Source: Candidatus Krumholzibacteriia bacterium
GTDB lineage: Bacteria; Krumholzibacteriota; Krumholzibacteriia; LZORAL124-64-63
Length of the DNA: 64,000 nt
Direction: 5' to 3'
NCBI GenBank assembly: GCA_963825035.1
Contig: CAWGRT010000015.1
Coordinates: forward strand, 170,456-234,455
Shown here: in pieces, positions 1 to 64,000 of the stretch
Layout: every line of letters starts with the position of its first letter
Numbering within the stretch: the first letter of the stretch is position 1
The notes under the pieces: generated by a model
Database searches by the model: none
Told to the model about the DNA's origin: nothing
Seen by the model: the letters and a program-made list of their open reading frames with translations, nothing else
Translations under genes and position numbers: made by a program

Positions 1-328
<328 letters not shown>

Positions 329-373
329 CGATCCGTGGCGTGCCACGGGCCTGTCGAAGCGGGTGAGCAAGGG

Positions 374-402
374 GAGGGGCGGTCCCGACAGGGCCGCCCC
401 TC
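374..402. terminator. GC hairpin between convergent pruA and Fic genes
   Basis: gaggggcggtccc-gaca-gggccgcccctc imperfect inverted repeat. Confidence 0.55.
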
Positions 403-421
403 ACTGCGTCCGGGGCGGGGG

Positions 422-1232
422 TCAGCGGGCGGCCACCGCGGCCACCAGGCCCGCGAACGGGCGCGCATCGCCGTCGCGGCAGGCGGCGGCGCAGGCGGCC
501 AGGTAGGTGCCGCGCCGGGTGGCCGGGATCACGAGCCAGCGGTGACCGGCGGCGCTGCGCAGGGTGTTCAGGAGCAGGCGGGCCAGGCGGGCGTTGGCCC
601 CGGGCCAGGGCCGGATCCAGAGCACCGCCAGGTGCAGGAGCAGGGCCCGCACGTCCCAGGCCGGTTCGGCGGCGGCCAGTTCCCACATGCGCGTCACGCA
701 GGTGCGGACCGCGGCGGGCGCCGGGGCGTCGTCCCGGTGGAAGAGGCGAGGGCCGGCGGCCCGCACCGGAGGCACCAGGCCCGCGGCCACCGCGGGTCGC
801 GTCAGGGCGGCGTGCCAGGCCGTTGCCGCCGCGGGCAGCAGGGTCGTCCGCCTCGGCGCCCTGCAGCAGCTGGAGGATGGCCACCCGCGCCTCCACCAGG
901 GCGGCGACCCAACCGTCGAGGGCGGCCAGGGCGGCGGCGTCCACGCCGGCACGGGAATCCTCCGGACGGGGGTCCTTGGGGGCGATGGCCGCGGGCCAGC
1001 CCTGGAGATGCGCTTCGGGGCCGGCTTCGCCCAGGGCGGAGGCCACGGCCCGCACGGGCACGGCGAAGCCGCTCAGGGCGAGGCTGAAGGGCACGTCCAC
1101 CGCCTGGTCCTGGTCCACGGCCCGCAGATGGGCCAGCAGAGGCGGGCGCGCGGTGGCGGCCAGCGGCTGCAGCGAGGGGCGCCAGGCGTCCCAGAGGGCG
1201 GTCAGGCGGTCGACGGGGGCGGGCGCGTTCAT
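422..1232 (-). CDS. Fic-domain protein with degenerate active-site motif; frameshift near 845
   Basis: LHLAVLWIRPWPGANARLARLLLN resembles HPFxDGNGRxxRLLMN, followed by the typical YL.A....GD.RPF tail; the N-terminal part is in ORF 270..1232. Confidence 0.7.
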
Positions 1233-1311
1233 GGCATGGGCGCTCCGAGGGTTCCGGGGACCGTTCGTCCCGGCCGGGCGGTTGCGCCGGAGGGGCCCGG
1301 CAGCGAAAACT

Positions 1312-1399
1312 TGGTGCCGGAGGTGGGACTCGAACCCACACGTTCCAGAGGAACACTGGATTTTGAGTCCAGCGCGTCTACCAGTTTCACCACTCCGGC
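1312..1399 (-). tRNA. tRNA-Leu(CAA)
   Basis: Reverse complement GCCGGAG...CTGGA-CTCAAAA-TCCAG, long variable arm, GGTTCGAGTCCC T-arm, ends CTCCGGC-A-CCA. Confidence 0.97.
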
Positions 1400-1443
1400 A
1401 CCCGCAGGCTTTCCCGACGACGGCGGGAGCTCAGCAGGCGCCG

Positions 1444-1472
1444 ATGTTAGGGGCGCTCCCGGGGAAAGTCAA
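1444..1472 (-). promoter_or_regulatory. sigma70 promoter for tRNA-Leu
   Basis: Minus strand TTGACT-N17-TAACAT. Confidence 0.65.
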
Positions 1473-1485
1473 GGCAGGGAAAAGT

Positions 1486-1513
1486 TTGACACATCCGGCA
1501 GAATTGCTATATT
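1486..1513 (+). promoter_or_regulatory. sigma70 promoter for tRNA-Ala
   Basis: TTGACA-N16-TATATT just upstream of the tRNA. Confidence 0.75.
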
Positions 1514-1529
1514 TCCCGCTCGTTCCGGT

Positions 1530-1605
1530 GGGGCCATAGCTCAGCTGGGAGAGCGCATGACTGGCAGTCATGAGGTCAGGGGTTCGATCCCCCTTGGCTC
1601 CACCA
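1530..1605 (+). tRNA. tRNA-Ala(GGC)
   Basis: GGGGCCATAGCTCAGCTGGGAGAGCG, anticodon arm CATGA-CTGGCAG-TCATG, GGTTCGATCCC, G3:U70 pair, ends CCA. Confidence 0.97.
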
Positions 1606-1617
1606 CCCGCATCGCCT

Positions 1618-1646
1618 AGGCCCGCTTTTCGGCGGGCCTTTGCTTT
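1618..1646 (+). terminator. intrinsic terminator after tRNA-Ala
   Basis: aggcccgc-ttttcg-gcgggcct followed by ttgcttt. Confidence 0.7.
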
Positions 1647-1658
1647 GGGAGGAACCCT

Positions 1659-2365
1659 GTGGCCCGCCGCGGTCCCAAGATCCTGCTGCTGCTGGTCCTG
1701 CTGACGGGCGCCGCCGCCGTGGGTACCCACTGGTCCGCCTTCGAGGGGCACTTCGCCGCCGCCGGCGGCGGCGGTGCGCCCGTCTTCGCGGCGGCCTTCG
1801 TGCTGCTGACCATGGGCTGCTTCCCCGTCTCGGTGCTGGGCATCACCGCCGGCGTCGTGTACGGCCTGGCCGGCGGCCTGGCGGTGGTCCTGCCGGCGGT
1901 GGCGGGCGGCGGGCTGCTGATGTTCGCCCTGGGCCGTTCGATCCTGCGGGAGCCGATCCGGCGCCGGGTGGCGACCCGCCCGCGCTGGCGGGCCCTGGAG
2001 GAGCTGGCCGCGGCCAAGGCGGTGCGGCTGAACATCCTGGCGCGTCTTTCCCCGTTCAATTACGGCTTCGTGTGCTACACTCTGGCCGCCGGACGGAGTT
2101 CCCTGCGGGCCTACGCCCTGGGCCTGCTCGGTGCGGTGCCCAGCCTCGTCGCCCACGTGCTGGTGGGCACACTCCTGCGCTCCGGGGGGGCGGCCCTGCA
2201 CGGGGACCGGGTCTCCACGGTCAAGGTGGCCGCCACGGCGGCGGCGGTGCTGGCGCTGCTGGTGCTGACCTGGCAGATGGGGCGGCTGGCGGTCTCGGCC
2301 TGGCGCGAGGCGGCCGCGGCGGTGGAGCCGGAACGGCGCACGAGAAGGATTCCCGCGACGCATGA
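1659..2365 (+). CDS. VTT/DedA (TVP38/TMEM64) family membrane protein; true 3' end probably near 2365 after a frameshift
   Basis: Hydrophobic helices, AG.VYG...G motif, F.LGR and LARLSPFNY motifs. Confidence 0.8.
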
Positions 2366-2928
2366 GCGACGGCGTCCGCAGCAACATCATCCGGTTCCCG
2401 ACGCCCGTCGGTGGCGATCGCGCCCTGCTGTTGAGGGTCGAGCTGCTGCTGGTGACGCCGGCGGTCTGGCGCCGCCTGCTGGTGCCGGAGCGCGCCACCT
2501 TCTGGGACCTGCACGTGGCCATCCAGGACGCCTTCGGCTGGGGGGACCGGCACCTGCACCAGTTCACCGTCGACGATCCCCACGGCGGCCCCACGCGGCG
2601 CTTCGGCATCCCCGACGACAGCGGCATCAACCGCGCCGAGGACGTCCTCGCGGATTGGGAACACCGGCCCGCGCGCTACCTGCGCCGGGACGCGCCCGAG
2701 GCGCTCTACGTGTACGACTTCGCCGAGGAGTGGCAGCACGCGGTGGAACTGGAGGACGTGATCACCGGCGAGGATCTCCTGGCGCTGCCCCGCTGCCTGG
2801 ACGGGGCCGGTCGCACACCCCGCGAGGACGGGGGGCGCGTGGCCGGGCAGGACAAGGACTTCGCGCCGGACGGCATCGAATTCTCGGACCCGCGCCGGCG
2901 CTGGCTGCGGACGTTCGGGCATGACTGA
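2362..2928 (+). CDS. plasmid pRiA4b ORF-3 family protein
   Basis: P.VWRRLLVP...TFWDLHVAIQDAFGW.D.HLHQF...YVYDF...W.H...PRCLDG...P.ED.GG. Confidence 0.85.
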   Translation: MSDGVRSNIIRFPTPVGGDRALLLRVELLLVTPAVWRRLLVPERATFWDLHVAIQDAFGWGDRHLHQFTVDDPHGGPTRRFGIPDDSGINRAEDVLADWEHRPARYLRRDAPEALYVYDFAEEWQHAVELEDVITGEDLLALPRCLDGAGRTPREDGGRVAGQDKDFAPDGIEFSDPRRRWLRTFGHD

Positions 2929-4141
2929 GCTGGTCGTCATCCTGGGTGCCGCCGCGGCTGCGCTGGCGGTGGCGACGGCCTCCGGCGTCCGGCGCCTGCG
3001 GGCGCGCCAGGCCGATCTGGACCGGCGGACCGCCGAGAACGAGGCGCTGACGGCGGAGATGCGCCGGATCGAGGTGAGCCTGGCGCGGGGCATCACGGCG
3101 GAGGAGGAGCGCGACCGCCTCTTCAACCTCTCCATCGACATGCTGGCCGTGGGCGGCTTCGACGGTTTCCTCGAGCAGATCAACCCGGCCTGGGTGCGGG
3201 TGCTGGGCTGGTCGCGCGACGACCTCATGGGTCGGCCCATCGTCGACTTCGTGCACCCGGAGGACCGCCCGGCCGCCGCCGAGGCGTTCCGCCGCCTGGC
3301 GGACGGCGAGCCCGTGGACGGCCTGGAGAGCCGGGTCGAGTGCCGCGACGGCTCCCACCGCTGGCTCTCCTGGAACTCGTTCCCGTATGCGGGGCGGCAG
3401 CGCATCTTCTCGGTGGTGAGGGACATCACCGCCAACAAGCGCGCCGAGCAGCTCCTGCTGGAGAACCAGGATCGCCTGCGGGCCCTGAGCAACCAGCTCT
3501 CCCTGGTGGAGGACCGGGAACGGCGGCACCTGGCGGAGGCGCTGCACGACGGCCTGGCCCAGCAGCTCTTCGGCCTGCGGGCCCAGGTGACCCTGCTCAA
3601 GTACCCGGAGAAGCTGCCCGACCAGCGGGCGGTGGTGCAGCAGATCATCGAGGTGCTGGACGAGACCATGACCCAGGCCCGCTCCCTGACCTTCGAGCTG
3701 TTCCCGCCGGTGCTCTACGAGGTGGGGCTCGCCGGAGCGCTCGAGTGGCTGGGCCGGCAGTTCGAGCAACGCACCGGCATCGCCTGCGAGGTGGACACGG
3801 CCGAGGGCGAGCCCGACCTGCCCGAGGACCTGCGCATGATGGCCTACCAGTCGGTGCGCGAGCTGCTGAACAACGTGCGCAAGCACGCCGGCGCCAAGGC
3901 GGCGGTGATCAGCATGGAGGCGGACGACGAAGCCCTGCGCCTCACGGTCCGGGACGACGGCCAGGGCTTCGACCCGGCGTCGGCCGAGGACACGGTGCCC
4001 TCGGCGGAGGGCGGCGGCTTCGGCCTGTTCAGCATGCGCGAGCGGCTGCTCTCGGTGGGCGGCAGCCTGGCCCTGGCATCCGGTCCTGGACAGGGGTGCC
4101 GGGTGGATCTTACCTTCCCCGCGCCTCCGGCCGCATCGTAA
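2921..4141 (+). CDS. PAS sensor histidine kinase (HisKA_3, NarX/UhpB type)
   Basis: N-terminal TM, PAS (FVHPEDR), ERRHLAEALHDGLAQQL, ELLNNVRKHA, DDGQGF, GFGLFSMRER. Confidence 0.9.
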   Translation: MTELVVILGAAAAALAVATASGVRRLRARQADLDRRTAENEALTAEMRRIEVSLARGITAEEERDRLFNLSIDMLAVGGFDGFLEQINPAWVRVLGWSRDDLMGRPIVDFVHPEDRPAAAEAFRRLADGEPVDGLESRVECRDGSHRWLSWNSFPYAGRQRIFSVVRDITANKRAEQLLLENQDRLRALSNQLSLVEDRERRHLAEALHDGLAQQLFGLRAQVTLLKYPEKLPDQRAVVQQIIEVLDETMTQARSLTFELFPPVLYEVGLAGALEWLGRQFEQRTGIACEVDTAEGEPDLPEDLRMMAYQSVRELLNNVRKHAGAKAAVISMEADDEALRLTVRDDGQGFDPASAEDTVPSAEGGGFGLFSMRERLLSVGGSLALASGPGQGCRVDLTFPAPPAAS

Positions 4142-4165
4142 GACCCGAAACGCGAGGATTCGCCG

Positions 4166-5050
4166 ATGCCGGGCGAGCTCTACGCCTTGACCTGCGCCGT
4201 CGTCTGGGCCCTGGCCGTGGTCTTCTTCCGGCGTTCGGGGGAGACGGTCCCGCCCCTGGCCATGAACCTGTTCCGGGTGGCGCTGTCCAGCGGTCTCTTC
4301 CTGGTGACCCTCGCCCTGCGGCGGCAGCCCCTGCTGGGGGTGGCGCCCGCGGCGGACTACGTGCGGCTGGCCGCCAGCGGGATCATCGCCATCGCCGTGG
4401 CGGACACCCTGTTCCACGCCTGCCTGAACCGGGTCGGGGCGGGGATCAACGCCATCATCGACACCCTCTACGCGCCCTTCGCCCTGCTCTTCGCCCTGCT
4501 GATGCTGGGCGAGACGGTGGGGCCGTGGCAGCTGGGAGGCATGGCCCTGATCATCGGCGGCGTGCTGACCGCGACCCGGGTCGAGGCGCCGCGGGGGACC
4601 ACCCGGAGCACCCTGCTCGCCGGCATCCTGCTGGGCGTGGGTTCCATGGCGGCCCTGACCTTCGGCATCGTGCTGGCCAAGCCCGCCCTGGAGCACAACG
4701 ACGTCCTGTGGGCCACCACCGTGCGGCAGCTGGCGTCCCTGGCGGTGCTGCTGCCGGCGGCGCTCATCCACCCGGAACGCCGGCGCTACGTGCGCGCCCT
4801 GCGGCCCCAGGCCTCCTGGCGGTTCACGGTGCCCGGGACGGTCCTGGGCTCGTACGTGTCGCTGCTCTTCTGGATCGCGGGCATGAAGTACGCCGCCGTC
4901 GGCACCGCCGCGGTGCTGAACCAGACCAGCACCATCTACATCCTGGTCTTCGCCAGCCTCTTTTTGGGGGAACGGTTCACGCGCCGGAAGGCCCTGGCCG
5001 CAGCGCTGGCCCTGGGCGGCGTCCTCCTGGTGATGCGTCCGTGGGAGTAG
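4166..5050 (+). CDS. DMT/EamA family transporter
   Basis: 294 aa, about 10 TM helices in two EamA repeats (LGETVG, FLGERF). Confidence 0.9.
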   Translation: MPGELYALTCAVVWALAVVFFRRSGETVPPLAMNLFRVALSSGLFLVTLALRRQPLLGVAPAADYVRLAASGIIAIAVADTLFHACLNRVGAGINAIIDTLYAPFALLFALLMLGETVGPWQLGGMALIIGGVLTATRVEAPRGTTRSTLLAGILLGVGSMAALTFGIVLAKPALEHNDVLWATTVRQLASLAVLLPAALIHPERRRYVRALRPQASWRFTVPGTVLGSYVSLLFWIAGMKYAAVGTAAVLNQTSTIYILVFASLFLGERFTRRKALAAALALGGVLLVMRPWE

Positions 5051-5090
5051 AAAGCCCCCATACTTTTTTTTGGGAATTAATGAAACACAT

Positions 5091-5100
5091 GTTATATAAC
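5091..5100. promoter_or_regulatory. palindrome overlapping a -10-like element, candidate TetR operator
   Basis: Perfect GTTATATAAC palindrome in an AT-rich island upstream of tetR and the efflux operon. Confidence 0.5.
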
Positions 5101-5143
5101 GACCGTAATGCGGCGATGAGTGCCGTTCACATGGGGGGCTGAA

Positions 5144-5791
5144 TTGCGGAAACCTGTTTTCACTAAAGAAGATGTGGTTGCAGCGGGTCTGGCGGTGGTC
5201 CGGCGCGACGGCCTGGACCAGCTGTCGGCGCGCAAGGTGGCCGAGGGCCTGGGGGCCTCCACGGCCCCGGTCTACAGCAACTTCGCCACCATGGAGGCGC
5301 TGGCGGTGGCCGTCAAGCAGGCCGCCGTGGCCGAGCTGGTGGCGATGACGCGCCGGGACCACACGGGCGACGCCTTCCTGGACATGGGCGTCGGCGTGCT
5401 GAAGTTCGTCTGGGCCTGGCCTCGGCTCTACGCGGCCCTCTTCCTGGTCCCGCCGACGGACTACGACCCCGGCGGCGACCTCATGGACAAGCTGACGATG
5501 ACCATGGCCGAGCTGCCGGAACTGGAGCCGCTGCCCCTGCTGGAACGCATCCTGGTCCTGAAGAAGCTGGCCCTCTTCACCCACGGGCTGGCCACCGAGA
5601 TCTGCCACGACTGCCCGGCGGACTGCACCCTGGAGCACATGGTGCTGCTCCTGCGCGAGGTGGGGCGCGCGGTGGTCGCGGACGCCCGGGCCGGGCACCC
5701 GCGCACGACCGGGGACGCGGCGCTGGTGGCGGGCATCTGCGAGGACGTGGCCGCCGGGGGCGGCGCAAGCGCAAAGGACGACCAACCATGA
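5144..5791 (+). CDS. TetR/AcrR family regulator (probable TTG start)
   Basis: N-terminal HTH: TKEDVVAAGLAVVRRDGLDQLSARKVAEGLGASTAPVYSNFAT. Confidence 0.9.
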   Translation: MRKPVFTKEDVVAAGLAVVRRDGLDQLSARKVAEGLGASTAPVYSNFATMEALAVAVKQAAVAELVAMTRRDHTGDAFLDMGVGVLKFVWAWPRLYAALFLVPPTDYDPGGDLMDKLTMTMAELPELEPLPLLERILVLKKLALFTHGLATEICHDCPADCTLEHMVLLLREVGRAVVADARAGHPRTTGDAALVAGICEDVAAGGGASAKDDQP

Positions 5792-7335
5792 CCTGCACAC
5801 GATGCAGCGCGGTCCTGCTGGGGCTGGCGCTGGCGACGACCGGCCCGACCGCGGCGGCGTCCGTGGCCGCGGCCGACAGCGCGGGGCCCATGCCGGCCTT
5901 CACCGCGGCGGAACCCCTGGGCGCGGAAATCGAAGTCCGGACGGGCGCGCCTGCCGCGGTGGACCTGGCGGCCTGCGTCGAGGCGGTCCTCGGGGCGAAC
6001 GACCAGCTGCGGGCCCAGCGCCTGAAGCGGGGTGAGTTGGAGGGCCAGATGGACCAGGCCCTGTCCAACGGCCTGCCCAGCCTGGACCTGACCGGGTCGT
6101 GGACCCGCGGCCGCGACCCCAGCTTCGCCCTGGACGAGACCTTCGGCGGCGGCGGGGGCGGCGGCGGGCTCTTCCCGCCGGCGCCCGCGGGTTCGGATCC
6201 GGGTTTCAGCCAGTGGGTGGATCAGTTGAACGAGGGCTTCGGTTCGTTCATCCCGGCGCCCGACGCCATCCCGGCCCAGTCCTTCGTCAACGCGGGGCTG
6301 ACGGCCACCTGGGAGCTCAATCCGGTGAAGATCCTGGGCGCGGTGGGCGCCGCCCGACTGGGCATCGAGCAGCAGGACCTGCAGCTCAGCTCCACGGAGC
6401 ACACCACGGTCGAAGCCACGGTGACGGCCTACTACGCCATCATCCGCGCGGCGGAGAACGTGCAGGCGGTGCGGGCGCAGCTGGCGAACCAGCAGGAGCT
6501 GCTGGACATCACGTCCATGCGCTACGACCTGGGCCTGGCGACCCGGCTGGATTCGCTGCAGGCGGCGGTGACCGTGGCCAACACCCGGCCCCAGCTGGTG
6601 GTGGCCGAGGCCCGGTTGCGAAACGCGGGCAGCCGGCTGAACGCCCTGATGGGCCGGTCGCCCCAGGCGCCGCTGCGCATCGTCAACGACCAGCTCCTGG
6701 AACTGGATCCCCTGGATGACGCGGGCGCCATGGCCCTGGCCCAGGTTCGGCCCGAACTGGCGGCCACGACGCTGTTCGTGGACATCCTGCGCCGCAACCG
6801 GCAGGTGCAGGTGGCCGGCCGCCGGCCCTACCTGACCCTGAGCGGTTCCTACGGCTACGTCGGTCACACCTTCGCCTCGGTCTTCGACGACGGCCACGAC
6901 TCGTGGCGGGCCACCGCCGCGGTCACGCTGCCCGTATTCGACGGCCTCCTGACCAAGGGCCTGGTGGGCGAGACCGACGCCCGCATCCGGCGCACCGAAG
7001 CGGAGCTGGACGGCCGCCGACGCGACGTGCAGGTGGAGGTGCTGGACCTGCTGGCCAACCTGCGCCTGGCCCGGAAACTCCTGGACGCTGTGCAGCTGAA
7101 CCTGCGGCAGGCCGAGGACGTGCTGGAGGAGAGCCTCATGATGCTGCAGCTGGGCAAGACCAACTACCTGGACGTCCTGGTGGCCGAGGCGAACCGTGCC
7201 CAGGCCCGCAGCAGCGTCATCGAGGCGCGCTACACGGTGTTGACCCTGACCGCGTCCCTGAAGCGCGCGGTCGGCTATTCCCCCATGGTGCCCCTGCGGG
7301 AGATCCCCGGCCTGGTGGCGGAGGTGGAGCGATGA
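5788..7335 (+). CDS. TolC family outer-membrane efflux protein
   Basis: Signal peptide, two OEP repeats (P.LDLTGS, RYDLGLAT.LD, LPVFDG, GKTNYLDVL). Confidence 0.9.
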   Translation: MTCTRCSAVLLGLALATTGPTAAASVAAADSAGPMPAFTAAEPLGAEIEVRTGAPAAVDLAACVEAVLGANDQLRAQRLKRGELEGQMDQALSNGLPSLDLTGSWTRGRDPSFALDETFGGGGGGGGLFPPAPAGSDPGFSQWVDQLNEGFGSFIPAPDAIPAQSFVNAGLTATWELNPVKILGAVGAARLGIEQQDLQLSSTEHTTVEATVTAYYAIIRAAENVQAVRAQLANQQELLDITSMRYDLGLATRLDSLQAAVTVANTRPQLVVAEARLRNAGSRLNALMGRSPQAPLRIVNDQLLELDPLDDAGAMALAQVRPELAATTLFVDILRRNRQVQVAGRRPYLTLSGSYGYVGHTFASVFDDGHDSWRATAAVTLPVFDGLLTKGLVGETDARIRRTEAELDGRRRDVQVEVLDLLANLRLARKLLDAVQLNLRQAEDVLEESLMMLQLGKTNYLDVLVAEANRAQARSSVIEARYTVLTLTASLKRAVGYSPMVPLREIPGLVAEVER

Positions 7336-8474
7336 AGCGGCGATGGATCACGACGGCGGCCTTGGCCCTGGCGGCGGCCGGCTGTGCGCCCGGGACTCCG
7401 GCGGACCAGGGGGCGGAAGTGCCCCGCAACGTGCGCGTGGTGGACGTGGCCCGGGCCGATCTGACCGAGTACTACGAGGTCTCCGGGCCGGTGGTGCCCG
7501 TGCGTGCGGCGGACCTCAGCGCCCAGGAGAGCGGTCCGGTGGTGGCGATCGTGGCCGGCAAGGGGGAGGCGGTGCCCGCCGGCGGCACCATCGTCGAGCA
7601 GGAGCGGGACATCCTGGCGGCCGACCTGGCGGCGGCGCGCGCCGACCGGGCGACCCAGGAGTTCAACCTGGACAAGGTGCGCAAGCTCCACGAGCCGCGG
7701 GCAAGGTCAGCCGCCTGGAACTGTTGACGGCCGAGTCGCGCACCGCCGACGCGCGTTCCCGCGCCGCGGTCGCCCGGGTCCGCTACGAACGGGCCGCGGT
7801 CAAGGCCCCCTTCGCGGGCCTGCTGGTGGAACGCAAGTGGAACTGGGCGAGCTGCTGGTGCCGGGCATGCCGGTGGCGCGGGTCATCGATCCGTACACCC
7901 TGAAGCTCGAGGCCTACCCTCACCGACGGCCAGGTGTCCTGGGTCCGGGCGGGCGAGGTGGCCGAGGTGCTGCTGGGCGAGTCGGCCGAGCCCGCGAACG
8001 GCACCGTCACCTTCGTCTCGCCCGAGGCCGACCGGGCCACGGGCAAGTTCGCGGTGGAGATCGAGATCCCCAACCCGGAGCTGCGCTGGAACAGCGGGGT
8101 GATCGGCCGCGCCCGCCTGCCCAAGCACGTGACCGCCGACGCGGTGATCGTCCCGCGCGACGCGGTGCTGCCCGGGCGCGGACGGCGCCGACGTCTTCGT
8201 GGTCGAGGGCGATCGCGCCCGGCGGCGCCCGGTGGAACTGGGACCCTACCAGGGCCTCATGGTGGTGATCGTCGACGGCCTGCAGCCGGGCGACCGGCTG
8301 GTGGTGCGGGGCCAGCGCGATCTGCGCGACGGCAGCCTGGTGAACGTCACCGAGACGGCCACGGCCGCCGACGGTTCCCTGCCCGGCGACCCGGCGACGG
8401 TCTCCGCGGCCGCGGCGGCGCCCCGCGTCGGCGCGCCGGAGGCGGCCGGCGGCGCGGCGGAGGCGTCCCGATGA
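7332..8474 (+). CDS. RND periplasmic adaptor (MFP) lipoprotein; several frameshifts
   Basis: Lipobox AAAGC, LSAQESGPVV, VKAPFAG, G.VTFVSPEAD.ATGKF, GLQPGDRLVVRGQ. Confidence 0.85.
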
Positions 8475-11400
8475 AGCTGACCCGTGGGGCCATCCGCCGC
8501 TATCCCATGATCTTCGCCTTCATGGTGATCATCACCGTGATGGGCGTGTCGCTCGTACCTGAAGCTGCCGCGCGAATCGTCGCCGGACGTGAAGATCCCC
8601 TTCGTGATGGTGATGGCGCCCTACGCGGGCACCAGCCCCGAGGACATGGAGAACCTGGTCACCCGCAAGCTGGAGAAGGAGCTCAAGGGGCTCGAGGACC
8701 TGAAGGAGATGACCAGCAGCTCCGCCTACGGCATGACCGTCCATCACCCTGGAGTTCGAGTCCAAGGTGGACATGAGCGACGCCCTGCAGTCGGTGCGTG
8801 ACCGGGTGGAGCTGGCCAAGCCCGACCTGCCCGTGGACCCGCGCAACGATCTGATCGTGCAGGAGGTCTCGGCCGCCGACGCCTTCCCCGTGATGCAGAT
8901 CAACCTGGCCGGGGACATCGATCTCTCCGTGCTCAAGAAGATGGGCGAGGACCTGCAGGAGGAGCTGGAGAAGATCAAGGGCGTGCTGGACATCGACCTG
9001 GTGGGCGGCATCGAGAACGAGGTCCAGGTGGACGTGGACCCGGAGAAGCTGGCCTACTACGACCTGGCGCTGCAGGACGTCCAGGACGCCGTGGCCCTGC
9101 AGAACATCACCATCCCCGGCGGCAAGCTGCCGCTGGGCGTGTACGACTACCAGGTGCGCGTGCCGGGCGAGGTCGAGGATCCCGAGGAGATGCTGGGCTT
9201 CGTGCTCAACCCCGGCTCGACCCGGACCCGGTCTACCTGCGGGACGTGGCCACCGTCGCCTTCGGCATCAAGGACCGCGAGACCATCAGCCGCGTCAACG
9301 GCAAGGACGCGGTCACCCTGGTGGTCAAGAAGCGGAGCGGCGAGAACATCATCGACATCGCCGACCAGGTGCGGGCCACCGTGGAGCGCCTGCGGCCCAC
9401 CTTCCCGCCCCAGACCGAGGTCAGCGTCGTCGCCGACCAGTCGGTGCAGATCGAGAACATGGTGGGCGAGCTGGAGAACAACATCCTCAGCGGCCTGCGT
9501 CCTGGTGATCGTGGTGCTGCTGGCCTTCTTCGGTTTCCGCAACGCGGTGTTCGTGGGCACGGCCATCCCGTTCTCCATGCTGATCACCTTCATCGTGCTG
9601 GGGGCCGCTGGGCATCACCCTGAACATGGTGGTGCTGTTCAGCCTGATCCTCGCCCTGGGCATGCTGGTGGACAACGCCATCGTGATCGTGGAGAACATC
9701 TACCGCCACCGCGGCAAGGGGCATGGACGCGGTGGAGGCCGCCGACGTGGGCACCGGTCAGGTGGCCGGGCGCGGTGATCGCCTCGACCCTGACCACGGT
9801 CTGCGCCTTCGGGCCGATCGTGTTCTGGCCGGGGATCATGGGCGAGTTCATGAAGTACCTGCCCATCACCGTGATCATCACCCTGAGCGCCTCGCTGCTG
9901 GTGGCCCTGGTCTTCAATCCGGTGCTCTGCGCGCGGTTCATGGCGCCGCCGGGCGAGGTGAGGGGCGCCCAGAAGCTGGGCGACCGGCTGATCGAGCTCG
10001 GGCTGCGCACCTACCGGCCGACGCTGGAGTGGGCCCTGCGCCACCGCTTCCCGGTCCTGGTGCTGGGCGTCAACCTGCTGCTGGTGCGTCGGTGTTCGCC
10101 TCTACGTCGTCTTCAACGCGGGCGTCGAGCTGTTCCCGGACGTGGAGCCCCAGTTCGCCACGGTGAACATCGACGCGCCCAGCGGGACGCGCATCGAGCA
10201 GACCGACAGCCTACGCCGCGGCAGATCGAGAAGGAGGTGGCGGCCATCGGCCGCGACCTGAAGGCCTACGCCACGGCGGTCGGCGTGCCCATCGACGCCC
10301 AGGGCGGCGGCGGCACCGCTGCCCAGCCACCAGGGCCAGATCACCATGGAGTTCGTGGACAAGGAGGACCGCGCCCGGGCTCGTCCCGCGACGAGCTGGA
10401 GGAGCTGCGCGGCCGCCTGGCGGGACTTCACCGGCGCGCGCCTGACCGTCGAGAAGATGGAGGAGGGCCCGCCGACCGGGCAAGCCGGTGAACATCGAGA
10501 TCTCCGGCGACGACTTCGACGTGCTGGGCGAGCTGGCGGCGCGGGTCACGCGAGGAGATCCGGCGCCATCCCGGGCCTGGTGGACATCACCGACAACTAC
10601 GACCACGCCCTGCCCGAGCTGACGGTGCTGCCGGACGTGGAGAAGGCGGGCCGCTACGGCCTGCGCACCTCGGACATCGCCGGCACCGTGCGCACGGCGC
10701 TGCACGGCAGCGAGACCGCCAAGTACCGGGTGGGCGAGGACGAGTACGACATCGTCGTGCGCTACCGCAAGACCGTTCCGGGGCAAGGTGGAGGACCTGG
10801 AGAACGCGACGGTCTTCTACGAGGGGCAAGACGATGCCCCTGTCGGCGTTCGCCGACCACCGAGTTCAACACGGGCCTGGCGGCGGTGCACCGCATCGAC
10901 GCCCAGCGCGTGGTCACGGTCAGCGGCGAGAACGCCGCGGGCTACAACGCCAACGCCCTGCTGGCCGAGGTGCAGCGCAAGCTGGCCGGCATGGCCATGC
11001 CGCCGGGCTACACCCTGACCTTCACCGGCGAGAGCGAGGACCAGGAGGAAGCCACCGACTTCCTGGAGGACGCCTTCGCCGTGGCCATCATGCTCATCTT
11101 CGTGGTGCTGGTCAGCCAGTTCAGCTCGGTCACGGTGCCGCTGATCATCCTCTCGAGCGTGGTGCTCTCGCTGATCGGCGTGCTCACCGGCCTGATGGTC
11201 ACCCACACCTCCTTCGGCATCATCATGACCGGCGTGGGGGTGATCTCCCTGGCGGGCATCGTCGTCAACAACGCCATCGTGCTCCTGGACTACATCATCC
11301 AGCTGCGGGCACGGGGGCTGGACAAGCACGAGGCCATCGTCCGCGCGGGCCTGACCCGCTTCCGCCCGGTGATCCTCACGGCGGTCACCACCATCCTGGG

Positions 11401-11957
11401 CCTGATCCCCCTGACGACGGGCTTCTCGGTGGATTTCGCCGGCGCTGTTCCACGGCCACTTCGGCCGGGTGCTGGTCATCGGCGGCGAATCCAGCCAGTG
11501 GTGGGGGCCCATGGGCGTGGCGGTGATCTGGGGGCTGGCCGTGGCCACCTTCCTGACCCTGGTGGTGGTGCCCGTCATGTACAGCACCCTCGAGCCCATC
11601 AAGCGGGCCCTCCACGCCTCCTGGGTGCAGGTGATCCTGCGGGAATACGCGGTGTTCGCCGGACGCACCTCGCGGCGCCGGTACTGGGTGTTCGTGCTGA
11701 CCAGCGGGCTGGTGGCGGCGGTGCCGTTGATCCTGGATGCCCTGCTGGGCTGGCGGGGCGTGGCCACGCTGGCCTACCTCGTGGCGCTGACGGTGCCGGC
11801 CACGGGTCTGGCCGTCCGGCGCCTCCACGACGCCGGGCGCAGCGGCTGGTGGCTGCTGGCGCCGCTCGGGAACGTCGTGTTCCTGTTCTGGAGCGGCCAG
11901 CGGGGCGGCAACGCCTTCGGCGAACCGCAGCCCGACGGCTGGGACGACGCCGTCTGA
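8471..11957 (+). CDS. RND efflux permease (AcrB/MdtBC-like) with C-terminal DUF805 domain; many frameshifts
   Basis: [60 protein letters not shown], then GRTSRRRYW...[13 protein letters not shown]...N.FG. Confidence 0.88.
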
Positions 11958-11979
11958 CCGCTGCGGGTCCGGGGATGAA

Positions 11980-12009
11980 GAAGGGGAAGGGCGCGGGCCC
12001 TTCCCCTTC
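11980..12009. terminator. hairpin between convergent RND and octaheme genes
   Basis: gaaggggaagggc-gcgg-gcccttccccttc, 13-bp perfect stem. Confidence 0.75.
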
Positions 12010-12032
12010 GGTCGTCGCGGCGGGACCGCGGC

Positions 12033-13440
12033 TCAGTCGATGGCGTCCAGCAGGGGATCGCGCTTGTAGCCCAGCGCCTGCCAGTCCATGCGGCCGCCCT
12101 CGCGGTGGCAGTCCAGGCACTTCAGGGCGTGGGCCGCCGGCTGCACCTCGTGGAAGATGCCCATCCAGCGCTTGCTCCGGACCCAGCTGTACTCCGGGTC
12201 CGCGATGCCGTAGGCGGCCTCGGCGCCGTCGGCCACGGCCCGGGGCAGGTCGCCGTTGATGAAGAACTCGTCCACCGCCAGGGGGATGAGCCAGTTCCTG
12301 TCCTTGAGCAGGGGCAGCACGCCCTCGTGCAGCTTGAAGGCGTAGATCCGGGCCTTCTTGTCCTTGCGGCTGCCCTGGGGCTCCATCACGTGCACGGTGC
12401 CGTCGTCCGCGATGCGCACGGCCTGCCCCATGAGGGTCAGGCGCGTGTTGCCGTTGTACCAGGCATACACCGGCTGCACGTCCTTGCCCATGGTGATGGT
12501 GGCGGACCACTTGTTGGCCGACGGGTGGAACTGCGGCGTGGACCAGTCCCGCCGCATGTCCGTGGCGTCGTCCTTGGCGAAGGTCGGGATATGGCAGACG
12601 GTGCAGTACACCCGGGCCGTGTGGTGGTCCAGGATCGCCACGCCGTGGGGCTGCTCCGTAGTGGCAGCTGGCGCAGTTCAGGGGATTCCCGGGGTCGTCG
12701 GTGGCCGACAGGTCGGAACCGCGGCCGCGCACCCGGTGGTCGTCGCCGGCGTGGCAGGCGATGCACTGCATGTCGTTGCCGTCCTTGGCCATGTGCACGT
12801 CGAAGCTGCTGTCGCAGTCGGCCAGGGCGTACTCGATATCGCCGCGCTTGAAGTTGGGGCCGCCGCCGGCGCCGCTGTGGCAGCGCAGGCACATGCTCCG
12901 CTCGGGCAGGGTGATGCGCTTGGCGACCGAATCCAGGCCCACCTGGTTCTTCCAGAGGATGGGCTTCCAGACCCAGTTGCCGGCGTCGTCCCGGTAGAGG
13001 TCGCGGCGGTAGCCGGCGGCGTGGCAGATCAGGCAGTCGATGTTCTCCAGCTGCGCGTCGCTCAGTTCGGGGCTGGGCTTCAGGCCCAGGCCGGCGTGGC
13101 ACTTGGAGCAGCCCTGGGCGATGACCTTGCCGTCCTTGTTGACGGCGTTGCCGATCCAGCTGGCCAGCGGGTTGGTGCAGAAGTCGTTCATCGTGTTCAG
13201 CTTGCCCAGCTTGTGGCCGTCGCTGTTGACGATGTTGGGCGCGTCGCCCAGCCACTGGTAGTGCTGGGAGTGGAAGAAGGACCTGGCCTCCTCCTCGTGG
13301 CACTGCAGGCACGTGCTCGTGCCCTCGTAGTGGTCGAAGTAGCCCTCCTGGTGCGAGTACGTCCGCTTGGCGGCCGGGGCGTTCCCGGCCGCCAAGGCGA
13401 CGACGATCAGCGCCAGGACGATGCTTGTGGTCGTCCTCAT
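12033..13440 (-). CDS. octaheme c-type cytochrome, OTR (tetrathionate reductase) family; frameshift near 12655
   Basis: Signal peptide and 8 CxxCH motifs (CLQCH, CSKCH, CLICH, CLRCH, CIACH, CASCH, CTVCH, CLDCH); GKLNTMNDFC and DVHM motifs typical of OTR. Confidence 0.85.
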
Positions 13441-13449
13441 GCGATCCTC

Positions 13450-15093
13450 CTAGAACCGGGCGCTGAAGCCCAGCGACAGCTTGCCGGCCTTGCTGTAGGT
13501 GGGGAAGCCCTGGACGACGGCGGTGTCGCCGATCTCCTTGGGGGCGCCCACGTGCCAGCCGCTGCCGGTGTAGTCGTAGTCGTAGTGGATGTAGCCCAGC
13601 CGCACGATGAAGGTCTTGCGGATGCGGTGGGTGACGTAGGCTTCCCACACGGTGCCGCGGGTCGCGGTCTTCGGGCCGATCAGGTCGTCCTGGGCGGGGG
13701 TGAAGTTGAACCAGTACTGGGAACCCTTGTTCCACTCCAGGCCCACCTTGGTCTTGCCGTCGGGCATGGTGTAGCGGGCCCCCAGGTAGTACATGGAGCC
13801 GGTCTGGGACTCGGGGGTCTCGTACGGGTCGCAGAGCAGCCCGCCGAAGGGACCGGTCACGTCGTCGGGGTGGCTCTTGCTCCAGCTGCCGGTCACGAAC
13901 CAGTCGACGGGGCCGTCGGTGCGCGACACCAGCAGGCTGGCGATGTCGAAGTCGCCCAGGTTGGCCGAGGGCGCGAAGCGGGTGACGATGGGGCCGGGCA
14001 TGGGCTGGCCGGTGACCGGGTTGTTGGGCAGGATGATGTCGCCGGCGAAGCCGTCGGTGATGTCGAACGCCCGCGCCAGGGTGGTCTGGACCTGCAGGTC
14101 GGGGCTGTCGTAGGCGTCGATGTTGAAGCCGAAGAACGGGGCGTCCTTCAGGGCGCGGTCCGCCGAGACCAGGCCGTTGCCGTACTGGGATTCGAAGCCC
14201 AGGCCGTAGCAGGCGCGCAGGGTGGTGTACTCGCCCAGGTGCCAGCCCATGGTGGCGCCGTCGAACTGCATGTCGATGATGGTGCCCATGGGCGTGCCCT
14301 GGCGCACCTCGTCCTCGCGGTACTGCAGCGGGGGGCCGTCGGTGCTCGGACGGCGGCCGATGCTCAGGTACAGGGGATCGAAGAACATGTGGCTCCAGGA
14401 GAAGTACGCCCGGTCCACCTTCAGGGTGGCGTCGCCCGGCACGCCGGGCCAGTTGGCGTCGGTGTTCAGGGTGTTGGCCTGGCCGTTGAAGACGCCCGTC
14501 TGGGTCGAGGCGCCCCAGGGCTTGTACATGGACAGGCGGCCGGCGAAGCTGACGTCTTCGGCGACCTTGGTGTCCATGTTCAGGCGCAGCCGGGTGGTGT
14601 AGAGGATGTCGTTGTCGGTCTTGAAGCCCTGGCGGGCGGCGTCGGCCATGAACATCCCCATCATCTGCTGCATGCCCTGGGGATCCATGGCGCCCATGGT
14701 CTGGACCCAGTCCTTGACGTCGGCGAAGGACGTCATGCCCTGGAAGACCTGGAAATTGGCGTAGTTCTGCGCGATGTAGTTGTCGATGTCGGCCGTGCCC
14801 GTGACGGGCTGGCCGGCGCCGAAGGTCGGATCGGTGTAGAACATCGTGCCGAAGACGAGGGCCTGCATGCGCATGCCGTCGACGTAGTCGGGGATCTCGC
14901 CGGTGATGGTGTTGGCGTCCACGCGCAGGTCGCCGCTCCACGCGATCTTGTCCTTGGCATCGTTGACCACCAGCTTCTGGACCTTCTTCTCCAGCGCCTT
15001 CAGACGGTCCTCGGTGGTGCGCTCGGCGAAGGCGTTGCCGGACACGGCCACGAGGGCGGCGGCCAGCAGGACGATCGACAGGGTCTTCTTCAT
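13450..15093 (-). CDS. DUF3373-like outer-membrane beta-barrel/porin
   Basis: Signal peptide, short coiled coil, WSGDLR, TRLRLNM, VDRAYF.W, SIGRRPSTDGPP, GSQYWFNFT, C-terminal Phe. Confidence 0.75.
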   Translation of the reverse strand: MKKTLSIVLLAAALVAVSGNAFAERTTEDRLKALEKKVQKLVVNDAKDKIAWSGDLRVDANTITGEIPDYVDGMRMQALVFGTMFYTDPTFGAGQPVTGTADIDNYIAQNYANFQVFQGMTSFADVKDWVQTMGAMDPQGMQQMMGMFMADAARQGFKTDNDILYTTRLRLNMDTKVAEDVSFAGRLSMYKPWGASTQTGVFNGQANTLNTDANWPGVPGDATLKVDRAYFSWSHMFFDPLYLSIGRRPSTDGPPLQYREDEVRQGTPMGTIIDMQFDGATMGWHLGEYTTLRACYGLGFESQYGNGLVSADRALKDAPFFGFNIDAYDSPDLQVQTTLARAFDITDGFAGDIILPNNPVTGQPMPGPIVTRFAPSANLGDFDIASLLVSRTDGPVDWFVTGSWSKSHPDDVTGPFGGLLCDPYETPESQTGSMYYLGARYTMPDGKTKVGLEWNKGSQYWFNFTPAQDDLIGPKTATRGTVWEAYVTHRIRKTFIVRLGYIHYDYDYTGSGWHVGAPKEIGDTAVVQGFPTYSKAGKLSLGFSARF

Positions 15094-15139
15094 CGTTGGC
15101 CCTCCGGGTCGGTTGCGGGTGTTGGCAGGGAAACGAAAG

Positions 15140-15165
15140 GGCGGGCGCCCCGGAAGGCGCCCGCC
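15140..15165 (-). terminator. intra-operon hairpin after the cytochrome c gene
   Basis: ggcgggcgcc/ggcgcccgcc stem followed by CTTTCGTTT on the minus strand. Confidence 0.6.
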
Positions 15166-15172
15166 ACGGGTT

Positions 15173-15547
15173 CTAGCCGCAGGTCATGGGCTGTTCGCTG
15201 TCGGCGGCATGGTCGACGCAGAAGGCGCGGATCTTCTTGATCATGTCCTTGTCCAGGACGTCCAGCAGCTTCTTGGAGTCGTCCTGGGGGCAGGTCAGGT
15301 CCTTGTGGGTGTCCACCAGGATCGAGTCGAAGAATTCGTTCCACTGGTCCTGGATCAGGCTCATGGGGGTGTACTCGCCGGCCTTGGCGTCGGGGCCGTG
15401 GCACTGCTTGCAGACGTTCCGGTAGAGTTCCTTGCCGTCCATCTTCGTCAGGGGCGTGGGGGTGTCGTCGTCGGCCGCCAGGGCCAGGCCGGTCCAGGCG
15501 CCCGCCGCGAGCAGCACTGTGGCCAGGATCAGGATTCGCTTCGTCAT
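15173..15547 (-). CDS. small periplasmic monoheme cytochrome c
   Basis: Signal peptide, GKELYRNVCKQCH, C-terminal HAADSEQPMTCG. Confidence 0.85.
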   Translation of the reverse strand: MTKRILILATVLLAAGAWTGLALAADDDTPTPLTKMDGKELYRNVCKQCHGPDAKAGEYTPMSLIQDQWNEFFDSILVDTHKDLTCPQDDSKKLLDVLDKDMIKKIRAFCVDHAADSEQPMTCG

Positions 15548-15863
15548 TGCCGTGGTCCTCCTTGCCGGTTCTGCCGGCGCATGGGGTGGGTTTCCCGCTA
15601 CGGTTGCAGACAATCGAACGTGCGCGATCGATATTTAGGGAAACGATCTCCTCACCTGTTACCAAAGTCAAGTAATCTGTTAATCCATAGATCGACAGTA
15701 GGTTTTGGCCGCCAACATGTCGCCGGACTCTGTAACTGTTTTAAATAATGGCCAGCAGCCCCCGGCGGAGCGCGGGCTGTCGGCGGGCGCACCGGAATCG
15801 GTCCGCGGGATCTTGGCTGGTAACGGGCTGAAATGGCCAATAATACGTTTATAAGATAACAGC

Positions 15864-15890
15864 TAAAGTTGTCCAGCGATCGGCCGAAAA
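15864..15890 (+). promoter_or_regulatory. sigma28 (FliA) promoter
   Basis: TAAA-N15-GCCGAAAA, about 40 nt upstream of ORF 15933. Confidence 0.75.
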
Positions 15891-15932
15891 CTACCATGCG
15901 AGGGATTCCCGCCCTTCCCGAAAGGGGATGCC

Positions 15933-16166
15933 ATGGTCACCGGCGCCTTGTCGTCCGCCCTGGCGGGCATGCAGTCCAATCAACGAGCCTTCGCCCGCCA
16001 CGCCGAACGCGTCGCCGCGGTCGGCACCGGTCCGCCGGCGCCGGACGTCTCCCTGGAGGACGAACTGGTGGGCGTGATGCAGGCGCGCCGCGGCTACGAG
16101 GCCAACCTGGCCGTGGCCCGCGCCGCCGATGACATGCTGGGCACCCTCATCGACGTCCTGGTCTGA
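15933..16166 (+). CDS. small flagellar basal-body rod/hook-like protein (terminal helices only)
   Basis: ALSSALAGM...A N-terminal helix and V.LEDELVGVMQARRGYEANL.V..AADDMLG.LI Flg_bbr_C motif in 77 aa. Confidence 0.75.
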   Translation: MVTGALSSALAGMQSNQRAFARHAERVAAVGTGPPAPDVSLEDELVGVMQARRGYEANLAVARAADDMLGTLIDVLV

Positions 16167-16259
16167 GCCATTTCCCCGCGACACCGCCGGAAGCCTGTGG
16201 CATGCTGGGACCCGTCCGCGGCCCAGGTCGGGCCGCGCCCCAGACTGCCGAGGTGAACC

Positions 16260-17651
16260 GTGAGCGTCCGTCCCGTCCTCTTCGAAGACCACACCGCCGC
16301 CCGCTTCCGGCCCTTGGCCTGGAGCGTGCCCGTGCCCGAGATCCGCTGCGGCCTGTTCTGCCTCCGGGAGCGCCTGGGCCTGCTCCGACCCGGGGGCGGC
16401 GTGACGGCCGTGCGGCCGGGGCTGCGCCCCCTGGGGACGGATCCGGCTTGGCGTCCCATCCCGTCTGCGACGGCCGCGGGTCGGGACCTGTGGCTCAACG
16501 GCCGCCTGGCGCCTGCCGCGCCCCTGCTGGCCGATCTGCTGGCGGCCGCGGCCGTGGGGCCCTTCGCCTGGACGGACGAGGCCGGTCTGCTGGCCCTGGC
16601 GGCCGATCCGCCCCTGGCGGCGGCGACCCTCGCGTCGTGGGAGACCTGGCGGGAGCAGGCGGAGGAGCAGCCCGGCGACGCACCGGCGGCCTGGAGACCG
16701 GCCCTGCCGGCGGAGTGGGAGGCCCAGGAGACGCCCGGAGGCGGCCGCTGGCTGCGGCCCGGCGACGCCGGCCCCGGGGCCCCGGGCACGGCCGGCCCGG
16801 CCCTGGGGTGGATCTGGGACCTGGTCCCGCGCACCGCGGCGGCCATCGCCGCGGATCTGGTGCTGGCCGGGGGGCGGCGCTGGCGCCGTCATCCCTTCGG
16901 CCTGGTGCCGGCTGCCGGGGCGGCTGATCCGATCTGGGCGGCCGAGACGGCCCTCGCCCCGGCATCGCCGCCAGGGGTCGCGGTCCGCGGCGAAGGGGGC
17001 CTGTTCCTGGGGCCGGACACGGACATCCTGCCGGGCACGGTCATCGACACCCGCCCAGGGCCCGTCGTCCTGGACCGGGGCGTCCGCGTGGGGGCGCACG
17101 TCTTCCTGGAGGGCCCCCTCTACCTGGGCCCCGGGTGCCGGGTGAAGGCCGGGGCCTGCCTCTACGGGGAGTCGTCCTACGGCACGGGTTGCCGCGTGGC
17201 CGGCGAGGTCGGTGAGAGCACCTTCGGCGACTTCGCCAACAAGCAGCACGAAGGCTTCATCGGCCACGCCGTGCTGGGCTCGTGGGTGAACCTGGGGGCC
17301 ATGACCACCTGCAGCGACCTGAAGAACAACTACGGCCCGGTGCGGGTGGACCTGGGCTGGGGGGCGGTGGACACGGGGTTGCGTTTCGTGGGGCTGCTCA
17401 TGGGCGACCACGCCAAGACGGCCATCGGCACCCTCTTCAACACGGGCACGGTGGTGGGCTTCGCCGCCAACGTGTTCGGCGACCGGCAGCCGCCCAAGCA
17501 CGTGCCCTCGTTCAGCTGGGGCGGGCAGGCCGGCGATCCGGCCTACGACGTGGAGAAGGCCGTGGCGACCGCCCGGGTGGTGCTGTCGCGGCGAGGCTGC
17601 GAGCTGGGGCCGGACCACGCGTTCCTCTTCCGTTCCCTGGCCTCCCTCTGA
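16260..17651 (+). CDS. GlmU-related putative sugar nucleotidyltransferase / hexapeptide acyltransferase
   Basis: F.PL...P..EIRCG...LRE N-terminus; LbH repeats; NKQHEGFIGHAVLGSWVNLGA.T..SDLKNNYG; GDHAKTAIGTLFNTGTVVG. Confidence 0.85.
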   Translation: MSVRPVLFEDHTAARFRPLAWSVPVPEIRCGLFCLRERLGLLRPGGGVTAVRPGLRPLGTDPAWRPIPSATAAGRDLWLNGRLAPAAPLLADLLAAAAVGPFAWTDEAGLLALAADPPLAAATLASWETWREQAEEQPGDAPAAWRPALPAEWEAQETPGGGRWLRPGDAGPGAPGTAGPALGWIWDLVPRTAAAIAADLVLAGGRRWRRHPFGLVPAAGAADPIWAAETALAPASPPGVAVRGEGGLFLGPDTDILPGTVIDTRPGPVVLDRGVRVGAHVFLEGPLYLGPGCRVKAGACLYGESSYGTGCRVAGEVGESTFGDFANKQHEGFIGHAVLGSWVNLGAMTTCSDLKNNYGPVRVDLGWGAVDTGLRFVGLLMGDHAKTAIGTLFNTGTVVGFAANVFGDRQPPKHVPSFSWGGQAGDPAYDVEKAVATARVVLSRRGCELGPDHAFLFRSLASL

Positions 17652-17815
17652 GGGCGGGGGATTGCAGATTGCGGCGGGTCGGGGCGCCGGACGGCAGATC
17701 TGCAACGCCGCCGGACCCGACCCCGGGTCGGCGGCTTTCTCCCCTCGTCCAACAACTCACTGGATTTCAATCGTTTGGCCGGTGAGAGAACCCGGCGCGA
17801 AGACCGCGGTCCCGG

Positions 17816-17830
17816 TGGCACGGACGATGC
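17816..17830 (+). promoter_or_regulatory. sigma54 promoter upstream of the HU/IHF gene
   Basis: TGGCACGGACGATGC (GG-N10-GC); near-consensus IHF site TTTCAATCGTTTG at 17765-17777. Confidence 0.55.
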
Positions 17831-18063
17831 AACCCTCAGGATACAATGTTCTCTGCGCCGTCCGTGCTTGACCGCCGGAGCCTCCACACCTCGATGTTGT
17901 GGGTTCTCCGTGCCGGCCACGCGGCGACCGCGGGGAACATTATTTTTTCCTTGGCGCAATCACGAAGTTGTGATATTCATTGATTCACGTAACCTTGATC
18001 CAACAAACAACGTACAGATCATCGCGTGTGCACATTCTCAGGGTCGCGAAATGGGGAGCATCC

Positions 18064-18345
18064 ATGACCAAAGCGGAACTGGTGGAGATCATCGCCGGCG
18101 AAACCGGTGTCAGCAAGAAGGACACGGCGCAGATCGTCGAACTCATCATGGACAACATCGGCCGGGCCCTGGTGGGCGGTGACCGCATCGAACTGAGGGG
18201 TTTCGGCAGCTTCAAGGTCAAGACACGGGGTGCGCGCCAGGCCCGCAATCCGCGGACCGGCGACTCGGTGGCCGTGCCTGCCAAGCGGGTGCCGTTCTTC
18301 AAGGCTTCCAACGAACTGAAGGGCCGGCTCAACCCGAAAGATTGA
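18064..18345 (+). CDS. HU/IHF-beta family nucleoid protein
   Basis: MTKAELV...RIELRGFGSFKVK.R.AR.ARNPRTG..V.VPAKRVPFFKAS.ELK. Confidence 0.95.
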   Translation: MTKAELVEIIAGETGVSKKDTAQIVELIMDNIGRALVGGDRIELRGFGSFKVKTRGARQARNPRTGDSVAVPAKRVPFFKASNELKGRLNPKD

Positions 18346-18363
18346 CACCACGCAACTTCCGGG

Positions 18364-18392
18364 TTGTCGCCGGGAGGGGCGCGTCCTATCTT
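18364..18392 (+). promoter_or_regulatory. sigma70 promoter for bS22
   Basis: TTGTCG-N17-TATCTT. Confidence 0.5.
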
Positions 18393-18522
18393 GGGGAGTC
18401 CGTTCGGGCGCGCGGGGACCTCTGGCTCCGTCGCGCGGTTTCGTGCGGATCGCAGACAGCTCCGGTTTCGGTTCCCCGAGGCACTGGGAACCTGACGATT
18501 CAGATGCGAAAGGCAGGTTGCC

Positions 18523-18612
18523 ATGCCCAACGGGCGTAAGCGCAAGCGCAAGAAGATTGCGACGCACAAGCGCAAGAAGCGGTTGCGTAAGAACCGTCAC
18601 AAGAAGAAGTAG
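18523..18612 (+). CDS. 30S ribosomal protein bS22 / AURKAIP1-COX24-like basic peptide (29 aa; below the ORF-track cutoff)
   Basis: MPNGRKRKRKKIATHKRKKRLRKNRHKKK* with a purine-rich RBS. Confidence 0.9.
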   Translation: MPNGRKRKRKKIATHKRKKRLRKNRHKKK

Positions 18613-18711
18613 CGAGCCAGAGAGGCCGGCGCCCGGGTTCCGCGGGAATCGGGTGCCGGCCGGCCGCTGCCCTGGCCGCCGCGCGCGGCCGTGCGGAAAG
18701 GACGAGCCGGC

Positions 18712-19086
18712 ATGTCGGAGATCCGCCAGGAACGCCGTGGGGCGTTTCGCGTCGACGCGAGCCTGAAGCTCCAAGTCGCCCTCCCCGAAGGCGGGGGCAC
18801 CGCCGCGCTCGAGACCATCAACATCAGCTCCTCAGGGCTCTACTTCCGTTCGGACCGCTTCCTCGAGCCCATGACCAAGCTGGCCCTGGAGTTGGAGGTG
18901 GCCGTTCCCGACGGCGACGGCCTGGCGCTGGTGCCCTGCGAGGGCCTGGTGGTCCGCACCGATCCCGAGACGCCCGGCGACGAGGGGACCGACTACGAGG
19001 TGGCGGTCTTCTTCACCCACATCGAACCCGAGGCCCGCGGCGTGCTGGAAAAGCACATCGCGATGCTTCTGGATCCCTCGGCCTGA
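18712..19086 (+). CDS. PilZ domain protein
   Basis: ERRGAFR (RxxxR) and NISSSG (D/NxSxxG) c-di-GMP motifs. Confidence 0.85.
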   Translation: MSEIRQERRGAFRVDASLKLQVALPEGGGTAALETINISSSGLYFRSDRFLEPMTKLALELEVAVPDGDGLALVPCEGLVVRTDPETPGDEGTDYEVAVFFTHIEPEARGVLEKHIAMLLDPSA

Positions 19087-19111
19087 CCGCCGCCCGGCCC
19101 CCAGAATCCCG

Positions 19112-19138
19112 TCAAGTCCCCGCCTGCCCCGACGATAA
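19112..19138 (+). promoter_or_regulatory. sigma28 promoter
   Basis: TCAA-N15-GACGATAA. Confidence 0.65.
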
Positions 19139-19207
19139 CCACCAGGTGACGTGCCCTGCGGACCGTGCCGGTCCGTCCCACCGAGCAGGTTGGAGCCCAG
19201 TGCCGTG

Positions 19208-20692
19208 ATGGTCGATCCCCAGGAACGGACGATCCTCGTCGTCGACGACTCGCCGCCGACGTGCCTGTACCTGCGGCGCCTGCTGGAGCAGCGGGGCTAC
19301 CGGGTGCTGACGGCCAACGACGGCGCGGCGGGCGCGCGGCTGGCCCTGGAATCCCTGCCGGACCTCATCCTCCTGGACAAGGAGATGCCCGGGATGCACG
19401 GCTTCGACGTGAGCCGCATCCTGCGCCGGCACCAGGACACCAGCGGCATCCCCATCCTCATGATCAGTTCGGAGACCGAGATCGCCGAGCGCATCCGCGG
19501 CCTGGAGATGGGCGCGGACGACTTCATCACCAAGGGGATCACGGGCGAGGAACTCCACTCCAAGATCAACGCCTTCCTGCGGATCAAGGATCTGCAGGAT
19601 CGGCTCAAGGGCGAGAGCGACAAGCTCAACCAGATCTTCCGCTTCCTCCACGAGCCCGTGGCCATCTGCGACGCCGACGATCGGGTGTTGCTGGCCAGCC
19701 AGGTCTTCCTGAGCCTCATGCGCATGCCCCGCGAGGTCGCGCGCTTCAAGAGCATGACGGAGATCCTGCAGACGCTGCACGTGCCGGCCGAGGCCATCGA
19801 GGCGCTGGGGCGCGGCAGCCGCGAGGAGATCCGCATCACCATCACCATCGACGGCGAGCCCACCTACCTCACCGGCCGCACGGCGCCCATCCGCCTGGAC
19901 AGCAACGAGGAGGCGCTGGCCTACATCTTCCGGGACGTGACCCGCGAGGTGGAGACCGAGCGCATGAAGTCCGACTTCCACTCCATGATCGCCCACGACC
20001 TGCGCTCGCCCATGTCGGTGATCCAGGGCTACGTGTCCCTGATGGCCTCGGGCAAGACGGGGGACATCAACGCCACCCAGGCCGAGTTCCTGGAGAGCGT
20101 GAACCGCAAGATCACCGAGATGACGGCCCTGCTCAACGACTTCCTGGACATGAGCAAGATGGACGCGGGCTTCGTCAACCTGAAGTGCCAGGACCTTGAC
20201 CTGGGCGCCCTGATCGGCGAGGTGGTGGCCGACCTGGCGCCCATGGCCGAGAGCCGGGACATCGAGGTGACCGTCGACCTGCCGGGCGAGGCGGTGTGGA
20301 TCCACGCCGACACCCTGCGTCTGACCCAGATCCTGCGCAACATCGTCTCCAACGCCATCAAGTACAACGTCGAGGCGGGCTGGATCCGCCTGTCGGTCGC
20401 GCCCGGGGTGGACGGTTACGCCCGGGTGAGCATCGCCGACGGCGGCATCGGCATGTCCGAGGACGAGCTGCGCGTGCTGTTCCAGCCCTACACCCGGGGC
20501 GCGACCCAGCGCACCATCAAGGGCGTGGGGCTGGGCGTGGTCATCGTCAAGAAGCTGGTGGAGGCGCACGGGGGCCAGGTGCACGTGGTCAGCGAGCCGG
20601 GCCGCGGCAGCCTCTTCTCCTTCACGATGCCGGTGGCCGAGGTCCCTGCCGACGAGTCCGCCCCAGCCGCCCTGCAGCCGACCGCCCCCTGA
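19208..20692 (+). CDS. cytoplasmic hybrid kinase REC-PAS-HisKA-HATPase
   Basis: [57 protein letters not shown]. Confidence 0.92.
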
Positions 20693-20760
20693 CCGGCCGC
20701 CCACGATTCTGCCACCCCCTGCATCCCTTCCAGCCACGTCCGCGGCGACGGCGCCGGCAC

Positions 20761-20879
20761 GGGCACGTCCTGCCCGGGCGGCAGGATTTGCCGCCCCGGC
20801 CCCGCAGGAGAGGTTTCCGGCCCCGCCGCCGCGCTTGCGCCCCGCCCGGCACCCCTCGGGATCCCGGCAGGAAATGCCG
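20761..20879. promoter_or_regulatory. three GGCA-N5-TGCC palindromes, candidate enhancer (UAS) sites
   Basis: GGGCACGTCCTGCCC 20761, CGGCAGGATTTGCCG 20779, CGGCAGGAAATGCCG 20865. Confidence 0.6.
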
Positions 20880-20908
20880 CCCGCCCCTGCCGGCCGCACC
20901 GCGCCCGG

Positions 20909-20923
20909 CGGCACGTGCCTTGC
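20909..20923 (+). promoter_or_regulatory. sigma54 promoter of the flgF operon
   Basis: CGGCACGTGCCTTGC. Confidence 0.8.
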
Positions 20924-20978
20924 GGTCGCCGACCGGGTTCATCCGCCCGCGAGGGGCGGCGACCCGGAAGGAGTGCCC

Positions 20979-21767
20979 GTGATCAGGAGCCTGAACACCG
21001 CAGAGAAGGCGATGCAGATGGAGCAGGTGCGCATCGACGCCCTGGCCAACAACCTCGCCAACGTGGACTCGACGGGTTTCCGCCAGATCCTCACCCGCGT
21101 GGTGGAGAAGGGGGCGCCCGACACCCCGGTGCCCGACGCCCGGATGACGGTGGAGACGGCCGCGGCCGGGCGCACCACCGCCGGCCGGGGCCGGACGACG
21201 GTGCCGGACACCCTCGTGATGCACGCCCTGGACTCGCGGCCGGGCCCCATCGGGGCCACCGGCCGGGACACGGACGTGGCCATCATGGGCAAGGGGTTCT
21301 TCGTGATCCAGACCGAGAACGGCGAGCGCTACACCCGCGCCGGCTCGTTCACCCTCGACTCCCAGCGGCGCCTGACCACCCCCGAGGGGGACGTCGTGCT
21401 GGGCACCGGCGGGCCGCTGACCCTGGCCGGGCAATCCTTCGCCATCGCCGCCGACGGCACCGTGACGGTGGACGACCAGGTGGCCGGGCGCCTGCGCCTG
21501 GTGGATTTCGCCGACGCCACGCGCCTGGAACACGAGGGGGCCAACCGCCTGAAGGCGCCCGAGGACCTGCCGCCGCGGGAAATGGATCCCGAGGAGATCG
21601 TCGTGGCCCAGGGCCACCTCGAAGGCAGCAACGTCGAGGCCATCGACGTCCTGGTGGACATGATTGCCGCCCAGCGCGCCTTCGAGATGCACACCAAGGT
21701 CATGACCACGGAGGACCAGCTCCTGGACAAGTCCGTCAACCAGCTGGGCCGCGCGGCCCACGTCTAG
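20979..21767 (+). CDS. flgF: flagellar proximal rod protein FlgF
   Basis: ANNLANVDSTGFR, TGRDTDVAI.GKGFF, YTRAGSF, LEGSNV, QRAFE; upstream of flgG. Confidence 0.88.
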   Translation: MIRSLNTAEKAMQMEQVRIDALANNLANVDSTGFRQILTRVVEKGAPDTPVPDARMTVETAAAGRTTAGRGRTTVPDTLVMHALDSRPGPIGATGRDTDVAIMGKGFFVIQTENGERYTRAGSFTLDSQRRLTTPEGDVVLGTGGPLTLAGQSFAIAADGTVTVDDQVAGRLRLVDFADATRLEHEGANRLKAPEDLPPREMDPEEIVVAQGHLEGSNVEAIDVLVDMIAAQRAFEMHTKVMTTEDQLLDKSVNQLGRAAHV

Positions 21768-21783
21768 CGAAGGGTAGATTGCG

Positions 21784-22576
21784 ATGATCCGAGCCATGGG
21801 AACCGCCGCCTCCGGCATGAAGGCCCAGCAGCTGAACATCGACACCATCGCCAACAACCTGGCCAACGTGAACACGACGGGCTTCAAGAAGGCGCACGCC
21901 GAGTTCCAGGACCTGCTCTACGAGAAGGTCATGCCCGGGGGGCAGGTGGACGCCCAGGGGCGCGCCGTGCCCACCCGCGTGGAAATCGGCCACGGCGTCA
22001 AGCTGGTGTCCACCAACAAGAACTTCAGCCAGGGCACCGTGGTCAGCACCAGCAACCCGCTGGACCTGATGATCGAGGGCGACGGCTTCTTCCAGCTGCG
22101 CATGCCCGACGGCACCATCAAGTACACCCGCGACGGCAGCTTCAAGATGGACGCCGAGCGCAACGTCGTCACCAGCCAGGGCTACCGCGTGGAGCCGGCC
22201 ATCGTCGTGCCCGACGACGCCGTCGAGCTGTCGGTCTCCCGGGACGGTATGGTCAGCGTCAAGGTCCAGGGCGACGACTCGAACCTGCAGGAGATCGGGC
22301 AGATGGAGCTGGCCCGCTTCCCCAACGCCGTCGGGCCTGGAGGTCCGCGGCGGCAACATCTTCGCCGAGAGCCCCGCGTCGGGCACGCCCCTCCTGGCCA
22401 ATCCCGGGACCGAGGGCATGGGCGAGACGGCGTCGGGCTTCCTGGAGATGAGCAACGTGGAAACGGTGGACGAGCTGGTGAACATGATCTCGGCCCAGCG
22501 GGCCTACGAGCTGAACAGCAAGACCATCACCATGGCCGACGAGATGCTGCGCATCGTCAACGGCCTGAAGAGGTAG
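21784..22576 (+). CDS. flgG: flagellar distal rod protein FlgG; frameshift near 22335
   Basis: MIRAMGTAASGM.AQQ.NIDTIANNLANVNTTGFKK..AEFQDLLY; LEMSNV..V.ELVNMISAQRAYE.NSK. Confidence 0.95.
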
Positions 22577-22578
22577 CC

Positions 22579-23531
22579 ATGACGACGGCGCGCGCACGGA
22601 CGGCGGCGACGGTCCTGGTCCTGGCGCTGGCGGCGGCGGGGCCGGCGGCGGCGTGGGACCTGGCGCTGCCCGACACGGTGACCATCGACGACGGCGTCGC
22701 CACGGTGGCCGACCTGGCCACCGGCCCGGTGCCGGCCGCGGCGGCGGACATCGTGGTCGAGGCCGGCGGCCGTCCGGGCACCTGCGTGACCGTGTCGCGC
22801 CGCACCGTGCTGCGGCGCCTGGTGCTGGCCGGTGCCGCGGGCGGCCTGCGCCTGCGGGGCGCCGACCGCTGCGTCGTGGTGTTCGCCGGCACCCTGGTCC
22901 ACACGGGCGAGCTGCAGGAGGCGGCCCGCCGCGCGGTGCAGCCCCTGGTGCCGGCACCGCGGCCGGGTGCGCCGGACAGCTGGCTGGAGCTGGAGATCCC
23001 CGGCCGGCGGCTGCCCACCGACGGCGGCGCCTGGCGGGTGGAGACGTCCCGCGGCGAGCCGCTCGTGCCGGGCCGGAACGCGGTCCGCTTCGAGCTGGTG
23101 GACGGCACCCGGCGCGAACCCTTTCCCGGCACCGTGGTGCTGCACGCCTACGACGAGGTGGCCACGGCCTGCCGCGCCGTGGACCGGGAATCGCCCCTGG
23201 ACGAGGCCCAGTTCATCTGGACCTGGCGCGACCTGGCGGAGCTGGGCCCGGGCCTGGCCGTGGGGCGCGACTGCCTGCAGGGGGCCAGCGCGGCCCGGAC
23301 CGTGGCCGTGGGCGACCCGCTGCGGGCCAGCGACCTGCGGGAGACGCCGGTGTGCGGGCCGGCGACGCGGTGGAGATGACCGTGATCCGCGGCACGGTGA
23401 CCGTCACCGTGCGGGCGACCGCCCGGCAGCCCGGCTGCCTGGGCCAGACGATTCCCGTGCGCAACGAACTGAACGGCCGCCTGGTCAACGCCCGCGTGGC
23501 GGGGCCGGGTCTGGTGGAATGGAGAAGGTAG
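22579..23531 (+). CDS. flgA: P-ring chaperone FlgA; frameshift near 23350
   Basis: Signal peptide, SAF-like domain, V.AGDAV...A.A.Q.G.LGQTI.VRN..NGRLV.ARV.GPG.VE; synteny. Confidence 0.85.
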
Positions 23532-23533
23532 CC

Positions 23534-24122
23534 ATGCGCGTCGCGAACATCACCCTGACGGCCGTCGGCCTGGTCCTGGGCACGGTGGCGCCGGTCGCCC
23601 GGGCGTCGGGCCCGCTGGTGGATTTCGAGACCGGCGAGTCCCTGGTCACCAACGTGAAGGCGTTCCGGGTGGGCGACCTGGTGACCATCATCATCACCGA
23701 GAACGCCACCGCCAACGCCACCAGCAAGACCAAGGCGAACAACAAGAGCGAGCACACCGGCGGGCCGGGCCTCGGGCGTCCTGGACTTCATCAAGCCCTG
23801 GGACCTGACGACGGAGAACAAGTACAACGGCGACGGCTCGACCCAGCGGGGCGGCTCGCTGCGGGCCGAGATCACCGCACGCATCGTCGAGGTCCTCCAC
23901 AACGGCGACTACCGGGTCGAGGGCTCGCGCATGGTCAACATCAACGGTGAGAAGCAGTTGATCGAGATCAAGGGTGTCTGCCGCGCGCGGGACATCGCCG
24001 CGGACAACACCATCCTGAGCACCTACATCTCCGACGCCCAGATCGCCTACAACGGGTCGGGCGTGGTGGCCGACAGCGCCGACCCGGGCATCGTCACCAA
24101 GGTCCTGAACTGGCTCTTCTAG
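23534..24122 (+). CDS. flgH: L-ring protein FlgH; frameshift near 23775
   Basis: KA.RVGDLVTIIITE, ITARIVEVL.NG...VEG, DI.ADNTI.S..I.DAQI.Y.G.G. Confidence 0.9.
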
Positions 24123-24130
24123 GAGGAACC

Positions 24131-25261
24131 ATGCCGCGCGCCAACCGCCATTCCCGCCGCCTCGTCTTCGCGCTGGCCCTGCCGGTGCTGCTGGCGACCG
24201 CCGGCACCGCGGCCGGAGCCGACCGCATCAAGGACCTCGCCCTGCTCGAGGGCACCGCGCCGGAACCCCTGCTGGGGGTGGGCCTGGTCATGGGCCTGAA
24301 CGGCACCGGCGACAACGGCAACAGCGAGGCCACGGTCAACGCCCTGGCCAACCTGCTGGAGAAGCTGGACATGACCGTGGATCCGGCCCAGCTCAAGGCC
24401 AAGAACGTGGCCGTGGTCACCGTGACCGCCAGCCTCGACCCCAACGCGTCCGTGGGCGGCCGCGTCGACGTGACCGTCACCTCCATGTACGACGCGTCGA
24501 GCCTGGAGGGGGGCACCCTGGTCATGACGCCCCTGAAGGCGGCCGACGGCACGCATCTGCGTCCTGGCCCAGGGCAGCGTCTCCATCGGCGGGTTCAACA
24601 TCAAGGCCGGCGCGGGCAACAGCTTCCGGAAGAACCACGCGCAGGTGGGCACCATCCCCAACGGCGGCACGGTGAAGGCGCCTCTGGGCGGCCATTACGT
24701 GCGCGAGGGGAAGGTGGCCTGGCTGCTGAACAACCCCGACTTCGCCACCGCCGCCAACGTGGCCGCGGCCATCAACGGCGGCTTCGGCCTGGGCACCGCG
24801 GTGGCCCGGGACGCCCAGCGCATCGAGGTCGCCGTGCCCGGCGAATGGCGCGGCGATCCCGTGTCCTTCATCGCCCGCATGGGCGAGATCGAGGCCCGGC
24901 ACGACGCCGTCGCGCGGGTCGTGGTGAACGAGCGCACCGGCACCATCATCGTGGGCAAGGACGTGCACCTGCGGGAGGCGGCCGTGGCCCACGGGACCCT
25001 GAAGGTGGTCGTCAACACCGCCTACGACGTGTCCCAGCCCAGCTCCTTCAGCAAGCGCGGCAACACCGTGGTCACCCCCAAGGTCGAGCACCGACGTCCA
25101 GGACGCACGAGGCCCACGTGCTGCGGGTGCCCGACACCAGCACCGTGGCCGACGTCGTGGGCGTGCTCAACGACATCGGGGCCAGCCCCCGGGACATCAT
25201 CGCCATCCTCGAGGCCCTCAAGCGCGCCGGCTCCCTGCAGGCCGAGCTCGTGCTGATGTAG
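24131..25261 (+). CDS. flgI: P-ring protein FlgI; frameshifts
   Basis: RIKDL, L.G.GLV.GLNGTGD, KNVAVV.VTA.L, SLEGGTL.MTPL, VVVNERTGTII.G, IAILEALK.AGSLQAEL. Confidence 0.95.
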   Translation: MPRANRHSRRLVFALALPVLLATAGTAAGADRIKDLALLEGTAPEPLLGVGLVMGLNGTGDNGNSEATVNALANLLEKLDMTVDPAQLKAKNVAVVTVTASLDPNASVGGRVDVTVTSMYDASSLEGGTLVMTPLKAADGTHLRPGPGQRLHRRVQHQGRRGQQLPEEPRAGGHHPQRRHGEGASGRPLRARGEGGLAAEQPRLRHRRQRGRGHQRRLRPGHRGGPGRPAHRGRRARRMARRSRVLHRPHGRDRGPARRRRAGRGERAHRHHHRGQGRAPAGGGRGPRDPEGGRQHRLRRVPAQLLQQARQHRGHPQGRAPTSRTHEAHVLRVPDTSTVADVVGVLNDIGASPRDIIAILEALKRAGSLQAELVLM

Positions 25262-25270
25262 GGGGCGACG

Positions 25271-26275
25271 ATGGAGATCCCCGGCAGCGGCAGCGCGATT
25301 CGGGCTCCTCGAGAACGCGCAGGCTGGGGGCGCGGGCGGACCCGCCTGCGGGCGCTGGCCGGCAGGCCGACGCGCGCGGCAGGAGACCCGCGAGGGTCTG
25401 CAGAAGGCGGCCAAGGAGTTCGAGGGGGTCTTCCTCAACGAGCTGATGAAGGCCATGCGCCGCACCGTGCCCGAGAACAACTTTTCAACTCCCAGGGCGC
25501 CACCAAGTTCTACCGCCAGATGTACGACCAGGAGACTCGCCCGGACCCTGGCCACGGGCCGCTCCGGCGTGGGCATCGCCGATCTCATCGTCCAGCAGTT
25601 CGCCCGCAACGTGGCGCCCGACGGCGGGACCGCGGCGGCCGGCGTGACCGGGGCCACCGGAACGACGAAGGCGCCGGACCGCCGGCGCCGTCCGGCCGGC
25701 CCCCGCGCCACGCGGGCGCGCCGGCGCCTGGGCCCGCCGCGCCGGCGCCGCGGCGGCGGCCCGCTACCGGGCCCTGGACGAGACCGCCGAGCGCACCGCC
25801 GCCCTGGCCCGGCTGCGCCTGCTGGCGGACCGGGAGGGAACCGCCGCGGCCGACACCCTGGGCCGGTACGAGTCGGACTTGTCCGCGGCGTCGCGGCGCA
25901 CGGACGTGCCGCCGGCCCTGCTGCTGGCGGTCGTGATGCAGGAGTCCGGCGGCGACGCCGGACGCCCGGTCGCCCCGGGGCGCCCACGGCCTGATGCAGC
26001 TGATGCCCGGCACGGCGGCCGAGGTCGGGGTCGCCGATCACGGGCGACCCGGGCCAGAACCTGCGCGGCGGCGCCACCTACCTGGCCCGCATGCTCGACC
26101 GCTACGACGGCCGGCTGGACCTGGCCCTGGCCGCCTACAACGCCGGCCCGGGCGCCGTGGATCGGGCCGGCCGCCAGCGTCCCGGAGTACCCGGAGACCC
26201 GGCAGTACGTCCGCCAGGTCCTGGATCGCTACCGCGCGCCTCGGCGGTGGCACGGAACTGGCGAATGCCGACTGA
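25271..26275 (+). CDS. flgJ: FlgJ rod-binding domain plus lytic transglycosylase (SLT) domain; several frameshifts
   Basis: [22 protein letters not shown]...[14 protein letters not shown]; then [38 protein letters not shown]. Confidence 0.8.
26248..26262 (+). promoter_or_regulatory. sigma54 promoter for flgN-flgK-flgL-fliW-csrA
   Basis: TGGCACGGAACTGGC (GG-N10-GC) within the 3' end of flgJ. Confidence 0.6.
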
Positions 26276-26317
26276 ACGGCTCTCGCGGGCCGGCGGAGCC
26301 CGGAAGGAGTGGCGACG

Positions 26318-26851
26318 ATGGACACCCGCACGCGCGCGGCTGCGGGACGGCGATTGGCAGGACCTGGCGGGCTCCTGGCCGGCGAGGAGGCCGGCTACCG
26401 ACGACTCCTGCGCCTGGCCTGGCGCCAGAATTCCTACATGAAGCGGCAGGATGTCGACCGCCTGGAGGCCAACGCCGCGGACTGGGCGCGGCACCTGCCG
26501 GCGGCCGACGCCGCGCGCATCGCGCCGGGAACGCTGCTGCGACGCGCCTGCGCCGCGAGCCTGGGCGGCGCCGCGGGCGCCGCGCCTGCGAGGACCTGCT
26601 GGCCGGCGTGCGGCCCCGACAGCGGCGCGGCGCCGCTGCGCGCGGCCCTGGCCGCCCTGCGGCGCACCGTGGGCCGGCTGGCCCGGCAGAACGAGCTGAA
26701 CCGGCACCTGGCGGCCTTCTGCCTGGACCTGGCCCAGGAGGAGACGCGGATCTTCCGGGACTGCGTCCTGGACGATCCGGCCGGATGCTACGGGCGCGAC
26801 GCCCGCAACGCGAACCGGGGCGCCGGCGGCGTCCTGGTCAAGCAGGCCTGA
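26318..26851 (+). CDS. flgN: FlgN-like export chaperone; probable internal frameshifts
   Basis: Helical, L..E...Y..LL.L...Q, L.RQNELN..L; immediately before flgK. Confidence 0.65.
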
Positions 26852-26861
26852 GGGGGCGCCG

Positions 26862-28239
26862 ATGGGCGGCCTGAATTCCATCATGGACACGGGACTGTCG
26901 GCGCTGTTCTCGGCGCAGGCGGGCATGGCCACCACCGGCCACAACATCGCCAACGCCAGCACCGCCGGCTACAGCCGGCAGCAGGTGCTGTTCGCCGCGC
27001 GGCGGCCGGCACGTCACCGCGATCGGGGCCATCGGCCGCGGCGTCGAGGTGGCGAGCATCCGCCGGGTCCAGGACGAGTTCCTGGCCAACAACATGCGCA
27101 TGCAGACCTCCCGGCTGCAGTCGTACACCACCGTCGACTCCACCCTCTACGAGATCGAGGCGCATCCTCGGCTCGGTGGACAACGACCACCTGGGCAACG
27201 CCCTACTCGAAGTTCTTCAACGTCCTGGAACGGCCTGGCCCAGCCGCCGGTCAACCCGCAACCTGAAGCAGAACGTGGTGGCCGCGGCCGCAGAGCCTGG
27301 TGCAGGACTTCCACGCCGTGAGCGACAACCTGGACCAGCTGGAGAAGACCCTCAACGAGAACATCCAGGCCGAGCTGGGGACCCTCAACGGCCAGCTCAA
27401 GGCCGTGGCCGAGCTCAACAAGCAGATCATGCAGGCGGAGGTCGGGGGCCAGCCGGCCAACGACCTGCGCGACCAGCGGGACCAGGTGATCCTGGACATC
27501 TCGTCCGAGGCCGAGGTCCAGGTGCTGGAGCGCGAGGACGGCAGCAAGGACCTGATCATGAGCGGCCGGACCATCGTCACCCGCGGCAGCTTCACCGAAC
27601 TGAGCACCCGCGAGGTCGTGGAGGACGGCAGCCGGCGCATGTGCCGTGGTGACCGCCGACACCATGCGCGAGGTGGCCCTGTCCACCGGCCGCATCGAGG
27701 GCCTGGTGACCAGCCGCGACATCCACGTGACCCAGGTCCGGGACCTGCTGGACAAGGTGGCCGCCCAGCTGATCGACGAGGTGAACGCCCTGCACACCCA
27801 GGGCAGGACCAACACCAGCAGCGGCCTGGCCTTCTTCACGGGCGACAGCATGCACACCATCGAGGTGAACACGGCGCTGGTGGACGCCCCCGCCCTGGTG
27901 GCCACCGGACGCACCGTCGAGGAGAGCGACAACGAGCTGGCCCTGCAGATCGCCGCCCTGGCCAACGTCAGCGCCCTGGACCCGAACGGGGACACCATCC
28001 AGGAGACCTACCGCTCGGCGGTGACCACCGTGGCCAGCAACCGGGCCAGCTACGGCTTCATGGTGGACAACCAGCAGAACGTGGTGGACTCCCTCGAGGC
28101 CAAGATCGCCAGCGTCAGCGGCGTCAGCCTCGACGAGGAGGGCGCCAACATGGTGAAGTACCAGAACGGCTACAACGCGGCCGCGCGCGTCATCTCCGCA
28201 GTGCAGGAGATGTACGACACGCTGCTGAACATGGTGTAG
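26862..28239 (+). CDS. flgK: hook-filament junction FlgK; frameshifts
   Basis: GHNIANAST.GYSRQ, I.R..DEFL, NDLRDQRD, SGVSLDEEGANMVKYQ..YNAAARVI. Confidence 0.93.
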
Positions 28240-28255
28240 CGGGAGGCGCACGGTC

Positions 28256-29807
28256 ATGTCGATCCGCATCACCGACGGCTACCTCTCGTCGATCCTGATC
28301 TCGGACCTGAACCAGAGCCTGAACACACATGTTCAAGCAGCAGGTCATGTCCGGGAGCATGCGCCGGGTCAACAGCTATGCCGACGACCCGCGGGCCGTT
28401 TCCACCATCCAGCGCTACGACTCGCTCATCGCCCAGAACAACGCAGTACATCGGCAACGTGACCCGCAGCCGCATCCTCGTCGACGCCAGCGACACGGCC
28501 CTGCAGAGCGTCAGCGAGGTGCTGACCGACGTGCGCGTGATCGCCCTGCGCGAGTCCTCGGCCGTGGCCACCGACACCAGCATGGGCACGTCGGTGGTGG
28601 AGGTGGACAACCTCATCGACCAGCTCCTGGACATCCTCAACACCTCGGTGGAGGGCACCCACATCTTCGCGGGGACCAACACCGACACCGCGCCCTTCGT
28701 GCGCAACGGCGACACGGTGCTCTACCAGGGCAACGACGAGGTCTACCAGAGCCGCACCGGTCCCAACTCGGTGATGACGGTGAACATGCCCGGCGGCGGT
28801 CTTCGTCGGCTCCCAGAGCGCCAGCCTGGTCGGCAGCGTGGACCTGGCGCCGCGCCTGACGCCGGGGACACCTCCTCAGCGACCTGAACATGGGCCACGG
28901 GGTGGGAGACCGGGGCCATCCAGATCGAGGACGGCACCGGGACCCGCTGGCAGGTGGACCTGTCGGGCGCGGTGTCGGTGGACCAGGTGCTGGCGGCGGT
29001 CAACATCGGCCACCGGCGGGCGCCGTCTCCATGAACATCTCCGCCGACGGTGCGGGGTTCACCCTCAACGGGATCGGCCCGCTCGCGGTCAGCGAGGTCG
29101 ACGGCGGCACCGCGGCCGCCGGCCTCGGCATCGACGGCGGCGTCAGCGGCAGCACCCGCGTCGGGCGCGACGTGCGGCGCGGCCGCCAACCCCGCCGTGC
29201 TGCTGACGCGACATCCAGTCCCTGTCCGGACACCTGCCCCTGGGTTCCATCGAGGTGGATTGGCAGGGGACCACCACCACCGTGGACCTGAGCAGCGCCG
29301 CGCAACCTGGGGGACATCCAGACCCTGCTGGGGGCGGCGATCCCGGGGATGCAGGTGGAGGTGCGGGACACGGGGCTGGTGGTGATCGGCGGTTCGCCCG
29401 AGATCTTCGTGGTCCGCAACGCCGACGCCACCAACACGGCTTCGGCCCTGGGCATCAACGGCTCGGGCAACCCGGTGCGCCTGTTCGGCGTGCTGGCGGA
29501 CCTGAAGGCGGCCCTGATGGCGGGAGACAAGGTGTCCGTGCGCAGCTCGACCTCCGAGCTGAAGTCCCTCGAGGACGTGATCTACCAGCTGATGATGCGC
29601 GTGGGCGGGCGCCAGACCGACCTGGACTGGGCCGACCAGCTGCTGCGGCAGCGGGACGAACGCCTGCAGTCGAGCCTTTCCCTGGAACAGGACGTGGACG
29701 TGGCGGAGGTGGCTTCCGACCTCAGTCGGGCCCAGACCAGCTATCAGGCCTCGCTGATGGTCACCAGCCGCCTCTACCAGATGAACCTGATGGACTACCT
29801 CAAGTGA
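28256..29807 (+). CDS. flgL: hook-filament junction FlgL with long central insertion; frameshifts
   Basis: RIT, SG.RV...ADDP, IFAGT.TDTAPF, Y.GN, DVD.AEV.SDL..AQ.SYQASL...SRL.QMNLMDYLK. Confidence 0.9.
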
Positions 29808-29845
29808 TGAGGCCGGCCCCTGCGCCGGGAACCAAGGAGCGATCG

Positions 29846-30391
29846 ATGCCGACCTTCAGGACTGTTCAATTCGGTGAGCTGAACTACCGCAGCGACGACG
29901 TGATCCAGCTGCCGGACGGGCTGGTGGGCATGCCCGGGCTGCGCAACTGGCTCATCCTGGACATGGGGGACGACGTGCCCCTGAAGTGGTTCCAGTCCCT
30001 GGACCGGGGTGATTTCGGTTTCCCGGTGACCCAGCCCTGGTTCTACCACGACGACTACGCCGTCAGCGTGCCGGCGGCGGTCCGCAGCCGCCTGCGCACC
30101 GCCGGTGACGCGGACCTGACCACCCTGATCATCACCACCGTCCATCCGGGCGGCGAGAAGCTGACGGGCAACCTGCTGGCGCCCCTGGTGGTGGACACGG
30201 AGACCCGGCGCGGCGCCCAGCTGACCGTGGACGACGGTCGCTACGAGATGCGCCAGGAGATCAACTACGTGAAATTTGGCCTTGCCGTCCAATCCGACTC
30301 GTCGGACAATGGCGGCGCGGAAGCCGCGGAGCCGGCCCTCAGCGGGGCCTGTGCCGAAGGCGCCGAGACGCCCGAGCCTGCGGGTGTCTAG
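29846..30391 (+). CDS. fliW: flagellar assembly factor FliW
   Basis: T.QFGEL....[27 protein letters not shown]...RRGAQ. Confidence 0.92.
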
Positions 30392-30444
30392 CCCAGGACC
30401 GTCGGGCCCCACCGGGGACCGCCGGCACCGGACAGGGAGGTCCC

Positions 30445-30702
30445 GTGCTCATACTCAGTCGCAAACGCAATGAAAAGATCATGATCGGGGACGACATCTC
30501 CATCATGATCGTGGACATCCGGGGCGACCAGGTGCAGATCGGCATCGATGCACCCCGGTCGATTCCGGTGCATCGCCACGAGATCTACGAGGAGATCAAG
30601 AGCACGACGCTCGGCGCGGCCGCGTCCGAGCCCGCCGACATGGAGAAGCTGCGGCGGCGGATCCGCAAGGGGGAGGATCCCAAGGGTGAAGGTCGTGCGT
30701 GA
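30445..30702 (+). CDS. csrA: carbon storage regulator CsrA with C-terminal extension
   Basis: [17 protein letters not shown]...V.IRGDQV.IGIDAP.SIPVHR.EIY. Confidence 0.97.
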
Positions 30703-30724
30703 TCCTGTCCAGGGAAGATGAAGC

Positions 30725-30746
30725 GAGGGCCCCATTTGGGGCCCTC
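30725..30746. terminator. hairpin between convergent csrA and fliS operons
   Basis: gagggcccca-tt-tggggccctc. Confidence 0.55.
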
Positions 30747-30812
30747 GATGTCGTGCTGGGGTCGATGTTGTGCTGGGGCCCTCGATGCTTCTGCCGCGGC
30801 TGCCGATCGGGG

Positions 30813-31140
30813 TCAGGTGTCCTGGCCGGTGAGGGCGTAGGCCGGACGCCCGTGGGGTGGGCGCCCAGCTGGGAGTGGAAGGCCTGCTCCGCCAGGGCGA
30901 AGACCTCCGCGGCCTTCTCCTGGAGGCGGCGGTCGCGCTCCGCCAGTTCGACGATCAGCTCGCGGGCCGCGCCCCGCTCGTCCTCGTCGGCGGCGCCGGT
31001 GGCGGTCCTCGAACAGGACCATGGCCTCGGCCCGCCGCACCAGCAGGGCTTCGCACAGGGCCAGGTCCTCGCCGGCGAGGGCCTCGTGCAGCTCGCGGGT
31101 CAGTTCGCAGGCGGATTCGGCTAGCTTCGGCCAGATTCAC
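30813..31140 (-). CDS. small helical protein after fliS, FliT-like; frameshifted
   Basis: Merged frames give LTRELHEALAGEDLALCEALLVRRAEAM...LIVELAERDRRLQEKA; position downstream of fliS. Confidence 0.5.
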
Positions 31141-31141
31141 G

Positions 31142-31643
31142 TCACACCGTCACCGATAGGAGGCTCTGTTCGGGGCCGGCCGCGGGCTCCGCTCGCGGGC
31201 CCGCCCGGATCGCCGTAGCGGTAGCAGGATCCGGGCCAGGCGCGGCGCCGGCCTCGCCGGCCATGGCCATGGTGCCGGCGGGGATGGCCCGCCAGGCCTC
31301 CAGCAGGGGGGCGAGCACCTTCAGGCAGTCGTCGATCAGCCTTGGCGTGGGGTCCTCAGCAGGGCCAGGTGCTGCCGGAACAGCCAGTCGTAGAGGTCGT
31401 CCAGGTTGGCGGCGACCTCGCCGCCCGACGGCGTGGTCCAGGGCGCGCTGCAGCTCGGCGATGATGGCCTGGGAATGGACCACCAGCCTGTTGACGCTCG
31501 CCCCGCCGCCCTGCGGCGAGGGCGTCGCGGGCCTGCTCCAGGTCGCGGACCGCCCGCTCGTAGAGCAGGACGATGATCTTCACCGGGGACATGGTGCCGA
31601 TGTCGGTCTCGCGGTAGCGCTGGGTGCCGTTGCCGTAGTACAT
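31142..31643 (-). CDS. fliS: flagellin chaperone FliS; frameshifts
   Basis: RY.ET.I.TMSP.KIIVLLYE.A, SQAII.EL..ALD...GEVAANLDDLY, LL.AW. Confidence 0.9.
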
Positions 31644-31650
31644 GCCCGCT

Positions 31651-33008
31651 TTACCGTCTTCCTGTTGTCGTGTTCTGCGCCGCAGGAGCCATGGCCGCGA
31701 GGTAGTTGCCCTGGGCCTGCAGCTGCGAGACCATCATCTCCATGGCCGTGAACTTGCGCTCGAGGGTCGACTTGTAGCTGTCGACGCTGCGCTGGTAGCG
31801 GGCGATGGTGTCGTCGGCGTCGTCGATCTTGCGGTTGAGCATGTCGTCGGAGGTCTTGAAGCAGGCCGTCGGTGCTGCTGGTCAGGGTCTTCGACGAGGT
31901 CGTCCAGCTGGGGCATCTTGCCTTCGTTGCCGTCGCGCTCGACGAAGAGGTCGCGGACGCTGCCGAAGTTCGCGCTCAGGGCGTCGGCGAAGTCGTCCTC
32001 GTTGAACTCGAGCTGGCGGCCGTCGCTCGCGGGTGATGCCGACCAGGGAGAAGGTGCTGGATGGAGCCGAGGCCGTTCTCCAGGGAGCGAGGACGAGTGG
32101 TTCTCGATGTGGTGGCCACCGGTGCGCAGCGGTAGGGTTGTCGCGCAGGGTGCCGTCGGCGCCGGTCTGGTTCCTTCACGAAGGAGAAGACGTCGTTGTA
32201 GGCGTTGGTCAGGCCCTTGACGTTGCTCGGCGATGCCCTCGTTGTCCCGGGCGACCTCGACGAAGATGTCCTGGCCGGGGCCGGCGTCGCGCAGGTCAGG
32301 GTCAGGCCGCTGAGGGCGTCCTCGACGATGTTGCTGGTGGCGGTCACCGGCACGTCGTCGATGGTCAGTCTGGGCGTCGCCAGCCGGCGTCGTGGTGGTC
32401 ACGATGGGGGAGATGCCGCCGCTGAGGCCGCTGAAATCGGCGGTGAAGGCGCCGGCGCTGCCGGCTTCGCCGCCGGAGAGCACCAGGCTGTAGCCGCCGG
32501 TGCCGCTGCCGTCGTAGAGGATGGAGGCGCCCACGCCGTCGACGTTGTCGTTGATGAAGTTGGCCAGGCTGTCGAGGCTGGTGTAGCCGGTCAGGGTCAG
32601 GTCGATGGTCTCGCCGCCGACGGTGAAGCTGATGGTGCCCGAGCCCACCGGAGTCGAACTTGGAGTCGTAGCCCTGGGACATGTCCTTCTGGGCGACGGC
32701 GCGGGCGTCCACGTGGACGGTGTAGCTGCCCGGGGCCGCGGTGCTGTCGGCGGTGACCTGGAGCACGTCCTCGTTGCTGGAGGAGGCCTTGTACGCGCTG
32801 AACTCGCCGGCGGTGTCGAGCTTCTGGGCCGCGTCCTGCAGGGCGGTCAGCTTGGACTTGAAGGTGCCCAGGGCGCTGATCTGCGCCTGGTAGTCCTTCT
32901 TGCTGGCCTCGAGCCGGTAGATGGGCTGCTTCTGATCTCCAGCAGCTGGGACACGATGGACTGGGTGTCCAGACCGGTCGCCAGGCCGCCGAACGCGATG
33001 CTGCTCAT
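31651..33008 (-). CDS. fliD: filament cap FliD; frameshifts
   Basis: I.FGGLATGLDTQSIVSQL, GSYTV.V...A.AQ, N.V.DAL.GLTL, L..KFTAME..VSQLQAQ.NYL. Confidence 0.93.
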
Positions 33009-33063
33009 GGGTCGCTCCCTTGGGGTCCGCTGTCCTGAGCCTTCGCCAAGCCGACCAGCTCCG

Positions 33064-33456
33064 TCAGGTCGCCTCGTCGATGAGGATGCCGACCAGATCG
33101 TCCATTTTGCGCTGCCTGGTTTAGCAGTTTTCTCGGGCGGCAACTGCCGGACCACGTCGCCCGTTGGCGTTCTTGATCACGATCACCATCCGGCCGGTGA
33201 GCCTCGTCGTTGCGGAAGGAGACGGAGATGAGGTTGGGGCTGGCCCGGTCGAGTGCCTGCTGGAGGCGGTCGATGGCTTCGCCCACGGCCTTGCGGGTGT
33301 GGTCGGGATCGTAGGCTTCGGGTGTGGCCGGTGGCGGGGCGGAGCCGGATCTGCACCGGCGTTCCGGGGGGGGCCTCGCCGACGGTGGCCGGGCGGGTCA
33401 GCCGGCTGTCCGTGGGCCGGATCTCGGGGGCCTGGACGGCGTTCAGTCGCGGTCAT
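33064..33456 (-). CDS. flaG: FlaG; frameshifts
   Basis: VSF..DE.TGRMVIVIKN..GDVVRQLPPE..L..A.......GILIDEAT; between flagellin and fliD. Confidence 0.8.
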
Positions 33457-33477
33457 GTCGTCACCTCACCGTTGCGG

Positions 33478-33505
33478 CGGGGCCCCGCCCGGTGGCGGGG
33501 CCCCG
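33478..33505. terminator. hairpin after flagellin 1
   Basis: cggggccccgcc-cggt-ggcggggccccg. Confidence 0.6.
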
Positions 33506-33515
33506 TCGTTCCGGA

Positions 33516-34341
33516 CTAACGCAGCAGGGACAGAGCGAGGCCCGAGGTCGTGTTGGCCTGGGCCAGGATCGAGACGCCCGCCTGCTGCAGGATCTGGTTC
33601 GAGGTCATCACCGAAGTCTCCTTGGCGACGTCCACGTCACGGATCCGGCTGTTGGCGGCCGACGAGGTTCTCCGCGGTCATCCCGATGTTGCGGATGGAC
33701 GACTCCAGACGGTTCTGGATGGCACCGAAATCGGCGCGCTTGCTCGACACGTCGTCGATGGCGTCGTCGATCTCGCCGATGGCCGTCTGGGCGTTGGTGG
33801 CCGTATCGACGGCCGTGCCGGTGCCCAGGTTGGCCGAGTCCATGTTGTCGCCCAGGTCGACGGCGACCCGGTCGGTGGCGGCCGAGCCGATGCCCACCTG
33901 GATGTTCACGGTGCCGCCGGTGCCGTCCAGCAGCTTGACGCCGTTGAACTCGGTGGCGTCGCTGATGCGGTCGATCTCCGAGGTCAGCGCGCTGTACTCC
34001 GAGTCCAGGTACGTGCGCTCGCTGTCGCCCAGGGTGCCGTTCAGGGACTGCTCCGCCAGCTCCTTCATGCGGACCAGGATGTTGGAGACCTCGTCCAGCG
34101 CGCCTTCACCCGTCTGCACGAGGGAGACGCCGTCGGCCGCGTTCCGGGACGCCTGGTCCAGGGCCGCGATGTCGGCCTTCAGGCCTTCGCTGATGGCCAG
34201 ACCGGCGGCGTCGTCGCCCGCGCGGTTGATGCGCAGACCGGAGCTCAGCTTCTCCATGCTCTTCTGGAAGCGCGTGGTCGTGTTGTACAGATGCCGCTGG
34301 GTGTTGAGGGAACCGATGTTGGTGTTGATGCGGATACCCAT
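33516..34341 (-). CDS. fliC: flagellin 1 (274 aa once a single extra base near 33662 is removed)
   Basis: [51 protein letters not shown]; near-identical to flagellin 2. Confidence 0.95.
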
Positions 34342-34465
34342 TGCGTTCCTCCCTGAATGGGTCGTTGCCTTCCTGGCTTCCTGTGTGTGGGGGCCATGCC
34401 CTGATTCCGTCCGAGAAGCCTCCTCCGAAAGGTCGTGCGAAGCACAATTGCTCCGGCTTTATGAT

Positions 34466-34492
34466 GTATCGGCATATCCAGGGAATACTTTA
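34466..34492 (-). promoter_or_regulatory. sigma28 promoter of flagellin 1
   Basis: Minus strand TAAA-N15-GCCGATAC with AT-rich upstream element. Confidence 0.85.
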
Positions 34493-34524
34493 CATTTAAA
34501 AACATCTTTTGCACATGGATTTGC

Positions 34525-34563
34525 AAAAAGAAACGGGCCCGCCGCGGATGCGGCGGGCCCGTT
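34525..34563 (-). terminator. intrinsic terminator of flagellin 2
   Basis: aacgggcccgccgc-ggat-gcggcgggcccgtt with TCTTTTT on the minus strand. Confidence 0.85.
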
Positions 34564-34589
34564 CAGCCGATACTCCGAGCCGACTGCGG

Positions 34590-35414
34590 TTACCGCAGCA
34601 GGGACAGAGCGAGGCCCGAGGTCGTGTTGGCCTGGGCCAGGATCGACACGCCCGCCTGCTGCAGGATCTGGTTGGAGGTCATCACCGAAGTCTCCTTGGC
34701 GACGTCCACGTCACGGATCCGGCTGTTGGCGGCCGAGAGGTTCTCCGCGGTCATCCCGATGTTGCGGATGGACGACTCCAGACGGTTCTGGATGGCACCG
34801 AAATCGGCGCGCTTGCTCGACACGTTGTCGATGGCGTCGTCGATCTCGCCGATGGCCGTCTGGGCGTTGGTGGCCGTATCGACGGCCGTGCCGGTGCCCA
34901 GGTTGGCCGAGTCCATGTTGTCGCCCAGGTCGACGGCGACCCGGTCGGTGGCGGCCGAGCCGATGCCCACCTGGATGTTCACGCTGCCGCCGGTGCCGTC
35001 CAGCAGCTTGACGCCGTTGAACTCGGTGGCGTCGCTGATGCGGTCGATCTCCGAGGTCAGCGCGCTGTACTCCGAGTCCAGGTACGTGCGCTCGCTGTCG
35101 CCCAGGGTGCCGTTCAGGGACTGCTCCGCCAGCTCCTTCATGCGGACCAGGATGTTGGAGACCTCGTCCAGCGCGCCTTCACCCGTCTGCACGAGGGAGA
35201 CGCCGTCGGCCGCGTTCCGGGACGCCTGGTCCAGGGCCGCGATGTCGGCCTTCAGGCCTTCGCTGATGGCCAGACCGGCGGCGTCGTCGCCCGCGCGGTT
35301 GATGCGCAGACCGGAGCTCAGCTTCTCCATGCTCTTCTGGAAGCGCATGGTCGTGTTGTACAGATGCCGCTGGGTGTTGAGGGAACCGATGTTGGTGTTG
35401 ATGCGGATACCCAT
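34590..35414 (-). CDS. fliC: flagellin 2 (274 aa)
   Basis: Intact ORF with flagellin N- and C-terminal motifs; GGAGG RBS. Confidence 0.97.
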   Translation of the reverse strand: MGIRINTNIGSLNTQRHLYNTTMRFQKSMEKLSSGLRINRAGDDAAGLAISEGLKADIAALDQASRNAADGVSLVQTGEGALDEVSNILVRMKELAEQSLNGTLGDSERTYLDSEYSALTSEIDRISDATEFNGVKLLDGTGGSVNIQVGIGSAATDRVAVDLGDNMDSANLGTGTAVDTATNAQTAIGEIDDAIDNVSSKRADFGAIQNRLESSIRNIGMTAENLSAANSRIRDVDVAKETSVMTSNQILQQAGVSILAQANTTSGLALSLLR

Positions 35415-35724
35415 TGTTCGTTCCTCCCTGAATGGGTTCGGTCGTGACTGCGCTTCCGTCGGGCTGGGCCCGTGCTCGTCCCTGAGCCGGAAGCCTGCTG
35501 GAACTGCCGCAAGCGGCATCGATCGCGGTCGAGACCGGGATGTCCTGGGGGAGGAAAGCGCCGCGCGGGCGGCGGTGGGGGGTTCCCGGGTCCGGCACGG
35601 GGCCGGGCCGCGGTGAACGCCCTCGGTTCTCCTCCTTGAGAACCCTGGGCTCGTCCGGACCGTCTCCGATGTTCCGTTCCCGGCCGCGGATGTCCCTATC
35701 CGGACCGGGCGGAGACGCGTTACG
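35415..35724 (-). ncRNA. long structured flagellin 5' leader or candidate CsrA-binding RNA
   Basis: 15 GGA trinucleotides; four ANGGAN hexaloop hairpins at 35687-35702, 35625-35644, 35474-35487 and 35421-35432. Confidence 0.5.
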
Positions 35725-35731
35725 GAAGGAA

Positions 35732-35758
35732 TGATCGGCACGCCACGGCGCCGCTTGA
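35732..35758 (-). promoter_or_regulatory. sigma28 promoter about 320 nt upstream of flagellin 2
   Basis: Minus strand TCAA-N15-GCCGATCA. Confidence 0.75.
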
Positions 35759-35797
35759 GCGGAAATCAAGGACATGCTAAAGAAATCTGCGCGGGTG

Positions 35798-35827
35798 CCG
35801 CCGGCGGTCCCGGAGGACCGCCGGCGG
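35798..35827. terminator. hairpin after flagellin 3
   Basis: ccgccggcggtcc-cgga-ggaccgccggcgg. Confidence 0.65.
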
Positions 35828-35865
35828 TATGGCAAGTCGCAGGGCGGAGCGCGTCCGCCGGGCCG

Positions 35866-36717
35866 CTAGCGCTGCAGCAGGGTCAGCGCGAGCTGGGACG
35901 AGGCGTTGGCCTGGGAGAGGATGGACACGCCGGCCTGCTGCAGGATCTGCAGACTGGTCATGTTCGAGGTCTCCAGGGCCACGTCCACGTCACGGATACG
36001 GCTGTTGGCGGCCGAGAGATTCTCCGCCGTCATGCCGATGGAGCGGATGCTGGTCTCCAGGCGGTTCTGGGCCGCACCGAAACCGGCGCGCAGCTGGCTG
36101 ACGGTGCCGGTGGCCGCGTCGATGGTCGCCATCAGGGCGCGGGCCGTGTCGCCGCCGTCGGGGGCCCCGGAGTTGAACAGCGCCGTGCCGGCGAGGTTCA
36201 GCTGGGTCGTGTCCATGGGGCTGGTCAGGTCGATGGACACGGCGCTGGTGGTCACGTCGGTGCCGATGCCCACCTGGACGTCCAGGCTGCCGGCGGTGCC
36301 GTCCAGCAGCTTGATGCCGTTGAACTCGGCGGTGGCGCTGATGCGGTTCACCTCGTTCAGCAGTTCCTGGTACTCCTGGTTCAGGTAGCCCCGCTCCTGG
36401 TCGCCCAGGGTCTCGGTGGCGGCCTGCTCAGCCAGCTCGCGGATGCGGAGCAGGATGTTGTTGACCTCGTCCAGGGAACCCTCGGCCACCTGCACCAGCG
36501 AGATGCCGTCGGCCGCGTTGCGGCTGGCCTGCTGCATGGCGCGGATGTCCGACTTGAGGCTTTCGCTGATGGCCAGGCCGGCGGCGTCGTCGCCCGACCG
36601 GTTGATGCGCATGCCGGAGCTGAGGCGCTCCATGCTCTTCTGGAACTTGGTGACCGTGTTGTAGAGGTTGCGCTGCGCATTCAGCGAGGCAACGTTGGTG
36701 TTGACGCGAAGACCCAT
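35866..36717 (-). CDS. fliC: flagellin 3 (283 aa, divergent paralog)
   Basis: [60 protein letters not shown]. Confidence 0.96.
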   Translation of the reverse strand: MGLRVNTNVASLNAQRNLYNTVTKFQKSMERLSSGMRINRSGDDAAGLAISESLKSDIRAMQQASRNAADGISLVQVAEGSLDEVNNILLRIRELAEQAATETLGDQERGYLNQEYQELLNEVNRISATAEFNGIKLLDGTAGSLDVQVGIGTDVTTSAVSIDLTSPMDTTQLNLAGTALFNSGAPDGGDTARALMATIDAATGTVSQLRAGFGAAQNRLETSIRSIGMTAENLSAANSRIRDVDVALETSNMTSLQILQQAGVSILSQANASSQLALTLLQR

Positions 36718-36884
36718 CGTGTTCCTCCATGTCGGGGGCGCCGGTCCGGCCGCTTTTTCCTGCTGCGACCTCGCGCGTCCGCCTTGCCCTCGTGACTCAT
36801 TGCGACTTGCCGTGGGAACCGGCGGCGCGTTAACGTGGGGCTGCCGCAACGTCCGTTGCCGACCGCCCGCTGCCGGGAGCGACC

Positions 36885-37871
36885 ATGCAGATTGCCATCG
36901 CCACCCCCGCGGACCACGCCGGGTTCCGCGAGCTGGTCAATGCAGAGATCAGGCCAGATCGTGCAAAAACCAATGCGTGGGACGATTTCCCCTTGGTCCT
37001 GGACCCCGCCAACGCCCCCTGGACGCTGGTGGCCCGGGCTCCGGACGGGAGTGTGGCGGCGGGCATCGCCGCGCTAATCAGGGATCACACAACGAGTTTG
37101 GGGACCGTCGGCGTCGCCGGGGTGGGCAGCGTGGTCACGCGCCCGGAATTCCGGGGGCGGGGCCTGAGCTCGGCCTTGCAGGATGCCTTGCTCACGGCGC
37201 TGCGGCGGCAGGATGTGCCGCTGGCGGTGCTCTGGACCGACCAACCGGAAATTTATGCCGGACGAGGATTCACCGCCGCCGGCTGGGAACACCACGTCGA
37301 TCTGCGCCCGGTGCGGTGGCCGGGGGATACCCCGGCGCCATCCATCCGGCCCTACGCCCCGAGCGACGCCGGGGCGGTGGCGGCCCTCTTCGCCCGCCAC
37401 CGGTGGCGGACCGTGCGGCACCCGGGGGACGACGCGCGACTCTACGGCATGCCCGGCACCGCGGGCCTCGTGGCCCGGGACGCCGGCGGCGGGGTGGCCG
37501 CCGCGGTCTTCTGCGGCAAGGGCGCCGACTTCCCCGGCTACGTGACCGAGTGGGACGGGCCCCTGGATCTGGTGTTGCCCCTGCTGGCAGCCGCGCGGGC
37601 ACGGGGCCTGGCCGAGGCGGTGCTGGTGCCCGCGGGGGCCGAGGCCCTGCTGGAACGGCTGGTTCCCCTGGGAGCGACCTGCGCGGCGCAGGCCTCGGGG
37701 CAGTGGTGCGTGGTGCGGCCGGACCTGTTGGCCGCGGCCGCGCGGGCGGCCGGGGTGGACGCGCCGGCCGACCCGGCCGACCCGGCGGCCTGGCTGGGCG
37801 GCGTCGCCGCCGACGGTGCGGTGCGGACCGGGCCCCTGGCGGCCGCCGTCTGGGGGTTCGATTCGGTATGA
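36885..37871 (+). CDS. GNAT family acyltransferase (Eis-like)
   Basis: VGSVVTRPEFRGRGLSSAL acetyl-CoA motif, LW...PEIY...GF. Confidence 0.8.
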   Translation: MQIAIATPADHAGFRELVNAEIRPDRAKTNAWDDFPLVLDPANAPWTLVARAPDGSVAAGIAALIRDHTTSLGTVGVAGVGSVVTRPEFRGRGLSSALQDALLTALRRQDVPLAVLWTDQPEIYAGRGFTAAGWEHHVDLRPVRWPGDTPAPSIRPYAPSDAGAVAALFARHRWRTVRHPGDDARLYGMPGTAGLVARDAGGGVAAAVFCGKGADFPGYVTEWDGPLDLVLPLLAAARARGLAEAVLVPAGAEALLERLVPLGATCAAQASGQWCVVRPDLLAAAARAAGVDAPADPADPAAWLGGVAADGAVRTGPLAAAVWGFDSV

Positions 37872-39004
37872 GGACGCTGCTCAGTCTGGTGATGATCGCC
37901 CGGGGCGCGGCGCAGCTGTTGCCGGATGCGCTGGCCCACCACCGGGATCTGGCCGACGAGCTGATCGTCGGCGACACCGGTGGGGGCGACGGCACCGGCG
38001 ACGCGGCCCGGGCCGCCGGCGCCACCGTCGTGGACGTGCCCTGGACCGACGACTTCGCCGCGGCCCGCAACGCGGCCCAGGCGGCGGCCGGCGGCCGCTG
38101 GATCCTGCTGCTGGACGCGGACGAACGCATCGCCGCGCGGGACTTTCGCCGCCTGCGCGACCTGCTGGCCGCCCCCGACCACGCCTTCGTCCAGGAGGCG
38201 CGCAACTACATGACCGGGCGCACCCACGTGGAGTGGCAGCCGGCGATCGGCCGCTACCCGGAGGAAGAGGACGGCTACCCCGGGTACTTCGTCTCCCGGC
38301 GCATCGGCGTCTTTCCCAACCGGCCGGACATCCGCTTCACCGGGCGCGTGCACGAGACGGTGCTGCCGGCGGTGCAGGCGGTGGGTCTGCCCATCCGACT
38401 GATCGACGTGCCCGTCCACCACTTCGGCTACGTCATGGGCGACGAGGTCAACCGCGCCCGCGCGCGGCGCTACCAGGACCTGGCCCGCCGCAAGGTGGCG
38501 GACGATCCCGACGACCCCGCCGCCCGGCTGGAGTGGGCCACGGCGCTGATCGAGGCGGGGCGAGCCGCGGAGGCGGCGCAGGAGCTGGCCGTGCTGGTGG
38601 CCGCCGACCCCTGGCCGCCGGCGGCGGTGCGGGCCGGGGTGCTGCTGGGCCGCCTGCGGCGCGAGGCGGGCCGGGCCGCGGAGGCCGTCGTCCTGCTGGA
38701 ACAGGCGGCGGCCCGCGATCCCCTCAACCTCTTCGCCTGGCTGGAACTGATCCGCACCCGGGCCGACCAGGGGGCCTGGCCCGAAGTGGCCGGCAGCCTG
38801 GCGGCGGCGCGGGCGGTCCTGCCCGCGGAGAGCCTGCTGCTGGATCGGGAGGAACTGCGCCTGCTGGTGCAGATCGGCCGCCTGCCCGAGGCGACGGCTT
38901 TGGCGCGGCGGCTGGTGACGGTCTGCCCGCAGTGGACCGAGCTGGTGCCGCTGACCGAGCGTTTGGAGAGGATGACCGGGGGCGGCCCGCCGCCGGCGTC
39001 GTGA
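37868..39004 (+). CDS. GT2 glycosyltransferase with TPR repeats
   Basis: LSLVMI.R, ADELIV.DTG, WTDDFAAARN, WIL.LDADE, F.GRVHE, HHFGY, TPR-like helices. Confidence 0.88.
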   Translation: MRTLLSLVMIARGAAQLLPDALAHHRDLADELIVGDTGGGDGTGDAARAAGATVVDVPWTDDFAAARNAAQAAAGGRWILLLDADERIAARDFRRLRDLLAAPDHAFVQEARNYMTGRTHVEWQPAIGRYPEEEDGYPGYFVSRRIGVFPNRPDIRFTGRVHETVLPAVQAVGLPIRLIDVPVHHFGYVMGDEVNRARARRYQDLARRKVADDPDDPAARLEWATALIEAGRAAEAAQELAVLVAADPWPPAAVRAGVLLGRLRREAGRAAEAVVLLEQAAARDPLNLFAWLELIRTRADQGAWPEVAGSLAAARAVLPAESLLLDREELRLLVQIGRLPEATALARRLVTVCPQWTELVPLTERLERMTGGGPPPAS

Positions 39005-39140
39005 ACCGGGGGCGGTGCGCGGCGCATTTCAGGCGGCGGGCGGCAGGATTCATGCCGGTCGCGGCGCCGGCCGACGGTGACGCCGGCGGGGACCGGATTC
39101 CGGGGGCGGACGAATTTGCCGCCCCCAAGGGCTTGAAGAC

Positions 39141-39167
39141 TCAAGTTTTGGCCGGGTGGGACGATAA
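39141..39167 (+). promoter_or_regulatory. sigma28 promoter of flgM
   Basis: TCAA-N15-GACGATAA. Confidence 0.7.
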
Positions 39168-39212
39168 TGCCTGCAACGGCGGCTCCGGCCGCGAACAGGC
39201 CTCCCGGCCGCT

Positions 39213-39227
39213 GGGCACGGCCCTTGC
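39213..39227 (+). promoter_or_regulatory. sigma54 promoter of flgM
   Basis: GGGCACGGCCCTTGC. Confidence 0.7.
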
Positions 39228-39282
39228 CATGATCGTGCAGAATGCGACGACCCGAACGCCCAGGAAGCGAGGCTGAACAGCG

Positions 39283-39645
39283 ATGGCGATGAATCCGATC
39301 AACCACTCTCCGCAGCTGCGCCAAGGTGTCATCGATGCCTTCCAGGGGACCCAGCGCCGGGACCAGGGCGCTGTCGAGGAAGCGGGGGGCGGCAACGGCC
39401 GGCCGGCGGCCAGCCGGGCCCCCACCGACCGCGCGGAGATCTCGGAAACCGCCCACAAGCTGGTGGAACTGCGGCGGGCCCTGGACGGGGGACGCGCCGC
39501 GGCCGCCGAGGAGCCCGACATGCGCGATGACAAGCTGGCCAAGGTGCGCGAGCGCCTGGCCCAAGGCTACTACAACTCGGTCGAGGTGCGGGACAAGGTG
39601 GCCGGCGGGGTCGATCAGGTGATCCAGGGCATGGAGAAACTCTAG
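39283..39645 (+). CDS. flgM: anti-sigma28 factor FlgM
   Basis: D.AEISETA...PDMRDDKLAKVRERLAQGYY. Confidence 0.85.
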   Translation: MAMNPINHSPQLRQGVIDAFQGTQRRDQGAVEEAGGGNGRPAASRAPTDRAEISETAHKLVELRRALDGGRAAAAEEPDMRDDKLAKVRERLAQGYYNSVEVRDKVAGGVDQVIQGMEKL

Positions 39646-39668
39646 ACCTTCAGGGGTTAGGACAGGAA

Positions 39669-39700
39669 GCGGGGCTCCCTCGGGAGCCTCGCTTTTTTGT
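39669..39700 (+). terminator. intrinsic terminator of flgM
   Basis: gcggggctccc-tc-gggagcctcgc-TTTTTTGT. Confidence 0.85.
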
Positions 39701-39728
39701 TGCGTTTGGTGGTAAATATCTTTACAGT
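39700..39728 (+). promoter_or_regulatory. sigma70 promoter of the HK-EBP1 operon with an embedded palindrome
   Basis: TTGCGT-N17-TACAGT; GTAAA-N4-TTTAC at 39712-39725. Confidence 0.6.
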
Positions 39729-39777
39729 TGGGACGCATTGCCCGAAGCGGAACCCATCGCCAAGCAGGTCGAAAGTC

Positions 39778-42030
39778 ATGGAAGACAGTCTGTTTGCCCT
39801 GCCTGCACCCCTGCCGCACGACGCGCTGTTCGTGGGGCCGGCGGGTTGGCCCCAGGCGGCCGGGGCCGAGGGCGGGCCGCCGGTACCCTGCGCCGGGCCC
39901 GATGCGGCGCTGGTGGACTTGCGCACGGCGCCGGCGGGATCGGCGCCCCGCCTGGTCATCGCCCACCAGGACGCCTTCGCCGGGGACGCCGGCGGGGACC
40001 GCCTGGTGCGCTGGCTGGAGGACTTGGCCGCCCTGCCCGTGCCCGCGGCTGCCCATCCTCCTGCACGGCCGCCTGCCGGGGGACCAGCTGGTCCGGTTCT
40101 TCCGGGCCGGCCTCTTCGACGCCCTGGCCGTGCCGGTGGAGCCCCTGGACTGGGTCAACATGCTCATCCGCGCCGAACGGCGGCGCGAGCTGCGCCAGCA
40201 GGGCCGCGTGGCCCTGACCGAGGCGGGCCGCGCCCAGGGCATGCTGCGGGAGATGCGGCGGCGCCTGGGCGAGGAGTCGGTGCGTTCGGCGGACGACCTG
40301 CTCAAGGCCCACGAGACCCTGGCCGCGGCCAACCGCCAGCTCACCGACGCCATGGCCGAGCTCTCCCTCCTGTACCGCTTCGGCCGGCAGCTGAGCGCGG
40401 CCCGCAACTGGGACGCCGTGCTGCGGGAGATCCTGCGCAACCTCGCGGACTTCGTCGGGGCCGGCGGCGCCGCCCTGATCCTGCGGGCGGCCCCGGGCGG
40501 AGCCTGCGCGCCGCGGCAGACCTGGCGCTGGGAGGAACGCGCCTGGGACAAGGTGCTGGTCGACCTGCAGGACCAGGTGGACGCGGCCGTCGCCGAGAGC
40601 ATCATGGCGCCGGGCGTGTTCCGCGTCGATCCGGACCGGGGCGCCGGCGGGGCCGGGGCGCGGCGGATCATCGCGCTGCCCCTGGAGCACCAGGAGCTGG
40701 GCCTGGGCTACCTGCTGCTGCTGTTCGCGGACCCCGAGGGGCGGACGGCCGCCGCCGACCGCTTCCTGCCCTTCCTGCAGGCGGTGCAGGTGGTGCTGAG
40801 CGAGGAGGTGGCCGGGGCGCAGATGCTGGACCGCATCCGCGACCTGGGAGCGTTCAACGCCCAGGTGCTGGCCACGGTGCGCAGCGCCATCTGGGTGCTC
40901 GACGACGCCGGGCGGACCGTGTTCGTCAACCGGGCGGCGCGCGAAGTGCTGACGGGCCGGCCGGCCGGGGACGAGGCGATCGACGACTTCCTGCTGACCA
41001 TCGGCCGGGGCCGCCGGGTGGAGCCCCTGTCCGAGGACGAGGGACTGCCCGAACTGCTGCTGGACGCGCGCCTGCACCTGGACGACCACGGCGGACCCCT
41101 GCCCGTGTACCTGCGGACCCGGCCGGAGGGCACCCACCGGGGCGAGGGCCACATCCTGCGGGAGGACGGCGAGCGCGTCCCGGTGCTGGTGCAGACCAGC
41201 CTGATGCGCGGCCGGAAGGGGGACGAACCCTGGCTGGTGGTGGTGGCCGAGGACCTGCGGGAGACGCGTATCCTGGAGGCCGAGCGGCTGCGCGCCGACC
41301 GCCTGGAGGGCCTGGTGGAGATGTCCGCCACCCTGGCCCACGAGATCCGCAATCCCCTGATGGGCCTCAGCGCCCAGGCCGAGCTGCTGGCGGAGCACCT
41401 GCACGCCGACGACGACCGGCGCCGCTACCTGGACGTGATCACCCGCGAGGTGGGGCGGATCGACGACACCATCACCCGCATGCTCAACTTCGTCCGGCCC
41501 TACGAGCCGGCCTTCGGTCCCACGGATCTGCGGGCCCTGGTCGAGGACGCGATGGATCTGGTCCGGCCGCGGGCGGCGGGGCGGTCGGTGGCCCTGGGCC
41601 TGGACGATGACGGCGGCGACCTCGGGCTGAAGGGCGACGGCGCCCAGCTCAAGCAGGTCCTGCTGAACCTGCTGATCAACGGCATCGACGCGGCGCCCGA
41701 GGGCGGGCGGCTCCGCGTCGTGCTGCGGGCGGAGGACGGCGTCGTGCTGGCCGACCCGGCCCGCGGCACGCGCCAGCGGGTGCCCGGCCTCGTCTGCGAG
41801 GTGCGGGACGACGGCGCCGGGGTCCCGGCGGCCGACCTGCCGCGCATCTTCCGTCCCTTCTACACGACCAAGAGCTCGGGCACCGGCCTCGGGCTGGCCG
41901 TCAGCCACAAGATCGTCACGGCCCACGGCGGCGAGATCGCGGTGGACCGGGACGGCGGCGAAACCGTCTTCCGCGTCGTGCTGCCGCGGCGCGCCGGCGC
42001 CGATGCGCCCCGCCAACAGGAGGAAGCCTC

Positions 42031-42034
<4 letters not shown>
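39778..42034 (+). CDS. cytoplasmic multi-domain histidine kinase (pseudo-REC, coiled coil, GAF-like, PAS, HisKA, HATPase); frameshift near 40050
   Basis: LAHEIRNPL, QVLLNLLINGIDA, DDGAG, IFRPFYTTK, GTGLGL; no TM helix seen. Confidence 0.88.
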
Positions 42035-43482
<1,448 letters not shown>

Positions 43483-43614
43483 CCTCGCGGGTCGGACACG
43501 CGACGCGGCGAACGGGGCGCCCCGGCGGCGCCCCGTCGCGTCGGCGGCCCGCTGGTCGATTCCTGGACACCGGGCGCCAGCACCCGGCCGCCCGTCGGCC
43601 GGTCCCGGCGCCCC

Positions 43615-43629
43615 CGGCAGAACTTGCCC
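43615..43629. promoter_or_regulatory. GGCA-N5-TGCC palindrome, candidate UAS
   Basis: CGGCAGAACTTGCCC, about 140 nt upstream of a sigma54 site. Confidence 0.55.
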
Positions 43630-43765
43630 CGGCGCTGACGGCGCCCCGCGGGCACCAGCGCGGGACCTGCCAACTTCCTATCGAACATCGTTTTGACCGG
43701 TTTTGACCCCGGCGGCGGCGGCGGCGGCCTGTTCCCTGCGGGGCAGGGCGCCGGAGCGCCGTTCG

Positions 43766-43780
43766 CGGTACGGTCCTTGC
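43766..43780 (+). promoter_or_regulatory. sigma54 promoter
   Basis: CGGTACGGTCCTTGC (GG-N10-GC). Confidence 0.65.
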
Positions 43781-43829
43781 GGTCGGCGCCCGGAGCGGAC
43801 AGAACTTCTATCCCCGGGAAAAACCGACC

Positions 43830-44921
43830 ATGGACCTGCGCAACGCCAAGACCATCTCCGGAGCGACCGCCGTGCTGGCGGCCCTGCTGCTGCTGGGGAT
43901 CCCCCTGACGGGGGCCCGCGCGGGGCTCGACCCCGACGCCACCGACGGCTACCGCCTCTGGCTGCACTCCCTGGAACGCACCGTGGCCGGGCGCGAGGCT
44001 GCGGGCGAGAACGAACACGGCCGCCTCTTCCCCTTCGACGCACCCGCCTGGCAGACCGGGACCGCCGGGCCGGCCTTCCGCCACCTGGCCATCGCCAAGG
44101 CCGTGAGCGAGTTGGAGGAGGTCTGGCAGGACCGGGACGGCCTGACCGGGCCGCCGCCCCTGGTGGCCTTGGCCAACGCGCGCAACTACATGCACCTCAG
44201 TGAGTACGACAGCGCCCTGGTCTGGTACGGCGTGGCCGCCGCCCGGGACACGGCCGCCCGGTTCCGCGACGACATCGCCCGGGAGAGCCTGGCCGCGGCC
44301 GCAGCCGCCGACGACTCGCTGGCCCTGGCCCGGAACCTGACCAACACCCTGGGCCTGAGCAGCCTCGTCGGCCGGGACGGCGAGGTGGCGCTGGCCTACC
44401 GCTGCCTGCTGACGGCGCGGGACGCCCGCGCCATCGACCACCTGAACGAGAAGGTTGCCGCCGAGGGCTCCCGCCTGGAAGCGCGCGTGCACTACTGGCA
44501 GGCCTACGCCCTGGCGTGGCGAGGCCGCCATGACGAGAGCCTGGCCGTCCTGACCGACCTTGTGCGCGGGGGCGGCCTGAGCCACGGCCTGGACGAGGCA
44601 CAGCGGACCTGGGTGCTGACGGCCATCCCCGACCTCATGTACCTGGCCGGCGACACCGACGGGGCCCGGTGGCTCTACCGCCTGCTGGCCGCCTCCGACC
44701 TGCCCGCCCTGCAGATGTGGGGCGTGTACCAGACCGCCGGCCTGGACCTGGCCGACGCCCGCTACGCCGAGGCGCTGGCGGGCTACGAGAGCGTGTGTTC
44801 CGGGCCCCGGCAGGGGACCTGGCAGGATCAGGCCTGCACCCTGAAGGACGTGGCCGCCCGGCTGCAGGAACTGCGGAAGGAAGGCGAGAGCTATGGCACC
44901 GCTGCCTTCTATGACCGCTGA
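43830..44921 (+). CDS. exported or membrane-anchored TPR-like protein of unknown function
   Basis: N-terminal signal or TM segment, helical repeats (YDSALVWY, YWQAYAL...G..DESL, Y.EALAGY). Confidence 0.7.
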   Translation: MDLRNAKTISGATAVLAALLLLGIPLTGARAGLDPDATDGYRLWLHSLERTVAGREAAGENEHGRLFPFDAPAWQTGTAGPAFRHLAIAKAVSELEEVWQDRDGLTGPPPLVALANARNYMHLSEYDSALVWYGVAAARDTAARFRDDIARESLAAAAAADDSLALARNLTNTLGLSSLVGRDGEVALAYRCLLTARDARAIDHLNEKVAAEGSRLEARVHYWQAYALAWRGRHDESLAVLTDLVRGGGLSHGLDEAQRTWVLTAIPDLMYLAGDTDGARWLYRLLAASDLPALQMWGVYQTAGLDLADARYAEALAGYESVCSGPRQGTWQDQACTLKDVAARLQELRKEGESYGTAAFYDR

Positions 44922-45288
44922 GCCGCGGGCCGACGAGGGCACCCTGCTGGGGCGCCTGCTCGGCTTGTACGAGGAGGAACGGCAGGTGTACGGCCGCGTG
45001 CTGGACCTGTCGCGCCGCCAGGGCAGCATCGTGCGGGAGGGCGGCCCCCTGACCGAGGTGCGCCGGGTGCTGGAGCAGAAGAAGCACTGCCTGGACCTGG
45101 TGGCGCGGCTGGAACTGACCGAGCGGGGCAGCAAGGCCGCCTGGGAGCGGGGCCGGCTGGGCTGGTCCGCCGACGGACGGGCCCGGCTCCACGCGGCCAT
45201 CTGCAGCGTGACCGCCCTGATCGAGGACATCCTGGCCACCGAGGAAGAGAACGACCTGGAGATGATCGCCCGGACGCAGGTGATGTGA
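44911..45288 (+). CDS. small helical FlgN-like protein
   Basis: LL.LYEEE...Y..VL.LS..Q...VLEQK...L..I.A.E.EN pattern. Confidence 0.5.
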   Translation: MTAEPRADEGTLLGRLLGLYEEERQVYGRVLDLSRRQGSIVREGGPLTEVRRVLEQKKHCLDLVARLELTERGSKAAWERGRLGWSADGRARLHAAICSVTALIEDILATEEENDLEMIARTQVM

Positions 45289-45998
45289 TGCCTGAACTGG
45301 TGATGGACAAGCGCAAGGTGGACAGACAGAACGGGCCCCAGGGCCGGTTGCTGCGCGGCTACCTGCACAAGACCAGCAACAGCCTCTGCGGCATCAAGGG
45401 CTACGCCAGCCTGATCGCCGGCGACGCCGACCTGGGCCCGGGCGCCGCGCGCTGGGCCCGGCGCATCATCAGCGAGGTGGAGCGCCTCGAGCACATCTTC
45501 CGCTCGGTGGGCGACCTGACGGCCCCGACCGCGCCCCGCGAGTCGGCGCTGGATCTGGCCCAGCTGGTGGAGCAGGTGGTGCGGGAGGCGGCCGCGGCCC
45601 GGCCCGGGGTGCTGGTCACCGCCGGCGCCATGCCGGACGCGCTCCTGCTGCTGCCGGCGGCGGACTTGCGCCTGGTGCTGCGGGAGCTGGTGGCCAACGG
45701 GGCCGAGGGCCGCGACGGCACCGCCGGCGCCGCGGCGATCACGATCACCGCGACGGTGCAGCCCACCGGGCACGTGGCGGTCCGCGTGCGCGACGACGGC
45801 CCGGGCATGGCGCCGGAGCTGGCGGCCCAGGTGGTCGACCCCTTCGTCACGACCAAGGACGGGCACACGGGCGTGGGCCTGACCCGGGTCGAGACCCTCA
45901 TGGACATGTACGGACTGGCCTGGCACCTGGGCAGCGAGCCGGGCCGGGGCACCAGCGTCACCCTGGAAGTGGCGGCGGCGGACGGAAACGCCGCCTAG
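45288..45998 (+). CDS. sensor-less histidine kinase core
   Basis: LHKTSNSLCGIKGYA H-box, ELVANGAE, DDGPGM, DPFVTTK, GVGL. Confidence 0.8.
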   Translation: MPELVMDKRKVDRQNGPQGRLLRGYLHKTSNSLCGIKGYASLIAGDADLGPGAARWARRIISEVERLEHIFRSVGDLTAPTAPRESALDLAQLVEQVVREAAAARPGVLVTAGAMPDALLLLPAADLRLVLRELVANGAEGRDGTAGAAAITITATVQPTGHVAVRVRDDGPGMAPELAAQVVDPFVTTKDGHTGVGLTRVETLMDMYGLAWHLGSEPGRGTSVTLEVAAADGNAA

Positions 45999-46023
45999 GC
46001 AGGACACGGAAGAAAGGCGAACG

Positions 46024-47394
<1,371 letters not shown>

Positions 47395-47397
47395 ACC

Positions 47398-47809
47398 ATG
47401 ATCAAGACCGGACTGTTCGCCCAGAGCCACCTCGCGACCCTCAAGTCCGCCGTCGACTGCCTACGCGCGCCGGCACGCGGTGACGGCCGAGAACATCGCC
47501 AACGTGGAGACCGCGGGCTACAAGGCCAAGCGCCTGAAGTTCGAGGAGCTGCTGGCGAACGAGGGCCCGTCCATCGAGGGCTACCGCACCGATCCGGCGC
47601 ACCTGGCCATCGGGCGGCGCGACGCGTCGGACGTGGCGCCCGAGCAGGTGGACCGACGGACCGACTACGACAACGGCGTCAACGACGTGGACATCGACCA
47701 GGAGATGGCGGAGCTGGCCACCAACGACCTCAGCTACCGCCTGGCCACGCGGCTGTTGAGCATGCGCTACGGCATGCTGCAGTCCGCCATCACGGGGCGC
47801 AACCGCTAG
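47398..47809 (+). CDS. flgB: rod protein FlgB; frameshift near 47460
   Basis: R..VTAENIANVETAGYKA..L.FE, N.VDIDQEMAELA.N. Confidence 0.92.
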
Positions 47810-47830
47810 GCGGGCGTCCGGGAGTGAACC

Positions 47831-48322
47831 ATGGGTGACGGACTCTTTTCTTCCATCCGGATCTCGGCCACCGGGCTGAGCGGCCAGCGCACCAAGATGG
47901 ACGTGGTGGCCCAGAACCTGGCCAACGCCGAGACCACCCGCACCGCCGACGGCACGCCGTACCGGCGGCAGCGGGCCATCTTCGAACAGGTGCTGGGCAA
48001 CAAGCTGGCCCGCCATTCGGACCGCCTGGCCGGCCACTTGACCCGCACCAACCCGGTGCACATGGACGGGTCCCTGGCCGTGGGCCAGGCCGGCCCCGAG
48101 GGCGTGAAGACCGACGTGTCCGTGGCCGACGACGCTTCCGAGTTCCGCGTGGTCTACGACCCCGGCCACCCGGACGCCGACGACGCCGGCTACGTGCTGC
48201 TGCCCAACGTCAACCCCATCACCGAGATGGTGGACATGATCACGGCCAGCCGCGCCTACGAGGCCAACGTCAGTGCCGTGCAGGCGGCCAAGGACATGTT
48301 CAGCGACGCCCTGAAGATCTAG
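47831..48322 (+). CDS. flgC: rod protein FlgC
   Basis: ISATGL.GQR.KMDVVAQNLANAETT, PYRR, YDPGHPDAD..GYV..PNVN, SRAYEAN. Confidence 0.97.
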   Translation: MGDGLFSSIRISATGLSGQRTKMDVVAQNLANAETTRTADGTPYRRQRAIFEQVLGNKLARHSDRLAGHLTRTNPVHMDGSLAVGQAGPEGVKTDVSVADDASEFRVVYDPGHPDADDAGYVLLPNVNPITEMVDMITASRAYEANVSAVQAAKDMFSDALKI

Positions 48323-48353
48323 GCGCCGGACGGCGGCGGGAAAGGAAACGCAC

Positions 48354-48656
48354 GTGGCCATCGGCAGCATCAAGTCCCTGGGCTCGGTCGATCCCCGCGC
48401 CGCCTACGGCGTGGCGAAGACGACGCCCGAACCGAAGGCCTCCTTCGGCGACCAGCTGGCCAAGGCCCTGGAGAACGTCCAGGACCTGCAGACCCAGCGC
48501 GAGCAGATCATCGACGACATGGTGGCCGGCAAGGTCACCGAGGCCCACGACGTGATGATCGCCGCCAAGGAGTCCCAGCTGGCCTTCGAGTTGCTTGTGG
48601 AGGTCCGCAACAAGCTCCTGGAGGGCTACCAGGAACTCATGCGCATGCAGGTCTAG
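48354..48656 (+). CDS. fliE: FliE
   Basis: SF.D.L..AL..V, HDVMIA..E..LAF.L..EVRNKLLE.YQELMRMQV. Confidence 0.95.
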   Translation: MAIGSIKSLGSVDPRAAYGVAKTTPEPKASFGDQLAKALENVQDLQTQREQIIDDMVAGKVTEAHDVMIAAKESQLAFELLVEVRNKLLEGYQELMRMQV

Positions 48657-48685
48657 CGACACCCGGAAGGATCTGAGGTAGCAAC

Positions 48686-50256
48686 GTGGACGGATTCAGG
48701 CACATCATCGACACCGCCCGGTCGAAGTTCGGCGTCCTGAGCTTCAACCAGAAGGTCCTGCTGGGGGCCGTGGTCACGGCCAGCGTCATCAGCGTGGCGG
48801 TCTTCTCCCTCTGGCTGCAGAAGGAGGACATGGCCGTCCTTTTCACCGGTTTGAGCCCGGAGGACGCGTCGGCGGCCCTGGCCGAGCTGTCCAAGCAGGA
48901 CGTCAAGACCGAGCTGGAGAACGGCGGCACCACCATCCTGGTGCCCGCCGGGGAGAAGGACCGCCTGCGCCTGGACCTGACCACCAAGGGCGATCCCGTC
49001 CAGCGGGACCGTGGGCTTCGAGATCTTCGACGGCAAGCAGTACGGCCTGACGGAGTTCACTCAGAACGTCAACTTCAAGCGGGCCCTCGAAGGCGAACTG
49101 GTCAAATCCATTGAGACCCTGCAAGGAATCCAGTCGGCGCGCGTCCACCTGGTGCTGCCCAAGCCGACCATCTTCCAGCGCGACGGGCGCCGAGGCCACG
49201 GCCAGCGTCGTGCTGCGCATGGGACGCCAGGCCCGCCTGGCCGACGACCAGATCGCCGGCATCCAGGCCTGGTCGCGGCCAGCGTCGAGAACCTGACCCC
49301 CGAGCACGTGACGGTGGTCGATCAGCACGGCACCGTGCTGAACCAGAGCGGTGCAGCGACGACGACGTGGGCCGCAGCGAGAACCAGCTGGCCCTGCGCA
49401 AGGAGGTGGAGGGCTACCTGTCCGAGAAGGCGACCTCCATGCTGGACCGCGTGCTGGGGCCGGGCCGCTCCATCGTGCGCGTGGACGCGACCCTCAACTT
49501 CGAGAAGATCGACCGCGAGCGCGAGATCTACGACCCCGCCGCGACCGTGGTGCGCAGCGAGGCCCGCACCGAGTCCAGCGACGCCGAGGCCGGCACCAGC
49601 GAGCAGTCCGAGACCAACTACGAGATCAACCGCACCGTCGAGAAGATCGTCGGCGCAGACCGGCGGCATCAACGCCCTCTAGGTGGCGGTGTTCGTCGAC
49701 GGCCACTACGAGGCGGCCGCCGACGGCGGGCGAGCCCGTCTACCAGCCCCTGAGCGACGACGAGCTGGGGCAGCTCAAGCGCATCGTGCAGACCGCCGTG
49801 GGCCTGAACACCGTGCGCGGCGACCAGATCGAGGTGGTCAACATGCAGTTCCGCCAGCAGGACGACCTGCTGGGCGGCCGCGCCCCGGCGCCGACTGGAT
49901 CGGCCTGGTCACCCAGTACGGCGGCCGGGTGCTGCTGCTGATCGTGCTGGCCGTGGTGGCGCTGACCCTGCGCCGCAACCTGGGCCAGGCTGCTGGCCGA
50001 GACCTTCGGCCTGGCGCCGTCGGCCGAGCGGCCGGGCGCCCGGGCCGCGGCGACGGCGGGCGCGGCCATGGACGACGGCGAGGCCGAGCCGGAGCTGGAA
50101 CACTTCGACGGCATCCCGGAGCTGTCCCACCAGGTGGTGGAGGACATCCAGGACTACGCCTCGGAGAACCCCGAGCGCGTGGCCGAGGTGATCCAGGCCT
50201 GGATCCACGACATCGACCTGTCCGGCACCGGCGCCCGCAAGGCGGTCGGAGGCTGA
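48686..50256 (+). CDS. fliF: MS-ring FliF; frameshifts and one in-frame TAG
   Basis: LF.GL.PEDA, GFEIFD, RALEGEL..SI..L..I.SARVHLVLPK, V.RSE, NYEINR, AVG....RGDQI.VVNM.F, NPERVAEVI..W. Confidence 0.93.
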
Positions 50257-50257
50257 G

Positions 50258-51260
50258 ATGAGTGACCAGTCCCTGCGCAAGGCCGCCGTGTTCCTGATGG
50301 CCCTGGGCCCCAAGGTGGGCGGCAAGGTCATGGCCCAGCTGCCCGAGCCCACGGTGGAGCAGCTCGCCCACGTGATCGCCTCGATCGGCAAGATCCCCTT
50401 CCAGGAGAAGAAGCAGATCCTCGCCGAGTTCGTGTCCATCAGCGGGCGCATCGCCGGCGTCGCCGTGGGCGGCGAGGACACGGCCAAGCAGATCCTCGAG
50501 TCGGGCTTCGGCACCCGCAAGGCGACGTCGCTGCTCAGCCGCGTGGTCAGCTACAGCGAGATCAAGAGCTTCGAGCACCTGAAGAACGTCGACTCCCTGA
50601 CCATCGCCAACTACCTGAAGAACGAGCACCCCCAGACCGTCGCGGTGGTGCTGGCCCACATGGACCCGCGCTCCAGCGGGCCCATCCTGGAGCGCCTGCC
50701 CGCGGAGATCCAGGGGGACGTGGCCCACCGCATGGCCGTGCTCGAGGCGCCCAACAGCGAGACCATGAAGGCCGTCGAGGCCGTCGCTGGCCAGCCAGCT
50801 CCAGGGCGAGATCTCGGCCCGCGACACCAAGTTCGGCGGCAAGAAGCAGGTGGCGGAGATCCTCAACGAGATCGACCGCGAGGTGTGGCAGGAGATCCTC
50901 GACGAGATGCGCGAGATCGACGACGACGTGGCCAACGAGGTCAACAACCTGATGTTCGTCTTCGAGGACATCGTCATGCTGGCCGACCCGGACATCCAGG
51001 AGATCCTCAAGGAGATCGACGGCAAGGAGCTGACCATGGCGCTCAAGGGCGCGACGGAGGAGATCAAGGAGAAGATCTTCGGCAACATGTCCAAGCGCGC
51101 GGGCGAGGGCATCAAGGAGGACATGGAGTACATGGGCCCGGTCCGCCTCGCCGAGGTGGAAGAGGCCCAGCGGCGGATCGTCGAAGTGGTCCGCGGTCTC
51201 GAGGAGGCCGGCACCATTTCCCTCGGCAAGGGCGGCAAGGATGCAGCAATGGTGTCCTGA
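50258..51260 (+). CDS. fliG: rotor protein FliG; frameshift near 50785
   Basis: KAA.FLM.LG, EHPQTVAVVL, GG..QVAEILN, MFVFED, ALKGA, NMSKR, GPVRL.EVEEAQ. Confidence 0.96.
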
Positions 51261-52008
51261 GGCCTTCGACCTCGAGGCGCCGGCGCGCACGGTCATCCGC
51301 AGCGGCGACGGGCGAGTTCACGCCCGCGGCCCCCGGCCTGCCCGCCGGCGCCGGCGACGACGAACCGGGTCGGCTGTTCCGCAGCGAGACGGGCTTCACC
51401 GATCCCACGGCCATCATGGCCGAGCCTGAGCCCCCACGAGCGCGAGCCTGGTCTGCGAGCTGGTGGAGCAGGACGTGGCCCGGAACTACGCGGAGCGCGA
51501 GGCGACCCTGCGCGGCGAGCTGGAGGAGGCCCGGCAGACGCGGAACTGGCGGAGCTGACGCGCGGCCCAGGAGGCCTTCGCCGCCCGCTGGGAGGACCAG
51601 CACGACCGCGCGCCTGCGGCGAGATCGCCGCCGCCGCCGCCCGGCTGGCGGTGCAGCTGGCCGGCAAGCTGGCGCGGGTGCAGCGCCGCCGAAGGACCCC
51701 GAGGTCCTGGCCCGCGCCCTGGAGACCGTGTTCTACGGCGCCGGAGCCCGCGGACCCCTGACCGTGACCGTCAACCCGGAGGAGGCCGCCTGGCTGCAGG
51801 CTCGAGCCCGAGCTGCGCGAGCGCCTGCGCATCGGCGACCTGGTCGCCGACCGCCGCGTCGAGCGCGGGCGGCTGCGTGGTCGCGGCCGACGGCCGCGAG
51901 TGGGACGCCACCCTCGGAGGGTCAGCTGGAGTCCCTGGGCGAGATCGTGGAGGATTGGCTGACCACCGAGACGGCGCGCCGACGACGGCGGCGAAGGAGA
52001 CACGATGA
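51241..52008 (+). CDS. fliH: FliH; heavily frameshifted
   Basis: Between fliG and fliI; LA...A.K, V.VNPE, D.RV.RGGC.V...WDA.L..QL. Confidence 0.75.
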
Positions 52009-53323
52009 CCGACCCCGTGGCTTGAGATCGAGGCCGCCGTGGGCACGGCCAATCCGGTGCGCCAGGTGGGCCGGGTCACCGAACTGGTGGGCATGGTGAT
52101 CGAGGCGGGCGGCCTGGAGGCCCCCGTCGGCTCCCTCTGCCGCATCGACGTGGGCCGCCACGAACCGGCCGTGCTCTGCGAGGTGGTGGGCTTCCGGGGC
52201 GACGGCCTGCTGATCATGCCCTACGGCGACGCCCGCGGCGTGGCCCGGGGCAGCCGCGTCACCATGCTGGCCAGCCAGCTGACGGTGCCCTACGGGCCCG
52301 CAGCTGCTGGGCCGGGTGGTGGACGGCCTGGGCCGGCCCCTGGACGGCGGTCCCGCCCTGACCAACCTGCCCCGCCGGCACCTGGGGGCCGCCGCGCCCT
52401 CGGCCATGACGCGCCGCCGCACCACCGGTCCCCTGGCCACCGGCATCCGCGCCATCGACAGCATGGTGACCGTGGCGCGCGGACAGCGCCTGGGCATCTT
52501 CGCCGGCAGCGGCGTGGGCAAGTCCGTGCTCCTGGGCATGATGGCCCGGGAGGCGGCGGCCGACGTGAACGTGCTGGCCCTGATCGGCGAGCGCGGCCGC
52601 GAGGTGCGCGAGTTCATCGAGCGGGACCTGGGACCCGAAGGTCTGGCGCGGAGCGTGGTGGTGGTGGTGACCTCGGACGAGAGCGCGGTCATGCGCGCCA
52701 AGGGCGCCGAGACGGCCATGACCCTGGCCGAGGGCTTCCGCGACACCGACCGCGACGTGCTGTTCATGATGGACTCGGCCACCCGCTACGCCATGGCCCT
52801 GCGCGAGATCGGCCTGGCCGCGGGCGAGCCGCCCACCACCAAGGGCTATCCGCCCAGCGTGTTCGCGGCCCTGCCGCGGCTGTGCGAGCGGGCGGGCTGG
52901 TCGGACGTCAACGCCATGACGGCCTTCTTCACGGTGCTGATCGAGGGCGACGACATCCAGGACCCCATCGGCGACGCCATGCGCTCCATCCTCGACGGCC
53001 ACGTGATGCTGAGCCGCGACCTGGCCCGGGAGAACCACTACCCGGCCATCGACGTGCTGGGCAGCATCAGCCGCCTGCGCAGCGAGATCGTGCCGGAGGC
53101 GGAGCGCGAGGCCGGCAGCCGCGTGCTGCGCTGGCTGAAGGCCCTGGAGGAGAGCCGCGACCTGGTGAACATCGGGGCCTACGTGCCCGGCAGCGATCCT
53201 TTCCTGGATGCGGCCCTGGAGCGGCGGGAGGACATCCGCGACTTCCTGGTCCAGGGCATGCGCGAGCACGCCCCCTTCGACGCCTCCCAGGAACGCCTCC
53301 GTGAGCTGGCGGGGGTGGCGTGA
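52005..53323 (+). CDS. fliI: export ATPase FliI; frameshifts
   Basis: LLGRVVDGLG.PLDG, GQRLGIFAGSGVGKS, LIGERGREV, GEPPTTKGYPPS, ILDGHV.LSR. Confidence 0.96.
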
Positions 53324-53777
53324 TGGCCGGCTTCCGCTTCGGGCTGCAGAAGGTCCTGGACTACCGCCGCCGCCTGGTGGACCTGCGGTCCCGGGACCTG
53401 GCGGCGGCCGAGAGCCGGTCCGCCGCCGTCGCCGGCCGCATCGCCGACCTCCGGGCGGAACAGGTCCGGTGCCAGGAAGCGGCGGGAACCGGCGCGCGTG
53501 GACGTGCGCCGGTGGGCTGACCGCACCGCCTGGGTGGCGCGCCTGGACCGCCTGCATCGCCGCCGCCGAGCAGGAACGCGCCGCGGCGCTGGTCGCGGTG
53601 GCGGCCGCTCGCGAGGCGCTGCAGGCGGCCTGGCGCGACCGGGAGGTGCTGGTGCAGCTGCGGGCGCGGCGCGAGCGGGAGTGGGCCGAGGCGCAACGGC
53701 GGCGGGAAACGGCCGAACTGGACGAGATCGGCGGCCAGCGCCGGGCGCGGGCACGGCGGATCGAAGTTGCCGGTTGA
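53323..53777 (+). CDS. fliJ: FliJ; frameshifts
   Basis: FRF.LQKVLDYR N-terminus and E..ELDE C-terminus; follows fliI. Confidence 0.8.
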
Positions 53778-53778
53778 G

Positions 53779-53832
53779 GGGCACAAGTTGCCCCAGCGAC
53801 GGCCCGACGGCGGGGCCCGGCAGGGAATGCCT
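53779..53832. promoter_or_regulatory. two GGCA-N5-TGCC palindromes, candidate UAS
   Basis: GGGCACAAGTTGCCC 53779 and CGGCAGGGAATGCCT 53818. Confidence 0.6.
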
Positions 53833-53899
53833 GCCAGGGAAGAGACGATGTGGCAAGGGGATGCGGCAGAGGCAACGCGACCGGACGGAGTTTCCGGTG

Positions 53900-53914
53900 C
53901 GGCACCGGAATTGC
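53900..53914 (+). promoter_or_regulatory. sigma54 promoter of the motE-fliK-flgDE operon
   Basis: CGGCACCGGAATTGC. Confidence 0.75.
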
Positions 53915-53976
53915 GAGGACGGCGCGTCCGGTACGGTTGTCGGCCGCGCCGGCGCGACCTTGAGGAGAATGTCGAC

Positions 53977-54504
53977 ATGAAGAGCGTGGCCATCATCTCG
54001 GTGATCACCTTCGTCCTGATCTTCGGGGGCGTGTTGCTGGTCAGCACCCACCTGAACCAGGCGGCGGACGCGGCGGCGCCGCCGCCGGAGCTGGCGCCGG
54101 CGGACTACCAGGCCGCCGAGCGGGTCTTCCAGGACATGGCTGCCGAGCGCGACCGGATCCAGCGGGAGAAGGAGCAGCTCCTGTCCCTGCGGCAGGCGGT
54201 GACGGTGCAGGAGAAGGTCCTGGACCAGAGCCGGAACAAGCTGGAGGCGGTCATCGCCGAGCTGAAGGCCCGCCAGACCGAGTACGCCGAGGAGCGGGAA
54301 CGCTCGGCCGTGCGCCTGGCCAAGATGTACGAGGCCATGAAGCCCGACCAGGCCGCGCCCATCCTGTCGGCCCTCGACATGGAAGTCATCATCGAGATCA
54401 TGACCCGCATGAAGGAGCGCCCGGCGGCCAAGATCCTGGCCGAGATGGACGCCGGCCTCGCGGCCCAGATCAGCACGCGCCTCAGCTCCCGGGGAGGGGC
54501 CTAG
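53977..54504 (+). CDS. MotE/YlxF/FlbB-like protein (TM, coiled coil, MgtE-N-like domain)
   Basis: LAKMYEAMKPDQAAPIL..LD.......MKER.AAKILAEMD. Confidence 0.82.
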   Translation: MKSVAIISVITFVLIFGGVLLVSTHLNQAADAAAPPPELAPADYQAAERVFQDMAAERDRIQREKEQLLSLRQAVTVQEKVLDQSRNKLEAVIAELKARQTEYAEERERSAVRLAKMYEAMKPDQAAPILSALDMEVIIEIMTRMKERPAAKILAEMDAGLAAQISTRLSSRGGA

Positions 54505-55907
54505 TGAACATCCTGAACGGGCTCGGCGCCGCCGTGGCGTCGGCTGCCGGTGCGCCGGCCCCGGGCGTCAAGGCGCCGGCGGGCAGCGGCCTGACCGGCG
54601 GGGAAGAGGGCACGGCCGCCCTCTTCGCCAGCATCTTCGCGGCGCAGACGGAGGCGGCCCCGGCCGCGGCCTTCGGGACCGTCGCGGCGCCCGCCGACGC
54701 GGGATCCGCGGCCGGAACCGTCGACGCCGCCGCCGGTGCGGCGGCCGGAGTGGCCGCCAAGGCCCTGGCCGGGGGCGTCGTGCCGACGGTCGCCGGCGGG
54801 GCGCAAGACTCGCAGCCCGGCGCGACCGCGGCACACACCGCCCGGAGCGCCGTCGGCACGACGCAGCCCGGAGCGCCCGCCGGCGCCACGCAGCCCGGGA
54901 CCGGCCTGGTCCGGCCGTCGGCCAGCGGCGCCGCCCCGGCGCCGGGAACGATCCCCGCCGCCGCGGACGCGAACACGGGACCGGCAGCCGCCGCGGCTCC
55001 TGCGGCCGCCGTTCCCACCGCGGCGGTGGAGGCGGTCGAAGCGACCATCACCGGTGCCACGGCGCCCGCCGCGACGACGGCGCCGGACGGTTCCGGTCCG
55101 GCGGCGGCCACGCCCGCGGCGTCCACCGGCGTTCCGGTCGCGGCAATCGCCGCGACCGCGGTCGTGGCGGACTTGGCCGACAGCGCGCCCGCAGAGGACG
55201 CCGCCGACGATGATTCCGGGGCCGGAACCCGTCCCGAAGCCCCCGACCCAGCGCCGGCGGCGCCGGTTCTCGGGGCCGACGCGGCGAGCGTCGCGGCGGC
55301 GGCGGCCACCGGCGGGGGCGCCTCGACCCCGGCTGCCGTCCACGCCACCGTCCACGGGGCGGGCGATGCCGACAACGCAGCCGCGGCCACGGCCGACGGG
55401 AACCCGGCCGACGCGGCCCGGACCGCGGCGGCCCGGCCGACCGGCATGTCCTTCGGGCGGGCGGTCGCGGACGCGGCAACCCGTCCGGTGCCCCACCAGG
55501 TGGCCCAGGGCATCAGCGGCGCCCTGGCGAAGGCCGATGCACCCCAGCAGCTGACCCTGCAGCTGAACCCCGAATCCCTCGGCCGCGTGGACGTCCACTT
55601 CGACGCCCGCGGCGACCACCTGACGGTCACCCTGACCGCCGGCCAGGCCGCGGCCGGGCAGGCCCTCAAGGAGGGCCTGGACGACCTGACCGATTCCATC
55701 CTCAAGCGCGGCGACCGGTTCCAGACCGTGGAGATCCGGGTCGAGCAGCGCGAGCCGACGAACTCCCGCCAGGACCTGCGGCAGGACGGCCGCCGCGAGG
55801 GCCAGGCGCGGAGCGACGAAGGACGGGGCGGCGGCCGCCAGCCGCGCCGCGACCAGCCCGGCAACACCGCCGAGGCGTGGTACGACCTCGCCAGGGGAGG
55901 ACGCTAG
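54504..55907 (+). CDS. fliK: hook-length control protein FliK
   Basis: Long Ala/Pro/Thr low-complexity region then LQLNPESLGRVDV T3S4 domain; before flgD. Confidence 0.85.
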   Translation: MNILNGLGAAVASAAGAPAPGVKAPAGSGLTGGEEGTAALFASIFAAQTEAAPAAAFGTVAAPADAGSAAGTVDAAAGAAAGVAAKALAGGVVPTVAGGAQDSQPGATAAHTARSAVGTTQPGAPAGATQPGTGLVRPSASGAAPAPGTIPAAADANTGPAAAAAPAAAVPTAAVEAVEATITGATAPAATTAPDGSGPAAATPAASTGVPVAAIAATAVVADLADSAPAEDAADDDSGAGTRPEAPDPAPAAPVLGADAASVAAAAATGGGASTPAAVHATVHGAGDADNAAAATADGNPADAARTAAARPTGMSFGRAVADAATRPVPHQVAQGISGALAKADAPQQLTLQLNPESLGRVDVHFDARGDHLTVTLTAGQAAAGQALKEGLDDLTDSILKRGDRFQTVEIRVEQREPTNSRQDLRQDGRREGQARSDEGRGGGRQPRRDQPGNTAEAWYDLARGGR

Positions 55908-56559
55908 ATGAGCTACATCCCGGGAATCACCGACGGGACCGGCACCGTGCTGGGCGCCGCTGTCGCGTGACTACTCGCAGATCGACAAGCTGGACTTCAT
56001 GCAGCTGCTGGTGGCCCAGATCCAGAACCAGGATCCCCTCAGCCCCATGGACAACGCCCAGTTCACCGGGCAGATCACCCAGTTCACCATGCTGGACGAG
56101 ATGAAGAGCCAGAGCGCCAAGTTGGACGAGAACCTGGCCATGGCCCAGTCCATCAACAACACGGCGATGCTGGGCCTGGTGGGCAAGCAGGTGACGGTGG
56201 AGGGCAACGGCGTGTCCGTCAGCGACGGCAAGGCCACCGAGACGGTGATCGCCGCCAAGGGCACGGGCACCGCCGTCATCCAGGTCAAGGACGCCACCGG
56301 CAAGGTGGTGCGCACCTATCCGGCCGGCGTGGACACCGGGCTGAACACGGTGACCTGGGACGGCAAGCTGGACAACGGCGACGTGGCCGCCGACGGGGAC
56401 TACACCGTCTCCGTGTCGGTGACCAACGGCGACGCCGCCGTGGACTTCACCACGCTGATGACCGGCCCCGTGCAGGGGCTGCGCTACGTGAACAACGCCG
56501 CCGTCGTCATGGTCGGCGGGCAGGAATACTACGTTTCCGACATCTACAAGGTGAGCTGA
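55908..56559 (+). CDS. flgD: hook cap FlgD; 5' frameshift
   Basis: DF.QLLVAQ.QNQDPL.PMDN.QF..Q..QF, WDG...G....DG.Y. Confidence 0.95.
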
Positions 56560-56603
56560 GGTCGCGCGCCCTCGCGGCGCGGCATCCCAACCGGGAGGAT
56601 TCC

Positions 56604-58652
56604 ATGTTCAAGTCCCTGTACTCCGGTGTTTCGGGCCTGTCGGCCAACCTGACGAACCTGGACGTGATCGGCAACAACATCGCCAACAGCAACACGGTGG
56701 GTTTCAAGTCCGGACGGGTGACCTTCAACGAGATGCTCGCCCAGACCCTGCAGTCGGCCTCGCGGCCGGTCAGCGGCGGTCTCGGCGGCGTCAACCCGCA
56801 GCAGGTGGGCCTGGGCACCCGCGTGGGCAGCATCGACAGCAACTTCACCCAGGGGAACTTCGAGACCACGGGCAACAAGACGGACCTGGCCATCCAGGGC
56901 AACGGGTTCTTCATCCTCAGCGACGGCACCAGCCGCACCTACACCCGGGCGGGCGTCTTCGGCATGGACAGCGACAACTACCTGGTCAGCCCGTCCACCG
57001 GCCTGAAGGTCCAGGGCGTGATGGCCGACGCCAACGGCGTCATCGGCACCGGCCCCATGGAGGACATCTACATCGATCCGGGCCTGGTGGTGCCGGCCCA
57101 GCCGTCGACCACGGTGCAGCTGATGGGCAACCTGGACGCCAGCGCCGACGCCCAGGCCACGGTGATGCAGAGCCGCACGTTCCTGGCGGCGGCCGACGGC
57201 ACCGACCTGCTGACCGGGCTCAACGGCAGCACCCAGGGCCCCCTGGGCCTGAACGTGGGGGACGCGGTGACCATCAACGGACAGACCGCGGGTGCCGCGC
57301 TCAGCACGGGCTCCTTCGTCATCGACTCGGACAGCACCTACCAGGACCTGGTGGACTGGCTCAACAGCGAGATGGGCGCCCAGCCCGTCAACGTCAGCTT
57401 CGCCATCGGCAGCGGCGGCGAACTGCAGGTGACCAACAACGAGGCGGGCGCCATCGACGGCCTCTCCCTGACGGTCACCGCCAACACCGGCTTCAACCAG
57501 AACCTGGTGTTCGACTGCCACCATCGACCCGGGGACGACGCTCGACGAGCGCCGGCCTGCGTGCCTACGCCACGGGCACCGACACCCTGGCCAGCCTCTA
57601 CGACGCGTCCGGCAACCCCCTGAACATCGACTTCAGCACCGGGACGGCCGGCCTGCTCATCGGCGGTTCGGTGGGCGGCGACAGCATCGCCGACCGCACC
57701 GTCCCGGTGACCGCCGCCTCGACCCTGCAGGACCTGGCCCATGGAGTTCCAGTACGCCCTGGGCGCCCACTCCACGCCGGCCGCCATCAACGACACGGGC
57801 CAGATGGTGGTCACCGGCGAGGTGGGCACGGACGCGGCCATCAGCGAGATCTCGGTGCAGGAGGACGGGCGCATCAACTCGACCCTGGAGTCGGCGTTCG
57901 GCTTCGCCCAGACCCAGCAGGCCACCGACCAGAAGACCTTCACGGTCTCGACCACGGCCTACGACTCCCTGGGCGGCGAGCACACCGTGAGCTTCGACTT
58001 CAAGAAGGTCGCGGGCCTGAACGAGTGGATCTGGAACGCGCAGGTCGAGGGCGGCGAGACCATCCTGACGGGCCAGTCGGGGCGGGTCGACCTTCTCGGA
58101 CACCGGCGCCATCAGCAGCTTCACCTACGACGACCAGTCGGGCGCCATCACCTTCCGGCCCCAGGACGCGGGCCAGGAGGGCGCCGGCGTGGTCTCGCTG
58201 GTGGTGGACTACGGCACCGTGGGCGCCCTGACCGGCCTGACCCAGTTCGAGGGCACCGGCAACCTGCGTTCCATCGCCGACGGCTACGGCTCGGGCACCC
58301 TGGTGGACTACGACATCGACCAGAGCGGCGTGATCACCGGCATCTTCAGCAACGACACCATGCAGGCCATCGCCCGGCATCGGCATGGCGCAGTTCTCCA
58401 ACGCCGTCCGGCCTGATGCGGGAGGCCAACAACACCTACCGCCTGAGCGGCAACTCGGGTCAGGCCATGGAGACCTTCGCCGGCCTGGGCAACGGCGTCA
58501 GCCTGGTGCCCGGGGCCCTGGAGACCAGCAACGTGGACCTGGCCAAGGAGTTCACCAGCCTGGTGGTGGCGCAGCGGGCCTTCCAGGCCAACAGCCGGGT
58601 CATCACCACCGCCGACCAGGTCATGCAGGAGCTGGTGAACCTGATCCGGTAG
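56604..58652 (+). CDS. flgE: hook protein FlgE, long form; frameshifts
   Basis: SL.SGVSGL, DVIGNNIAN.NT.GFKS.R..F, DLAIQGNGFF, YTRAG.F, YDSLGG.H, LE.SNVDLA.EFT.L..AQRAFQANSRVITT. Confidence 0.95.
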
Positions 58653-58748
58653 GCGGCCGTAAGGCCGATCCCGGCGCCGCCGGGCCGGGGCCGCCCGTAG
58701 GCCCCGGCCCTTCCGGCCGCGACGCGACGCGTCAAGGAGCTAAAGTCC

Positions 58749-58973
58749 ATGATCAAAGTCACGAAACTTAACGGGAGAGAGCTGGTGGTGAACGCCGACC
58801 TGATCGAGTTCATCGAGTCCACTCCCGACACGCTGATCAGCCTGACCACCGGGCGCAAGATCATGGTGCTGGAGGACCTGGACGACGTGGTGACCAGGGC
58901 GGTTTCCTACCGCAGCAGGGCGCGCATCTACCCGATCCCGACCGGGGGCACCGGTTCGGTGTTCGAGGGCTGA
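58749..58973 (+). CDS. flbD: FlbD/SwrD family protein
   Basis: MI.VTKLNG....NADLIE.IESTPDT.I.LTTG.K..V.E. Confidence 0.93.
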   Translation: MIKVTKLNGRELVVNADLIEFIESTPDTLISLTTGRKIMVLEDLDDVVTRAVSYRSRARIYPIPTGGTGSVFEG

Positions 58974-59005
58974 CCCTCCCGGAGGGCGGCGAAGGGGACC
59001 AGGGC

Positions 59006-59789
59006 GTGGACATCGCAACTGTCGTCGGCCTCGTCTTGGCGTTCGGTCTGATCGTCTGGTCCATCCTGCTGGGCGGCGACCTGAGCGGCTTCATCGACAT
59101 GCCCTCGGTGGCGGTCGTGCTCGGCGGCACCCTCGGCGCCATGCTCGTGAACTTCCCCCTGCAGCGCGTCATCGGCGTGGCCGGCGTCCTCAAGAAGGCC
59201 TTCCTCTTCTCCGTCGAGGACCCCGACGTGGTGATCGGCAAGCTGGTCAAGTACGCCGAACGGGCCCGCCGCGAGGGCATGCTGGCCCTGGAGGAGGATT
59301 CGGAGAACGAGCCCGACGCCTTCCTGCGCAAGGGCCTGCGCCTGGCCGTGGACGGCACCGATCCCCAGCTGCTGGAGAAGATCCTCGAGACGGACCTCGA
59401 GCAGATCGAGAGCCGCCACGCCGAGGGCGCCAAGGTCCTGGCGGCCGGCGGCACCTTCGCGCCGGCCTTCGGCATGATCGGCACCCTGATCGGCCTGGTG
59501 AACATGCTCTCGGCCCTGGAGGACCCGAGCCAGATCGGCGCGGGCATGGCCACCGCCCTGCATCACCACCTTCTACGGCGCGGTCCTGGCCAACGCCTTC
59601 TTCCTGCCCATGGCGGGCAAGCTGGAGACGCGCTCCAAGGAGGAGATGCTCATCAAGCAGATGGTCATCGACGGCATCATGGCCATCCAGAGCGGCGATT
59701 CGCCCCGGATCGTCGAGGAGAAGCTGAAGTCCTTCCTCTCGCCGACCCTGCGTCGCAAGATGGACGAGTCCAAGGAACAGGCCGCCTGA
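59006..59789 (+). CDS. motA: stator MotA/PomA; frameshift near 59560
   Basis: MDIAT..G, VLGGT, ARREG.LALE, GL.L.VDG, APAFGMIGTLIGLV.ML, TTFYG...AN..F.P. Confidence 0.96.
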
Positions 59790-59837
59790 CCGGGCGTCCG
59801 CCGGTGACCGGTCCAGACGGCGTCAGGAGAGGCCCCC

Positions 59838-60706
59838 ATGGCCCGGAAGAAGAACATCACGGTCAAGAAGGGCCTCGACGAGTGGGTCATGACCTACGGG
59901 GACATGATGAGCCTGCTGCTCACGTTCTTCGTGCTCATCGTCTCGTTCTCGTCCATGCAGGAGGTCAAGTTCCAGCAGGCGGCCCAGTCGCTGAAGGACG
60001 CCTTCGGGGTCATGGCCGAACCCCGAGGCGGTGATCGAACTGAACCAGCCCCTCCTGCCCAACACCAACTACCGCGAGAGCGACCAGGATTTCCTGTACG
60101 AGGTGCGCAGCGTCGAGAAGGAGATCCTCGACGAGAAGCGGCAGGACGACGTGCAGGTGGAGATCCGCGACGACGGCGTCCTGTTCCGCATGACCGCGCC
60201 CGTTCCTCTTCGCCTCCGGCCAGGCCGACCTGAGACCCGAGGCCGCGCCCCTGCTGGACCGCCTGGCCCGCATGTTCCGCAAGTTCCCCGCCGAGGTGCG
60301 GGTGGAGGGGCACACCGACGACGTGCCCATCCACACGGCCCGTTTTCCCTCCAACTGGGACCTTTCGGCCGCCCGGGCCGTGGCGGTGGCACGATACTTT
60401 CAATCGGCGGGACTGCCGGCCGACCGGCTGGCCGCCACGGGCTACGGCGAGAACCGCCCCGTGGCGACCAACGACACCCCCGAGGGGCGGACGGCCAACC
60501 GCCGGGTGGAGATCCTCCTGAAGTGGAGCGGCCGGGACGTGCCCCGGCAGGGGGATCTGCCCCTGAAGGAGCCCGGGCAGACCGCCGCGGCGGCCCCGGA
60601 CCCGGCGGCGGCGGCGGCCGGCGCGACTGCGCGCGACGATCATCGACCCCGTGACGAGCCGCCTGCGGCCCCTGCCGGGCCCGGTCGGGAAGTGACAAGG
60701 AGCTGA
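59838..60706 (+). CDS. motB: stator MotB/PomB; frameshifts
   Basis: W.MTYGDMMSLLLTFFVL, VEGHTDD.PI....FPSNWDLSAARA, NRRVEI. Confidence 0.95.
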
Positions 60707-60709
60707 CCC

Positions 60710-61238
60710 ATGGCCGACGAGAAATCTGACGTCCAGGCAGGACAGGGCGGCAAGTCGAAGCTCGCCTTCCTCGAGAACAAGGTGGTCATGCTGGGCGTGA
60801 TCGTCGTGCTGCAGGTGGTGGTGGCCATCGGGCTGACCCAGTTCGTGATCCTGCCGCGCCTGGGCGTGCAGGCCGCGGCCACGACCGAGGAGAATCCGGC
60901 CAGGATCGCCGCCAAGCGCCGAGCTGCCCGAGCTGGGACAGCTGGTCAACCTCGACGAGATCATCGTCACCCTGGACGCGGACGCCCGCCAGCCGCGCTA
61001 CCTGCGCATCGACGTGAACCTGGAGGTGCGCGACGCCGCCGTGGCCAAGGTCGCCACCGACCGCATCCCCAGCTCCGGGACATCGTGATCATGGCCCTCT
61101 CGGACAAGACCGTCGAGGACCTCGTCGACCCCGGCGGGCAAGAAGAACCTGCGCGACGAGATCTTCCGGGACATCGCGGCGCGGATGCCCGAGGGCACCC
61201 TGATGAACGTCTACTTCTCCGACCTGGTCGTCCAGTGA
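60710..61238 (+). CDS. fliL: FliL; frameshifts
   Basis: N-terminal TM, IV.L....RYLR, PQLRD.VI..LS.KT, NVYFSDLVVQ*. Confidence 0.88.
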
Positions 61239-61256
61239 CCGAACCGAGGAACCGAC

Positions 61257-62297
61257 GTGGCGCCTGACGACCTGGACCTCATCAACGACGACCTGGACCT
61301 GGACCTCGAGGCGGCCATCGGCGCGGCCGAGGACCTGGCCGGGCGCGGTGGGCGACGCGACGGGCGTCGACATGGAGGCCGTGCTCAACGCGGATCCGCC
61401 AGGACGACGAATCCGCGGGCCCGCGCGCCCTACGACTTCAACCGGCCCCACAACATCTCGCGGGCCTTCGCCAACAACCTGCAGGCGGTGGCCGAGTCCT
61501 TCGCCAAGACCGCCGGCATCGACTTCACGAGCCTGGTGCGCGCGTCGGTCCAGGTGGAGTACCGGGGCCTGCGCCAGTGCACCTACGCCGAATACCTGGA
61601 GGAGCTGCCCAACCCCACCAGCGCGGCCCTGTTCACCCTGGAGCCCCTGAAGGGCCAGTCGATCCTGCACCTGGACCTGGGCCTGTGCTTCGTCTTCATG
61701 CAGAAGCTGCTGGGCGGGGCGCTGGACGCCCAGACCACCGTGCGCGAGTTCACGGAGATCGAGCGGGGCATCAACGCCGGCCTGGTGGAGCGCTTCCTGG
61801 AGATCCTGCGGCGCAGCCTGGCCAAGTTCACCGAGGCCCGTCCGGCCTTCGTGCGCCTGGAGAACAACCCCGGCTACCTGGGCGGCATGGCCGAGGGCGA
61901 ATCGCTGATCATCCTGCGCTTCAACGTGCAGATGGGGGCGGCCGAGGGCCCCTGCGACCTGGCCTTTCCCCTGACCGCCTTCGGGCCGGTGCGGGAGGTC
62001 TTCGACCCCCGCGACCAGGTGGAGATGCGCACGGAGAGCGAGCTGCGCGACGACCGGCGCCGCATCCTGAGCATGGTCCAGGGCACCGCCAGCGAACTGA
62101 TCGTGGAACTGGGCTCGTTCGGCGCCAGCCTGGAGGAGGTGCTGGCCCTGAAGGAGGGCCAGATCCTGCACCTGCCCCAGGCCGTGGACACGCCCCTGAA
62201 GGTACGCATCGAGGGACAGGACAGCTGGCTGGGCGAGGCGGGCCGCATCGGCCCGAACCGCGCCGTCCGGCTGGTCCGCAAGCTGACCAAGGAGTAG
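61257..62297 (+). CDS. fliM: C-ring FliM
   Basis: YDFNRP, Y.EY...LP.P, LLGG, REFTEIE, C-terminal SpoA domain. Confidence 0.9.
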   Translation: MAPDDLDLINDDLDLDLEAAIGAAEDLAGRGGRRDGRRHGGRAQRGSARTTNPRARAPYDFNRPHNISRAFANNLQAVAESFAKTAGIDFTSLVRASVQVEYRGLRQCTYAEYLEELPNPTSAALFTLEPLKGQSILHLDLGLCFVFMQKLLGGALDAQTTVREFTEIERGINAGLVERFLEILRRSLAKFTEARPAFVRLENNPGYLGGMAEGESLIILRFNVQMGAAEGPCDLAFPLTAFGPVREVFDPRDQVEMRTESELRDDRRRILSMVQGTASELIVELGSFGASLEEVLALKEGQILHLPQAVDTPLKVRIEGQDSWLGEAGRIGPNRAVRLVRKLTKE

Positions 62298-62300
62298 CCG

Positions 62301-62663
62301 ATGAGCAACGAGCAGACCCCCGGCGCCGGAACGCCGACCAGCCGTGCCTGGACGCCGAGTCGGCCTCCCTGCTGCGGGACCTGGGGGACGCGGTGCCCAG
62401 CGCCGACAACCTGGACCTGCTGCTGGACGTGAACCTGCAGGTCTCGGTGGAGCTGGGCCGCGCCCGCCTGAAGTTCCGGGACGTGCTCGAACCTGGCCCA
62501 GGGTTCGGTGGTCGAACTGTCCCGCCAGTCCAGCGAGCCCGTGGACATCATGGTCAACGGCGCCCTGCTGGCCACGGGCGAGGTGGTGGTGGTGGACGAC
62601 CACTTCGCCGTCCGGGTCACCAAGCTTCTGAACCGGGTCGAACGCCTCAAGAGGGTGCTGTGA
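62301..62663 (+). CDS. fliN: C-ring FliN; frameshifts
   Basis: NLDLLLDV.L.VSVELGR, GSVVEL, EPVDI.VNG.L.A.GEVVVVD..F.VRVT. Confidence 0.93.
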
Positions 62664-63105
62664 CCCTGTTCACGGCAACCGACGCGGCTGCCCCTGCTGG
62701 CGGGCGGCCGGCGGCCGTCCTGGTGGCAGACCGCCGGCGGCCTGCTGGCCGTCTTCGGCCTGCTCTTCGCTCTGCCTGAAGCTGCTGGCCCGCTGGAACC
62801 GCCGCGGCGCGTCCGGCCGGGCCGCGGTCCTGGCCGTCTGGCCCCTGGGCCCGAAGCGGGAGATCCAGGTGCTGCGCCTGGCGGACGACGTCCACTACGT
62901 CTACCGCCACGACGGCGCCATGGTGCTGCTGCGCCAGGAGTGCCTCGCCGACTGGGAGCGCAGCCGCGCGGCCGAAGCCCGCCGTGCCCCGGACGCCGGC
63001 ACCGACGGGCCCCGCAGCCTGAAGGATCTGCTGCGCGCCGGCCGCCCTGCCGCGGCCGTCCCGACCCGGCCGCCGCGCCCCGGCGGCGACCTGTCCGCCC
63101 CCTGA
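62660..63105 (+). CDS. fliO: FliO/FliZ; frameshifts
   Basis: TM then VLA..PLGPKR...VLR; between fliN and fliP. Confidence 0.7.
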
Positions 63106-63234
63106 TCCGTCCCTGACCACCCGTCGTCCGCTTCCCGACCGGCCCGCGGCCCTCCCGGGCCTTTTCCGTCCCGCCAAACCGCTGTCCCCGAGCCGATTGA
63201 GGCCGTTCCGGCGACCGGGCGCCGGCGCCGCCCG

Positions 63235-63249
63235 TGGCACGCCCATTGC
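63235..63249 (+). promoter_or_regulatory. sigma54 promoter of the fliP operon
   Basis: TGGCACGCCCATTGC, near-perfect consensus. Confidence 0.85.
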
Positions 63250-63293
63250 CTTGACGAGGAGACGTCCGACGTCCCGAACCGGAGAAGACCGCC

Positions 63294-64000
63294 TTGCCGC
63301 ACGCCTCCCGCACCTGGATCCTGGCCCTGGCCGCGCTCGTCGTGGTCCTGGGGATCGCGGCCCCCGCCGCGGCCCAGGACGCGGCCCCGCCCGCGTCCAT
63401 CAAGCCCGTGACCGCCGACAGCCCGGTGCTGACCTTCAAGCTGGAAGGGTCCCAGGGCGTGCAGGGCCATGGACTCGGCCCTGAAGATCGTCCTGCTGAT
63501 GACGGTCCTCTCCCTGGCGCCGGCCTTCCTGATCCTGATGACCAGCTTCACCCGCATCGTCATCGTGCTGGGGTTCCTGCGCCAGGCCATCGGCGCCAAC
63601 CAGGCGCCCAACAACCAGATCATCATCGGGCTGGCCCTGTTCCTGACCGTGGTGGTGATGTCGCCGACCTTCAAGCAGATCAACGACGACGCCCTGCAGC
63701 CCTTCCTGGCCGAGCAGATCAGCCAGGGCGAGGCCCTCACGCAGGCCGAGGCGCCCCTGAAGGAGTTCATGCTGGCCCAGGTCCGGGAGAAGGACATCGC
63801 CCTGTTCCTGGACCTGACCGAGACCGCCGGCGCCCGAGACGCCGGAGGAGCTCTCCATGCTGGTGGTGGTGCCCGCGCTTCGTGATCGGCGAGCTGAAGA
63901 CCGCCTTCCAGATGGGCTTCGTGCTCTTCATCCCCTTCCTGATCATCGACATGGTGGTCGCCTCGGTCCTGATGTCCATGGGCATGATGATGCTGCCGCC
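63294..64000 (+). CDS. fliP: export gate FliP, truncated by the window edge; frameshifts
   Basis: [37 protein letters not shown]; [10 protein letters not shown]....[20 protein letters not shown]. Confidence 0.95.

Follow-up and report, generated by a model that had tools for sequence, protein, structure and literature searches.

In a 64-kb stretch of Candidatus Krumholzibacteria DNA (the window; 70.7% G+C), the leader of a flagellin gene read on the minus strand is, judging from its alignment with intact relatives, a tandem fusion of two flagellin control regions, of which the upstream one stems from a flagellin gene that has been lost. This composite origin had been missed in the preliminary description of the locus, and recognition of the 5′ part as the orphaned leader of a lost gene explains both the length of the leader and its doubled set of sites. 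CsrA, the translation repressor, probably finds additional docking sites in the orphan 5′ module. We therefore consider it reasonably likely that the composite leader carries a tandem CsrA operator, the orphan half of which would function as a cis decoy or co-operator within a FliW-CsrA-flagellin circuit.

Layout of the locus and structure of the leader

The leader serves a gene specifying a flagellin of 274 amino acids (34590..35414, minus strand; Pfam Flagellin_N, E = 2.5e-44; Flagellin_C, E = 1.8e-25). An upstream flagellin gene, the first of the array (35866..36717, minus strand; assigned by Pfam, with its start read from the sequence), is followed by a GC hairpin at 35798-35827 (minus strand, read from the sequence), while a third flagellin gene (33519..34341, minus strand), the frame of which is broken near 33664-33683, is equipped with a terminator of its own (34531-34564), with a sigma-28-type promoter rich in AT, and with a leader of ~120 nt. 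An adjoining fliW-csrA pair lies 4.7 kb from the leader on the plus strand. The csrA gene, encoding 85 amino acids, was located at 30445..30702 as previously described (Pfam CsrA, E = 2.5e-25), with fliW directly upstream (29846..30391; 181 amino acids from its likely start; Pfam FliW, E = 5.9e-26). A single copy of csrA was found in the genome, and its Shine-Dalgarno (SD) sequence is situated within the hexaloop hairpin GGAC-AGGGAG-GUCC, the loop of which begins at position 30434.

Transcription of the leader is predicted to be directed by a sigma-28-type promoter (35732..35759, minus strand; read from the sequence), composed of CTCAAG, 14 nt, and GCCGATCA. Expressed as TCAA (35758-35755), a 15-nt gap, and GCCGATCA (35739-35732), these elements are present on the minus strand just as the preliminary description had them. 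The consensus of sigma-28 (FliA) promoters consists of TAAA, 15 nt, and GCCGATAA-like elements, which the elements of the leader resemble; both are kept in 5/5 genomes of the genus, and the same promoter design is found ahead of flagellin genes in other genera. A loose form of the pattern occurs 36 times genome-wide, compared to 7 times for a reversed control, and a FliA/WhiG sigma factor is encoded on the same contig (FliA_WhiG, 267 bits; curated cutoff, 189.6). If transcription begins ~7 nt past the −10 element, the leader measures ~310 nt; the long interval formerly noted between promoter and flagellin start is thus retained at this figure, with the start codon placed at 35414-35412 and not at 35415. 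The promoter scan returned no sigma-70-like site between positions 34000 and 37500, and the sigma-28-type pattern was found here only at the leader and at the third flagellin gene, with none nearer the ATG.

Four leaders of the genus measure 311, 318, 325, and 340 nt, differing by non-multiples of 3. A coding reading, based on an in-frame open reading frame (ORF) running across the leader (34590-35741), was rejected because the frames and stops differ among relatives (as judged by eye) and because the lengths are not multiples of 3. An opposite-strand ORF (35540-35734) falls in the same indel-rich region.

As reported previously, GGA occurs 15 times on the sense strand of the leader, with 10 of these motifs lying within 35580-35705, and 10 times on the antisense strand. 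Across the 64 kb, 312-nt segments hold a mean of 5.9 GGA motifs (standard deviation, 2.7), and a count of 15 is reached by 0.43% of them; ANGGA occurs six times in the leader against a mean of 0.88, a count reached by 0.27% of such segments. When both strands of the whole window were scanned for ANGGAN loops closed by at least four pairs, seven hexaloop hairpins were recovered, compared to 7.9 ± 3.0 in composition shuffles, three being located in the leader and one on the csrA SD. It is, therefore, the clustering of hexaloops in the leader, and not their total in the window, that is far beyond chance.

The three hairpins in question, all on the minus strand, are CGGAU-AGGGAC-AUCCG (35702-35687), GGUUCUC-AAGGAG-GAGAACC (35644-35625), and GCUC-AGGGAC-GAGC (35487-35474). 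The preliminary description had listed these together with a fourth, UUC-AGGGAG-GAA over the SD, and all four are indeed present in this genome, but the 3-bp stem of the last is not retained in two of three relatives; the conserved pairing in the real SD region is that of ACCCAU with AUGGGU, which places the SD in the loop. A lack of conservation of the hexaloops among relatives had been named as grounds for abandoning the proposal, and was not observed: the loops are kept in 4/4 congeners, and across these genomes the N of the four A-N-GGA sites alone varies.

The long 5′ stem-loop designated H1 (35660..35718, minus strand; minimum free energy [MFE] and consensus folds) contains an apical hairpin (35687-35702) with the loop AGGGAC and an A-rich internal loop, GGAACGGAAC, at 35671-35680. 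Its apical and outer stems are invariant in 5/5 genomes, its loop reads AGGGA or AAGGA, with N alone varying, and the probability that its GGA is unpaired is 0.89 to 1.00 in 4/4 leaders. H1 is followed by H2 (GGUUCUC-AAGGAG-GAGAACC; 35625..35644, minus strand), an orphan SD hairpin, or Shine-Dalgarno mimic, identified by base-for-base alignment, which bears a perfect GGAGG that is not accompanied by a start codon. In an 11-row alignment of H2, from which 6 of 17 rows picked by paralogue type were left out, both-sided changes affect 3/7 pairs, 88.9% of cells are paired, and the covariation score was reached by 0/500 shuffles; in essence, the covariation consists of some two double changes, independent of each other, and the closing pair. 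A mixed alignment of all SD hairpins was discarded, as its counts were muddled by the third and fourth paralogue types, in which the hairpin is shifted by one base.

Downstream of H2, a variable C-rich spacer (35527..35612, minus strand; defined by alignment and composition) harbors, besides a GC hairpin (35559-35574), the CU tract CUUUCCUCCCCC (35547-35558), which is complementary to the SD. In MFE folds, which are unreliable for G+C-rich RNAs of 310 to 340 nt, the partner of the CU tract is the true SD in genomes G000 and G002 but H2 in G003 and G004, so that H2 is absent from the folds of the latter two, the probabilities of its GGA being unpaired there amounting to 0.00 and 0.31. The 3′ part of the leader comprises a three-way junction (35452..35494, minus strand; consensus fold of four sequences) and an SD/start hairpin (35409..35437, minus strand; consensus fold). 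The former contains H3 (GCUC-AGGGAC-GAGC, 35474-35487), the loop of which reads A-[G/A/C/U]-GGA across the four genomes, with a probability of 0.73 to 1.00 of the GGA being unpaired, and two pairs of the junction display both-sided changes. In the latter, the pairing of ACCCAU with AUGGGU holds the real SD, GGGAGGAA (35421-35428), in the loop ahead of the ATG (35412-35414), and CA[G/C]GGAGGAA over this SD is kept in 4/4 genomes. Both-sided pair changes were recorded for 6/39 pairs in the 5′ block and 2/22 pairs in the 3′ block.

Origin and conservation of the 5′ module

The 5′ third of the leader, consisting of the promoter, H1, and H2, corresponds to a complete second-flagellin-type leader, which is still intact in sister genera and in which a GGA-loop hairpin is combined with an SD hairpin in 6/6 closely read genomes of genera g2 and g8. 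The intact register, GUUUUC-AAGGAG-GAAAACC AUG GGC AUC CG, aligns base for base with the orphan H2, and this alignment places the decayed first four codons of the lost gene at 35613..35624 (minus strand), where GAG GGC GUU CAC now stands in place of the former AUG GGC AUC CGC. Within the genus, the position of the lost start codon is occupied by GAG, ACG, ACG, GTG, and GTG, and thus by a non-ATG codon in 5/5 genomes, while ATG is present in 20/20 of the intact flagellin genes listed. Homology to the leader and first codons of intact paralogues and orthologues is thereby combined with the loss of both start codon and ORF, as befits a flagellin relic.

Profile searches and spacer lengths point to the same origin. 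The best matches of a 5′-block profile in 138 kb are second-flagellin-type starts (E = 8e-7 to 3e-5), the matches extending 10 to 13 nt into the ORF, with other paralogue starts scoring 1.5e-4 or worse; those of a 3′-block profile are third-type flagellin starts (E = 4e-5 to 6e-4). Sister genus g2 carries four tandem flagellin genes in three genomes. The spacer in g1, the genus of the present genome, in which the leader is common to 5/5 genomes, spans 456 to 481 nt in the three genomes measured, equivalent to g2 spacer 1 (245 to 251 nt) plus g2 spacer 2 (154 to 161 nt) plus a remnant. The comparison indicates that an ancestor carried one more flagellin gene at this position, as the three sister-genus genomes still do, that the reading frame of this gene vanished while its sigma-28 promoter, H1, H2, and about four codons remained, and that the C-rich spacer now links this relic to the leader, with H3 and the real SD, of the flagellin gene that follows.

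The leader is common to 4/4 congeneric genomes, which gives five genomes of one uncultured genus in all. Identity is 0.74 in the 5′ block versus a mean pairwise value of 0.44 in the adjoining, indel-rich spacer; pairwise 5′-block values of 0.70 to 0.86 are not above those of the fourfold-degenerate sites of the neighboring flagellin gene (0.72 to 0.84, sites which are biased in a 70% G+C genome), and part of the 5′-block conservation could be explained by the promoter and a stabilizing 5′ stem alone. The GGAGGA loop of H2 is invariant in 5/5 genomes although the start codon a few nucleotides away has decayed, and the stem has changed within the genus from UUUUC/GAAAA to UUCUC/GAGAA and UCUUC/GAAGA, with three different closing pairs. 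On this pattern, the H2 stem is retained through compensatory changes that followed the loss of the gene.

A covariance model of the 5′ block, applied to 91 genomes of the family, produced strong matches in the five genomes of the genus only. Among 16 weak matches (E = 0.002 to 0.09), 13 were associated with a flagellin gene (tblastn), the match abutting or overlapping the flagellin start; the other three were dismissed, two as terminators with ANGGA-type loops and one as coding DNA. No second orphan leader was detected by this model among the 91 genomes. BLAST of the leader against 56 genomes of other genera yielded short matches only, in 15 genomes (20 to 63 nt; E = 5e-5 to 0.01). Metagenome contigs, scanned twice with exact patterns, returned no further leaders, and a pattern scan of genome contigs returned five loci, four being the congeners already counted and the fifth (L054) a chance match within coding DNA of an unrelated record.

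Predicted function and alternative readings

The locus displays the features of a two-site flagellin leader of the hag/flaA kind: the genome encodes both CsrA and FliW, a GGA in an upstream hairpin loop (H3) is accompanied by a GGA at the flagellin SD, and relatives preserve the sites as well as the hairpins, with pair changes that are compensatory. The earlier account of a long, noncoding, sigma-28-type flagellin leader with CsrA-type ANGGA hairpins, located near fliW-csrA, is accordingly supported by the sequence. We propose that, late in flagellar assembly, FliA-RNA polymerase would produce one transcript with two CsrA operator modules, each presenting two A-N-GGA sites ~55 to 60 nt apart. 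A CsrA dimer bound to H3 and the SD would block ribosome entry and so repress flagellin synthesis, until the export of flagellin frees FliW, which would then remove CsrA. CsrA bound to the orphan module, which lacks a start codon, would repress nothing there, and the module would act as a built-in decoy, sequestering a further CsrA dimer with each transcript; it may, alternatively, be a landing pad which feeds CsrA to the real operator. In either role, it would set the level of CsrA at which release occurs of this flagellin mRNA and of weaker CsrA targets.

A further possibility, which we entertain tentatively and with clear reserve, is that the relic represents a CsrA sponge being born from a target mRNA, selection having preserved nothing but its two CsrA hairpins and late promoter once the reading frame was gone. 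It would then constitute an RNA antagonist beside FliW, active either in cis or, after release at the spacer by Rho, processing, or weak termination, as a short RNA, and would, if true, show in one real case how a CsrA target can evolve into a CsrB-like decoy.

It is unlikely that the relic is kept for transcription and mRNA stability only, with H1 as a protective 5′ stem-loop, H2 as an SD-like stabilizer that holds ribosomes, and CsrA binding of no regulatory meaning. A stabilizer of this sort is exemplified by the STAB-SD element of Bacillus cryIIIA mRNA, in which an SD-like sequence holds a ribosomal subunit in the absence of translation. The downstream flagellin gene would, under this account, have lost or never had a promoter of its own, so that the old promoter must stay; consistent with this, there is no other promoter-like site between the relic and the ATG, and the matching g2 spacer is also devoid of a clear sigma-28 site or U-run terminator. 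The start of H1 ~6 to 8 nt from the predicted 5′ end and the perfect GGAGG of H2, with no start codon, would likewise suit such roles. However, an SD that holds ribosomes has no use for a hairpin, whereas compensatory changes have preserved the stem of H2; furthermore, the loops of H1 and H2 are fixed exactly at the A-N-GGA letters, with N alone free, and loops of this type are met again in H3 and over the csrA SD.

The preliminary description had suggested that a GC hairpin followed by CUUU at 35555-35574 might release the first ~165 nt as a free, CsrB-like sponge by termination or processing, which we now regard as distinctly improbable. The hairpin (35574-35559) and the CUUU exist, and a GC hairpin with a pyrimidine tract occupies the same relative place in 4/4 complete leaders; it may descend from the hairpin that followed the stop of the lost gene, and in g2 the stop is likewise followed by GC hairpins. 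Its U/C tail, however, reads CUUUCC here, differs in every relative, and forms a U-run in none of them. The terminator scan, which flagged the canonical terminator of the next gene, did not flag this hairpin and returned no terminator-like site anywhere in the leader that could serve a sponge RNA. Full termination at this point would, moreover, leave the flagellin gene without a recognizable promoter. Sponge RNAs of the CsrB/RsmZ type carry many GGA hairpins, about five or more; the orphan module offers two loop sites plus one internal-loop GGA pair, only two or three sites in all, and the whole leader four loop sites among its 15 GGA motifs. Rfam searches at gathering thresholds identified two tRNAs only in the whole window, and at E values up to 10 the interval 35350-35900 matched P15, P17, and mgtE only, all at E ≥ 3.5, with nothing of the CsrB/Rsm kind; the suggested CsrB/RsmZ-like free RNA is, therefore, not upheld, there being neither an Rfam match nor a U-tract terminator.

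Four RNA runs were compared with the locus, all as assembled contigs. Window positions 35532-35682 are matched without a difference by one contig of 151 nt (run X1; depth, 2.4), which extends from the 3′ side of H1 through H2 and the spacer, including the GC hairpin, and runs 23 letters beyond this hairpin, below the 31-letter rule for bridging; contigs do not show strand or ends, and the library may contain DNA. Other pieces from the RNA runs are 90 to 95% matches to flagellin coding parts of other organisms, and none of 24 RNA runs checked contained half of the sequence words.

It is very improbable that the leader is a transcription attenuator, in which the C-rich, G-poor spacer would load Rho and either CsrA binding or the choice of the CU tract between H2 and the SD would decide termination, in the manner of the CsrA-aided Rho termination in the Escherichia coli pgaA leader. 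Rho is present in 3/3 genomes tested, and the spacer composition (C, 0.50 to 0.57; G, 0.23 to 0.30; 60-nt windows) is retained in 4/4 leaders despite diverged sequence, the matching g2 spacer not being C-rich (C, 0.30 to 0.37). The basis of this proposal is composition alone, and the alternate pairing of the CU tract with H2 or the SD is drawn from the MFE folds cautioned against above, the match of the tract to the SD being perfect in G000 only. Finally, that the 5′ module is a neutral fossil in incomplete decay, as the fourfold-site level of its identity and its occurrence in one genus might suggest, is hardly credible given that the spacer of the same age beside it has fallen to 0.44 identity, that the loop 8 to 10 nt from a start codon mutated in 5/5 genomes is invariant, and that stem changes are compensatory.

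Comparison with known systems

Control of flagellin by CsrA through two GGA sites, together with FliW, is well known. In Bacillus subtilis, Hag, FliW, and CsrA form a partner switch, and the hag leader contains two CsrA binding sites. The tandem operator proposed here resembles that of hag in its sigma-28 (SigD)-type promoter, in the combination of a 5′ hairpin site with an SD site, and in the adjacent fliW-csrA genes, while it differs in its doubled sites, fossil SD hairpin, and C-rich spacer and in belonging to a different phylum, Candidatus Krumholzibacteria. With CsrB/CsrC and RsmX/Y/Z of the Gammaproteobacteria it shares the character of noncoding RNA with GGA in hairpin loops that could sequester CsrA; unlike these, it has no Rfam match, no terminator of its own, and two or three sites, and it is both part of and derived from a target mRNA. 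The Salmonella fim leader is an mRNA leader that titrates CsrA for other genes, and the role of a cis-encoded leader as a CsrA sink is what is proposed here; the fim leader, in contrast, still serves its own ORF, while the ORF of the decoy module is gone.

A close parallel is the flaA leader of Campylobacter jejuni, for which Dugar et al. (2016; PMC4894983) describe two ANGGA stem-loops, SL1 and SL2, that bind CsrA, an mRNA that is repressed by CsrA and also titrates it, and FliW as the protein antagonist. That titration sets a precedent for an RNA decoy combined with FliW control, a combination which may apply here. As in flaA, according to the same study (PMC4894983), ANGGA lies in two hairpin loops, the second over the ribosome-binding site, with structure kept by compensatory changes; the flaA leader, however, is 45 nt in length with one two-site module, whereas that described here is ~310 nt with two. 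Furthermore, one of the two modules here, the upstream one, is left over from a lost gene and would exert no direct translation control.

Within the literature consulted, a flagellin leader that also titrates CsrA is known from one species, C. jejuni (PMC4894983), and nothing on flagellar regulation in Krumholzibacteria was found by a literature search of limited scope. What is new is a natural deletion that parts docking from coding, leaving a gene-less operator, apparently still under selection, on the same transcript as a working one. Should the orphan half bind CsrA, the FliW-CsrA-flagellin design would extend, by sequence evidence only, to this uncultured phylum; the leader would lend itself directly to testing the way in which a partner-switch circuit of near-1:1 stoichiometry is tuned by decoy sites carried on an mRNA, and would also suggest a plausible origin for sponge RNAs.

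Layout of the flagellin locus and its leader

Three flagellin genes are encoded on the minus strand of the window, namely flagellin 1 (36717 to 35866), flagellin 2 (35414 to 34590) and a third copy (33519-34341, with its start at 34341). The 457-nt spacer between the first two harbors a GC hairpin after the flagellin 1 stop (35827-35798, minus) and, further downstream, a sigma-28-type promoter composed of CTCAAG, 14 nt and GCCGATCA (35759-35732, minus), so that the TCAA-N15-GCCGATCA promoter of the preliminary description is indeed present. A loose version of the promoter pattern occurs 36 times genome-wide, versus seven times for the reversed control. If transcription starts approximately 7 nt past the -10 element, flagellin 2 would be preceded by a leader of about 310 nt.

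The GGA counts previously reported for this leader were reproduced (15 sense and 10 antisense, with 10 of the 15 located within 35580-35705), and at least 15 such motifs are reached by only 0.43% of same-length windows of this sequence (70.7% G+C). ANGGA occurs six times, against a mean of 0.88, and the fold of the leader is somewhat more stable than those of its shuffles (z = -2.46; an equally good fold in 1 of 100). When both strands of the 64-kb window were searched for ANGGAN hexaloops with at least four closing pairs, seven hairpins were returned, a total not above the expectation from shuffles (7.9 +/- 3.0). Three of these seven, however, fall in the leader, and another coincides exactly with the csrA Shine-Dalgarno (SD) sequence. 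The earlier observation is therefore real, and it is the clustering of the hexaloops, not their total number, that exceeds chance.

Several other features of the locus were recorded. Across residues 1-227 the third copy shares 98% identity with flagellin 2, pointing to a recent duplication or gene conversion, and its reading frame is broken near 33664-33683, either because the copy is a pseudogene or because of an indel in the assembly. The region upstream of flagellin 1 (36750-36830, minus) is without a sigma-28-type site and instead holds a motif, GGCAAG-N2-GCAAT-TGA, that several genera share ahead of their first flagellin (matching places in L029, L037, L039, L044 and others); transcription of the array's first gene probably depends on a different class of promoter. 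A GNAT acetyltransferase gene (36885-37871, plus) is divergent from flagellin 1 and is a neighbor in other genera too, and a more distant flagellin gene (60% identity) is located on a different contig (G000:C14:19257-20078).

Conservation within the genus and origin of the 5' third

The leader was found in all four other genomes of the genus (72-78% identity), one of the four being truncated by a contig end. Its promoter elements, 5' block and 3' block are conserved (mean pairwise identity of 0.74 and 0.66 for the two blocks), while the spacer between them (35527..35612, minus) is hardly alignable (0.44). At each of four A-N-GGA sites, variation is confined to N: AGGGA or AAGGA in hairpin H1 (35660..35718, minus), AAGGA or AGGGA in the SD-mimic hairpin H2 (35625..35644, minus), A[G/A/C/U]GGA in H3 (35474-35487, minus) and A[G/C]GGAGGAA at the SD. 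All four are loop-located in the consensus folds, and of the pairs in these folds 6 of 39 (5' block) and 2 of 22 (3' block) are preserved by two-sided changes. The 3-bp stem formerly drawn over the SD is not conserved among the relatives; ACCCAU pairs with AUGGGU in four of four leaders in the consensus fold, thus placing the SD in a loop closed by the start codon.

With a covariance model built on the 5' block, strong matches were confined to the five genomes of this genus, and 16 weak ones were obtained in the 86 remaining family genomes. Thirteen of these 16 loci carry flagellin genes (tblastn), the match abutting or overlapping the flagellin start; the other three were two terminators and one coding stretch. 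The terminators are intrinsic and lie at convergent-gene junctions, in matching places in two other genera (L031:1560-1620 in G095 and L032:1520-1580 in G110), with UCAGGGAGGA and UCAAGGACGA as loops, i.e., ANGGA loops on terminators.

Arrays of four tandem flagellins were present in 3/3 genomes of one other genus, g2, and of three in 3/3 genomes of another, g8, while in the genus of the window three flagellins were present in each of G000 (the genome of the window) and G003, and two in G004 (a 6-kb contig with no third on it). Spacer 1 of g2 (245-251 nt) comprises a terminator, a sigma-28-type promoter, a hairpin with GGA in its loop and, immediately 5' of AUG GGC AUC CG, the SD hairpin ...GUUUUC-AAGGAG-GAAAACC; spacer 2 (154-161 nt) contains an A[A/C]GGA-loop hairpin and an SD, without a U-run terminator or clear promoter; and spacer 3 contains a terminator and an AT-rich sigma-28-type promoter. 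In the genus of the window the first spacer spans 456-481 nt across G000, G003 and G004, and the second, with its AT-rich promoter, is the counterpart of g2 spacer 3. H2 matches, base for base, the hairpin that carries the SD of the second gene in g2, and the twelve bases past it align to the first four codons of that gene, the start-codon position reading GAG, ACG, ACG, GTG and GTG in the five genomes and ATG in 20/20 intact genes. In profile searches, the 5' block best matched second-type starts (E 8e-7 to 3e-5), extending 10-13 nt into the open reading frame, and the 3' block third-type starts (E 4e-5 to 6e-4). Because of the hairpin and codon register, the profile matches and the spacer correspondence with g2, it is well supported at the sequence level that the long leader represents, in order, a lost gene's leader, four dead codons, a spacer and the next gene's leader. 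Given this coding remnant, we infer that the four-gene array was the ancestral state.

Possible selection on the relic

As the loss is common to all five genomes, differences among them postdate it. The start codon of the relic has decayed in all five, yet the nearby GGAGGA loop is unchanged in each. The H2 stem was altered twice through paired substitutions, to UUCUC/GAGAA in two genomes and to UCUUC/GAAGA in two others (versus UUUUC/GAAAA), and in three genomes the pair closing it reads G-C, U-A or C-G. In an 11-row alignment of H2, 88.9% of cells are paired, three of seven pairs display a two-sided change, and the covariation score was matched by 0 of 500 shuffles, slid controls scoring lower. 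Against selection, the independent change events in H2 are few, and 5' block identity (0.70-0.86) is not above that of flagellin 1 fourfold sites (0.72-0.84). Fourfold sites are a poor neutral yardstick given the G+C content of the genome, the spacer (0.44) being the better local one.

Fate of the transcript and the proposed CsrA circuit

The GC hairpin followed by CUUUCC (35574-35559, minus), from which a free 5' RNA had been proposed, is present, but it was not flagged by a terminator scan which did flag a canonical terminator after flagellin 2, and its tail differs in every genome. Promoter scans found no promoter-like site between this hairpin and the flagellin 2 ATG, and complete termination would therefore silence flagellin 2; partial release of the 5' RNA is possible. 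The C content of the spacer is 0.50-0.57 and its G content 0.23-0.30 in four of four leaders despite the unconserved sequence, whereas the corresponding g2 spacer is not C-rich and G-poor. The spacer CU tract is a perfect SD complement in G000, and minimum free energy folds give it the real SD as partner in two genomes and H2 in the other two. A Rho loading site or an anti-SD toggle could account for these features, each with low probability. The suggestion of a CsrB/RsmZ-like small RNA was not borne out, an Rfam search giving no match of the CsrB/Rsm kind.

The genome encodes CsrA, FliW, FliA and Rho. The csrA gene (30445-30702, plus), the only copy found in this 60% complete genome, adjoins fliW (29846-30391, plus), the pair lying 4.7 kb from the leader, and a FliA/WhiG sigma factor gene scoring over the curated cut-off is located on the same contig. 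The csrA SD is itself enclosed in a GGAC-AGGGAG-GUCC hexaloop hairpin (30425-30447, plus), one of only seven in the window, a few bases 5' of the GTG start, which suggests translational autorepression by CsrA.

FliA-RNA polymerase would produce a single transcript carrying two CsrA operator modules, an orphan one (H1 and H2, about 60 nt apart) and a working one (H3 and the SD, 54 nt apart). Because the Bacillus and Campylobacter circuits operate in this manner, it is proposed by analogy that initiation would be blocked by CsrA on H3 and the SD and that FliW would lift this block, the FliW-CsrA-flagellin circuit of Bacillus being one model. The Campylobacter CsrA-FliW flagellin circuit (PMC4894983) is also a model for this mechanism. 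The orphan module would take up extra CsrA without repressing anything, acting as a decoy in cis or as a landing pad; we favor the decoy, and the effect could run in either direction.

In the accessible portions of the literature on CsrA decoys, leaders and pseudogenes and on Krumholzibacteria flagella, no description was found of a leader that lost its gene, was kept by selection and was fused upstream of a working one. The anatomy and origin of the leader are well supported by comparative sequence data. Judged by every testable sequence feature, its working half belongs to the known two-site CsrA-type flagellin leaders, and titration of CsrA by an mRNA leader is known from C. jejuni flaA (PMC4894983). 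The orphan half would operate in the manner of a sponge site, yet it stands outside the CsrB/Rsm families.
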